From contig JBMYOQ010000036.1 of NCBI GenBank assembly GCA_049599475.1, positions 1 through 41,789 on the forward strand: a stretch of 41,789 bases of DNA, in the 5' to 3' direction. The notes under the pieces were generated by a model, which was not told the DNA's origin, did not search any database, and saw nothing but the letters and a program-made list of their open reading frames with translations. The stretch comes from Opitutales bacterium (GTDB lineage Bacteria > Verrucomicrobiota > Verrucomicrobiia > Opitutales > JABSRG01). A program made the translations under genes and the position numbers. Positions 1 through 41,789 of the stretch are shown piece after piece (positions within the stretch are counted from its first letter, which is position 1; each line of letters starts with the position of its first letter).

Positions 1-52
1 TGGTGCACTTTGACCCGCAAACGAGTGGTGCACTTTAACCCGCAAAATGACA
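1..52. mobile_element. Terminal repeat region of an IS21-family-like insertion sequence (body lies left of the window)
   Basis: Two tandem 21-bp copies TGGTGCACTTT(G/A)ACCCGCAAA at 1-21 and 26-46 (1 mismatch), then ATGACA ending in CA at 52. Multiple subterminal repeats plus a TG...CA terminus are typical of IS21 ends. No transposase is visible in the window. Confidence 0.7.
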
Positions 53-619
53 TATCTGATCTGGAAATATAGCGACCTATACCGAAAGCACCCCGAATTA
101 TATGGCTGTGTCACCTACGTCCATTCAAACTTCGAAAACCATAAGGCTACATTAAAGTGGTCCCACGATTGGCGCTCTCGTGATGACCTTGAAATGTGGA
201 TCTTTCAAAACATAGCCCTAGCTCAAGCGAAGAATCGTAATTTCGAGGAGCTCATCAGTATTCTTAGGAAAGCATACACAATTCTTCCCGACCACACCTA
301 CGGTTGCTTCCTCGTATATTTTTGTCTTTTCGAACCTGACTTAAGTATTGTAAGGAAATATTCGACGCAACTCCGCCGTGTTTCTGAAGATCGACTTGGA
401 AACATATTAAAGGAATACAAAGCATTAGCCGAAGTCCGCATATTAGCCAATGGTCTCGACGGGGCACCTTCCGACCCCCCAAAAGCCATGAAACAGTGGC
501 GCGGAATATTAAAGGACTTCTTCTTTGATTCTTCGGGAATGAGTCGCGCCAGATTGTGGGTGATATTCAAAACTAAATCGCTCATCAAAGAGGATTCCAA
601 AACCTTAATGAACCATTAA
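47..619 (+). pseudogene. Probable 3' remnant of an IS-interrupted hypothetical gene (190-aa ORF)
   Basis: The ATG lies inside the putative IS end (47-49). The frame is open for 190 codons, looks AT-richer than core genes and has no recognisable motif. Confidence 0.45.
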
Positions 620-654
620 TAGCCTAGCACCTCCGACCCCTAGAACATACTCGC

Positions 655-1380
655 TCATTCTGCGAAACAGCGTACTTTCCAATATTGCCAGATGTCACTT
701 AAAGAGACCTCTTCGCTCATTTCAGGTGAATGCTCTTCAGATAAAACGGTATCGGAAATTTCCGGGTAAGGTTGGACGCTGAGCTTCCGATCCTGTGCAG
801 GTCCTAAGCTCAAGGATCCATTACCCGTCATGGTGATCTCCCAGACTCCTGGTTCCAGGGAACGATATACTGCTTTGCCAAACTCAGAAGACTCTCGTTG
901 GCTCCAATCGATTGTTTTTAAATCCCAATCCAATAAGGTTGCTGCTGAGGGAGGTGTATCCGCATCGAATACCCTTCGAATCCACAAGCGATTGTCGAGA
1001 AGCACGTAATCGACATAGATCTCTTTGCTCGGATCGGCATCGATAGACACTTCCTCGATCTGTCCATCGGCGAGTGACATGCGGACCGAGACTTCATTCC
1101 CTTCTGAAACGACAATCTGAGTGAGCGCAGTTTCTTCCATAAGCCGATCGTAGTCGCTGCGCAGAGCCTCGTGATTTTCTGCCAAGGCGCGTAAGCGATC
1201 GGCATAGATTTCTTGCGTCATACGATCACGTGTCCAAGCCAAGCCCGCCCAGACTAAAACAGCGATTAATCCAAGAACTAAGCACTGAAGAACCCAGGAT
1301 TGGCATCGCTCTACGACGCGCAATAGTCGGGACAAGGAAAAGGCCGGACGCCTCCAAGCCGCTGCTTCATCGTCATTCAT
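655..1380 (-). CDS. Hypothetical membrane-anchored protein with coiled coil
   Basis: 241-aa ORF with one N-terminal TM segment (VLQCLVLGLIAVLVWAGLAW), a heptad-like stretch (RLRALAENHEALRSDYDRL) and a beta-rich domain. Confidence 0.75.
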   Translation of the reverse strand: MNDDEAAAWRRPAFSLSRLLRVVERCQSWVLQCLVLGLIAVLVWAGLAWTRDRMTQEIYADRLRALAENHEALRSDYDRLMEETALTQIVVSEGNEVSVRMSLADGQIEEVSIDADPSKEIYVDYVLLDNRLWIRRVFDADTPPSAATLLDWDLKTIDWSQRESSEFGKAVYRSLEPGVWEITMTGNGSLSLGPAQDRKLSVQPYPEISDTVLSEEHSPEMSEEVSLSDIWQYWKVRCFAE

Positions 1381-1702
1381 AAATGAGAATAGGACTTCAG
1401 ACTGTAAGGCTGCCTAAAAGATCCGTAAAGGCTGTTTCCTTTCGTTCATTTAGACACTTCTCGACTCGAGCGCACAAGCTGATCCAGATAAAACCCTATT
1501 TCCGGGCGGCGTATGATCACCAGAGGTTGATCCGTTATACACCGATCAATCGCAGCTCATACCACACTACGCGTGTGCGTAGATAGCCCCTCATTAAATT
1601 GACCCGCGCTAAAGCATATAGCATGAGGGATGCACCCTTAGTCCGAAATCCCCTTTCTCACGTTTCGGTGCCCCCACTCAACCCGTACGCCCTTTTACCC
1701 CG

Positions 1703-4700
1703 ATGCTTACCTTGAAATTTGCTGTTTGCACCCTTGTAGCGACTGTTTTGACGAGCAAAGCCCTCATCGCGACTACCCTGCCTATTAGAATCAACACCTG
1801 GGACGGCAAACCTGAGTCGCGGGAGATCACGGTCCGACCTGACGCGCCAGCAGATCGAATATACCTACAAGTGCATGGCCTTCGCTTTGGTGGACAGATG
1901 TCAGTGAAAATTAATGACAATGACTGGCTAAACGTCTACAACGACACCGTCGAGCTTCACCCAAACGAGGAAAAGCTCTTAGGCATCGGAGGCACTTATT
2001 CGACGATTCGGTACTACATTCCAGGCTCAGACCTGACACCAGGGCAAAGCAATCGCCTTACATTTCGCCTTAATGGTACCGACGGATTCACAACAGGTAT
2101 TCGAATTATCGATATCGATTTATTGGACGATCAGGGTGATTCCGTATTGCCGGTGTCTACCTTTTTGGAAGAGGACCCGACAAAATGGACCGCCCCTTAC
2201 TCTCCAGATCAATTCGACGGTGCTGAAAAAATTGAACAAGGGGGCCAGCTCTGGGCGAAGCGGGACATTTTGTTCGAAAATTTTCTGACAAAAACTCCTA
2301 TCCGCGCCTCGTGTGCTGACTGCCATTTCGATGACGGAAGCGATCTAAAATATTTCAATTTTGCAAACGAGACGATCATCTCACGCGCGCGCTTTCACGG
2401 CCTCTCCGAAGAACAAGGAAAACGAATAGCTAGCTATATCCGCAGCATCGACTTGCGGCTACCAACCGGGATGGAGCCTCCGGGACGTCCCTGGAACCCT
2501 CCCTACCAACCCGGACCTGGGACCGATTATGAACCGGGCGCCACCCAACACCAAATCGCAGTAGCCGGCGCTTCATGGCTCGCCGGCAGAGGCTTAGAAG
2601 CAGTCAAAGACTCAGATCAGGAAGTCTTTGAAACCATATTTCCCCAGGGCGCAGACTACGGAACTGTCGCCGAATGGATGGACACCCTGGCGACACTCAG
2701 CATTCGCGAGATGCCCCTAACAATCCAATTACCGGACTGGAACCAGTGGCTACCCCGCGTTGCACCGATTGACATGTGGCCCGATGACCTGCTGCTGCGA
2801 GACGTCCGCGTAGCACAGGGCGACCCCAATGACACTACCGTCAATCCACCTATTGACCTAGACAAATTCTCTGATCCAGACATTCCACTTTGGCAAGGAC
2901 CTGAAGACCTCCGAGATTCCTTGAAGGGAGAGCTAGACCAATACGGGCCGAGAGGACTCGCGCGACAGGGTGAACTCAACCTCTCATTCGGTCGTTTCAA
3001 CATGGATATCGTGGATCATTGGTACGGTTATTTCCGATCCTCTGCAGAGTCCAATGATGAGCTTTGGCAGGCAGCGCAGCAACATAGCGATGTGACCTAT
3101 GATGAAATGCGTATGGGTATTTTAAAGTGGAGATTGGTCAAGGGAACAGAGCTAATTCGCAGCTATCAACTAGAGACTATTCAAGAAGAACCCGTTGGCC
3201 TTTTTGGTCCAGAAACCTCGCCCAACTATACACCGGAACCGCTGAACTATCCAAGCCATGGCCCTAGGTCTGCAGCCTGGGCCATCGCCCCACATATTTC
3301 GGCAAATAATCGAAAGTATTTCGAGCAACAGGAACACCGTCACGGCAAAACCATGTCGAACCAGTGGTACTTGCTGCAACAAGTCCTAAACGCAGGGTCG
3401 CGCAAATCAGGAGGCATGAACGATCCGGTCGACTGGGACTATTTGAAATTACATATGCAACAAGCCGGATATTTCACCGGTCACGACTTTTCTATGACAC
3501 GTCTCTTCAACCACATCAAAATGGCTCAGAGCAGACGCATAGGAGTTGGCATCACCAAAGATGGCTTTTCCATGCGGACCATGTCTCCAAATTTCTTCTA
3601 CGCAGAAGTGGAACCGCGTTGGGATATTTACAAAAGCTTGAACTACATTGAGCCCCGCATGTTTGACCGGTTTTTTGAAGAATATTTATATGAGTTTATA
3701 GACATCATGGGCCAGTATGATACGACTACGATGGAGCGTTCGGACTACTGGCAAAGTAATCCGATTTACGAAAATCGACAGCATTTCATCAATGCTGCCG
3801 ACAATATCCCCTCCCCATGGAAGAAAGGGACCTCGAGTTACTTTTTGCGGCCAAATGAAAATTTCCTTACGAGCACCTACCGCCTCATCCCCCTCCTCCT
3901 TGAAGACGACATCAACCCCGCGGTTGTTGAGGATCTCTTAGACTGGTTAAAATTTGCTTACCCAAAGCATTCTCTTTGGGACAATCCTCCCTTAGAAGTC
4001 AGTGACCCTGATGGCGACGGAGTGATAGATTTCCCAACGGTTCCCTACTGGGACGAATACGTGGATCCTTCAAAGAACTACATTTTCTTGGAAAATTTTG
4101 AATCCGGTACTGTGGATGAATCCTACAGTGGAGTGACATTCATCGAAACCAAGGATTCCGCGACCTATACTCACCTCGACACTGCGCCTAGGGGAAGCGG
4201 GGGGCGCTATGTAGGACGCCGCGGTATCAGCGCTGATGCCAATTCAGACAGGATACGAAATAGCCACCTCAACCAGCTGTCGATCAATGTATCCCCAGGG
4301 CAAAGCCTGCGTGTATCGATGCGGACTGCCTTTCGCGTCCTAGACGATGATCCCACGGGCGAGAATGTACGGACTCTCATGCGCATCACCTTCGATCAAG
4401 GAGGCACAATCGAAGGGGAATCGATCGAGATGAACCCGAGCCTATTCAATGATAAATTTCAGACCTATGCATCAGAAATCACGGTACCAGCGAATGCTAG
4501 TAGAATCACAAATGTCCATTTGCGCTGGATCCGATCAGCTGGAGGCACATCGCACTCAAACGTCTTCTTCGATAATATTCTAATACAGAATTTGGACTTG
4601 GATCCCAACGCATGGCTGACCAGCGATCAGGTACCAAATGTCAAGAATCTGACCCCCAGCCAAAGCATGCATCGTATTTTGGTTCGATGGGATCGCCCGG

Positions 4701-6364
4701 TGAATCGAGAAAATATAAAGGGCTATAGAATCTATCGTTGGGAGGAAAAAGCAGATCCGAATGATAATTCTGAGGAAATTTCGATTACGCGTGCGCCAAT
4801 CTGGCCCGGGGACCGTGAGTATCAAGACCAGATGATAACCCCCGGGGTCACCTACCGATACCGCGTAAGTGCCATCGGTGTGAATGGCGATGAACTGGCG
4901 GATACTAGCAGGCATGTGGGCGGTAGCCTAGACGGCAGCGTACCGAATATTCCGATGCGCCATCAATACCTCGAGGAGCTGGACAACGGTGGCGTGCGCC
5001 TAGCATGGTTTGGAGTTCCCAACTTGGACATCTTGGGGTACCGCGTCTTCAGGCGTCCTCTTGGCAATACCAATTGGGAACGCTTGAGCGGACATTATAT
5101 CACAGATCTAACCTTTGATGATGTCACAGCGGATCCCAGTGTTGTGTATGAGTATTACATGAGCCCATACACTGCATCCGCTGGCGCATTTCCCAATCAA
5201 CAAAACAGCCTCATCTTCGACCCCTACGAAACGGCAGCCCAACGGGCTAACGACACAGACCTCGTCGCATACATTGATTTCGATGGAGGAGTCAGTGACG
5301 CACTCGGCAACCTCACCCTTTTTGTAGGAAATCCAGACAATGTGGAACCAGGAGCCGGCGTGAATGGAGACGCCTATCGCATCACACGCCCATTCGAAAA
5401 AGTGGGCATCGGCGATAGCGAGCTGCTGAATACGGGAAGCTATTTCCCGCGCAGGACGATCTCACTGTGGTTTAAACTAGATGCCATCGGTGGACCCCAA
5501 ACAATATTTGAAGAAGGCGGCTTAAAACTGGGCTTTCACATCTACATGATCGACGACACCCTTTACGCTGGAGCCTATCATGTAGACGCGGGATGGGATG
5601 GCACCTGGCGCAAAGTCTCGGGAGTCACTGCTGGTGAATGGCACCATGTCGCCCTAGTTCTCGATGCTGATTTTAGCCCAGATGTTGTCGCAGAAGATCA
5701 ACTATTTGCTTATTTGAACGGAATTGAATTCGACCCGACCAACAGCGCGGCAATGGCCTTAGGAAGGCACAATAACGACGCCGGCATTGGTGGGATCCAA
5801 TCGGAAACGCTCACCCATGACGGCTCAGCACCCGCAAACATGGTCGGCCTCGTCGACGAATTCGCCGTGTGGAACCGCGCTCTTAGCCACGCCGAGATTG
5901 CCTCATTAGCAGGACAGCAGATCAATTACACTCTGGATTCCTTCCGAAGCCGCTACTTGCTAGCATCCGACGGTTCGGATGACTACAAGGACTGGTCGGG
6001 CAACGGCCTCGCGAATATAACCTATTACTTTTTCGGTTTAGGCGATCCCCGACAAGCCCATTTGCCTAGTCTGGAGCGAGGCACCTACCCAGCGGCCGGG
6101 CTACCGATCATCGAAGTAGGTTCAGGTATCGGCGATTTCAACTTCAGCTACGTGCGCAATAAACATCAAAGCGCCTACGACTACATCCTGCAATACAGCA
6201 GCAATTTGGAATCGTGGAACGACATTGATACGCTCGCCCCGGAGTATCAGCCGATCTCCAGTTCGCTCATCGAAGATATCGACAGCACCTACGAAATTGT
6301 CACGGAGGACCTCAATTTTGCGGACTCAAGCGGATACTTTCGGATTGAGGTTCGCTCTCGGTAA
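1703..6364 (+). CDS. Large secreted multidomain protein: c-type heme motif, CBM-like sandwich, 2x FN3, LamG/ConA-like domain, C-terminal sorting-like domain
   Basis: Signal-peptide-like N-terminus; CADCH (aa 204-208); DPDGDG Ca-binding-like motif; FN3 signatures (VRW...GYRIYR...YRYRVSA and LAW...GYRVFRR...YEYY); LamG signatures (TISLWFK, WHHVALV, DEFAVWNRALS); C-terminus LQYSSNLESW...YFRIEV. Confidence 0.85.
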   Translation: MLTLKFAVCTLVATVLTSKALIATTLPIRINTWDGKPESREITVRPDAPADRIYLQVHGLRFGGQMSVKINDNDWLNVYNDTVELHPNEEKLLGIGGTYSTIRYYIPGSDLTPGQSNRLTFRLNGTDGFTTGIRIIDIDLLDDQGDSVLPVSTFLEEDPTKWTAPYSPDQFDGAEKIEQGGQLWAKRDILFENFLTKTPIRASCADCHFDDGSDLKYFNFANETIISRARFHGLSEEQGKRIASYIRSIDLRLPTGMEPPGRPWNPPYQPGPGTDYEPGATQHQIAVAGASWLAGRGLEAVKDSDQEVFETIFPQGADYGTVAEWMDTLATLSIREMPLTIQLPDWNQWLPRVAPIDMWPDDLLLRDVRVAQGDPNDTTVNPPIDLDKFSDPDIPLWQGPEDLRDSLKGELDQYGPRGLARQGELNLSFGRFNMDIVDHWYGYFRSSAESNDELWQAAQQHSDVTYDEMRMGILKWRLVKGTELIRSYQLETIQEEPVGLFGPETSPNYTPEPLNYPSHGPRSAAWAIAPHISANNRKYFEQQEHRHGKTMSNQWYLLQQVLNAGSRKSGGMNDPVDWDYLKLHMQQAGYFTGHDFSMTRLFNHIKMAQSRRIGVGITKDGFSMRTMSPNFFYAEVEPRWDIYKSLNYIEPRMFDRFFEEYLYEFIDIMGQYDTTTMERSDYWQSNPIYENRQHFINAADNIPSPWKKGTSSYFLRPNENFLTSTYRLIPLLLEDDINPAVVEDLLDWLKFAYPKHSLWDNPPLEVSDPDGDGVIDFPTVPYWDEYVDPSKNYIFLENFESGTVDESYSGVTFIETKDSATYTHLDTAPRGSGGRYVGRRGISADANSDRIRNSHLNQLSINVSPGQSLRVSMRTAFRVLDDDPTGENVRTLMRITFDQGGTIEGESIEMNPSLFNDKFQTYASEITVPANASRITNVHLRWIRSAGGTSHSNVFFDNILIQNLDLDPNAWLTSDQVPNVKNLTPSQSMHRILVRWDRPVNRENIKGYRIYRWEEKADPNDNSEEISITRAPIWPGDREYQDQMITPGVTYRYRVSAIGVNGDELADTSRHVGGSLDGSVPNIPMRHQYLEELDNGGVRLAWFGVPNLDILGYRVFRRPLGNTNWERLSGHYITDLTFDDVTADPSVVYEYYMSPYTASAGAFPNQQNSLIFDPYETAAQRANDTDLVAYIDFDGGVSDALGNLTLFVGNPDNVEPGAGVNGDAYRITRPFEKVGIGDSELLNTGSYFPRRTISLWFKLDAIGGPQTIFEEGGLKLGFHIYMIDDTLYAGAYHVDAGWDGTWRKVSGVTAGEWHHVALVLDADFSPDVVAEDQLFAYLNGIEFDPTNSAAMALGRHNNDAGIGGIQSETLTHDGSAPANMVGLVDEFAVWNRALSHAEIASLAGQQINYTLDSFRSRYLLASDGSDDYKDWSGNGLANITYYFFGLGDPRQAHLPSLERGTYPAAGLPIIEVGSGIGDFNFSYVRNKHQSAYDYILQYSSNLESWNDIDTLAPEYQPISSSLIEDIDSTYEIVTEDLNFADSSGYFRIEVRSR

Positions 6365-6409
6365 ATCGCTCATTTACCCGAGGGGCTGATATCCGAATAC
6401 ATTGCGCCT

Positions 6410-6955
6410 TCAGGACTTCCAGCGATCCGCGGTCATGCCATAGACATTGGAATCTACGTATTTATCATAGAGCCATTCGGCCTGCTCTAAGGTGCCTTCT
6501 AGTTTGAATCCCAAACGCAAGGGGATGGCCTGGCTTGCCTTATTTTCGGGATGGGTCCGAATTTCGATACGATTGAGATGCAAGTCTTCGTAAGCGTGAT
6601 TAATCAACGCTTTCACGGTCCGCGTCATGAGCCCTTTGCCTTGGAATCGTTTACCGAGCCAGTAACCAATCGTCGCACTCCGATTTGCTTTGTTAATATC
6701 AAAGAGACTGCAGATGCCGGCGAATTCCCCCTCATCCCAAATGGTCACATGGATTTTGCGGCCCTCAAACATGAGTTTGCTCTCCGCGCTGATGAAGCGT
6801 CGCGTATCCTCGACGCCCTTCACGTGATCCACCCAGGGCAGAAATTCCCGCAGGTAGCGCCGCGAGCGCTCTGTCTCTAGAAATATTGCGGAGGCATCGC
6901 CTAAGTCGAGTGGAGTAATGAAGGCATCTTCTCCTATCGGAACGGTAAATCTCAT
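6410..6955 (-). CDS. RimJ/RimL-family GNAT N-acetyltransferase
   Basis: YLREFLPWV, IGYWLGKRFQGKGLMT, LNRIEI, N-x-AS-x-AIP-x-RLGF-x-LEG motifs. Confidence 0.92.
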   Translation of the reverse strand: MRFTVPIGEDAFITPLDLGDASAIFLETERSRRYLREFLPWVDHVKGVEDTRRFISAESKLMFEGRKIHVTIWDEGEFAGICSLFDINKANRSATIGYWLGKRFQGKGLMTRTVKALINHAYEDLHLNRIEIRTHPENKASQAIPLRLGFKLEGTLEQAEWLYDKYVDSNVYGMTADRWKS

Positions 6956-7049
6956 GGAAACAATGGTGAAGGGTCAGCCACTCGAAGCCTGGAGCAGCGT
7001 GTTTATGAATGAAAACTCTCAACATCTACGGTATTCCGTCGAGTTATTA

Positions 7050-8198
7050 ATGAGAATGCTTACTCATTCGGCTCCGCCTATCTCTCCCGATACCGATACC
7101 TACACAGGTAGCGTCGTCAGCGGCTGGCAAGAGGTCACCGCGCTCCAAGACGAAGTCGAGGCCATGGATTTGAGTTCTGGCCTGCGCAATGTCTTTTTCA
7201 GTCCGACCTGGACCAATGCTTGGTTTAAAACACTTGGGCCCGGCAAAGGACAAAATCAGCTCGGGGGGAAGGCCATCGCCATCACCTGCCGCGATTCCGA
7301 AGGAGGGCTCGTCGGCTACTGGCCCTTTTTCCAGGTCCCAGGTATTCGGAAGCCTGGATTATGGCCCTTCGCATGCCAATCAGCGGACTGGTTTGAGCCA
7401 CTCGTCACGACCACCGATACGGACGTCCTGAAAGTGCTTTTTGCTCAGTTTAAGGAACTTTGGAAATCGCACAGTTTCTTATGGTTACCCCTCATGCGTC
7501 AGGATATTTTTCAAGAGCACATTCGCCCCGCGCTGAAAGAAGCCGGCATCTGGTGCCTTGCCCGCAGTCGTAGTGAAAATCTACGAATCGAATTAGTCGA
7601 GGGTCTCGATTTTGAGACATTTTCCAAAGACACCATGGGCTCAAAAACCCGGCAAACCCTTGCTCGAAAACGACGCCGACTCGAGGAGAAGGGCGCTATT
7701 CGCATCGAGACCTACACGGACTACAATAGCGTGAAGCGCATGCTAAATGAGATCGTGCGTATCGAAGATGCCAATTGGAAAGGTCAGAGCGGTCTCGGGC
7801 TTTTTTCCAAAAGCAACATCAAGCAGTTTTACTTCGAAAGCCTACCGCAGCTTGCAGACTCGGGTAACCTGCGCCTAAGCCTTCTTCGATCTGGAAAAAA
7901 AGCAGTCGCCTATGAAATGGCCCTGATACAGGACAAGGATTACTTGATGCACAACTTGGCCTATCATCCCGATTTTGCCTCCTATTCTCCGGGCTTGCTC
8001 CTGCTACTTCACAATATCGAGTGGTGTTTCGAAAACAACTTCCGCACCTATGATTTTATGCAAGGCCCCGATGAATACAAAGCGCGCTTTGCCAATTTTC
8101 ACCAACCCCTCTTAGACGTCGCCCTTTTTTCCAAGGGCCCCGCAGGCGCCGCTCATTATGCCCTGATGCGTTTCATGGGGAAATCCTCCGCAAAATAA
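7050..8198 (+). CDS. CelD/BcsL-like GNAT family acetyltransferase
   Basis: FFSPTW, K-x-RQTLARKRRRLE, AYHPDFASYSPGLLLL, YDFMQG-x-DEYK-x-RF. Start moved downstream of the ORF-track start (6918), which overlaps the divergent gene; exact start uncertain. Confidence 0.85.
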   Translation: MRMLTHSAPPISPDTDTYTGSVVSGWQEVTALQDEVEAMDLSSGLRNVFFSPTWTNAWFKTLGPGKGQNQLGGKAIAITCRDSEGGLVGYWPFFQVPGIRKPGLWPFACQSADWFEPLVTTTDTDVLKVLFAQFKELWKSHSFLWLPLMRQDIFQEHIRPALKEAGIWCLARSRSENLRIELVEGLDFETFSKDTMGSKTRQTLARKRRRLEEKGAIRIETYTDYNSVKRMLNEIVRIEDANWKGQSGLGLFSKSNIKQFYFESLPQLADSGNLRLSLLRSGKKAVAYEMALIQDKDYLMHNLAYHPDFASYSPGLLLLLHNIEWCFENNFRTYDFMQGPDEYKARFANFHQPLLDVALFSKGPAGAAHYALMRFMGKSSAK

Positions 8199-8206
8199 GG
8201 TATTCA

Positions 8207-8521
8207 ATGAATTTTGAAGTCATTCGCGATCATGATTCCGCCAAGATTGGCCTATACAAAAGTGTATTGGAGAATGAAGGTATTCAAGTGATCGTGAAAA
8301 ACTGGGAATGCTCCAATATCACCGAAGTGCCCATACCCGCGCTCTATCCCACAATCTTTGTTCACACCGAGGAAGACCTCATCAAAGCACGTGATATTCT
8401 GAATACAGCTAGTTTTGAAACAGAAGAACGCTTCGAATCATGGGAATGCAAAAAATGCGGAGAAACCGTAGACGGCGGATTCGCTCAATGCTGGAAATGT
8501 GATGAGATTCTGGAAAGCTGA
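8207..8521 (+). CDS. DUF2007-like putative signal-transducing protein with C-terminal zinc ribbon
   Basis: KSVLENEGI..V.N N-terminal motif; WECKKCGE...FAQCWKC (two CxxC pairs). Confidence 0.8.
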   Translation: MNFEVIRDHDSAKIGLYKSVLENEGIQVIVKNWECSNITEVPIPALYPTIFVHTEEDLIKARDILNTASFETEERFESWECKKCGETVDGGFAQCWKCDEILES

Positions 8522-8634
8522 TGTTACCCTTTCTCAAAATTATTTTCGCAAACAAATGGTAGGGCGAACTGTCTCGGTGAGCCGACCGAGGGCATAGCAA
8601 AGGCTTAAATGAAGCGGCTCACCGAGACGGTTCT

Positions 8635-10386
8635 CTACCTAAGCCCCTTCAAGCGTCGTCGGCGTTTAAAGATATTATCCTTGCCCTTCAAGAGCGGTTC
8701 ATCCTCTTCAACAGGCTCCTTCTTGTCCGGCAAGAAACGGATCGCTAGAATCCCGACGACCGCGAGTATCATCGAGGCCCATACAAACCAGTCTCCATGT
8801 CGCACATAAAAAGTCTGGTAGCGACGTCGTCCAGCATCGTGGAAGATCGACATAGGGGAAGATCCGCGCGTGTAAATGGATCCCTTTGAATCAGTAAATT
8901 CGGTACGAATACGGCCTTGACCGTCGATCCACCCGGACCAGCCCTCATTGCCTACCCGGACTACCGGTCGCCCCGTTTCCACCGCTCGCAGGACAGAATG
9001 AGCCGCGTGTTGATAGGCCGCACCTTCACGACCATACCACGCATCATTAGTCACCACCAAAAATGCATCTACCCCTTCCAAGGCGCTCTCCCGGGCGAGA
9101 TGAGCAAAAATATCTTCATAGCACACGAGAGCTCCGAGACTCACCTCCCGCCCCTCCACTTGAATACGTAAAGGCTTTGCCGATTCGCCCGCCTCGATGT
9201 CATATTCCGCGGGAATTGCCTTATCGAGAAATGGCAGGAATTCACGCAGGGGTACATATTCGCCAAAGGGCACACGCTTGCGCTTGGCATAGTAACGATC
9301 ATCCAGGCCGTCTTCGGGAGTGACCCAGAAAATACCGTTATACCACGCACCTTCCTCCGTCTCGATAAGGTTGCCCATCAAGATCGGCGTGTCGATATCG
9401 ACACTGAGCGCCTCGATCCACGTTTCCAAACTATTCTTCCCACGCGCAGGAAGCGGAGTTGCACTCTCGGGCCATAGAATAATCTGTGGTTGCGTCAGAG
9501 CCGCCAAACGCGTTTCCCGCTCAATAATACGCAAGTGATCACGAGCCATCTCCTCATCCCATTTCACTTCCTGGGGTATGGCCGGCTGCACCGCCGACGC
9601 TGAGAACAAGAGCTCCAGATTCTCAGATTGCGGAAGAATACGCACGTAGAGCAACAGGCTTCCAAACAATGCGACCATCACGACGTAAAACTCCGGGCAT
9701 ATGTTCCCGAAATAACCGGCGTTCTTGCGGCGTTTTATCAATTGCCTCAGATAGATCGCAATACCGATATTGATCGCTACAATCAGCGCAGAGACCCCGT
9801 AAGCCCCAGTAATCGAAGCCAACTGCAGCGCCACCGGATTGCGCCACTGCGTCGACGCCAAGGGTAGCCAGGGAAAGCCCGTGAGAAACCAAGAACGCAC
9901 CCATTCCTGGACCACCCACACGCCTGCTAACATCAATAAACTCAAAATCCGGACCGAGGCGCCTTTCTTGAGGCTGCGCGGAATCGCCCACCGCATGAGA
10001 CCAAAGAACGGCAGATGCAACACCACAAGAATACTCGCGACAAGCAGGACGATCAATGGGCCCGTGATCGAGGGTAGAGGCGCGTCCGCAAACACAGAGA
10101 CATGGCGCAACCAAACCAGTAGACTGCACCAAACGAAGAGTTGCGACGGGATCAGGACACCCCACCAGGCACGCCAACTCGGAGCGAAGGATCCCCACAA
10201 AACCCAGGGTATTAAGGAGACGAAAGCCGCCTCAGCACCGTCGAAGGGCGGGAAAGACAGTAGTAGGCCCAAGGAACTCGAGAATGCCACCACCAGCGCA
10301 TACACCGGATGGCTCGCACGCTTCCACCAAGCGTTGCGGCGCTTCTCGGCCCGATGGGCCTCCATTCTCTCTTCAAAAGACGGCAT
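8635..10386 (-). CDS. lnt: Apolipoprotein N-acyltransferase
   Basis: Multiple TMs; EWVRSW..TGFPW, ILWPESA, K..RVPFGEYVP, VCYEDIF, TNDAWYG, RAVETGRP (nitrilase-fold E-K-C triad). Start taken at ATG 10386; alternative GTG 10392. Confidence 0.95.
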   Translation of the reverse strand: MPSFEERMEAHRAEKRRNAWWKRASHPVYALVVAFSSSLGLLLSFPPFDGAEAAFVSLIPWVLWGSFAPSWRAWWGVLIPSQLFVWCSLLVWLRHVSVFADAPLPSITGPLIVLLVASILVVLHLPFFGLMRWAIPRSLKKGASVRILSLLMLAGVWVVQEWVRSWFLTGFPWLPLASTQWRNPVALQLASITGAYGVSALIVAINIGIAIYLRQLIKRRKNAGYFGNICPEFYVVMVALFGSLLLYVRILPQSENLELLFSASAVQPAIPQEVKWDEEMARDHLRIIERETRLAALTQPQIILWPESATPLPARGKNSLETWIEALSVDIDTPILMGNLIETEEGAWYNGIFWVTPEDGLDDRYYAKRKRVPFGEYVPLREFLPFLDKAIPAEYDIEAGESAKPLRIQVEGREVSLGALVCYEDIFAHLARESALEGVDAFLVVTNDAWYGREGAAYQHAAHSVLRAVETGRPVVRVGNEGWSGWIDGQGRIRTEFTDSKGSIYTRGSSPMSIFHDAGRRRYQTFYVRHGDWFVWASMILAVVGILAIRFLPDKKEPVEEDEPLLKGKDNIFKRRRRLKGLR

Positions 10387-10470
10387 CCGCACAGACCTCT
10401 CTAAAAGGAATCAGATTTCAACCCTATTCGCGGATTATCACTGATTCGTAAACCGAAGCCCTTGATTTGA

Positions 10471-11352
10471 CTACTCAATCAACATCCAGGCGTCGGACCA
10501 TTGCCCGTCCTCCCGAGAATCCCAGGTTGTGACAGCGCGTCCCAATGACTCAGCGGCCGCGTGATAGGCAGTTTTGATTTCATCAATTTCCTTCGATAAA
10601 ATTCCACTGAGGGCCAGACCACCTCCCCGTGAAACAGCCCCTACGATAGATTTCGCGTGAGGGACCAATACATTCGTCTGAATATTGACCAAGAGTAAAT
10701 CCGCACCTTCTGACTCAAGACCACCTGGCACTGCGTCCACCGAAAAAGGAATTTGAGCCAAATGCTCATTGAACTCATTGTGCTCATCAGCAATGCGCAC
10801 CGATTCTGGATCAAAATCAAAACCACTCACCTGCTCGAATCCTAATGCCTTCGCACTGAGCGCCAGAATTCCAGAGCCGCAACCTGCATCGACCACCTTG
10901 CACGCATTTAGATCAGGTTGAGTGTTGAAAAAATCGACCAAGCGCTTCGAGCAGAGACGCGTCGACTCATGGGCTCCTGTCCCAAAAGCCATACCGGAAT
11001 CTAGATAAATATAGGCTTCGCTCAGAGGGGGCTCACGGTCTTCCTTTTCCCACAATGGGATCCAATGCAGCGTCCTATAATTCCAATATTTCAGGTGAAA
11101 TTTATAGGCTTCTTTCCAATCCTGGTCTTCCAAAGTATCGAAAGAGAACTCAGCGCTGAGCTCGGGCACATCTTTGTTTAATGATGCATAGGCAGCTTCT
11201 GCTGCTTCTTTTGTATCAAAATACCCGAACAAATAAAACGGATCACGCGGCTCCTTTTGCTCAAGTATCCAAAAGGATTCCTCCTGGGTCTCGAGATAGC
11301 TCTCAAGCAAATCCACATCGCTCTCTTCGAGTTCTTTCTTTAAGACGATCAT
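10471..11352 (-). CDS. prmA: Ribosomal protein L11 methyltransferase
   Basis: DW..AYK, GMAFGTGAHEST, VDAGCGSGILAL, LSGIL. Confidence 0.93.
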   Translation of the reverse strand: MIVLKKELEESDVDLLESYLETQEESFWILEQKEPRDPFYLFGYFDTKEAAEAAYASLNKDVPELSAEFSFDTLEDQDWKEAYKFHLKYWNYRTLHWIPLWEKEDREPPLSEAYIYLDSGMAFGTGAHESTRLCSKRLVDFFNTQPDLNACKVVDAGCGSGILALSAKALGFEQVSGFDFDPESVRIADEHNEFNEHLAQIPFSVDAVPGGLESEGADLLLVNIQTNVLVPHAKSIVGAVSRGGGLALSGILSKEIDEIKTAYHAAAESLGRAVTTWDSREDGQWSDAWMLIE

Positions 11353-11361
11353 AGCACAAAA

Positions 11362-11940
11362 TCAATTTGAGTATTCAATTTCACCAAGGCTCAAACGCTT
11401 CACCACATCCACGAGCAAGCCGTGCTCGGCAGCATGAATGTTTTCTTCAAAAATCTCTTTTGTATCCCCTTTTTCGATGCGCACCGGGGATTGGTCAATC
11501 ACACGTCCACCATCGAGTTCCGAATTTACCCAGTGGACAGTGCAGCCACTGACGGTCACGCCATAATCCCAAGCCTGCCCGATGGCATCGAGGCCTTTGA
11601 AGCTTGGCAACAGGCTGGGGTGTAGGTTGATCAGCTTACCCTCCCAACGCTCCAGAATACCGTCTCCGACAATGCGCATAAAGCCAGCAAGGACGACGAG
11701 CTGAGGTTCCCAGGTATCCAGGATCTCGAGGTACGCAGCGTCACCCGTCTTCTTGGAATATTTCTCGAAGCGAGCGTCTTTTTCAAACTCCCGAGCATGC
11801 TCCAGGATTCCGGCATCCTTCTTGTCGCTCAAAACGCCGACAATTTCTGCAGCCCCCAGTTCTCCAGCCCGCTCTGCTCGCAACAACGCACGGGCATTGC
11901 TTCCTCGGCCGCTTCCTAAAATAGCTATCCGGTATGACAT
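11362..11940 (-). CDS. purN: Phosphoribosylglycinamide formyltransferase
   Basis: SGRGSN, VLAGFMRI, NLHPSLLPSFKG, GCTVHWV..ELDGG, EH. Confidence 0.95.
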   Translation of the reverse strand: MSYRIAILGSGRGSNARALLRAERAGELGAAEIVGVLSDKKDAGILEHAREFEKDARFEKYSKKTGDAAYLEILDTWEPQLVVLAGFMRIVGDGILERWEGKLINLHPSLLPSFKGLDAIGQAWDYGVTVSGCTVHWVNSELDGGRVIDQSPVRIEKGDTKEIFEENIHAAEHGLLVDVVKRLSLGEIEYSN

Positions 11941-11967
11941 GTTTTATAAAATCCAGAGTGAGCCAAA

Positions 11968-14811
11968 CTATTTGGCTTCAGGCACAACACTTACAGAAAC
12001 CGCGTGCTCGGGTTTCAAATACATTTTTGCCAGCTCGTTGATATCTTCGACTGTAATACTCTCGTAGTCCGAGAAAATAGAGCGCGCCCAATCGAACTGA
12101 TCCGGATAGGTTGTGGCACCTGACATAACCGTGTAAAGCCAGTAGGCATTATTCCTCAGTTGCTCTTCAAGGCCTGTCAGCGTGGGTTTGAGCACACGCC
12201 CGAGCTCGTCTTCGGTAGTTCCGCCCTCGACTAAGCCTGCTGCGATTCCAGCCACGGTCTCGTGCAAGAGTTCAAGTTTTTCCACATCGCCAACAACCTG
12301 TGCAGTGAGCCGTCCATAATCCGTAAAAGTCTGGCTCGCACTGTGGCTCGCACGCGGACTGTAAGCCTCTCCCAGTTTTTCACGGATTTCCACACGCATA
12401 CGGTCGCGCACAACACTTGAGAGCATATTGAGACGGCGGGCTTGGCTGATATCCGAGATATCGTCGGTGGGCCACGCCTTCAACATGACTCCCTTCGGCT
12501 GTTCAGAGCTAAAGGTAAAAGTCCGATCTTGTCCGCCCTCTGGAAAGGAAACTTTCCGCGCCTCTGCATAATCTGGCACCGATTCCGCGCGCTCGTCGAG
12601 TGCACCTAGAGTGAGGGATAGTGCCTCTTCCAATACCGCGTATTCAAAATCCCCTACAACAGCCACTTCGATCGCAGCACTTTCAAGCGTCGGCTCCAGC
12701 CAGGCTTTCACAGATTCCATAGTTAAGCCATCTAGCTTCGCGCGCTCGGGCCAGCCAAAGCGAGGGTCCTCAGAATACATAAAACGAGGTACCGCATCAA
12801 ACATGACACCTTCTGCGTTGTGCGCGATATACTGTTCGACAGCTTCAAAGTATCGCTTTGCGACATTTACCGCCTCTTCGCGATAACCCGCAAATTTTAT
12901 ATTAGCAGTGAGCAATTTAAGCGTATCTAGCAGATCATCGGGCGTCGTCGCTGCACCGAAGGTAAAGGCATCTTGCCCTACCTCGAAGCCGACCGATACA
13001 TTTTTTCCTGCAAAAATGGAAGTGATATCGTCAGCCGAATGTGCTTCGAGCCCCCCAGCAGAGAATGTCTGCGAGGCAAACGTCGCAACTGCCGGCTCCA
13101 AATCGCCAAGCGTGAGCAGTCCGCCACCGACCCGAACCGAAATCAAAATTTCATTGTCCTTGAAATCGGTCTTTTTCGCAAAGGTTTGGACATGGTTCTC
13201 GAATTTGAATGTCTGAATATCGAGGTCTTCCTTGGTCTCCCGCTCCACGATCCTCCCAGGCGCTCCAAATTCCTGATACGCGAAGGTCATTTCTCCCTCA
13301 TCAACAGGAGCCTCGAGCTCAACAGCCTGACTCTGTTTCCAAGCAGACTCGATCAGTGACTCAGCCTGCGCCGGATCGATCTCAACATTGCCCGCGACGA
13401 AGATTCGGGGCTCTGCATCCGCAAAAACTGCTCTAAACGCAGCATTCAAATCCTCCACCTTCAAGGACTCTACAAAGGGCTCGAACAATCGCAGGCGATC
13501 CTCCGGCGAAAGGATCACACGTTGATCATCATAAGCGCGGACAAGCCCCATCGCCAGCGAGCGAGAATTGCGCGTAGATTTCCGAGCAACCGACTCCTTG
13601 AGCGCGTTAATCTCGCGAGCCTTCACTTCCCGCAGCTCAGATTCTGTGAAGCCGTATAGCACTGCCTTGCGAATTGCCTGCTCGAGCTCTGCAACCGCTG
13701 CTTCCCAATTCTCCGCCTGAGTAGTAGCATTCAACCCGTCTATTTCGGCGAACCGGAAAAAAGCTTGTTTGGAAACAGATGCTCCGAGGAAGGGCGCATC
13801 CTCCTCTTTTGCACGCTTTTCGAAGCGACGATTTACGATCGCGTAGGCCAAATCTAAAATGAGGCGTTTCTTCCTGTTTTCCAGAGAATCCTCTTTGGGC
13901 GTATAGGGTGTCACCGCATTTACACCAACGGCCACATACGGGGCCTCCATTTCCGAAAAATACCCATATTGAGGCAACTCCTCGGGAAGATCTCCCAGAA
14001 GCGGATCCTCCACGGTAGACTCGGGCTTTGTCAATTTAGCGAATGCCTCGATCACCCGCGACTCAATGTGCGCGGGATCGAAATCACCGACAACCACTAA
14101 CGCCATGCGTTCCGGGCGGTAATAGGCATCGTAATATTCTACAAAGTCCGAACGCTGGACTCCCTTGATGGCCTCATCGGTTCCGATGACCATGCGATCC
14201 GCCGCTAAAGTGTCTTTGAGCAAAAATTCATATTCCGCCTCAAACATGCGAAACTGAGGGGAATCACGGCTACGTTTCTCTGCGAGAATAACGCCTCGCT
14301 CTTTCTCAATTTCTTCCTCCTCTAAATTCATCCCAACAATCAAATCTCGAAAGAAAGTGAGCGCAGGGTTCAGCACGTCGTCCTCCACGTGGGGCAAATC
14401 GAGCATATAGACGGTCTGGTCAAAGGAGGTGTAGGCATTCGTGTGCGCGCCGAATCCCATTCCCAATCGCTGGAAAAACTCAACCATCTCGCCCGCGGCG
14501 AAGTTTTCGGTCCCGTTAAAAGCCATGTGCTCTAAGAAGTGAGCCATTCCACGCTGATGATCTTTCTCCTGCAACGACCCCGCGCGGATAAATAGGCGCA
14601 TCGCCACACGCTTCTGAGGCTCCTTATTCGGCATCAGGGCATAGGTAAGCCCGTTTTCCATGACTCCATATTTTATGGCCGGATCGGAGGGCAGATCGCT
14701 CGCGGAGGAAAACCCAGTCACCTCGGCAAAGAGACTGGATTTGCCCACGAAACATAGGATCAAAAAGAGGGTAATTAATGGAGCCTTAACAAATTGCATC
14801 GGTGTGACCAT
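11968..14811 (-). CDS. M16-family (PqqL/insulinase-like) zinc protease, exported
   Basis: GMAHFLEHMAFNGT (HxxEH), NAYTSFDQTVY, KERGVI, YYRPERM; signal-peptide-like N-terminus; 947 aa. Confidence 0.93.
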   Translation of the reverse strand: MVTPMQFVKAPLITLFLILCFVGKSSLFAEVTGFSSASDLPSDPAIKYGVMENGLTYALMPNKEPQKRVAMRLFIRAGSLQEKDHQRGMAHFLEHMAFNGTENFAAGEMVEFFQRLGMGFGAHTNAYTSFDQTVYMLDLPHVEDDVLNPALTFFRDLIVGMNLEEEEIEKERGVILAEKRSRDSPQFRMFEAEYEFLLKDTLAADRMVIGTDEAIKGVQRSDFVEYYDAYYRPERMALVVVGDFDPAHIESRVIEAFAKLTKPESTVEDPLLGDLPEELPQYGYFSEMEAPYVAVGVNAVTPYTPKEDSLENRKKRLILDLAYAIVNRRFEKRAKEEDAPFLGASVSKQAFFRFAEIDGLNATTQAENWEAAVAELEQAIRKAVLYGFTESELREVKAREINALKESVARKSTRNSRSLAMGLVRAYDDQRVILSPEDRLRLFEPFVESLKVEDLNAAFRAVFADAEPRIFVAGNVEIDPAQAESLIESAWKQSQAVELEAPVDEGEMTFAYQEFGAPGRIVERETKEDLDIQTFKFENHVQTFAKKTDFKDNEILISVRVGGGLLTLGDLEPAVATFASQTFSAGGLEAHSADDITSIFAGKNVSVGFEVGQDAFTFGAATTPDDLLDTLKLLTANIKFAGYREEAVNVAKRYFEAVEQYIAHNAEGVMFDAVPRFMYSEDPRFGWPERAKLDGLTMESVKAWLEPTLESAAIEVAVVGDFEYAVLEEALSLTLGALDERAESVPDYAEARKVSFPEGGQDRTFTFSSEQPKGVMLKAWPTDDISDISQARRLNMLSSVVRDRMRVEIREKLGEAYSPRASHSASQTFTDYGRLTAQVVGDVEKLELLHETVAGIAAGLVEGGTTEDELGRVLKPTLTGLEEQLRNNAYWLYTVMSGATTYPDQFDWARSIFSDYESITVEDINELAKMYLKPEHAVSVSVVPEAK

Positions 14812-14858
14812 GATTTCTTAGTTTGCGACTTCAACCAGAATTCCTCCAGATATGGCAA

Positions 14859-16139
14859 GTGCTCTGGTTTTATCGCATTATATACATCCCTTTCCTTATT
14901 TGTTCCGCGCCCTACTATCTTTATCGCATGATGAAGCGCGGCGGATACGGTGAGGATTTCCAGCACCGTTTCGGGAAATACGGGAAGCACCCCGACCCCA
15001 CAGGGGACAAGAAACGCATCTGGATACAGGCTGTGAGCGTGGGTGAGCTACAGGCGATCAAACCCTTGGTCGAGCAGCTCAAGGATGGTGGTAACTATTG
15101 GATAGCGGTCACCACAACCACCAGCACAGCTTACCGGATTCTGCAGAAAGACTTTTCGGCGATCAGCGATTTCCGTGGTTATTTTCCTCTCGATTTCCTT
15201 CCATTCATCAAGCGCGCGTGGAAGCAAATTCGTCCAGACACCGCGATACTTATGGAGAGCGAGCTTTGGCCGGAGCACATGTATCAAGCGAAACGCGCGG
15301 GCGTGCCTCTTCTATTGATCAACGCCCGCATGTCGGACCGCTCGTTCAAGCGCTATTCAAAGCTACGGTTTCTGACGGTGTTTATGACGCGCTACATTTC
15401 CGCAGTCGCTGCGAGTTCGCAGGTGGATGCAGATCGGTTTAGGTCACTCGGAATCCCAAAGCAGCGAATCGCAGTCGCTGGGAATCTAAAACTAGACAAA
15501 GATATTCAACCCCGGCTGTCAGATTCGGAAATCAACCAGCTAAAACGCGAAATGGGATTTTCCGAAAACGCACGGGTTATCCTCGGCTCCTCCACCTGGC
15601 CCGGAGAAGAGGCCATGCTCTGTAGAATTTTTAATCAGATTAAAACCCGTCACCCCGAAGCCCGGCTTCTCATCGTCCCGCGCCATGCAGAACGGAAATC
15701 GGAGCTACAAGAAAAACTCCCAGAGTTTGCGCTGAAAACGCACTTTCGATCGGATTCGAAAACCGCCGACTCAACTACCGAGCTCTACATAGCAGACACC
15801 ACGGGAGAGCTCCCCATGCTCACCCAAATTGCCGACCTCGCTTTCATTGGCAAAAGTATGCCCCCTCACAGCGAGGCACAATCCATGATCGAACCCGCCA
15901 TCCTCGGGATACCAGCCCTCATCGGCCCAGGATACTCGAATTTCAAACCGATCGTCGAAGGACTCCTCCAAGCAGGCCTCATCGAATCGGTTGCCGACGA
16001 AGAGCATCTCGCAATTTCCATCACCCAAAAGCTCGCCGAAGCCCCCGACCGCAGCCCCTACAAAACCCGCGCACAATCCTGGCACCTCGCCAACAAAGGC
16101 TCCCTCAAGCGCACCTTAGAGCAAATAGAGACTGCCTAA
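14859..16139 (+). CDS. waaA: 3-deoxy-D-manno-octulosonic acid (Kdo) transferase
   Basis: IWIQAVSVGE, FPLD, MESELWP, INARMSDRS, GNLKLD, IVPRHAER, DTTGEL. Start probably GTG 14859 (ORF track gives 14823). Confidence 0.93.
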   Translation: MLWFYRIIYIPFLICSAPYYLYRMMKRGGYGEDFQHRFGKYGKHPDPTGDKKRIWIQAVSVGELQAIKPLVEQLKDGGNYWIAVTTTTSTAYRILQKDFSAISDFRGYFPLDFLPFIKRAWKQIRPDTAILMESELWPEHMYQAKRAGVPLLLINARMSDRSFKRYSKLRFLTVFMTRYISAVAASSQVDADRFRSLGIPKQRIAVAGNLKLDKDIQPRLSDSEINQLKREMGFSENARVILGSSTWPGEEAMLCRIFNQIKTRHPEARLLIVPRHAERKSELQEKLPEFALKTHFRSDSKTADSTTELYIADTTGELPMLTQIADLAFIGKSMPPHSEAQSMIEPAILGIPALIGPGYSNFKPIVEGLLQAGLIESVADEEHLAISITQKLAEAPDRSPYKTRAQSWHLANKGSLKRTLEQIETA

Positions 16140-16171
16140 ACCTCACATCCGAGGATGCTCCCCAATAAGGG

Positions 16172-16208
16172 ATTCAACAATAAATAGTCAGACTATTTAT
16201 TGTTGAAT
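16172..16208. repeat. Perfect 37-bp palindrome (18-bp arms, 1-nt centre), REP-like candidate
   Basis: ATTCAACAATAAATAGTC-A-GACTATTTATTGTTGAAT; the arms are exact reverse complements, and the right arm recurs 17/18 at 29258-29275. Confidence 0.9.
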
Positions 16209-16268
16209 AAACACTCGATCATTCTGTGAGCTTGATGCTGGGGAGGATTGGTCTTTGGATTTCTACGA

Positions 16269-16859
16269 ATGGCAAAGAAGGCAATATTGCTCATCATCTC
16301 TGGACCCGCGGGTAGTGGTAAGACCACCCTGTGCGATCGTCTACTCGAGGAATTCGCTCCTGCTGTGCAGCGCGTAGTCACATCGACTACTCGCGATCCA
16401 CGACCCGGCGAAGTCAACGAGCGGGATTATTACTTTTTCAGCGTCTCGGAGTTTGAGCAATTAGAGTCGCAGGGTGCTTTTTATGAGACCGCCAATGTCC
16501 ATGGCCGACGCTACGGAACACTCAAGCGCGAGGTGCACCGCAAGTTGAGTGATAATATCGACTGCCTTTTGAATATAGACGTCCAAGGTGCTGTGGCATT
16601 TTTTGAATCGGCCAAGTCGGACCCCTTGCTCGCGGGTCGGATCCACTCCGTTTTTATTATGCCGCCCGATTTGGAAACCTTAAAGGCGCGCATTCTAGCT
16701 CGAGGCTCTGTAGACGAGGGTGAACTCGCCCGGAGATTAGAATCTGCTGAGATGGAAATCGGATATGCAGATCGCTACGAACAGATATTGAACACCTCCA
16801 CTCGCGAGGCGGACTGGGAGTTCATAAAGAATTACTACACTTCCCGGAAAGCCGACTAA
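16269..16859 (+). CDS. gmk: Guanylate kinase
   Basis: ISGPAGSGKTT, TTRDPRPGE...DYYF, VHGRRYGT, IDVQGA, FIMPP. Confidence 0.95.
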   Translation: MAKKAILLIISGPAGSGKTTLCDRLLEEFAPAVQRVVTSTTRDPRPGEVNERDYYFFSVSEFEQLESQGAFYETANVHGRRYGTLKREVHRKLSDNIDCLLNIDVQGAVAFFESAKSDPLLAGRIHSVFIMPPDLETLKARILARGSVDEGELARRLESAEMEIGYADRYEQILNTSTREADWEFIKNYYTSRKAD

Positions 16860-16887
16860 GCCCTTTTACCCAGAGCGAGGCGGTCCG

Positions 16888-17163
16888 CTAAGATTTTTTC
16901 GATCGGTACAAATCGTCGAATGTCCAATCCTCGGGAGCCGGCAAAGACTTGTAGTCCGGACGCTGAATTTCGACAGCATCTACATTGATCACGGGTTTTC
17001 TCACCCGACGTTCCGGAACCGGTCTGATCTCAGTAGAACTCCCCGATGGCTTTCCTGGCAACAAGACTTTCACGCGCGCACTGGTAGTAACGATTCGATA
17101 GATGTTACCTATCGAGACGAATACCAATCCAAGCGCACAAAGCTGTATTACCCATGAATCCAT
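16888..17163 (-). CDS. Small hypothetical membrane protein
   Basis: ORF from MDSWV with an N-terminal hydrophobic helix and a Pro/basic tail; divergent from the sigma54 activator. Confidence 0.6.
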   Translation of the reverse strand: MDSWVIQLCALGLVFVSIGNIYRIVTTSARVKVLLPGKPSGSSTEIRPVPERRVRKPVINVDAVEIQRPDYKSLPAPEDWTFDDLYRSKKS

Positions 17164-17205
17164 TTCTATTTCAAGATATGCATGTTTCTGGCGACATTTC
17201 AATCT

Positions 17206-17227
17206 TTGTAATGCAGTATCATTACAA
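17206..17227. promoter_or_regulatory. Inverted-repeat operator candidate
   Basis: TTGTAATG-N6-CATTACAA, perfect 8-bp arms, in the divergent intergenic region. Confidence 0.5.
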
Positions 17228-17245
17228 GCGATTCGGCATTCTCAT

Positions 17246-17258
17246 TATCAATAATTTG
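17246..17258 (+). promoter_or_regulatory. IHF-like binding site
   Basis: TATCAATAATTTG matches the WATCAANNNNTTR consensus exactly. Confidence 0.4.
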
Positions 17259-17328
17259 CCTCGCTAATCCCTTCTTTTCATGCGATGGATTTTGATATAA
17301 CAATGCAGGTGATCCCTTCTCTCCAGCC

Positions 17329-18795
17329 TTGATTCTCCCGAAAGACATTTCTTCAAGCACCCGAGTCCGTCTATTGAGCGAACGTCCTCAAAAGCTCTGC
17401 CTAGAGCATCTGAGAGACTCAGGGTTGCGCGTCGAGATGCTGCTCCCTGAGGATATTGAGGGCATCGAACCTGACTCCCTGAACGTCACTTACGTCGTTC
17501 CTTCGGAGTGGGCGCTCGATCCACGATGGCCGTCAATCCGTGTTCAGCTCGCGCGTTCGTGCAGGTATTATGTCGTCATTGGTGACCATCTGAGCACCCG
17601 GGAAATCGTCGCCGCGACCCGCGACGGTGCCCACGATGTGATCGACTTGCGCGACACCCAACAGCGCGTCACCGATGCCATTGAAAATGCCGCTCGAAGC
17701 CAGCAGCTTTGGTGGCAGCTCTATGGAGGGCAGTCGATTGTGGATGGCGAATTTCTGGTCGGACGGTCGAGCGCGATGTCAAACCTGCGAGAGATCGTTC
17801 AACGCGTGGGTCCGACAAACGCCACAGTTCTCATTTCAGGAGAATCTGGCACAGGAAAAGAGCGCGTTGCCCAGGCACTTCAAGCAAGCCATGGAAGCGG
17901 CCCCTTCGTGATTCTCAATTGCGCAGCCATTCCTCCCGATCTACTCGAGTCAGAGCTTTTTGGTGTAGAAAAAGGAGCTTACACGGGGGCAGTCACCCAT
18001 CGAAAGGGTCTCGTCGAGGAAGCAAGTGGTGGCACTCTATTTCTCGATGAAATTGGAGAATTGAGCCTTTCGCTTCAGCCCAAGCTTCTCCGTTTCCTAG
18101 AGACCCATGTCGCTCGTCGCGTGGGCAGCAATCGCGAGTATAAAGCAGATGTTCGAGTCATTTCAGCGACCAATCGTGATTTACGCGTCGAGGCCGATGC
18201 AGGACGCTTCCGCCCCGACCTATATTACCGCCTGGCGGAAGTCGTAATCAACACGATCCCCCTGCGCCAGCGCCTTGAGGACATTCCAGAACTCGGGAAA
18301 ACATTTATTTCCATCGCAGCCGAACGCCTGGGTAAGAATTTCGAAAGCCTCGAGCCTGAGCTCGTCTTTCAGTTTCAGCAGTATGACTGGCCTGGAAATG
18401 TCCGCGAGTTGAAGCAAACAATCGAGCGTCTCGCGATCCACTATGATGGGCCCGTAATGCGCGCGGGCTGGTGGCAAGCACCAGAGCCCATTCAAAGCCC
18501 TGCACAGCCCCCTCGCCCGGAATCGACGACCACACCATCGGCGTTTTCTCAACCTAATACACACCAGGCTGCGCCGGTGAACACCGGGCCAGAATCCCCC
18601 ATTTATGCGGCTCCTGTGACGACTATGCCTCAACCCGTTCCCCAGGCAATTAATCGCCCTCTAAATAAGAAGGAGCGTTTTGCCCTAGCGCGGAATTTGA
18701 TCGAACAGAGCGGCGGAGACCTCAGCTGGGTCTGCGCTCAAATGGGCATTCACCCCACCACCCTTTATCGCTGGAGGAAAGAGGGGAAAGTCTAG
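17329..18795 (+). CDS. Sigma54-dependent transcriptional activator (AAA+, Fis-type HTH), degenerate receiver-like N-terminus
   Basis: GESGTGKE, ESELFGVEKGAYTGA, LFLDEIGE, VISATNRDL, FRPDLYYRL, WPGNVREL, C-terminal MGIHPTTLYRW. Start (TTG) uncertain. Confidence 0.92.
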   Translation: MILPKDISSSTRVRLLSERPQKLCLEHLRDSGLRVEMLLPEDIEGIEPDSLNVTYVVPSEWALDPRWPSIRVQLARSCRYYVVIGDHLSTREIVAATRDGAHDVIDLRDTQQRVTDAIENAARSQQLWWQLYGGQSIVDGEFLVGRSSAMSNLREIVQRVGPTNATVLISGESGTGKERVAQALQASHGSGPFVILNCAAIPPDLLESELFGVEKGAYTGAVTHRKGLVEEASGGTLFLDEIGELSLSLQPKLLRFLETHVARRVGSNREYKADVRVISATNRDLRVEADAGRFRPDLYYRLAEVVINTIPLRQRLEDIPELGKTFISIAAERLGKNFESLEPELVFQFQQYDWPGNVRELKQTIERLAIHYDGPVMRAGWWQAPEPIQSPAQPPRPESTTTPSAFSQPNTHQAAPVNTGPESPIYAAPVTTMPQPVPQAINRPLNKKERFALARNLIEQSGGDLSWVCAQMGIHPTTLYRWRKEGKV

Positions 18796-18796
18796 C

Positions 18797-19843
18797 CTAC
18801 CACACCAGGGGCCACGCGGGCTCAAATGATAATTCATCGAGTGCCCCGTCGACAATGCCTTGCGGATTCGCCCACGCGGCAAACGCAATCATTGTAGCAT
18901 TATCACCGGTGTGACGCCCCTCAGCCATCAGCAAAGGACAACCTGATTTGCGCGCTAGCGATTCCATCTCGGCTCGCAATGTCCGGTTGTTCGCCACGCC
19001 GCCTGAAAGACCAATACTCTTTATCCCCGGAAAAGCTTTCAGTATCTGCTCTGTTTTCACTCTCAATTGACGAATCACCGCGTATTGGTAGCTAGCGCAG
19101 AGGTCGGGTAAATGATCTTCGATCACCGAATCGGGTGTCTTTTCGAGGAAATAGCGCAAACTCGTCTTGAGGCCCGAGAAGGAAAAGCGGCGATCGTTCT
19201 TCGATTTGGATGCAAGGGGAAACTCGTGCCAGGTCCGATCTCCCTCCCGTCCCACTCGCTCAATTTGTGGGCCTCCAGGGTAAGGCATTCCGAGCAATTT
19301 TGCTCCCTTATCAAGCGCCTCGCCTGCGGCATCATCAACTGTTTCGGCCAAAATGCTCACCGCTTGGCTCTCGTCGACCATGGCCAAAATCGTATTTCCC
19401 CCTGAGACAATCAGCCCCAGGTGCGGAAGTAGGCTCGAATACGTTTTCGACCAATCACTCCGGCTTTCCACCCATACCGGAATGAAGGGAGAGTACAAAT
19501 GGCCACGTAAATGATTCACCCCGACCACAGGCACGTCCAATGCCACGGCAAGCGACTTCGCAAACGCGATACCTAGAGCCAAGCACCCCGCCAGACCAGG
19601 TCCTCGCGTCACCGCTATCGAAGTCACTTTATCCAATACCTCCGGGCAGGCCTGCTTCAATTGCTCGAAAACATAGGCAAAATTCTCCAAGTGTGCCCGG
19701 CTCGCAAGATCAGGAACAACGCCCCCATACTCTCGATGAAGGTCGATTTGACTAGCCACAATCTCCGCGACAATCACGCCCTCAATCGGATCGACCAACG
19801 CCAAACTCGACTCATCACAGGAACTCTCTACACCCAAAATCAC
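18797..19843 (-). CDS. tsaD: tRNA N6-adenosine threonylcarbamoyltransferase
   Basis: ILGVESSCDES, YGGVVPDLASRAH, NHLRGH, VSGG, DDAAGEALDK, FSFSGLKT, GGVANN, DNATMIA. Confidence 0.96.
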   Translation of the reverse strand: MILGVESSCDESSLALVDPIEGVIVAEIVASQIDLHREYGGVVPDLASRAHLENFAYVFEQLKQACPEVLDKVTSIAVTRGPGLAGCLALGIAFAKSLAVALDVPVVGVNHLRGHLYSPFIPVWVESRSDWSKTYSSLLPHLGLIVSGGNTILAMVDESQAVSILAETVDDAAGEALDKGAKLLGMPYPGGPQIERVGREGDRTWHEFPLASKSKNDRRFSFSGLKTSLRYFLEKTPDSVIEDHLPDLCASYQYAVIRQLRVKTEQILKAFPGIKSIGLSGGVANNRTLRAEMESLARKSGCPLLMAEGRHTGDNATMIAFAAWANPQGIVDGALDELSFEPAWPLVW

Positions 19844-19874
19844 CCCGACACAAGGGACTGAGCGCCGAGAGATG

Positions 19875-20975
19875 TCAACGCGAGGCTATCAGTGGCAAAT
19901 CCAAGGCTGCCTTCACCCAAATATCCGAGAGTAAGGAATCTAGAGCATTCCCATCCCAGGGCTCTCGCGTTTTCACTCGAATCCCAGGCTTCAAGCCGAA
20001 GCCTTCGATCTTCCCTCCGTTCGGAAGAAAAAATTCTCCAGTAGTTATCTTGGCCCCACCTTCACCGGAAAAAGAGTAGATGCTCTGTATCGTACCCTTT
20101 CCGAAGGATCGGGTGCCCACTAGTTCCGCATCGCAGCGCTCTCTCAAAATTCCCGCCAGAGCCTCAGCCGAACTCGCCGTGTTTTGATCTATTAAGACCG
20201 CGATCTTCAGGCCTGGAAAACGATTCTGCTGCCGCGCCCGAACAAACTGGTTCTTATCATTCTTAAAACGATGAACCTTCAGCATAAGATCTCCCTGGGA
20301 TACAAAGATATCGGCGATCTCATGCGCGGCACTAAGCAGACCTCCTGAATTCCCCCGCAAATCCAGCATCAAAAAGGCAGTCTCCAGACCCGAAATCACG
20401 CACTGAAATTCCGACGCGGTCTGTTCACCAAACTCATGAATTCGCACATAACTGAAATTCTCATCCAAACGCTCCAAAGGCGACACCGTTTGCTGCAATA
20501 CCTCCCCACGCCGTAGCTTCAGTTCTATAGGTTCTCTCGTCTCTCCGCGGGCCAAAATGAGCTCAATGCATGTTCCGGGAGCGCCCCGTAAACGCTCGAC
20601 AACATCCTCCAGATCTAACAAATCGATGCTTTGACCATCGATTCCTGCAATGAGATCCCCGGCCAGAATGCCTGCGCTCTCCGCTGGTGAGCCTTCGAAT
20701 ACCTGAACAACCGTTGCCCCGCCGGTGGCTGCAAGATTTAGACGCACACCAATACCATCGTACTTTTGAGTTAGGGAGCGCTCCACAGACTTCATCTTTT
20801 CACTATTGAACAACATCCGGTGCGGATCACCCGCCCTGGCAGATTCTGCATAGGCCTCAGAAAATGGAATTTCCTCGAGGAGGGGCCGACCGAAGACTGT
20901 AAGTGACGACCCGACTATCAACAAAGCGAGCGAGACTCGCTGGAACCATTGGGAAATATTGACTCGTAATGGCAT
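19875..20975 (-). CDS. S41 C-terminal processing peptidase (CtpA/Prc-like) with PDZ domain
   Basis: GIGV...GSPAESAGI.AGD (PDZ), LDLRGNSGGLL, TASSAE, SFGKGTIQ. Start taken at MPLRV (ORF track gives 21080). Confidence 0.9.
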   Translation of the reverse strand: MPLRVNISQWFQRVSLALLIVGSSLTVFGRPLLEEIPFSEAYAESARAGDPHRMLFNSEKMKSVERSLTQKYDGIGVRLNLAATGGATVVQVFEGSPAESAGILAGDLIAGIDGQSIDLLDLEDVVERLRGAPGTCIELILARGETREPIELKLRRGEVLQQTVSPLERLDENFSYVRIHEFGEQTASEFQCVISGLETAFLMLDLRGNSGGLLSAAHEIADIFVSQGDLMLKVHRFKNDKNQFVRARQQNRFPGLKIAVLIDQNTASSAEALAGILRERCDAELVGTRSFGKGTIQSIYSFSGEGGAKITTGEFFLPNGGKIEGFGLKPGIRVKTREPWDGNALDSLLSDIWVKAALDLPLIASR

Positions 20976-21152
20976 GGTGGGCAGTTTTGGAGAACGAAAC
21001 GAAAGTGAATTTTTTGGATATCTACGCAGCAAAATGCCCGGAATTTCGACGAAACCTTCACTTAAAACAGAGAGGTCCATTTTTTCATTTAAACCTTGCC
21101 AAAGGATTCAGACTCACCTTTTCTCTACTGTTTTTCTTTAAGGAGTAACATC

Positions 21153-21383
21153 ATGTCTAGAATTTGTGCTATCACAGGCAAGCGCCCGGTTTCAGGCGGA
21201 CGCATCATCCGTAAGGGTCAGTCCAAGAAGAGCGGCGGTATCGGGACACACGTTGTCAAGGTAACAAAGCGTCGTTTTCGCCCCAACGTGCAGAGAGTCC
21301 GCGTAAAGCTTCCAAGCGGCCAAGTAAAACGCATGTGGGTCTCGGTCAAGGCCATCAAGGCAGGACTCATCGAGAAGGCCTAA
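21153..21383 (+). CDS. rpmB: 50S ribosomal protein L28
   Basis: MSRICAITGKRP...TKRRFRPNVQ; AAGGAG RBS at 21140-21145. Confidence 0.95.
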   Translation: MSRICAITGKRPVSGGRIIRKGQSKKSGGIGTHVVKVTKRRFRPNVQRVRVKLPSGQVKRMWVSVKAIKAGLIEKA

Positions 21384-21411
21384 TACTTTTCCCAAAAAGA
21401 AGATTATCCTC

Positions 21412-21444
21412 AAAGCTCACCGTAAATAATGGTGAGCTTTTTTT
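21412..21444 (+). terminator. Rho-independent terminator of rpmB
   Basis: AAAGCTCACC-N9-GGTGAGCTTT followed by a T run. Confidence 0.85.
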
Positions 21445-21457
21445 GTGCATGCATTCA

Positions 21458-22564
21458 ATGCCGGCAGCAAACGCCGACCTTATGAAAGCAAGCATGCCAA
21501 GAATCTACACAGCACAGCGTTCATATACATCTTCCCCGTCCTCGGCAGACGAGTGGGCAACGCTAATTGGCGGAATCACGGCAGAGTTTGAGCGTCCACC
21601 AGACCTCTTCTTCACACTAAATGCCCTTCAAAAGACACTACTATTTCGGAGCCAGGACATACAGCAGTTCAGCGAGCACATCGAGGCCGATTCGAGCTCG
21701 ATAACTCGGATCAGAATCGAGATATCCGATAAGCCAGCCCCCGAAGAATCCCCTCTGATAAGGAAATACGTCCGCATCGATGCCACCTCCACACAGGACA
21801 AGAACCACTCGCGCAACCTTAGGATCTATTCGCGCGGAGTCTCCAAGAGCGCTCTCTTTAGGATCGAAAAAGGGGTTATGGAAAACAATGGATCTTCGCG
21901 CAAACGACCAAACGTAACGTATGGCCGGCCATGCGAGGTGATGGCCACCATGATAGATCTCCAAGGATTCAGCGCCTTCTGCGAACGCCCAGAAATCGAA
22001 TCGCCCTACACCTGCGCAGTCGTAGGCGCATTTTATCAAACGACCGAACACTGCTTCGAAACTTTCCCTCCAGATGTTCTAAAAATCCAAGGAGATGGCA
22101 TACTGATGATCTGGAGAAGCGACGCTGAGAATCGCGACTTAATCGCCGAAGTCATTCGCCAAGGCATCAACCGCTTGGACGAGCGCTGGAAGGCATTAAT
22201 CAAGGATCCCCAATTTCACCATGGCGCTCCCTCTGAAATCCGAACAGGCGTTTCATTTGGGCTAGCGAGCAGCCTCACCGATCAAACAGATTTTCTCGGG
22301 CGGCCCATCAATATGGCCTCGCGCATTTCTGATCAATGCGACGGTAACGAAATCCTCTTAGATAGCGCTTTACCCGGAATAAACGAGCAACCGGAAGCCA
22401 TCCAAAAATCCATTACACTGAAAGGTGTCGGAAAGCGAATCGTCTGGAGCCTACCTATTGGATCTTCAAGAGAAGAAACCAAAAACTCCAAGGGAGGAAC
22501 GAAATCAAGCCGGCTTCAACTATCAGAGCTACTCAGCTTGAAATCAAAAATGGCTCCCCGGTAA
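21458..22564 (+). CDS. Class III adenylate/guanylate cyclase domain protein with unrecognised N-terminal domain
   Basis: IDLQGFS, KIQGDGIL, IRTGVSFG, DFLGRPINMASRI, LKGVG. Start uncertain (21449/21458/21482); the ORF-track start overlaps rpmB and its terminator. Confidence 0.85.
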   Translation: MPAANADLMKASMPRIYTAQRSYTSSPSSADEWATLIGGITAEFERPPDLFFTLNALQKTLLFRSQDIQQFSEHIEADSSSITRIRIEISDKPAPEESPLIRKYVRIDATSTQDKNHSRNLRIYSRGVSKSALFRIEKGVMENNGSSRKRPNVTYGRPCEVMATMIDLQGFSAFCERPEIESPYTCAVVGAFYQTTEHCFETFPPDVLKIQGDGILMIWRSDAENRDLIAEVIRQGINRLDERWKALIKDPQFHHGAPSEIRTGVSFGLASSLTDQTDFLGRPINMASRISDQCDGNEILLDSALPGINEQPEAIQKSITLKGVGKRIVWSLPIGSSREETKNSKGGTKSSRLQLSELLSLKSKMAPR

Positions 22565-22624
22565 GGATTCGAACCTCAACTAAATGGACCAAAACCACTT
22601 GTGCTACCATTACACCACCAGGGA
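22551..22624 (-). tRNA. tRNA-Gln (anticodon UUG)
   Basis: TCCCTGG-TG-GTGTAATGGTAGCAC-A-AGTGG-TT-TTG-GT-CCATT...GGTTCGAATCC...CCGGGGA-G-CCA: full cloverleaf with encoded CCA. Confidence 0.96.
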
Positions 22625-22749
22625 CCAGTGAAAAGTTGTAAAGTGTTCCTAAAAATAGATGAGTCAAGCCCCTTTTCCTAACGAATAAGAATTCTCCAAA
22701 ACACTCTGAATCAGGCCTTAAGGAACCTCTGATTCGCAAGAAGGAACAG

Positions 22750-22778
22750 TTGACGTAGGCAGGTGCGTTTCCCACATT
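22750..22778 (+). promoter_or_regulatory. Sigma70-like promoter of pyrH
   Basis: TTGACG-17 nt-CACATT, ending 8 nt before the ATG. Confidence 0.55.
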
Positions 22779-22786
22779 CCATCTCC

Positions 22787-23536
22787 ATGCAAGACGAGTC
22801 GTCCGGTAATCCTTCGCCCAAATATAAGCGCATCATCCTCAAAGTAAGTGGAGAGGCCCTCCTGAACAAGAAGTCAGGTGAGCCCATTGATCGCGATGTT
22901 CTTGAGTCCTTCTGTAAAGAAATCAAAGCTGTCTACGATCTCGGAGTCGAAATCGGGATAGTCATCGGAGGTGGGAACATCTTCCGCGGCCTCAGTGGGA
23001 GCAAGGACCGCGGGATCGATCGTGCCACTGGAGACCACATGGGCATGCTCGCAACTGTGATTAACGGTTTGGCCCTCATGGATTGTCTCGAAAAAATGGG
23101 CGTGATCGTCCGCGTGCAAAGCGCCATCGGAATGGATCGCCTCGCCGAACGCTTCATTCTCCGTCGCGCCATTCGCCACCTTGAGAAAAAGCGCGTGGTT
23201 ATTTTCGTCGCCGGCACGGGCAACCCCTACTTTTCGACCGACACCACAGCAGCGCTCCGGGCCAGCGAAATCGGTGCAGATGTGCTTATGAAGGCAACCA
23301 ACGTGGACGGTATCTACGACAAGGATCCCAACAAATATGACGACGCCGTGAAATACGACGAACTCTCCTACTTGAAAGCCCTTCAGGAGCGACTAAATGT
23401 CATGGACTCTACCGCATTCTCCCTATGCATGGAGAACAAAATGCCGATCATGGTATTTCGCATGAAGGAACCCAGTGCGGTCCTACGCGCGGTAATGGGC
23501 GAACAAATCGGATCGCTCGTAAATTCAGAATCCTAA
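22787..23536 (+). CDS. pyrH: UMP kinase
   Basis: [50 protein letters not shown]. Confidence 0.97.
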
Positions 23537-23576
23537 ATCAACCACCTTTTTTACCCAGACCTAGATCCCCGAAAAA

Positions 23577-24137
23577 ATGGACGCAGACTCAATTATAACT
23601 ACCGCCGAAGAAGGCATGGCTAAGGCTCTCGATTTCACACTCGGAGAATTTGCTTCGATCCATACCGGAAAAGCATCTCCGAGTATGGTAGACGGCATCT
23701 CAGTGGACGTCTATGGCTCTAGCATGAAGCTTCGCGATATCGCAGCGATCACCACACCGGACACCCGCCTGATCATGATTCAGCCCTGGGACCAAGGCGT
23801 GGTTAAGGAGATAGAAAAAGCAATTATCGCGGCGAATATCGGATTTAACCCAAGCGCTATGGGCACATCCATACGCGTCCCCGTACCCGAGCTCAGCCGC
23901 GACCGCCGGCAGGAGCTCGTAAAGGTGGCCAATGGGCATGCCGAAGAAGGGCGAGTCCGCATCCGTGGAGCACGCCGCGACGCAATGGATGGTCTGAAGA
24001 AACTCGAGAAGGAAAAAGAAATTTCGGAGGACGACCGCAAGCGCTACGAGAAGGATGTGCAAAAGCTCACCGACGATCACGTAGCCAAAATCGCATCTTC
24101 CCTTAAGGCCAAAGAACAAGAGCTTCTCACCGTTTAA
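23577..24137 (+). CDS. frr: Ribosome recycling factor
   Basis: IHTGKASP, IQPWD, PELSRDRRQEL, IRGARRD, ISEDD; follows pyrH. Confidence 0.97.
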   Translation: MDADSIITTAEEGMAKALDFTLGEFASIHTGKASPSMVDGISVDVYGSSMKLRDIAAITTPDTRLIMIQPWDQGVVKEIEKAIIAANIGFNPSAMGTSIRVPVPELSRDRRQELVKVANGHAEEGRVRIRGARRDAMDGLKKLEKEKEISEDDRKRYEKDVQKLTDDHVAKIASSLKAKEQELLTV

Positions 24138-24159
24138 TCACGCCAGAAAGACTTCTTTC

Positions 24160-24191
24160 AAAAGCCAGGACCGCAGGTGTCTTGGCTTTTT
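24160..24191 (+). terminator. Rho-independent terminator after frr
   Basis: AAAAGCCAGGAC-loop-GTCTTGGCTTTTT (one G-U pair); ends 6 nt before the proB start. Confidence 0.75.
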
Positions 24192-24197
24192 CTATAA

Positions 24198-25313
24198 ATG
24201 GAATCTATTCGCAAAAATATTCGGCGCATCGTCGTAAAATTTGGCACGGGCATCCTAACAAAAGGTATCGGAGAGCTCGATACCGACCGTATTTTTCATT
24301 TTTGCGACCAGCTCGCTGCAATACGTAAGCTCGGCATCGAAGTCCTCGTGGTTTCGTCTGGATCCATCGGCCTAGGGATGGGCCAACTCAAATTGAAGAA
24401 ACGGCCAACGGAGCTTGCTGTCTCACAAGCCTGCGCAGCAATTGGTCAGAGCATTTTGATGAACATCTGGCGCGACGGATTCGCCAGGCATGGATTCACA
24501 GTGGCACAAGTACTACTGACTCACGACGCGGTTCGCGGCCGTACCCGCCATATCAATACGCGGGATATGATCGATACCCTGCTCGACCGCAGCATCATAC
24601 CGATCATCAATGAAAACGATTCAGTCTCAGTCCAAGAGATTGAATTTGGTGACAACGATACCTTATCCGCATTGGTCACCAGCTTTGCCAAGGCCGATCA
24701 ACTCTTTATCGTTTCGACTGCCCCAGGTTTAATTGACATGCAAGGCACGGGAGAGATTATTCCTGTAGTTGAAGAGATTACTCCTCAAGTCGCAGGCTTG
24801 GCCGAAGGGACTGACTCGCCCACAGCCGTCGGCGGCATGATCAGCAAAATATCCGCAGCAAGACTCGCTACACGCAGTGGCGCTGGTGTCTTCATCACCA
24901 GCGGCAGACGTGAGAACGGCTTAATCGATTGGTTCTCAGGGCCTCAGAATTCCGTCCCAGGCACCCTATTCTTGCCCAGCGGTACCGAAATCGATTCCCA
25001 CAAAAGATGGTTGGCATTTTTCGAATCTCCTGGAGGCACTATCCATGTAGATGCGGGAGCCCGAGAAGCGCTTGAAACCAAGGGCAGCAGCCTGCTCGCA
25101 ATCGGTGTTACCGAAATCGACGGCAGCTTTAAGAAAAAGGCAGTTGTCAATGTCAGCGGCCCAGATGGAGAAGTATTCGCCCGCGGCGTGTCTCAGTTTG
25201 GAAGTCGACAGCTCAAACAAATTCGCGGCCTCGGGTCCGAGAAAATTCAAGATATTTTCCCAAAGTGCACCAGCCCCGAAGTGATGCACCGCGATACACT
25301 CGTTATTCTTTGA
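24198..25313 (+). CDS. proB: Glutamate 5-kinase
   Basis: IVVKFGT, VSSG, AAIGQ, PIINEND, FGDNDTLSA, GGMISK; C-terminal PUA domain (VDAGA...SLL). Confidence 0.96.
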   Translation: MESIRKNIRRIVVKFGTGILTKGIGELDTDRIFHFCDQLAAIRKLGIEVLVVSSGSIGLGMGQLKLKKRPTELAVSQACAAIGQSILMNIWRDGFARHGFTVAQVLLTHDAVRGRTRHINTRDMIDTLLDRSIIPIINENDSVSVQEIEFGDNDTLSALVTSFAKADQLFIVSTAPGLIDMQGTGEIIPVVEEITPQVAGLAEGTDSPTAVGGMISKISAARLATRSGAGVFITSGRRENGLIDWFSGPQNSVPGTLFLPSGTEIDSHKRWLAFFESPGGTIHVDAGAREALETKGSSLLAIGVTEIDGSFKKKAVVNVSGPDGEVFARGVSQFGSRQLKQIRGLGSEKIQDIFPKCTSPEVMHRDTLVIL

Positions 25314-27319
25314 TGACCTCTTTTGCTTCCAGTCCAGGCTTCGACAGCCTCCCCCCGATCGATTTCAAGGCAGAGCTTAATGACGAGCAATTTGAGGCAG
25401 TAACCTCACCTATGGGCCCTGCACTTGTTCTTGCGGGAGCCGGCTCAGGCAAAACGCGCACCCTCACTTATCGCGTCGCTTACCTTCTCAGCCAGGGCGT
25501 GGCCCCTTGGAATATCTTGCTCCTGACGTTCACCAATAAGGCTGCCCGTGAAATGCTTGAGCGTGTCGAAGACCTTACCGGTGTAGATCGACGCCATTTC
25601 TGGGGAGGCACCTTTCACTCGATCGGCCAGCGAATTTTGCGTAAGCACGGCGAATCCGTGGGATTCGAAGCGTCTTTCAACATCATGGATCAGGATGATG
25701 CCAATTCCATGATGAATGCGGTGATCAAGGAGACGGATCCTGCGTTTCTCAAAAACAAGAACCATCCAAAATCCAATGTCATTCACAGCGTAATCAGCTA
25801 TGCTCGCAACACGGGCCAACCCGTCGAGGCTGTCGCAGAAGACAGGTATCCATGGTTGGACAATGTGCCGACGGCGATCGTGCGCTTCAGCAAGGCATAC
25901 GAAAAAAGAAAACGCGCAGAACAGGTAGCTGACTATGATGACTTGCTCACAGAGTGGTTAAAACTCCTGAAAGAAAACGAGGACGCCCGCACTTTTTGCC
26001 AAACCCAATTCAAATGTATATTGGTCGATGAGTATCAAGATACCAACTACATTCAATCCGCGATCATAGACAATCTCACCGGAAACCATAATATCATGGC
26101 TGTGGGTGATGACGCTCAATGTATTTACACTTGGCGAGGCGCTGATTTCCAAAACATCCTAACCTTCCCTGAGCGCCACCCGGGTACCGAAATTTACAAA
26201 ATCCAGACAAACTACCGAAGCTCTCCAGAAATCCTCAGCCTCGCAAACGCAATCCTGGCAAATCAACCTGCAGGAACCGGATACAGTAAAGAGCTTTCAC
26301 CTGTCCGCGACCACGACATTACCCCCGTCATTCTACCTTTCGTGGATCAGCGGCAACAAGCGCGTTGGATCGTAAACCGCCTACGTTCTCTCCAAATGGA
26401 CGGGCAGGACCTCTCTGAGGTAGCTATTTTGTACAGGGCTCACTATCAGGCGATGGATGTCCAAATGGAGCTAGCGCGATCAGATATTCCATTCGTCATA
26501 ACCAGCGGAATACGCTTTTTCGAACAAGCACACATTAGAGACGTCGCAGCTCAATTACGTTTCATCGCCAATGGTCAGGACTCGAGCGCTTTCTTTCGTT
26601 TCATAAAACACCTCCCCAAAGTCGGTGATCGCTCAGCGGAGAGAATATATCAATTTATCGCAAAGCTCGCACGAGACAATGGAGTCGGATCCGCATCCAT
26701 TATGCTTCACAAAAACGTTGTCTCAAAAATTCCGGCAAACGCTCGCGAGGAATACGGCCACCTGGCGAGGACCTTGATCGATGCTGAAACCGCAATGAAA
26801 GACAATGCGTCTCCTGCAACAATCGTCGAACTTGTCATAGAAGGATGGTATCAAGACTTCTTACGTAACCACTACGAAAACTACAGCTCGCGCGAGGATG
26901 ACCTTCAGTCCCTAGTAAATTTCGCCTCACGCTATTCCGACCTAAACGAGCTGTTATCGGAACTAATTTTATTGTCGACGGAAACTGGAAACGACTCACC
27001 CAGTAACGATTCGACGGACAATAAAGTCAGGTTAACTACAGTACACCAATCCAAAGGTCTCGAATTTCCAGTCGTGATTATCATCGGTTGCGCTGACAAC
27101 CTATTTCCCCTCAAGCGGGCAATAGACGACGATAATTTAGATGAAGAGCGCCGCTTATTTTACGTCGCTGTCACTCGAGCGATGAGAGAACTTTTTATCG
27201 CCTACCCTATGATTTCGATCGGAAAAGGCCCGCCCACTCGTTTAACACCTAGCCGCTTCATCAACGAGCTTCCCAGCGACTCGTATGATGTCGTGCGAAC
27301 CCAACAGTCATCATGGTAA
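25313..27319 (+). CDS. UvrD/PcrA/Rep-family ATP-dependent DNA helicase
   Basis: LAGAGSGKTRTL, TFTNKAA, LVDEYQDTN, VGDDAQCIY.WRGA, NYRS, TVHQSKGLEF, EERRLFYVAVTRA; TGATG overlap with the proB stop. Confidence 0.95.
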   Translation: MTSFASSPGFDSLPPIDFKAELNDEQFEAVTSPMGPALVLAGAGSGKTRTLTYRVAYLLSQGVAPWNILLLTFTNKAAREMLERVEDLTGVDRRHFWGGTFHSIGQRILRKHGESVGFEASFNIMDQDDANSMMNAVIKETDPAFLKNKNHPKSNVIHSVISYARNTGQPVEAVAEDRYPWLDNVPTAIVRFSKAYEKRKRAEQVADYDDLLTEWLKLLKENEDARTFCQTQFKCILVDEYQDTNYIQSAIIDNLTGNHNIMAVGDDAQCIYTWRGADFQNILTFPERHPGTEIYKIQTNYRSSPEILSLANAILANQPAGTGYSKELSPVRDHDITPVILPFVDQRQQARWIVNRLRSLQMDGQDLSEVAILYRAHYQAMDVQMELARSDIPFVITSGIRFFEQAHIRDVAAQLRFIANGQDSSAFFRFIKHLPKVGDRSAERIYQFIAKLARDNGVGSASIMLHKNVVSKIPANAREEYGHLARTLIDAETAMKDNASPATIVELVIEGWYQDFLRNHYENYSSREDDLQSLVNFASRYSDLNELLSELILLSTETGNDSPSNDSTDNKVRLTTVHQSKGLEFPVVIIIGCADNLFPLKRAIDDDNLDEERRLFYVAVTRAMRELFIAYPMISIGKGPPTRLTPSRFINELPSDSYDVVRTQQSSW

Positions 27320-27783
27320 CAAAAAGAAAATCACTCTCGTTTATTTTGGTTGGATTACTGTGCGCGTCCGACCTGTTTTCCCAATCCATCCAGACCGTAA
27401 CCACTCGGTATCAGGTCGCGAATGACTTCAAAACCATCTCCTCTTACTTTACAGATGGCGACAACACTGGCCCACGCATAATAAACCGAACTCAAGAAGA
27501 CGACTGGGACGGGCTATATTTTATAATCGAATTCACAGATCGCCCTGAGACTTTCGAAAAAAAAATAAGTGTAGTCATCGACGTACTTACTGCATTCTCC
27601 CCCAAACCCAGACAATATGCGTTCACTCTATCAGAACCTGACACCTTTACCTGGGAAGGATATTTTGGCATTACCGGAACTGACTGGACAGATCAAGAGA
27701 CTCGGCCATTAGCATGGAAAATAAGCATAAAGGACTTCGAAGGAAACTTGATTACTGAGAAACAAAGCTTTCTCTGGAAATAG
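27313..27783 (+). CDS. Hypothetical exported protein
   Basis: 156 aa with a signal-peptide-like N-terminus; overlaps both neighbours, suggesting an operon. Confidence 0.75.
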   Translation: MVTKRKSLSFILVGLLCASDLFSQSIQTVTTRYQVANDFKTISSYFTDGDNTGPRIINRTQEDDWDGLYFIIEFTDRPETFEKKISVVIDVLTAFSPKPRQYAFTLSEPDTFTWEGYFGITGTDWTDQETRPLAWKISIKDFEGNLITEKQSFLWK

Positions 27784-28364
27784 TGGATTGGGATTCTCGA
27801 TACAGAAACGGAGACACTCCTTGGAATAAAGGATATGAAACTCCAGCTCTTCACGAGATAAAGGATCGCTATCCACTATCGGGCGAAATTTGGGTACCCG
27901 GAGCAGGTATTGGACACGATGCGAGGTATATTGCCAACACATTCCCGGATACACATGTTACAGCATTTGACATTTCTGAAACCGCTCTTTCGCAAGCAAT
28001 TGAGTTCAATTTGCCTGAAAACTTAACCTTCGAAATAGCGGATATCTTTAAATTAGATAAAGATAGAAAATGCGACATATGGTTTGAACACACCTGCTTC
28101 TGCGCCATAGATCCATCACTCCGAAATGCTTACAGACAAGCTACACTATCTCATATTAAAAAAGATGGCCTGTTCACTGGGGTATTTTTTGTAGGTCAAG
28201 ATTTTGATTCCAAGGATGGTCCACCCTTTTTCTCGACAGAGCGAGAAATCGAAGACCTCTTTGGAGACAATTTCAGAATCCTGGATAAATGGATGCCTTC
28301 AAAATGTTACCCGGGCAGAGAAGGCGAAGAGATGATTTACGTTTTCCAGAAAGATCGACCTTGA
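27783..28364 (+). CDS. TPMT/thiol (halide)-methyltransferase-like SAM-dependent methyltransferase
   Basis: W..RY..GDTPW, VPGAGIGHD, DISETA, FEHTCFCAI.P..R, GPPF. Confidence 0.88.
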   Translation: MDWDSRYRNGDTPWNKGYETPALHEIKDRYPLSGEIWVPGAGIGHDARYIANTFPDTHVTAFDISETALSQAIEFNLPENLTFEIADIFKLDKDRKCDIWFEHTCFCAIDPSLRNAYRQATLSHIKKDGLFTGVFFVGQDFDSKDGPPFFSTEREIEDLFGDNFRILDKWMPSKCYPGREGEEMIYVFQKDRP

Positions 28365-28391
28365 GCTCCTAGCAATATTCCCAAGAGACGA

Positions 28392-29246
28392 CTAGGGACG
28401 CTTAATTTTCCTCAGCGTAAACATTTCAACATCGGTATCTCCGCTCCACGGCACTGGCCTGAATTTATTCTTACGGTGGGGCAGCAGTTTCTCACACAAT
28501 CTTCGGACAAATTCTGCCGACCCCAAGCAACCCGCTCGAATCAACCTGAGATCACGGTGCACCTTCCAATCCTGATCGGCGTTCAAGAAGCCAAAGGTCT
28601 CATCAACAATGCCCCACAGGGTTCTCAAAATCTGTTTAAACTGCGGATCGCCCATTTTTGCCCGGCCCAACGAAGACCATCGATAATCCTCGGCATGCTC
28701 AACGATCCCGGCCCTTACCGGATTCAGCTCTATATATGCCGCAACCATTCGGAGCACTTTTGCAGAATTTTCGATCAACTGAGAGCGAAAAGTAGACTCC
28801 CACAGCGTCCCGACGTTGTCATGATTCTTATTATACCAGATGGTAAAACGCTGCTTTAGTTCTTTCATAAAAATGGCCAGAGAACCCATTCGCGCACACA
28901 AACGCTTGCGAGCAATCACAGCCTCGCTCCCTCCTTCATTCAAAATCGACTCTAGACGATCGGGAGAAAGCGTCCGCTCAGAAATCCATTCATTCCGAGG
29001 GTAAAGCCTCCGATACCGAGCGATCAATTCAGCATCGGACTCGGGTAAAACCTGCGAACGAAAGCGAATCAAGAGGTGAAAATGATTCGACATCACACAA
29101 AAGGAAAGCAGCTCCACCCCAGAAAACGCCGCCTGACGCCGAAGAACATCGATAAACTTACGCTTCCCCTCGTCATCAAAAACAAACTTTCGAAAAGCCA
29201 CCCGACTCACCACATGATAAGCCTCATCATCATTCAACATTCGCAT
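28392..29246 (-). mobile_element. REP-associated tyrosine transposase (RAYT; Y1 HUH, IS200-superfamily)
   Basis: YHVVSR, FCVMSNHFHLL (HUH), FMKELKQRF, LWESTFRS, YIELNPVRAGIV...YRWSS (catalytic Tyr); intact 284-aa ORF. Confidence 0.9.
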
Positions 29247-29249
29247 ATT

Positions 29250-29281
29250 AATAGTGCGACTTTTTATTGTTGAATTGTCAA
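29250..29281 (-). promoter_or_regulatory. RAYT promoter region containing a copy of the 16172-16208 palindrome arm
   Basis: Minus strand reads TTGACA (29281-29276), then ATTCAACAATAAAAAGTC-GC-ACTATT, then AAT-ATG. Confidence 0.65.
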
Positions 29282-29308
29282 ACTGATAATCTTGCTCATT
29301 TTGAGGCG

Positions 29309-30589
29309 ATGGCAGAGAAAGATTTAGGGAAGATTATCGAGACTATGGCGCGTAAGGCGCGCGCGGCTTCTTTGGTTTTGGGGGTTTCTTCGACTCGTCA
29401 GAGAAACGAAGCGCTCGGATTTTTGGCGGAGCTTATTCGCTCGCGCGCGGCCGATCTTAAGACAGCGAATGCCAAGGATATCGAGTTCGCGCGCAACGCG
29501 GATCTTTCTGAGTCTATGATTGATCGGCTTATTCTAAATGATAGCCGAATCGAGGGGATGGCCCAGGGAGTAGAGCAGGTCGCTGAGTTGGACGATCCTG
29601 TGGGAACGATTCTTGATTCGACTACACGTCCAAATGATCTTCGCATAGATAAGGTGCGTGTGCCAATCGGGGTGATTGGGATTATTTACGAATCTCGCCC
29701 AAACGTCACTATCGACTGCGCAGTTCTCTGCCTCAAATCAGGGAATGCGGCTATTCTGCGCGGGGGTAAGGAAGCCTTTCATTCAAACACTTTCTTGGCT
29801 GGCTTGATTCAAGAGGCGCTTGGAAAGGCCGGCATTCAAGAATCAGCGGTGCAGCTTGTGCCTACAACCGACCGTGCAGCTTTGAACCACCTGTTAGAGC
29901 TTGATGAGTACGTACACTGCATCATTCCCAGAGGCGGGGAGAAATTGATTCGATTCGTCAGCGAGAATACACGCATTCCAGTGATCAAGCACTATCTGGG
30001 TGTTTGCGCAGCATACGTCGATAAGGATGCTGATTTTAAGATGGCTGTAGATATTGTAGTAAATGCCAAGGTTCAACGGCCTTCAGCCTGCAATGCTATC
30101 GAAAATCTCTTTATTCACGCCGACATTGCAAAAGACTTTCTTCCCAAGGTAGCAAGCGCCCTTCAATACCACGACGTCGAACTCCGTGTCGATGGTGCAG
30201 CCGTAGCGATTCTGCTTCGTGCATCAGGTGTGACGTTTGAGCCTGCCGAGCAAAATGACCTTTTCACAGAACACTTGGATAAGATTATAACGGTTAAAGT
30301 GGTCAATTCTATCGACGAGGCCATTCAGTCTATAAACAGATACGGCTCAGCGCACTCTGACACGATTATCACGGACAGTTCAGATGCAGCCGAGAAGTTT
30401 ATGAACGGAGTCGACTCCGCCACCGTTTACTGGAACGCCTCCACACGCTTCACTGACGGCTTTGAATTCGGACTTGGCGCAGAGATCGGAATTTCCACCG
30501 ACCGCCTGCATGCCCGCGGCCCCATGGGGCTGAATGAGCTCTGCACTTATAAATTCAAGATCACAGGAACCGGCCAAATTCGCCCATAG
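29309..30589 (+). CDS. proA: Gamma-glutamyl phosphate reductase
   Basis: VPIGVIGIIYESRPNVT, LKSGNA.ILRGGKEA, IPRGG, RPSACNAIE, NASTRFTDG.EFGLGAEIGIST..LHARGPMGL. Confidence 0.97.
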   Translation: MAEKDLGKIIETMARKARAASLVLGVSSTRQRNEALGFLAELIRSRAADLKTANAKDIEFARNADLSESMIDRLILNDSRIEGMAQGVEQVAELDDPVGTILDSTTRPNDLRIDKVRVPIGVIGIIYESRPNVTIDCAVLCLKSGNAAILRGGKEAFHSNTFLAGLIQEALGKAGIQESAVQLVPTTDRAALNHLLELDEYVHCIIPRGGEKLIRFVSENTRIPVIKHYLGVCAAYVDKDADFKMAVDIVVNAKVQRPSACNAIENLFIHADIAKDFLPKVASALQYHDVELRVDGAAVAILLRASGVTFEPAEQNDLFTEHLDKIITVKVVNSIDEAIQSINRYGSAHSDTIITDSSDAAEKFMNGVDSATVYWNASTRFTDGFEFGLGAEIGISTDRLHARGPMGLNELCTYKFKITGTGQIRP

Positions 30590-30596
30590 CCTGAGT

Positions 30597-31061
30597 TTAA
30601 GAAGAAAAGGGGTCGGCATTCTCCATGCCGGCTTCTTCGTCTATGCGCTTCTGCATGGTGATCGGATCAAATTCGAAAAATCCGTAGTCGCCCTTGCCCT
30701 TCCAGCACATCTCTAGTTCTGCACAGATCTCAAAGATATATTCTGGGAGAGAATTAGCGAACCCCAAGAATCCCTCGCCCTTGAGGGTAAATAAATAGAG
30801 TAGCACCCCAAAAGATCGGACGTACACAAAGTTCGCCTGCTCTTTACTGCCCAGAGTCTCGACAAACTGAGGCAGCACCTGATTCGCAGCAATCCGGCTT
30901 ACCTCTGCCCTCAATCGGTTAATATTTAGGTCTTTAAGATGCTCGGCAAAGGCATCGTCTTCCATCTCCAGCGCCAGCAAGAGGAACGACTCATAAAGTG
31001 CCTTCATATCAACAGTCTGAATCTGCTCAGCGTATTTTTCGTATAGAGCCTGCGTTTCCAT
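30597..31061 (-). CDS. Hypothetical acidic protein
   Basis: ORF immediately downstream of gluQ on the same strand; start taken at METQ (ORF track gives 31085). Confidence 0.65.
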   Translation of the reverse strand: METQALYEKYAEQIQTVDMKALYESFLLLALEMEDDAFAEHLKDLNINRLRAEVSRIAANQVLPQFVETLGSKEQANFVYVRSFGVLLYLFTLKGEGFLGFANSLPEYIFEICAELEMCWKGKGDYGFFEFDPITMQKRIDEEAGMENADPFSS

Positions 31062-31085
31062 GCAGGAAAAGTCGTCACAAGGCAC

Positions 31086-31985
31086 CTATACCTGAGAGTC
31101 AGCCAAACGAATTACGTCGCTCGCTGTGTGACCCGCCAATCTCAGCTCACGAATTGCCAATGAATCCTTCCGCTTGGCTAGCCGTTCACCGGAGCTGTCT
31201 TTAACCAAATCACAGTGATAAAAGTCAGGACACTCGGATTCAAATGCGCGATACAGCTCTAATTGCCTCGCGGTAGATATCCAGAGGTCAGCCCCCCGCA
31301 CAACCTCTGTTATCCCCATCAAAATATCGTCTACGACGACCGCCAACTCATAAGAGGGGAATCCATCACGCCGCCACACAAGGAAATCTCCATAGTCTCG
31401 ACCAGGCGTAAACGTTCCCGGGCCCAGGCGACCATCGACGATCTTTTGCTCCTCATCGACATAATCTACGCGAAATCGCCAATTTTTCGCCCCAGGTTCG
31501 TCAACTCCGCGGAAGTCTCCGTTCTTACGCAGCTCTTCTGGAAAAATTAATTCACCGCCAAGCTCCGTTGGAGCGCATCGCGTATTCTCCAACAAATTCA
31601 GCTCTCTCCGCGAGCGATCGCAGGGGTAGATCAGACCTTTATCCCTTAAATACCGCCAAGCATCTAAATAGCACCCTACCTCATGTCGTTTACTCTGAAT
31701 CCAAATGTCCGAATCTCTCTCATCATCCGGTCCACAGTCCCAGTCGAGACCCAGCCAGCGAAGGTCTTCCAGCGCCGCGTCCGCATATTCTTTTTTACAA
31801 CGTTGCCCATCCAAGTCTTCGCAGCGATACAAGATCTCTCCACCTGTCGCCCTTGCACGTTGATGAGCGATTGAAAACGTCCGAGCATGCCCTAAATGAA
31901 GAAAACCAGTCGGGGTCGGTGCGATCCGCCCTCGATACCCACGCCGAGGCAATAACAGTCTATCATTGCCAATTACAAATTTCAT
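31086..31985 (-). CDS. gluQ: Glutamyl-Q tRNA(Asp) synthetase
   Basis: YRGRIAPTPTGFLHLGH, R.EDLD..R, GDFLVWRRDG..SYELAVVVDD, VVRGADL..STARQ, RLAKR; GluRS-like catalytic core with no anticodon-binding domain. Confidence 0.88.
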   Translation of the reverse strand: MKFVIGNDRLLLPRRGYRGRIAPTPTGFLHLGHARTFSIAHQRARATGGEILYRCEDLDGQRCKKEYADAALEDLRWLGLDWDCGPDDERDSDIWIQSKRHEVGCYLDAWRYLRDKGLIYPCDRSRRELNLLENTRCAPTELGGELIFPEELRKNGDFRGVDEPGAKNWRFRVDYVDEEQKIVDGRLGPGTFTPGRDYGDFLVWRRDGFPSYELAVVVDDILMGITEVVRGADLWISTARQLELYRAFESECPDFYHCDLVKDSSGERLAKRKDSLAIRELRLAGHTASDVIRLADSQV

Positions 31986-32028
31986 TAGATGCTCTCACCT
32001 TTACACACTCTGTCGAAAGACCCCGTTT

Positions 32029-33213
32029 ATGACATTTAAAGATCTACGTCTTAAAAGAAAGCTCGTTAAAACTCTAGCCGAGAAAGGATACGAATCTCCC
32101 ACCCCGATCCAGCAGCGAGCGATCCCGACGATCATTAAGAAAAACGACGTCATCGGCTCGGCTCAAACCGGAACTGGTAAAACAGCCGCATTCGCCCTGC
32201 CTACGATCCATCGTCTTTCGCGCCACAAAAAACGCGTCCGCTGCCTAGCATTGGCTCCCACTCGAGAGCTCGCCGTACAAGTATTCGAGCAGTTTAGTGC
32301 ATACAGCACCGCAACTAACCTCACCTGCACCATCATATACGGTGGCGTCGGCTATAAACAACAGATCGAGGATCTTGAGAAAATCCCCGACATCGTTGTG
32401 GCAACGCCTGGACGTCTTCTCGACCATATCGATCGGGGCAACCTCTCCTTGAAAGACGTCGAAATTCTGATTCTCGATGAAGTGGACCGAATGCTAGATC
32501 TAGGCTTCATCGACGATGTAAAACAGGTCGAGCGCATGTGTTCACACCGCAAACGGCAAACTCTCCTTTTCTCCGCCACCATCCCAGAAAGCGTTCGCAA
32601 ACTCGCAGAATGGGCCCTGAAGAATCCTCAGGAAATCATCATCGGCGAGCGCAAATCCCCTGCAAAAACAGTCGACCATTCAATCTGGCCGGTAGATCCA
32701 CTGCAGAAATTCAACCTTATGGTCGAGCTCATCGAGAAGCATCAAATCGAGAGCATGATTATATTCTGCCGGACGCGTCATGGCTCAGATCGTATCGCTC
32801 GCTGGCTTCAGGAGCACAAATACCCAGTTTCAGTCATGCACAGTGATTTGAAGCAATCCGACCGTTTAAAGGCTCTCAGAGATTTTAAAGAAGGAGCCAC
32901 CACGATCCTTGTAGCTACCGATATCGCCTCCCGCGGTCTCGACATTAAGGGAGTCACCCACGTGATCAACTACGATGTCCCCCAGCATGCCGAGGATTAT
33001 GTGCACCGCATCGGGCGCACTGGGAGAGCCCAAACCCAAGGGATGGCCTTCACCCTAGCTTCGCCAGAGGAAAATGCTGAGATAGCGCGAATCGAAAAAT
33101 ATATCGATGGCGAAATCCCTCGCCGCAAACTTGACGATTTCAATTACCGTTACGATCCAATCCCTCAATCCAAACCCGTTCGCAAAAAGCGAAATCGCGG
33201 ATTTCAGCGATAG
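32029..33213 (+). CDS. DEAD-box RNA helicase (RhlE-like; DEVD variant)
   Basis: PTPIQ, AQTGTGKT, PTRELA, TPGRL, DEVD, SAT, SRGLD, YVHRIGRTGRA. Confidence 0.94.
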   Translation: MTFKDLRLKRKLVKTLAEKGYESPTPIQQRAIPTIIKKNDVIGSAQTGTGKTAAFALPTIHRLSRHKKRVRCLALAPTRELAVQVFEQFSAYSTATNLTCTIIYGGVGYKQQIEDLEKIPDIVVATPGRLLDHIDRGNLSLKDVEILILDEVDRMLDLGFIDDVKQVERMCSHRKRQTLLFSATIPESVRKLAEWALKNPQEIIIGERKSPAKTVDHSIWPVDPLQKFNLMVELIEKHQIESMIIFCRTRHGSDRIARWLQEHKYPVSVMHSDLKQSDRLKALRDFKEGATTILVATDIASRGLDIKGVTHVINYDVPQHAEDYVHRIGRTGRAQTQGMAFTLASPEENAEIARIEKYIDGEIPRRKLDDFNYRYDPIPQSKPVRKKRNRGFQR

Positions 33214-33214
33214 T

Positions 33215-33982
33215 CTACCAGACCTTGCTTCGACGAATACGCACCTTGTCCACTGCATCGGACACCTCGCCTAGCATATTCAAATAGCGCAGACAGACCT
33301 GAGCCACCTTCTCGGAATCGACAGGCTCCTTCGAAGAATCGGAGCAAATCGCATGGGCTACACCAAAGATATCACTATCGAAGCGGATATAAATCATCAG
33401 CGCACGTAGGACTTCCTCGTGTGAGCGCGGGCAATTCGGTCGAAATAAGCGCAATACTGCTCGCATTAACAAGCGAACCTTAGCCAAAGAGTCAGCGATA
33501 GCTTCCAGGAGCAGCTCTGGGCGAGCGACCTTCCGCAGATATGCACTACGCACATTGTGTATTTCCGACTTCAAATCATGCTCAATCTGCTGAACGAGGT
33601 GCGTCCGCTTTACCTCGATCTGCGGTAGGAGGTTCGTTCCATAAAGGACTTTATTAGTTTCCTTTATGTCCAAAATCTCCAAAGCAAAAGAGTTCCCTGA
33701 ACGCAAAAGCCGAGATTCTTCGAAGATAAGCGGCATCGGGCAGCCTTCTTTCATCCAGAGGGAAAGCCAATCGCGCAAAGAATCCATGAGCTGCTTGTCG
33801 GTCTTGTCAAAAACCATGAGAAGGGACATCTCGTCTGGATAGATCAACTCTTCAGAAGACGCAGCAGGCCCAAACAGAATCACGGAAACCAGGCGTTCAC
33901 CCAGCTCAGTAGCCAACAGCTCACTGCGTTCACGAGCAAAATTCACAGAGAATTTGTGTGGATCTGGATGGGTTACTAGCAT
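33215..33982 (-). CDS. Nucleotidyltransferase-fold protein, apparently degenerate
   Basis: LGERLVSVILFGPAAS...DEMSLLMV resembles the Pol-beta/MNT hG[GS]-x-DhD motif but lacks the canonical residues; helical C-terminal half. Confidence 0.65.
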   Translation of the reverse strand: MLVTHPDPHKFSVNFARERSELLATELGERLVSVILFGPAASSEELIYPDEMSLLMVFDKTDKQLMDSLRDWLSLWMKEGCPMPLIFEESRLLRSGNSFALEILDIKETNKVLYGTNLLPQIEVKRTHLVQQIEHDLKSEIHNVRSAYLRKVARPELLLEAIADSLAKVRLLMRAVLRLFRPNCPRSHEEVLRALMIYIRFDSDIFGVAHAICSDSSKEPVDSEKVAQVCLRYLNMLGEVSDAVDKVRIRRSKVW

Positions 33983-34142
33983 TTTAGGGCAAGAAGCGGG
34001 GCAGTACTTCTGTAAAAACAAGCCTCCGTGCAGAAACTACGCCAAATATTGGGTCAAAAAACTTACATTTCACGTCACAAAAGGTCGTTTAACGCAGCAA
34101 ACTCTTGAGTTCCGATGAAGACTCGTTTTCTTCGACCCCTTC

Positions 34143-35444
34143 ATGAGCTCAAACAACAAAAAAATCCTGGTCATAGGTGCAGGCTTCGCCGGAGTCGAAT
34201 TCTGCCGCAAATTCGCGGTACCCGGTTGTGAGGTGACTCTCATCGATCGCCAAAATCATCACCTCTTCCAGCCACTACTCTACCAAGTAGCGACAACAGG
34301 GATGGCAGATTGCACCATCGCTGCACCGATTCGCTCGATGTTCTCGTCCAGAGAAGACATCAAGGTACTCAAGGGAGAAGTCACCGAGATCGACCTCAAG
34401 GGATGTAAAGTCGTGCTCGATAAGAGCGAGACTCTCGAGTTTGACTATCTCGTCATTGCGACAGGAGCGAAAACCTCCTATTTCGGTCGCGACGAGCAAT
34501 GGGCCCCATACGCACCCGGAATGAAGAGCTTGGACGACGCGCACAATCTGCGGAACACAGTCCTTGGAAACTTTGAGAAAGCTGAGCGCGAGACAGATCC
34601 TGTCGAAAAACAGAAGTTGCTCACTATCGCGCTCGTTGGCGGCGGACCCACCGGTCTAGAACTCGCAGGAGCCTTTTCCGAGTACATCAACCAGGTTGCC
34701 AAAAACGACTACAGCAATTTTGAGCCGAGCGATGTGAAGATCATTCTGATCGAAGCGATGTCTCGCCTGATTCCTCCGTTCACCGAAGAAAACTCAGAGC
34801 GCGCGAAGAAGCAGCTCGAAGCGCTTGGTGTAGATGTCCGCCTGAACCACATGGTGAAGAACATCACCGAAGGTAAACTTGAGTTTGAAGACAGCACGAT
34901 TGAAGCGGCCAACATTTTCTGGACGGCAGGTGTCGGCCCAGGAAAATGGACTTCAAAACTCGGCGTCGAGACGGACCGCGCGGGACGCATTGTAGTCGAA
35001 ACCGACTGTAGCGTAAAAGGCTACCCAAATGTATTTGCTGTGGGCGATGTAGCAGCGATGACAGACATCAAGGGCGTCCGCGTTCCTGGCGTTGCTCCAG
35101 CCGCTGTTCAAATGGCAGCCTTCTCCGCAGATCTCATACGAGCAGAAATCACTGCGGGCGCGGAGTCTCGCAAAAATGCTAAGGGATTCACCTACTGGGA
35201 CAAGGGTGCGATGGCCATCATCGGCAAGGGCAAAGCCGTGCTCCAGACACCAGGAAAAAAGCTCCAGTTCGGCGGCCCATTTGCATGGCTAGGTTGGCTC
35301 GTTGTCCACCTTATGTTCCTCGAAGGATGGCGCAACAAGATCGCTTCGACGATCACTTGGCTCTACTCCTACGGAACAAACCGTCGCTCGAATCGCGTAA
35401 TTTCTCAACAAGACAAGACATTCTCCCACGCCTGGGAGAAGTAG
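34143..35444 (+). CDS. ndh: Type II NADH:quinone oxidoreductase
   Basis: IGAGFAG, HHLFQPLLYQVAT, VGGGPTGLELAG, FAVGD, VPGVAPAAVQ, YWDKGAMA.IG, AWL.WL.VHL. Confidence 0.93.
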   Translation: MSSNNKKILVIGAGFAGVEFCRKFAVPGCEVTLIDRQNHHLFQPLLYQVATTGMADCTIAAPIRSMFSSREDIKVLKGEVTEIDLKGCKVVLDKSETLEFDYLVIATGAKTSYFGRDEQWAPYAPGMKSLDDAHNLRNTVLGNFEKAERETDPVEKQKLLTIALVGGGPTGLELAGAFSEYINQVAKNDYSNFEPSDVKIILIEAMSRLIPPFTEENSERAKKQLEALGVDVRLNHMVKNITEGKLEFEDSTIEAANIFWTAGVGPGKWTSKLGVETDRAGRIVVETDCSVKGYPNVFAVGDVAAMTDIKGVRVPGVAPAAVQMAAFSADLIRAEITAGAESRKNAKGFTYWDKGAMAIIGKGKAVLQTPGKKLQFGGPFAWLGWLVVHLMFLEGWRNKIASTITWLYSYGTNRRSNRVISQQDKTFSHAWEK

Positions 35445-35467
35445 TCTTAGTAAGATTTCGAAATAGG

Positions 35468-35499
35468 AAAAGCCCCAGCAACTCGCTGGGGCTTTTTTT
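35468..35499. terminator. Bidirectional terminator between convergent ndh and clpB
   Basis: AAAAGCCCCAGC-AACTC-GCTGGGGCTTTTTTT. Confidence 0.9.
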
Positions 35500-35535
35500 G
35501 TTAATTGCCAATGGAGGTACGAGCAGGGAATCGAC

Positions 35536-38130
35536 TCATAACGCTCTCAAGACTAAGGCATCTCCATCGAGATCGAAGGTCACTGTAGAGCCCTCTCCGA
35601 CCTCTCCTGATATCAGACTACGCGCTAAGCGAGTTTCTACCTCTTTCTGCAAATAGCGACGAAGGGGTCGCGCTCCGTATACAGGGTCGTACCCACGTTC
35701 AGCAACTCTCTTCTTCGCAGCATCTGTCATCACTATTTCAATACGCTTTTCTTCAAGCCTTCGGTTCATTGAATCAATCAAGAGATCTACGATCTGTGAA
35801 ATCGCTTCCAGCGTAAGGGGAGCAAATATAACGATATCATCGATACGATTCAGAAACTCAGGGCGAAACCCTGCCCGAAGCTCCGTCATCACAGACTCTC
35901 TGACAGTGTCTGGAATTTCATCACCTGACACACCTTCTTGAATGTAACGACTGCCCACATTTGAAGTCATTATAATGACCGTATTTTTAAAATCAACAGT
36001 CCTGCCCTGGCTGTCGGTAATCCGCCCATCATCGAGCACCTGTAAGAGTACGTTGAATACATCGGGATGCGCTTTCTCGATTTCGTCGAAAAGAATCACC
36101 GAATACGGGCTGCGGCGCACTGCCTCAGTTAATTGTCCTCCTTCATCGTAGCCGACATACCCTGGTGGCGCTCCGATCAAGCGTGCCACTGAGTGCTTCT
36201 CCATGTACTCGGACATATCGATACGCACCATGGCGCTTTCGCTGTCAAACAATGCCTCGGCGAGCGTCTTCGCTAGCTCGGTCTTTCCAACACCTGTCGG
36301 TCCCAGAAATATAAAGCTCCCTACAGGACGATTCGGATCTTTTATCCCTGCGCGTGCTCGTAGGATGGCCTCCGACGTAAGTGTCACAGCCTCATCCTGG
36401 CCAATCACGCGTTCGTGCAGAATTTCTTCAAGACGCAGCAATTTCTCTCGTTCACCTTCGACAAGTCGAGTCACTGGCACACCAGTCCATCGCGATACGA
36501 TCTCCGCAATTTCCTCCGGGGTCACTTCCTCATTGATTAAGCCTTCGCCTCGATCAACAGACTCGAACGTAGCGAGTTGCGCCTGAAGTTCAGGAAGTTT
36601 CCCGTGCCTCAATTCTGCTACAGTATTAAGATCATAACTACGTTCTGCAGTCTCCATTTCGTGCTGCACGCGCTCGATCTCTTCACGTAAAGACTGCACT
36701 TGATCGACTCCCGCACGCTCAGTATCCCAACGCAATTTCAGCTCTTTATGGGCCTCCCGCGCGTCGGACAATTCCTGAGACAAGGCATCCAAACGAATTT
36801 TGGATGCATCATCCTTCTCAAGCTTCAGCGCAGCTTCTTCGATTTCAAGCTGCATGACTTTGTGCTGCAAGTCATCGAGCTCAGCTGGCATAGATTCCAT
36901 TTGAGTACGGATCTGCGCACAGGCCTCATCCACGAGGTCGATAGCTTTATCGGGAAGAAACCGATCGGTAATGTAACGATCAGATAACCGCGCTGCATTC
37001 ACAATGGCGGCATCCTGTATTCGCACATGATGGTGCAGCTCGAAGCGCTCACGCAATCCCCGTAAAATCGAGATGGTATCCTCGACACTTGGTGCCCGCA
37101 CGATGACGGTCTGAAAGCGCCGCTCCAGGGCAGCATCCTTTTCTATATACTTGCGGTACTCGTCTAGAGTCGTCGCTCCGATACAGTGAAGCTCTCCTCG
37201 AGCAAGCATTGGTTTGAGAAGATTCCCGGCGTCCATAGCACCGTCGGTACGTCCGGCCCCGACAATGGTGTGTAGCTCATCAATAAATAGAATAATCCGC
37301 CCTTCACTATTTTTAACCTCAGTCAAGACGGCCTTCAGGCGCTCCTCGAACTCGCCCCGGTATTTGGCACCGGCGATCAACGCTCCCAGGTCCAAAGAGA
37401 AGATAATACGATCCTTCAAGCTCTCAGGCACATCGCCCCGGACAATTCGTTGAGCCAGGCCCTCAGCAATCGCCGTTTTACCAACGCCAGGCTCACCAAT
37501 GAGCACAGGATTGTTTTTCGTTTTACGCGAAAGGATACGCACCACTCTGCGAATCTCCTCATCCCGACCGATCACGGGATCTACATTCCCCGAGCGCGCT
37601 CGAGCAACCAAATCGATCCCGTATTTTTCTAGAACGGAATAGGTAGCTTCAGGGTTTTCAGAATCTATTTTGCGCCCTCCACGCATCGGTTCCAAAACGG
37701 ATAATACACGTTGCTTGGTAATTTCGAAGGCACCGAAAAATTTCTTTAAGTCAGCCCGATCTACCACGAGTGCACCCAACAACAAATGCTCGGTGCTCAG
37801 ATAACTATCCCCCATCGTGGCCTGCTCATTTTCTGCTGCAAGAATGAGTTCTGAGAATGCCTTCGAGACGTATATCTGCCCAGAAGCAACATCTCCGCCT
37901 GAGACTTTAGGTAGCTTTTCGATTTCCTTCTGGAGGGCGAGAGACACTGCAGCATCCCCAATTCCCATCTTATCCAACAGAGCAGGCACGACTCCCTGCT
38001 CCTGATTCACCAATGCGGACAGCAAATGCCAAACGTCTAGCTCGGCCTGTCCATTCTTTTGAGCGATCGATTGCGTATTATTCACAGCATCTCGTGCTCG
38101 CTCTGTATATTTAGCCAAGTTAAGATTCAT
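35536..38130 (-). CDS. clpB: Chaperone ClpB
   Basis: [20 protein letters not shown], long coiled-coil M domain, [32 protein letters not shown]; 864 aa. Confidence 0.97.
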
Positions 38131-38140
38131 AGCTTCTCTT

Positions 38141-38257
38141 CGCAGTATCTATTCCGCTGACCCAAAATCCACATCTCATTGATTATGAACACCTTAACCC
38201 GAATAAAACCGACAGCCACTGAGTCACAAGACCAATAATATGTGCAATTTTGTCACA
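38141..38257 (-). promoter_or_regulatory. Putative sigma54 promoter of clpB with IHF-like site and upstream activator sites
   Basis: Minus strand GCGGAATAGATACTGCG (GG-N10-GC, 38157-38141); AATCAATGAGATG (38184-38172); TGTG-N9-CACA dyad at 38241-38257. Confidence 0.5.
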
Positions 38258-38343
38258 CTTTTCGAAATTTAAATGACTTCCACGTTGATATACTAACGGC
38301 ATTAAATATTGTTCAAACTCCCATTCTTACGATTTCACACACC

Positions 38344-38694
38344 ATGCTCAGAACAATCACATTGGCAGCCTCCATTTTGATGTTTCCATTTGCGGCAAAC
38401 GCTCTTTTCCAGAGTGGGTTTCTATTCTGCCTATTGTCTGAGGATTTGGAAAACTCTGCAGAGAAAGACTCGATTTTTCTAACGATCGTAGTCGAAGAAA
38501 AAGTTCCAGAAGAACAGCCTAAGGTCGCGACCCAATTGAATTTGAGCAATCCTCTCAATCCCGAGCAATCCTCTGGCTTACTCGGATTCCCTTCATTTGG
38601 AGAAGACTCCGTTGGTTCACTCGAAAATGAGGAAATTTCCCTCGGCGATCTTTCCGACCTATCATCGATTTCTATTTCTGATTCAGAAAACTAA
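38344..38694 (+). CDS. Hypothetical protein with signal-peptide-like N-terminus and acidic Ser-rich tail
   Basis: MLRTITLAASILMFPFAANA followed by low-complexity S/E/D/L sequence. Confidence 0.6.
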   Translation: MLRTITLAASILMFPFAANALFQSGFLFCLLSEDLENSAEKDSIFLTIVVEEKVPEEQPKVATQLNLSNPLNPEQSSGLLGFPSFGEDSVGSLENEEISLGDLSDLSSISISDSEN

Positions 38695-38749
38695 AATTAG
38701 ACCACACGAACAAGCGCTCAACTCCTCGTCTAAAAGGCAATTCTCATCC

Positions 38750-38986
38750 ATGGCATCCTCAAAAAAAGAAGAACCCAGCTTTGAAGAAGCCTTGAGTGCA
38801 CTCGATTCGCTCGTAAAGCAACTTGAGCAAGGGGATGCGCCCCTGGCAGACCTCGTGAAATCTTATGAAAAAGGCCAATCTCTCCTACGAATTTGCAGAG
38901 AGCGGTTGCAGGATGCAGAACTGAGAGTAAAAATCATTAACGAGGACGGAACGGAATCGGCTTCCGTCGACAAACCGACCGCCTGA
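38750..38986 (+). CDS. xseB: Exodeoxyribonuclease VII small subunit
   Basis: SFEEAL..LD.LV.QLE.G...L...V..YEKG..L...C...L..AE.RV; precedes dxs. Confidence 0.93.
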   Translation: MASSKKEEPSFEEALSALDSLVKQLEQGDAPLADLVKSYEKGQSLLRICRERLQDAELRVKIINEDGTESASVDKPTA

Positions 38987-39011
38987 GTAATCAGCAATCC
39001 ATCACTTTGAG

Positions 39012-40934
39012 ATGTCTCTCCTAGAATCCATTTCATCACCGGCAGACGTAAAGGCTCTTTCCGAAGAGGAGCTTCCGGAACTCGCTCGGGAAATTCGAGA
39101 GCGTCTGATCGAAGTCACTTCAAACAACGGTGGACACATCGGCCCGAATCTCGGTGTCGTTGAGCTGACGATTGCACTTCATCGCGTATTCGACACACCG
39201 AAGGACCGGTTCGTATTCGACGTGTCCCACCAGGGCTACGTCCACAAGCTTTTGACTGGTCGCAATACCCAAGCTTTCACCGACATCCGCCAATCGGGCG
39301 GGCTCAGCGGTTTCCTCAACAGGACCGAAAGCCCACACGATTGCTACGGAGCTGGGCATGCAGGCACCGCGCTCTCTGCTGCACTCGGCATGGCAACGGC
39401 TCGAGATCTACGCGGCAGCGACGAAAACGTGGTCGCTCTGTGTGGAGACGCGGCATTCACCTGTGGCATCACCATGGAAGCTCTGAACAACATCGTTCAA
39501 AGCACCAAGAAACTCGTGGTGATCTTGAATGACAACGAGTGGTCCATCGACCGCAATGTCGGCGCCCTAGCCACCTATTTTAACGAGTTGATCACGAACC
39601 CGATCTACAAGCGAGTCCATGACGATGTAGAAGGCTTCTTGAAAAATATGCCAGGCGGCGAGTCGGTCCTTGAGTTCGGACGGAAGTGGAAACACGAAAC
39701 GAAAGACTTTTTCGTATCCTCGTCGCTCTTTGAAAAATTTGGGGTGCGCTACCTAGGCCCCATCGACGGACACGATTTGCAGAAGGTAGAAAAGTATCTT
39801 CAAATTGCGAAAGAGTCTGAAGAGCCTGTTCTGCTCCACGTGATCACCAAAAAGGGCAAAGGCTGTGATCCAGCCCTGGACTCACCTGAGAAATTCCATG
39901 GCACCAGTCCCTTCGATCCAGGCACCGGAAAATCTCGCGGGGGCAAATCGGGGCCCACACCTCCGAAGTATCAAGATGTATTCGGCAAGGCTCTTTTGAA
40001 ATTCGCCGAGGCAGATTCTCAGCTCGTCGGCATTACTGGGGCAATGCCGAGCGGAACAGGAATGAACTTTTTGCGGGATGCGCTACCCAAGCAGTATTTT
40101 GATGTCGGTATCGCAGAAGAGCACGCAGCACTCTTCGCTGCAGGCCTTGCAACGAGCGGCATCCGCCCCGTCTGCGCGATTTACTCCACATTCCTACAAC
40201 GTGCCTTCGATCCCATTATCCACGACATTTGCCTGCAAAATCTGCCAGTCCTATTTTGCATGGATAGGGCGGGCGTGAGCCCACAAGACGGCGCCACCCA
40301 CCACGGCCTGTTTGACATCGCTTACCTACGCTGCGTGCCAAACACCGTGATCATGCAGCCCAAGGACGAAGACGAACTCGTCGACATGATGGCGACCGGC
40401 CTTGCACACTCCGGCCCAGCATTCATTCGCTACCCTCGCGGCAACGGAGCCGGTGTCGACATCAAGGAAGAGCCGAGCGTCCTAGAAATTGGAAAGGCAG
40501 AAATTTTATCAGCCGGCGTCGACATCCAGATATGGGCTTTGGGACCGATGCTCATTGAAGCCGAGAAACTCGCTCAGTCTATCGCAAACGAATGGGATGC
40601 CTCCGTCGGAATCGTGAATGCGCGCTTTGCTAAGCCACTCGACACCGAACTGCTCAACCAACAAGCCCAGCAAGCCCAACTGATCATTTCCATGGAAGAT
40701 GGCGTAGAAACCGGAGGAATGGGCTCCGCAATTTGTGAACACCTTCAGTCTTCTGGAATTGCGACACCCGTAGAGATTATCGGCTGGCCAGATCGCTTTG
40801 TGGATCACGGCAGCAATGTCGCCGACGTGCGTAAGCTCGGCGATCTCGACTACGATTCCATCGAGTCGCGGACATTCAAGAAACTGGAAAGCCTACCCGC
40901 GCTAACCAAGCGCCAAAAGGTTTTGCAGGCATAA
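39012..40934 (+). CDS. dxs: 1-deoxy-D-xylulose-5-phosphate synthase
   Basis: GGHIGPNLGVVELT, DVSHQGYVHK.LTGR, GHAGT, ILNDN, YLGPIDGH, FDVGIAEEHA, IYSTFLQR, DGATHHG, IRYPRG. Confidence 0.97.
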   Translation: MSLLESISSPADVKALSEEELPELAREIRERLIEVTSNNGGHIGPNLGVVELTIALHRVFDTPKDRFVFDVSHQGYVHKLLTGRNTQAFTDIRQSGGLSGFLNRTESPHDCYGAGHAGTALSAALGMATARDLRGSDENVVALCGDAAFTCGITMEALNNIVQSTKKLVVILNDNEWSIDRNVGALATYFNELITNPIYKRVHDDVEGFLKNMPGGESVLEFGRKWKHETKDFFVSSSLFEKFGVRYLGPIDGHDLQKVEKYLQIAKESEEPVLLHVITKKGKGCDPALDSPEKFHGTSPFDPGTGKSRGGKSGPTPPKYQDVFGKALLKFAEADSQLVGITGAMPSGTGMNFLRDALPKQYFDVGIAEEHAALFAAGLATSGIRPVCAIYSTFLQRAFDPIIHDICLQNLPVLFCMDRAGVSPQDGATHHGLFDIAYLRCVPNTVIMQPKDEDELVDMMATGLAHSGPAFIRYPRGNGAGVDIKEEPSVLEIGKAEILSAGVDIQIWALGPMLIEAEKLAQSIANEWDASVGIVNARFAKPLDTELLNQQAQQAQLIISMEDGVETGGMGSAICEHLQSSGIATPVEIIGWPDRFVDHGSNVADVRKLGDLDYDSIESRTFKKLESLPALTKRQKVLQA

Positions 40935-40958
40935 GGCTCGGGAAAAGGTCCCCTCCAT

Positions 40959-41432
40959 TCAAGCAGGCGACCAGATCATGTACACATCGGCCCTGGCGTA
41001 TTTTGACCCAGGTCGCAATTCAGTCTGCTGCACAAAACCCAGCGACGCATATAGCCCTATCGCGTTCTGCAATGTGGAACTCGTCTCCAGAAACAGCTCA
41101 CGCCCACCTTTCTCTTGAAAGCACTTGATCGCAGATTTCACCAAGGCTCGGCCGATCCCACGGCCTTGAGCCTCCGGCCTGACTCCCATTTTCGAAAGTT
41201 CGTAGGATCCCTCTCCTCGACAAACAAGAGAAACCGCCGCGATGCTTTCACCCGTCGAAACGTCTTCCGCCATAAAGATCGCCCCGCCTCCGGCCAAAAT
41301 GGCGCCTTCGGGGTCGAGCAGGACTCTTTTATCTTCTTTTTCTAAATTGAAAAACTTTTCTATCCATTCTGCGTTAATAGAATAAAATGCTTTCCGATGC
41401 TTCTCAGCGAAGGGAACAATTTCAAAATCCAT
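40959..41432 (-). CDS. GNAT N-acetyltransferase
   Basis: INAEWIEKFF.LE..D, YELSKMGVRPEAQGRGIGR, LET...L.NAI.LY..LGF, Y.RADV.M; start taken at MDFEI (ORF track gives 41489). Confidence 0.9.
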   Translation of the reverse strand: MDFEIVPFAEKHRKAFYSINAEWIEKFFNLEKEDKRVLLDPEGAILAGGGAIFMAEDVSTGESIAAVSLVCRGEGSYELSKMGVRPEAQGRGIGRALVKSAIKCFQEKGGRELFLETSSTLQNAIGLYASLGFVQQTELRPGSKYARADVYMIWSPA

Positions 41433-41555
41433 AACATCTAAAGAGCATGGTTCATACCTCGGAAACCTCAGCTTCCGAAGCCGCTCCAAGAAAATAATCC
41501 AAAAAATTAAAACAAAGAGCTTGATTTAAAAACTTTTTTACGCTCTATTCGATTC

Positions 41556-41643
41556 AAGCTTCCGAAAGGAAGTTTTGGGGTAACAGAATAAAATAGAAAT
41601 AAATGGCGCGCAGCTTAGGGGTAGGCTGCGCGCCTTCATTTTT
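41556..41643 (+). ncRNA. Candidate small RNA (~88 nt)
   Basis: TTGATT at 41521; 5' hairpin AAGCTTCC-GAAA-GGAAGTTT; GGGGTAA plus an A-rich linker; 13-bp GC-rich hairpin with a GGGG loop; U-rich tail. No family recognised. Confidence 0.6.
41605..41643 (+). terminator. Rho-independent terminator-like hairpin
   Basis: GGCGCGCAGCTTA-GGGG-TAGGCTGCGCGCC-TTCATTTTT. No + strand CDS lies upstream of it. Confidence 0.75.
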
Positions 41644-41789
41644 GTACCTTTTTGCCTAAAGAATGAGGCATCCCCCACCGAAACTATCTCTCGGAGAGAT
41701 AAATCTAGCTTCATATATGAAGCCTTAGGAAAATCCTAATACCGATTCTAAAAATTAAAGAGCCTTAAGGTTGTCTAAGAAGCGTTTAC

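Follow-up and report, generated by a model that had tools for sequence, protein, structure and literature searches.

The window analysed here is a 41,789-nucleotide stretch of DNA from an Opitutales bacterium (contig JBMYOQ010000036.1). Its + strand carries waaA (Kdo transferase; Pfam PF04413) at 14823..16139, with a likely start at 14865, followed by gmk (guanylate kinase; PF00625) at 16269..16859. Between the two genes lies a perfect palindrome of 37 bp (16172..16208, without assigned strand), an 18-1-18 inverted repeat with a C-A-G core, AATAAA...TTTATT arms and TTGAAT at both arm ends. The intergenic gmk leader that follows (16209..16268, + strand, 60 nt) is G/T-rich (37/60 G or T), and neither a sigma-70 promoter match nor a terminator match was found in it. 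The palindrome itself gave no match to an intrinsic terminator (a GC stem with a T tract) or to Rfam covariance models (0 found).

The first-pass annotation had reported a sharp switch in strand composition at this palindrome, and its counts were reproduced exactly. Positions 16021-16140 contain C49/G21/A37/T13 (G+T 0.283) and positions 16221-16340 contain C24/G36/A26/T34 (0.583), and a third-position C or A is found in 33 of the final 39 codons of waaA vs 19/39 in gmk. We measured the codon component of this switch as K3, the share of third codon positions being G or T. The genome mean of K3 is 0.568 for genes on the leading strand and 0.415 for those on the lagging strand; in the window, the lagging strand is the + strand. 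Third positions in the last 120 codons of waaA (15777..16136, + strand) are C/A-rich, with a K3 of 0.225 (27/120 codons ending in G or T) vs 0.50 in the first 304 codons (Fisher's exact test: p = 2e-7) and of 0.15 in the last 40; this is equivalent to G/T-richness on the strand leading away from the palindrome. It is the third-largest drop among the 1,896 genes with 300 codons or more. Masking the palindrome places the switch point at 16221, 13 nt beyond the right arm. The flip is lopsided, being strong in the 3′ end of waaA and weak in gmk, where an internal gradient is absent (near minus far = 0.0) and third positions are slightly above the 0.415 lagging-strand baseline (61/120 G or T, p = 0.024). 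The right-hand G/T excess lies largely within the 60-nt leader. Flips of at least 0.18 in 300-nt G+T occur at only 3/1,199 co-directional junctions, of which waaA-gmk ranks third and two are copies of the palindrome motif. Random co-directional junctions, which the annotation had proposed as a comparison, therefore rarely show a flip of this size.

A family matrix was built from nine look-alike sites and applied with a cut-off of 20 bits. It recovered 10 copies in the genome (the nine seeds and one more) and zero in three scans with shuffled matrices. Five of the ten copies, among them one at 29239-29275 in the window, immediately precede long class-2 Y1/HUH genes; the other five stand alone. 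The palindrome at 16172-16208 has the highest matrix score and a hairpin z of -4.9, and it fits the motif found upstream of the Y1 genes; it is a stand-alone copy of the site associated with those genes. The stand-alone copies may be relics or trans-targets of the element. The arms may also resemble a XerD half-site; ten copies tied to Y1 genes speak against a dif site.

A second, imperfect copy (29239..29275, without assigned strand) shows the same polarity flip within the window and overlaps the start of a Y1/HUH gene. This gene (28392..29246, − strand) encodes a class-2 TnpA-Y1 (RAYT/TIRYT-like) protein of 284 aa with intact HuH and Y-x-x-x-N-P motifs and a C-terminal part shorter than that of its paralogs, and its K3 falls from 0.90 to 0.60. 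The lagging-strand gene at 29309..30589 (+ strand), which we take to be proA on the basis of a Pfam Aldedh match, is G/T-rich at the third positions of its first 120 codons (0.71). The HUH gene is missing from the equivalent place in a relative of the same genus (G001; the source genome is G000, a same-family relative is G003, and contigs numbered with C and no genome prefix are those of G000). There, the palindrome and the Y1 gene are absent, and upstream of proA only the final 10 bases of its right arm are kept, together with the sequence after them (G001:C229:2480-2560, locus L288, compared with 29239-29310 of the window). The element thus appears to have landed beside a -35-like word of the host, which completes the arm.

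The genome contains 12 Y1_Tnp matches, of which eight are of the long type. H63 and H65 (HuH) and Y176, N180 and P181 are invariant in 11/11 aligned Y1 proteins, the latter three constituting the Y-x-x-x-N-P signature as given in PMC6006769. The Y1 proteins score above the Pfam Y1_Tnp cut-off, and a structural model (pLDDT 76) had TnpA-REP (4ER8) as its best Foldseek match (E = 2.2e-4), while scores against the RAYT equivalog NF047646 (60.6 and 62.1 bits) were below its 80-bit cut-off. The long Y1 proteins are candidate nucleases for cutting the palindrome. One further, unrelated Y1 gene of the source genome (C141:3480-4500) is of the short-core type and has true terminal inverted repeats, as in a typical TIRtron. 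An orientation bias of the Y1 genes was considered and dropped: all eight long Y1 genes of the source genome are on the leading strand but only 18/33 are elsewhere. Motif orientation did not predict the K3 of the Y1 genes.

Beyond the source genome, 58/74 homologous Y1 loci vs 2/67 control stretches are preceded by a symmetric motif whose arms read AATAAA...TTTATT and whose C-[A/T]-G core is near-invariant. The homologs belong mainly to Verrucomicrobia, and other genomes contain up to 15 motif copies, part of them stand-alone. A GGG-type pattern searched for in the family occurred at control level. In a genome of another family (G407), motif copies lie near gmk and near a uxs-like gene (loci L264/L267), and several stand-alone sites adjoin the same genes in G407 and in G406. 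Many Y1 genes (e.g. at loci L049, L073, L098 and L102) were seen by eye to begin 6-7 nt past a hexamer resembling a -10 box, and in them the -35 word directly adjoins the palindrome. This placement suggests leaderless transcripts and possibly autoregulation of the Y1 genes.

An element of this kind, a class-2 TnpA-Y1 gene with an associated palindrome, is already known. As described for TIRYT/TIRtron elements (Di Nocera 2013, PMC3733652) and for TnpA-Y1 subclass 2.1 (Quentin 2018, PMC6006769), these systems share with ours a Y1/HUH gene beside an inverted repeat and moderately repeated stand-alone copies, some of them self-complementary. The GGGACAG core of the relatives fits the published TIRYT motif GGGGWSAS, whereas the window copy keeps the C-A-G core within AT-rich flanks and the copies of the source genome in general represent an AT-rich variant. 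TIRtrons have paired terminal repeats according to these accounts, while here one palindrome lies upstream of the gene and abuts a -35-like word; downstream of the eight long Y1 genes, no site above 20 bits was found and one weak site was present at C15:60810. We found no mention of flanking skew or duplication scars in these accounts. Subclass 2.3, as outlined in PMC6006769, resembles the long Y1 proteins in length (about 325-355 aa), in its multiple copies, and in a large insertion after the HuH strand and a long C-terminal tail. The long proteins have eight copies in G000 and 10 matches in G003, and their insertion between beta3 and alphaC comprises about 55 residues relative to the short-core Y1 protein of the same genome. 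The 10-aa beta1-alphaA insertion of subclass 2.3 is absent relative to the C141 protein. Since length, copy number and one insertion match but the other insertion is missing, we did not file the long Y1 protein in this subclass. The corresponding section of PMC6006769 reports no identifiable REP-like structure for subclass 2.3 and places it in Chromatiales and Alteromonadales, in contrast to the conserved palindrome and the mainly verrucomicrobial distribution found here. HUH-Tyr chemistry and fold are shared with REP/REPIN-RAYT systems and E. coli TnpA-REP, as these are presented in PMC3333891 and PDB 4ER8. Unlike REPs and REPINs, the window copy and the family matrix have no GTAG/CGTC tag at the hairpin foot, the stem is AT-rich and 18 bp long, and there are about 10 single copies rather than hundreds of paired units; the protein is twice as long as E. 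coli TnpA-REP and below the NCBIfam cut-off.

The annotation had also proposed measuring third-position skew at the other genomic copies, and there an outward gradient was found again. All ten copies flip in the same direction, by 0.06-0.22 (genome sd 0.045). Over 10 host flanks with waaA excluded, K3 read outward from the site was higher near it than far from it by 0.11, vs a null of 0.027±0.024 (p = 5.5e-4); this test leaves out the site at C4:107189 and the host flanks on C59 and C145, whose ORFs are shorter than 200 codons. The excess per successive 200 nt was 0.15, 0.09, 0.06, 0.04 and 0.02, fading over about 600-800 nt. Leading- and lagging-strand genes show the outward gradient alike. 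K3 runs from 0.85 to 0.35 in proA and from 0.75-0.97 to about 0.55-0.68 in the Y1 genes. Little or no gradient was detected in gmk, in an MCP gene, in one gene on C5, and in gnd and fusA (5/11 host flanks at or below 0.03); the names gnd, fusA, dnaE2, uxs-like and proA are our own reading of the sequences. The host flanks of recently spread copies on C5, C59 and C145 also have little or no skew.

The controls were flat. The gradient was 0.009 at 20 intergenic chance 17-mer matches, and 194 junctions with terminator-like hairpins showed no excess over plain junctions. Genes behind strong sigma-70 promoters (N = 19) had a 5′ gradient of -0.004±0.020, against a slightly positive baseline of 0.02-0.04 at plain gene ends. 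An order-wide 17-mer search matched 113/401 genomes, with many control hits and mostly by chance, and its 58 distinct sites (55 with both flanks) serve as a negative control only. The skew is real and site-linked in this lineage. Other repeats of the genome also have gradients. In the first 40 codons, two repeat families reach 0.10-0.12, GTAG REPs 0.035-0.07 and plain junctions 0.03-0.04. These two families, exemplified at C4:137988 and C17:23466 (43 and 17 junctions), thus have an outward gradient milder than that of the palindrome family and above that of GTAG REPs, and our data show no link between them and HUH genes. The motif is absent at nine of the 13 strongest 3′ gradients of the genome, and several of these nine have other repeats downstream. 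Very strong 3′ C/A gradients without the motif were seen at C59:4491-6440, which is followed by a GTAG-type repeat, and at C21:15001-20106, which is followed by no recognised repeat. Of the five largest G+T flips genome-wide, three come from a repeated block at C120:6760, C5:138150 and C77:13900, which resembles an integron attI region and in one case lies beside an integrase-like ORF.

The same-genus relative G001 lacks the palindrome at three orthologous junctions. Outward K3 over the nearest 120 codons in G000 and G001, respectively, was 0.71 and 0.47 for proA, 0.69 and 0.38 for mgtE, 0.76 and 0.62 for dnaE2, and 0.65 and 0.56 for a ParA-like gene. Across all seven genes comparable between the two genomes, discordant codons were 242:135 near the site and 442:530 far from it, with a Fisher p of 7e-10 that overstates the significance, codons being not fully independent. 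At two-fold sites near the junctions that lack the palindrome, changes towards G000 were enriched for both A->G (38:9) and C->T (17:7), vs 78:104 and 57:53 far away. Two other G001 junctions have, by eye, a GGGAC-type core, and there only the uxs-like gene differs (0.50 vs 0.38), while gnd and fusA do not. These GGGAC-type sites, one following gnd (L330) and one separating the uxs-like gene from fusA (L336), stand where G000 has an AT-rich site, and each matches the Y1-upstream motif of its own genome. The two versions at the same loci may reflect repeated use of the locus or concerted change.

For waaA itself, no close relative of the waaA-gmk locus was found among the genomes and metagenome loci searched. 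The G001 assembly (86% complete) gave no match to waaA or gmk with the queries used, and the 23 metagenome waaA loci are at 34-48% identity. We analysed 30 loci out of 39 genomes with a match and examined 29 orthologs, which are 40-47% identical; gmk was within the locus in 0/29. A comparable 3′ drop is lacking in 27 of these 29 distant orthologs, and two drop as much and lack this palindrome. Because no close ortholog was available, the link between waaA and the palindrome rests on the other copies. The idea in the annotation that orthologs without the palindrome would lack the codon gradient thus holds at those copies, where the same-genus orthologs are less or not skewed, and for waaA it meets with distant orthologs only, two of which show the drop.

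In G001 and G003 together, 10/11 host flanks of Y1 genes were positive (0.114±0.038, p = 0.045) and 9/9 Y1 genes had a gradient, with K3 falling from 0.80 to 0.63; in this set, 4/15 matches were left out for a missing 5′ end. In six more distant genomes, 52 host flanks averaged 0.036±0.009, near the generic gene-end value of 0.02-0.03 in G000, and some of these sites adjoin the same genes in two genomes and hence are not new. A 5′ gradient was present in only 31/57 distant Y1 genes, whose K3 ranges over 0.25-0.82 and tracks local replication polarity (rho 0.61, n = 33). Four recent paralogs compared near the site had 14 K->M changes on 114 sites and four M->K changes on 21, with no strong ongoing bias and no raised rate. 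Polarisation of proA with an outgroup did not separate near (7:0) from far (26:4). Contigs from four sequencing runs were either identical pieces or belonged to organisms that are not related, and they provided no variants that could be used near the sites.

Tandem duplications adjoin 11/56 motif sites, vs 25/1,151 intergenic midpoints and 10/316 other positions, and are mostly 12-34 nt long. Seven of the 11 have their end between -5 and +1 relative to the core centre. Another set of 53 sites, which overlaps the first in part, has duplications at 10, seven of them ending at -2..0. One duplication in the source genome likewise ends within -5..+1 of the core centre; the palindrome beside waaA has no such scar. 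These core-ending duplications point to site-specific breakage. A tandem duplication of about 76 bases was also observed over the start of another long Y1 gene (C15:59680-59860). Nicking, extension of the 3′-OH and rejoining constitute the amplification model put forward for E. coli TnpA-REP in PMC3333891, and the same series of events in the core would yield such duplications.

We lean towards reading the flanking skew as the mutational footprint of an enzymatic nick followed by outward strand displacement, in which the exposed strand is deaminated. A Y1/HUH enzyme would nick in the C-A-G core, after which a helicase and a polymerase of the host would peel off the strand that leads 5′->3′ from the nick, over up to a few hundred bases. 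The polarity observed follows from a displaced strand that runs 5′->3′ away from the nick, and its mirror form follows from a palindromic site of which either strand could be cut. Single-stranded DNA is expected to accumulate C->T together with A->G. Such deaminations on the exposed strand would be fixed upon rejoining; since the displaced strand would thereby stay part of the chromosome, its damage could be passed on. In vitro cleavage by E. coli TnpA-REP reaches >400 nt from the hairpin according to the experiments presented in PMC3333891. The annotation had suggested repeated nicking or unwinding at the palindrome; the association with a nicking-enzyme family and the duplication scars at the core favour this idea in part, and the effect is weak in more distant genomes. 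The footprint reading is also weakened by the host flanks of those genomes, which barely depart from baseline, by recent paralogs without ongoing bias, and by the milder gradients of unrelated repeat families. Erosion of TnpA-REP-type sites cut between C and T was considered too and found no support, as CT dinucleotide odds (1.00 vs 0.97 near nine strong flanks) showed no clear loss. More tentatively, and with less than even confidence, we propose that a Verrucomicrobia-centred, domesticated Y1/HUH branch cuts either strand within the conserved palindrome and thereby initiates brief rolling-circle-like displacement outward into the host chromosome, so that its sites act as local strand-polar mutators which recode housekeeping genes over about 600 bases and leave duplication scars marking the nick.

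An effect of repeats in general, in which the Y1 protein has only placed the site, is an unlikely but serious competitor. An AT-rich palindrome may melt or extrude a cruciform, or host structure-specific nucleases and repair synthesis may expose the outward strand. Two other repeat families and GTAG-type REPs have the same polarity in weaker form, plain gene ends already stand at 0.02-0.04, and the strongest stand-alone effects occur at well-paired AT-rich copies (waaA and mgtE/dnaE2). Against such an effect, the 194 junctions with terminator-like hairpins are no different from plain ones, a near-perfect copy at C9:58711 is almost without gradient, and in G001 and G003 strong gradients persist even where the site preceding a Y1 gene pairs poorly. 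Transcription-associated mutagenesis, which we consider somewhat less likely again, would start from the -35-like words (TTGACN/TTGAAT) in which the arms end, with outward transcription or R-loops exposing the non-template strand. It predicts the correct polarity, many Y1 genes begin about 29-34 nt past a TTGACN word (by eye), and gnd and fusA, each shielded from the site by a terminator-like hairpin, are without gradient; one flank in G003, however, keeps a gradient of 0.195 across such a hairpin. The waaA-gmk site has no promoter match, and 0/9 sites have a promoter of 10/12 or better. Nor do genes behind strong promoters show a 5′ gradient, and coding strands as a whole are without net G/T bias (mean of 0.568 and 0.415).

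That the element prefers junctions already skewed, or that waaA has an extreme gradient by chance and independently of the palindrome, seems improbable. Extreme values do occur by themselves, as 7/1,817 co-directional 3′ ends reach at least 0.28 and most of the extreme genes have no site, and for waaA no close ortholog was found. However, orthologous junctions without the site are less or not skewed, the recently spread copies on C5, C59 and C145 have little or no host-flank skew, and the result stands without waaA. The polarity had led the annotation to liken the site to a miniature replication origin, and as an analogy of polarity this is apt. A true secondary bidirectional origin is nevertheless highly improbable: near the sites the skew reaches 0.8-0.97 and fades within about 1 kb, and beyond about 1 kb the polarity of the contig is unchanged on either side of both sites. 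The leading-strand level of 0.57 is the ceiling for an ordinary origin, and the origin reading therefore fails. A fork barrier was rejected by reasoning, since it predicts the opposite polarity. Gradients of substitution asymmetry are known from other settings. In organelle DNA, deamination gradients with distance are read as time spent single-stranded (PMC2695485), and for human CpG islands a bidirectional asymmetry graded with distance from a defined site is read as origin activity (PMC2817419). Both are replication-scale patterns (kb to Mb) of eukaryotes or organelles, as these sources describe them, whereas the footprint considered here spans about 0.6 kb at a bacterial mobile-element site.

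In the literature searched, we met no account of a site for the long-protein branch, of its duplication scars, or of skew beside REP/TIR palindromes; the repeat might be listed, or the subclass fixed, by figure 9 of PMC3733652 and the supplementary files of PMC6006769. The finding bears on the role of RAYT/TIRYT-type nucleases in the cell. It supplies a candidate site for long proteins similar to subclass 2.3, with a cut position predicted from the ends of the duplications, and a measurable footprint that could serve to date and map activity from sequence alone. If the mutator reading is true, this footprint would record in the genome how proteins of a group without a known substrate act in vivo. 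If confirmed, it would mean that the strand bias of replication and the codon usage of core genes can be overridden locally by sites of mobile elements, with consequences for skew-based origin finding and for codon-bias analyses.

Follow-up and report, generated by a model that had tools for sequence, protein, structure and literature searches.

A palindrome between waaA and gmk is probably the solo left-end signal of a mobile Y1 (HUH) family in Verrucomicrobia

The window analysed in this work, a stretch of 41,789 nucleotides from an Opitutales bacterium, contains a palindrome between waaA (14928..16139, plus strand, Pfam Glycos_transf_N) and gmk (16269..16859, plus strand, Guanylate_kin), and a similar sequence at the start of a Y1 HUH nuclease/transposase gene 13 kb away. 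This raises the question of what the palindrome is and whether it derives from that gene. Specifically, the element at 16172-16208 is a perfect 18+1+18 palindrome around a C-A-G centre (16189-16191), as the earlier note had stated, self-complementary at 36/37 positions with the centre base alone unpaired. Each arm is composed of a core half-site and an outward TTGAA(T), a -35-like hexamer. Among the 56 perfect palindromes with arms of at least 12 bp in the 4.68-Mb genome, its 18-bp arm ties for second-longest (the longest is 19), and its folding as single-stranded DNA gives z -5.7/-6.2 against 200 shuffles. The element scores 36.7 bits, second in the genome, with a matrix built from 13 Y1-adjacent sites only, and 25.2 bits, first in the genome, with one built from Y1-upstream sites. 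It is abutted by AATAAGGGA (16164-16172, plus strand), which matches the usual outer arm of the Y1 clade described below and has a genome frequency of 4e-6 per position; speculatively, this could be a remnant of an older G-type site.

Lying 33 nt past the waaA stop, like many hairpins, the palindrome could be a bidirectional terminator, or else a product of chance or assembly. Its G+C content is 8/37, neither a terminator nor a promoter consensus was called at the site, no Rfam family matched it, and its motif score is the top one in the genome. Moreover, a contig from an independent study (X2, 16096-16418) carries the palindrome with 0 differences, so that it is not an assembly artefact. As a sole explanation this reading is already refuted, and we regard any remaining contribution of it as extremely improbable.

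The Y1 gene (28392..29246, minus strand, PF01797) encodes a protein of 284 aa, P0001, with intact catalytic residues (H55-F-H57, W149 and Y171-x3-NP) and an HUH-to-Tyr distance of 114 aa. H55/H57, W149 and Y171-N175-P176 are invariant in 25 aligned proteins, the pattern of Y1 HUH class 2. The protein has a short N-terminus, a shortened C-terminal part and a long branch. Its predicted structure (pLDDT 86.6) has 4ER8 as best fold match (Foldseek E 1e-6), and it scores 60.6 bits against the REP-RAYT profile NF047646 (REP_Tyr_transpos), under the cut-off of 80, and 23.6 against NF033573 (TnpA_IS200), with a cut-off of 55. Y1_Tnp is the single Pfam domain of both P0001 and the full-length protein L001, and no HTH domain was found in either. 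A homodimer prediction scored 0.00 and was counted neither way.

The match of 29250-29275 to 16183-16208 at 23/26 positions, pointed out in the earlier note, was reproduced, while its reading of the palindrome as a doubled half-site had to be abandoned: the sequence at the Y1 gene is a full-length, if degenerate, palindrome in its own right (29232..29275), which overlaps the Y1 start and matches the whole 37-mer at 33/37 after skipping a 7-nt insert (29240-29246) that holds the ATG. The distal arm of this copy forms Y1 codons 3-5, and the chance of that 8-mer within 12 positions is ~3e-4. No end repeat was found downstream of the gene. The perfect TTGACA that the note placed before the motif is present at 29281-29276 on the minus strand, 35 nt before the ATG at 29246 (the clade mode is 33-38), and may be the -35 of a leaderless Y1 transcript. 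A search for a sigma-70 -10 hexamer 16-18 nt past it returned 0 promoters, and the statement that the motif fills the spacer holds as a distance alone. The site of most relatives is found 13 or 21-23 nt upstream of the -35, a position at which simple occlusion is less likely; autoregulation is plausible solely for the window gene, with its unusual layout in which the site overlaps the start. Such a spacing is also compatible with a regulatory site read as double-stranded DNA.

Is the palindrome a property of this locus or of the protein family? A CWG-centred palindrome occurs once, upstream, at 101 of the 142 related Y1 loci with at least 150 nt upstream, most of them from metagenome assemblies, compared with 4/110 downstream and 2/120 in shifted windows; the other 41 loci have no scoring site. 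The window palindrome is the AT-rich variant of this clade site. AT-richness as a special trait was ruled out, the AT-type label needing 13 changes on the tree. The Y1 clade is present in 55/301 genomes of the order, and of nine other genomes that have the G/C-flanked motif, eight contain the clade as well (Fisher 5e-6, kin not being independent); in the ninth, fragments of the clade were seen at the ends of contigs. P0001 belongs to an 11-row clade (99/96) with AATA-type sites, and a paralog of another clade in the same genome has GGGACAG. The variant of the site goes with the protein tree and not with the host. The window-type site was not found in genomes G001 and G003, where the sites inspected were of the GGGACAG type only. 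A strict long-arm pattern gave 0 matches in metagenome and viral contigs, and a strict G-type pattern 0/251 in genomes of the phylum, both patterns being too specific to show absence. All together, the motif co-occurs with the clade across an order and its variants track the protein tree, two of the checks that the earlier note had proposed; it is neither limited to two sites nor equally frequent in relatives without the Y1 gene. The suggestion of a non-classical RAYT/REP-like pair was supported in placing the palindrome with this Y1 clade (top matrix score, closest resemblance to the neighbour's site, co-occurrence, protein-tree match) and in noting that a GTAG/GGAG foot is absent, on either strand of both window copies. 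It went too far in implying a novel class: the site is of low copy number and appears to be an AT-rich variant of the TIRYT GGGACAG/GGGGWSAS end motif.

In the source genome, the matrix trained on the 13 Y1-adjacent sites only finds 11 matches of at least 20 bits, four of them orphans, compared with 0-1 in two shuffles. Besides the Y1-adjacent sites there are four orphan loci with five copies, and three of the four have a Y1 site no more than 15 kb away (P 2e-4). The Y1 site of the neighbour is the best match for the orphans at waaA-gmk (25/33), C9 (25/33) and C15:54263 (26/33), in a comparison made without the mis-centred C15 upstream and C90 reference rows. The host genes flanking the sites have no common function. 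Being palindromic, intergenic, of low copy number and near promoters, the sites could also be operators, bound by a host transcription factor unrelated to Y1 that controls the Y1 genes as well. Such a factor is nonetheless an improbable explanation, given a variant that tracks the protein clade within one genome, its absence from the searches of G001 and G003, flanking genes of unrelated function and a site nearly confined to clade-positive genomes.

Alternatively, the palindrome could be a relic: a Y1 element once located between waaA and gmk would have lost its gene and left the end signal and -35, with the symmetry acquired later by hairpin repair. The Y1 family is multi-copy and mobile, a clade-type outer arm adjoins the palindrome at 16164-16172, and the waaA-gmk adjacency was not seen among the relatives examined, in which gmk follows other genes; the single congener, 86% complete, yielded no gmk. 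Against this, no Y1 coding remnant was detected near 16.2 kb (tblastn E 0.01), and the orphans are grouped near Y1 genes that are still present and for the most part resemble the neighbour's site best, a pattern that scattered relics would not predict. We consider this origin unlikely, though the least unlikely of the alternatives weighed here.

The limits of the shared DNA between paralogs were informative about the role of the site. The left limit falls 6-17 nt left of the palindrome centre in 26/27 paralog pairs, and the right limit within -22..+24 nt of the stop codon in 19 of the 21 informative pairs; in two copy pairs the shared DNA runs 173 and 451 nt past the stop. By these comparisons the palindrome marks the left end of a mobile unit made of palindrome, promoter and gene, without a right-end repeat. 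A single empty allele turned up in a search for empty sites, and its junction is not clean, with ~70 extra nt upstream and 30 downstream. In addition, direct duplications were found at 30/115 sites vs 8/843 control positions, and on the mirror side only in 0 cases. They start at -10..-20 nt of the centre in 27/30 and end anywhere from -5 to +49; all 14 duplications of at least 19 nt start at -11..-20 (P ~2e-8). They are seen in one- and three-contig genomes too, and differ between copies whose first 240 coding nt are 100% identical. No conserved dinucleotide was found at the starts, which spread over ~10 nt. A fixed 3' end of the duplications (-5 or 0) was rejected, the longer ones showing that the start is the fixed side. 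The sequences themselves show that the site, found once upstream at most clade genes, marks the left limit of likeness between copies, with orphans near to and resembling a Y1 gene.

A further trace was found in the neighbouring genes, whose synonymous sites shift G/T-rich outward from the site, a replicated but modest effect (average +0.047). Towards the palindrome, the four-fold synonymous sites of waaA turn C/A-rich, with G+T values of 0.55, 0.50, 0.28 and 0.16 in 300-nt bins (z 4.0, top 0.2% of 2788 gene 3' ends); this gradient was absent in 3/3 orthologs, and no shift was seen on the gmk side (z 0.2). At the Y1 copy, the divergent proA-like gene, as we read it (29309..30589, plus strand, Pfam Aldedh), is G/T-shifted over its first 390 nt (0.68 vs 0.41; z 3.6, top 0.4% of 2769 gene 5' ends). 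In the source genome, 14 gene ends have a mean z of 1.64 vs 0.26 for 2798 (p 3e-4), and in other genomes 39/55 are positive, with a mean z of 0.64 vs 0.09 for 64 controls (p 0.009). Orphans elsewhere are positive in 14/19 cases vs 6/15 for chance-type matches, and at the C9 orphan the skew is absent (z 0.4, -0.3). An initial clade test, cruder and uncorrected for strand, gave no significant result (22/36, p 0.11) and was replaced by the within-gene test with controls. A similar skew was observed at unrelated TTCATCC repeats, and none at GTAG-type hairpins. So strong a skew in waaA implies that the site is old, in line with the relic origin considered above.

These data also bear on the possibility that the palindrome is a double-stranded operator or activator site of a domesticated Y1 protein, acting in autoregulation and on a few host genes, the skew being produced by outward promoters and not by nicking. 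The distances to the -35 fall into two groups, 13 and 21-23 nt, separated by about one helical turn (from two large clades, with a loose hexamer rule), TTGA is present in the arms on one or both sides, and the site overlaps or abuts the start in the window gene and in the C15 paralog. In addition, genomes G505 and G506 have many orphans in divergent spacers, one of them before the same gene in both. However, two of the four orphan loci of the source genome lie between convergent genes, Pfam finds no HTH domain, ordinary divergent spacers have the opposite skew (mean z -0.92), and the 5'-anchored duplications and the element boundary are left unexplained. We therefore rate this regulatory role as unlikely, slightly more so than a relic.

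In conclusion, we propose, with a probability of roughly 60%, that the palindrome is a solo left-end signal of a mobile Verrucomicrobial Y1 (HUH) family, likely deposited by the Y1 gene 13 kb away. The Y1 protein would recognise the palindrome, which is probably extruded as a hairpin whose loop is CWG, nick ~16 nt 5' of the centre and keep the 5' end on Tyr171. Host polymerase would extend the free 3'-OH, displacing the old strand, and the enzyme would join the held 5' end to a new 3'-OH. Rejoining in place would yield tandem copies with fixed start and variable end, synthesis through the whole gene a new element, and synthesis cut short an orphan of 33-37 bp, a size close to the span between two symmetric nick positions. 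If it recurred on both strands, the process could leave an origin-like G/T shift in flanking genes. Nicking near -16 with strand-displacement synthesis and rejoining is, in our inference, the best reading of duplications and skew. A scheme of this kind has already been proposed for TnpA_REP, in the legend to Fig. 7B of PMC3333891. The active copy may be one of six other paralogs with AATA-type sites, as the window protein is truncated and long-branched.

The 5'-anchored duplications at the sites and the outward G/T shift of the neighbours' synonymous sites are newly reported here. More tentatively, and clearly as the less probable part of our proposal, they might reflect an undescribed one-ended, 5'-anchored copying, in which each site is a two-way priming point (nicked ~16 nt before the centre on either strand) that duplicates in place and rewrites synonymous sites over several hundred bases of neighbouring housekeeping genes. 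For a clade found in 55/301 genomes of one order, the end sequence and the boundary of the element are now defined and a window for the nick is predicted, which allows direct design of a cleavage assay. The duplications look like a genomic record of nick-prime-rejoin, a model proposed until now for BIME amplification, and the motif variants tracking protein clades represent natural specificity pairs. If the skew footprint is real, the sites would be local mutation sources in host genes, and HUH target sites could be found by skew switches.

Among known systems, the window site appears kin to the GGGGWSAS end motif of the TIRYT Y1 genes (PMC3733652) and not to a classical REP. As in TIRYTs/TIRtrons (Di Nocera 2013, PMC3733652; Quentin 2018 subclass 2.1), the protein is of class 2 (Y---NP) and the end copies form small dispersed families; a TIRYT repeat overlapping the 5' end of its gene ('5'ov') has also been described (Di Nocera 2013, PMC3733652). 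GGGWSAS is present in 52/101 clade sites and full GGGGWSAS in 5/101, while the window copies keep the centre only. Unlike TIRYTs, the clade has one upstream self-complementary site and not inverted repeats at both ends (downstream 4/110), with the C15 paralog having inverted repeats on both sides of its gene; Pfam finds no C-terminal HTH in P0001 and L001, and the AT-rich window variant has no G run.

TnpA_Y1 subclass 2.3 has an HUH-to-Tyr distance of ~110 aa with a 55-aa insert, as well as a 10-aa beta1-alphaA insert, and was described without an identifiable REP-like flank (Quentin 2018, 10.1101/279083). The nearest named relatives of our protein are from Alteromonadales (27-31% identity), four of which have a distance of 110 aa against the 114 found here; several copies per genome are common to both groups, clade relatives measuring ~325 aa. 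The beta1-alphaA insert is present in the four Alteromonadales proteins and absent from the clade alignment, and the clade is Verrucomicrobial, with a conserved palindrome. The supplement texts of that study (10.1101/279083) name no Verrucomicrobia.

The clade shares with REP/RAYT systems (TnpA_REP; REPtrons) the fold, 4ER8 being the best structural match, dispersed intergenic palindromes concentrated near the gene, and duplications that match the published BIME amplification model. It differs from the classical ones in the missing GTAG/GGAG foot, in having four orphan loci and not hundreds, in a gene that is not flanked on both sides and is itself copied round the genome, and in a protein under the NF047646 cut-off. 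Finally, the one-ended rolling-circle elements IS91/ISCR and the IS200/IS605 elements use HUH chemistry, with one fixed and one variable end and cleavage 5' of a hairpin. The clade protein is a Y1 of class 2, unlike the Y2 of IS91 or the short TnpA_IS200, and the fixed end lies upstream of the gene without a second hairpin; like these elements, the family combines an HUH nuclease with one fixed end and a variable other one, as in the two copy pairs extending past the stop.

The perfect 18+1+18 palindrome at 16172-16208 lies between waaA and gmk, and both its 37 bp and the 23/26 match near the Y1 gene were confirmed as the earlier note described them. The product of the gene at 28392-29246 (minus strand), here P0001, is a Y1_Tnp protein according to Pfam. 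The palindrome is unchanged in a contig from an independent study, run X1 being left out of this confirmation as possibly the source sample itself. The copy at the Y1 gene had been taken for a half-site; it is instead the whole palindrome (29232-29275), with 33/37 identity once a 7-nt insert bearing the ATG is skipped. We conclude that the palindrome is real and that its pairing with the neighbouring nuclease is correct. P0001 retains H55-F-H57, W149 and Y171-x3-NP in the alignment, and its predicted structure (pLDDT 86.6) finds its best fold match in TnpA_REP 4ER8, while its profile scores fall below both the REP-RAYT and the IS200 cut-offs. The protein is shortened at both the N- and the C-terminus and has a long branch in the tree (1.26, median 0.28), so that it could be undergoing decay or have become specialised. 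Nine related genes were found by searching the whole genome (G000), in which six of the seven testable Y1 genes of the clade lie on the locally G-rich strand, probably the leading one.

Among 182 submitted loci of Verrucomicrobial Y1 genes related to P0001 (the clade), 158 were parsed, 150 remained after removal of near-duplicates and 142 had sufficient upstream DNA. An upstream palindrome with a C-W-G centre, G/C at +/-3 and A/T-rich arms was present at 101 of these 142, mostly 90-120 nt ahead of the first conserved codons, as against 4/110 in downstream controls and 2/120 in shifted windows; half of the sites contain GGGWSAS. P0001 falls within an 11-row clade (support 99/96) with AT-rich, AATA-type sites, which was first picked from a quick tree, so that its monophyly is no independent test; a paralog in G000 from a different clade has a G-rich GGGACAG site. 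On the left, the likeness of paralogs ends 6-17 nt from the palindrome centre in 26 of 27 within-genome pairs. Of the 21 pairs informative on the right, 19 lose their likeness between -22 and +24 nt from the stop codon; the other six, in which one copy is partial or longer, were excluded from this count. These limits define a mobile unit composed of palindrome, promoter and gene, with a single marked end.

The window palindrome, with no Y1 gene beside it, is an orphan of this end signal. With a matrix from 13 Y1-adjacent sites it ranked second in G000, where three further orphan loci were found and 11 matches were observed at that score level against 0-1 in shuffles; with the clade-wide matrix it ranked first. 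For three of the four orphan loci the distance to a Y1 site is 5-13 kb (P 2e-4), and the best match of the orphan copies is the neighbour's site in three of five cases, with one tie and one copy on a contig lacking a Y1 gene. The strict pattern matched in 2/301 genomes of the order, the second match lying directly upstream of a clade gene, and a looser pattern matched in 24/301. Of the nine other genomes with a G/C-flanked motif, eight contain the clade, which in the order as a whole occurs in 55/301; kin among these genomes are not independent, and the filter for G/C at +/-3, derived from the clade site survey, was applied after the matches were seen. The ninth carries clade fragments at contig ends, and among the remaining 14 of the 23 other looser-pattern genomes only one is clade-positive.

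One small gene has an orphan site ahead of it in two genomes (L210 in G505, L221 in G506), and in one of these the site is present as a 33-nt tandem duplication. At G000:C15:52885-62326 (L226, L098), the second gene of DNA polymerase III alpha type (Pfam), which we read as dnaE2-like, carries two orphan sites at its 3' end. At a distance of 5.5 kb, a Y1 paralog is flanked by a site on either side, and its start bears a tandem duplication of 84 nt. Sites therefore bracket what may be an SOS mutagenesis cassette.

A start and a -35 element could be assigned at 63 of 87 loci, with a -35-to-ATG range of 30-42 nt imposed. In 41/63 loci the distance from the centre to the start of the -35 is 13 or 21-23 nt, and in 55/63 the -35 starts 33-38 nt ahead of the ATG, so that the site usually lies upstream of a leaderless-type promoter. 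At the P0001 gene the site is placed between TTGACA and the start and is predicted to fold over the ATG; a promoter scan found no consensus -10 after this TTGACA. With this placement it is possible, though less likely than not, that binding or an mRNA hairpin would repress this gene. In addition to the Y1 gene, uvrD and two more genes stand between the proB-like and proA-like genes (24198-30589).

Both window sites coincide with switches from C/A to G/T, with contrasts of 0.293 (top 0.06% of 90,027 positions) and 0.310 (top 0.04%). At four-fold sites of waaA, G+T drops from 0.55 to 0.16 approaching the palindrome, a gradient absent in all three orthologs, and in the gene we read as proA-like (29309-30589, plus strand) it is 0.68 at the start versus 0.41. 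The 14 gene ends beside the motif in G000, a set including the discovery site and Y1 genes, gave a mean z (synonymous G/T shift outward from the site) of 1.64 versus 0.26. In other genomes, site-adjacent host gene ends gave 0.64 (39/55 positive); the mean was 0.09 at 64 distant ends (p 0.009) and 0.01 at 15 ends next to site-less Y1 genes. The average effect is small, a first test was not significant, and gmk and the orphan on contig C9 showed no shift. Outward transcription could produce the same polarity. In G000 the same outward shift is seen at gene ends by intergenic arrays of the 7-mer TTCATCC (n 30, mean z 1.11, p 3e-4) and by AACCACGAA repeats (n 33, mean z 0.84, p 0.013), but not at those by GTAG-type hairpins (n 50, mean z 0.43). 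A repeat of ~35 nt, possibly a gene-cassette repeat, is common to the two strongest G000 skew switches and a third (C120 ~6770, C77 ~13920, C5 ~138170).

Exact direct repeats of at least 11 nt, with the downstream copy overlapping the outer arm, were found at 30 of 115 sites versus 8/843 control positions, and none of the 115 had a duplication confined to the mirror side. As this set includes non-deduplicated paralogs, the deduplicated figures are 18/87 versus 5/725. The starts cluster (27/30 at -10 to -20 from the centre) and the ends scatter from -5 to +49; for short repeats the start is imposed by the search rule, and all 14 duplications of at least 19 nt likewise start in the cluster (P about 2e-8). 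The duplications take in locus-specific flank, occur in genomes of one and three contigs, and differ between copies identical over the first 240 coding nt, and so must have arisen in place. A non-coding miniature element (L324:2115-2435, genome G043), with GGGGACGG-type inverted repeats at both ends, has one end duplicated over 69 nt, starting at about -16 by manual count; two congeners have a full Y1 element at this locus. We infer, with a probability of roughly 0.6, that the Y1 enzyme would nick near the duplication start, that the 3'-OH would be extended by synthesis, and that the 5' end held by the tyrosine would then be rejoined, giving a duplication of fixed start and variable end. A comparable scheme is the BIME amplification model (PMC3333891).

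A literature search, covering few subscription papers, returned no paper on this single-ended Verrucomicrobial clade, its duplications or skew at such sites; a related motif could be present in published figures or in the additional TIR-sequence files of Di Nocera 2013. P0001 shares the HUH-to-Tyr spacing of subclass 2.3 (114, against 110 in four Alteromonadales proteins) but lacks their 10-aa insert, and the clade departs from the strict subclass of Quentin 2018 in defining tests. At the Alteromonadales plasmid loci with subclass 2.3-type genes (L325-L328), a short AGACACCC-like motif lies upstream in two of four, with a looser form in a third; it resembles half of the clade site, with poor matrix scores. 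The clade site likewise differs from a classical REP in the defining tests, and the element differs from a TIRtron in not being two-ended; G000 also holds a classical two-ended TIRtron (C141:3479-4492), whose 27-bp perfect inverted repeats open with a GGGGTCA motif. The GGGWSAS of the clade sites is close to the GGGGWSAS of TIRYT ends (PMC3733652). The clade site appears to act as a TIRYT or REP end does.
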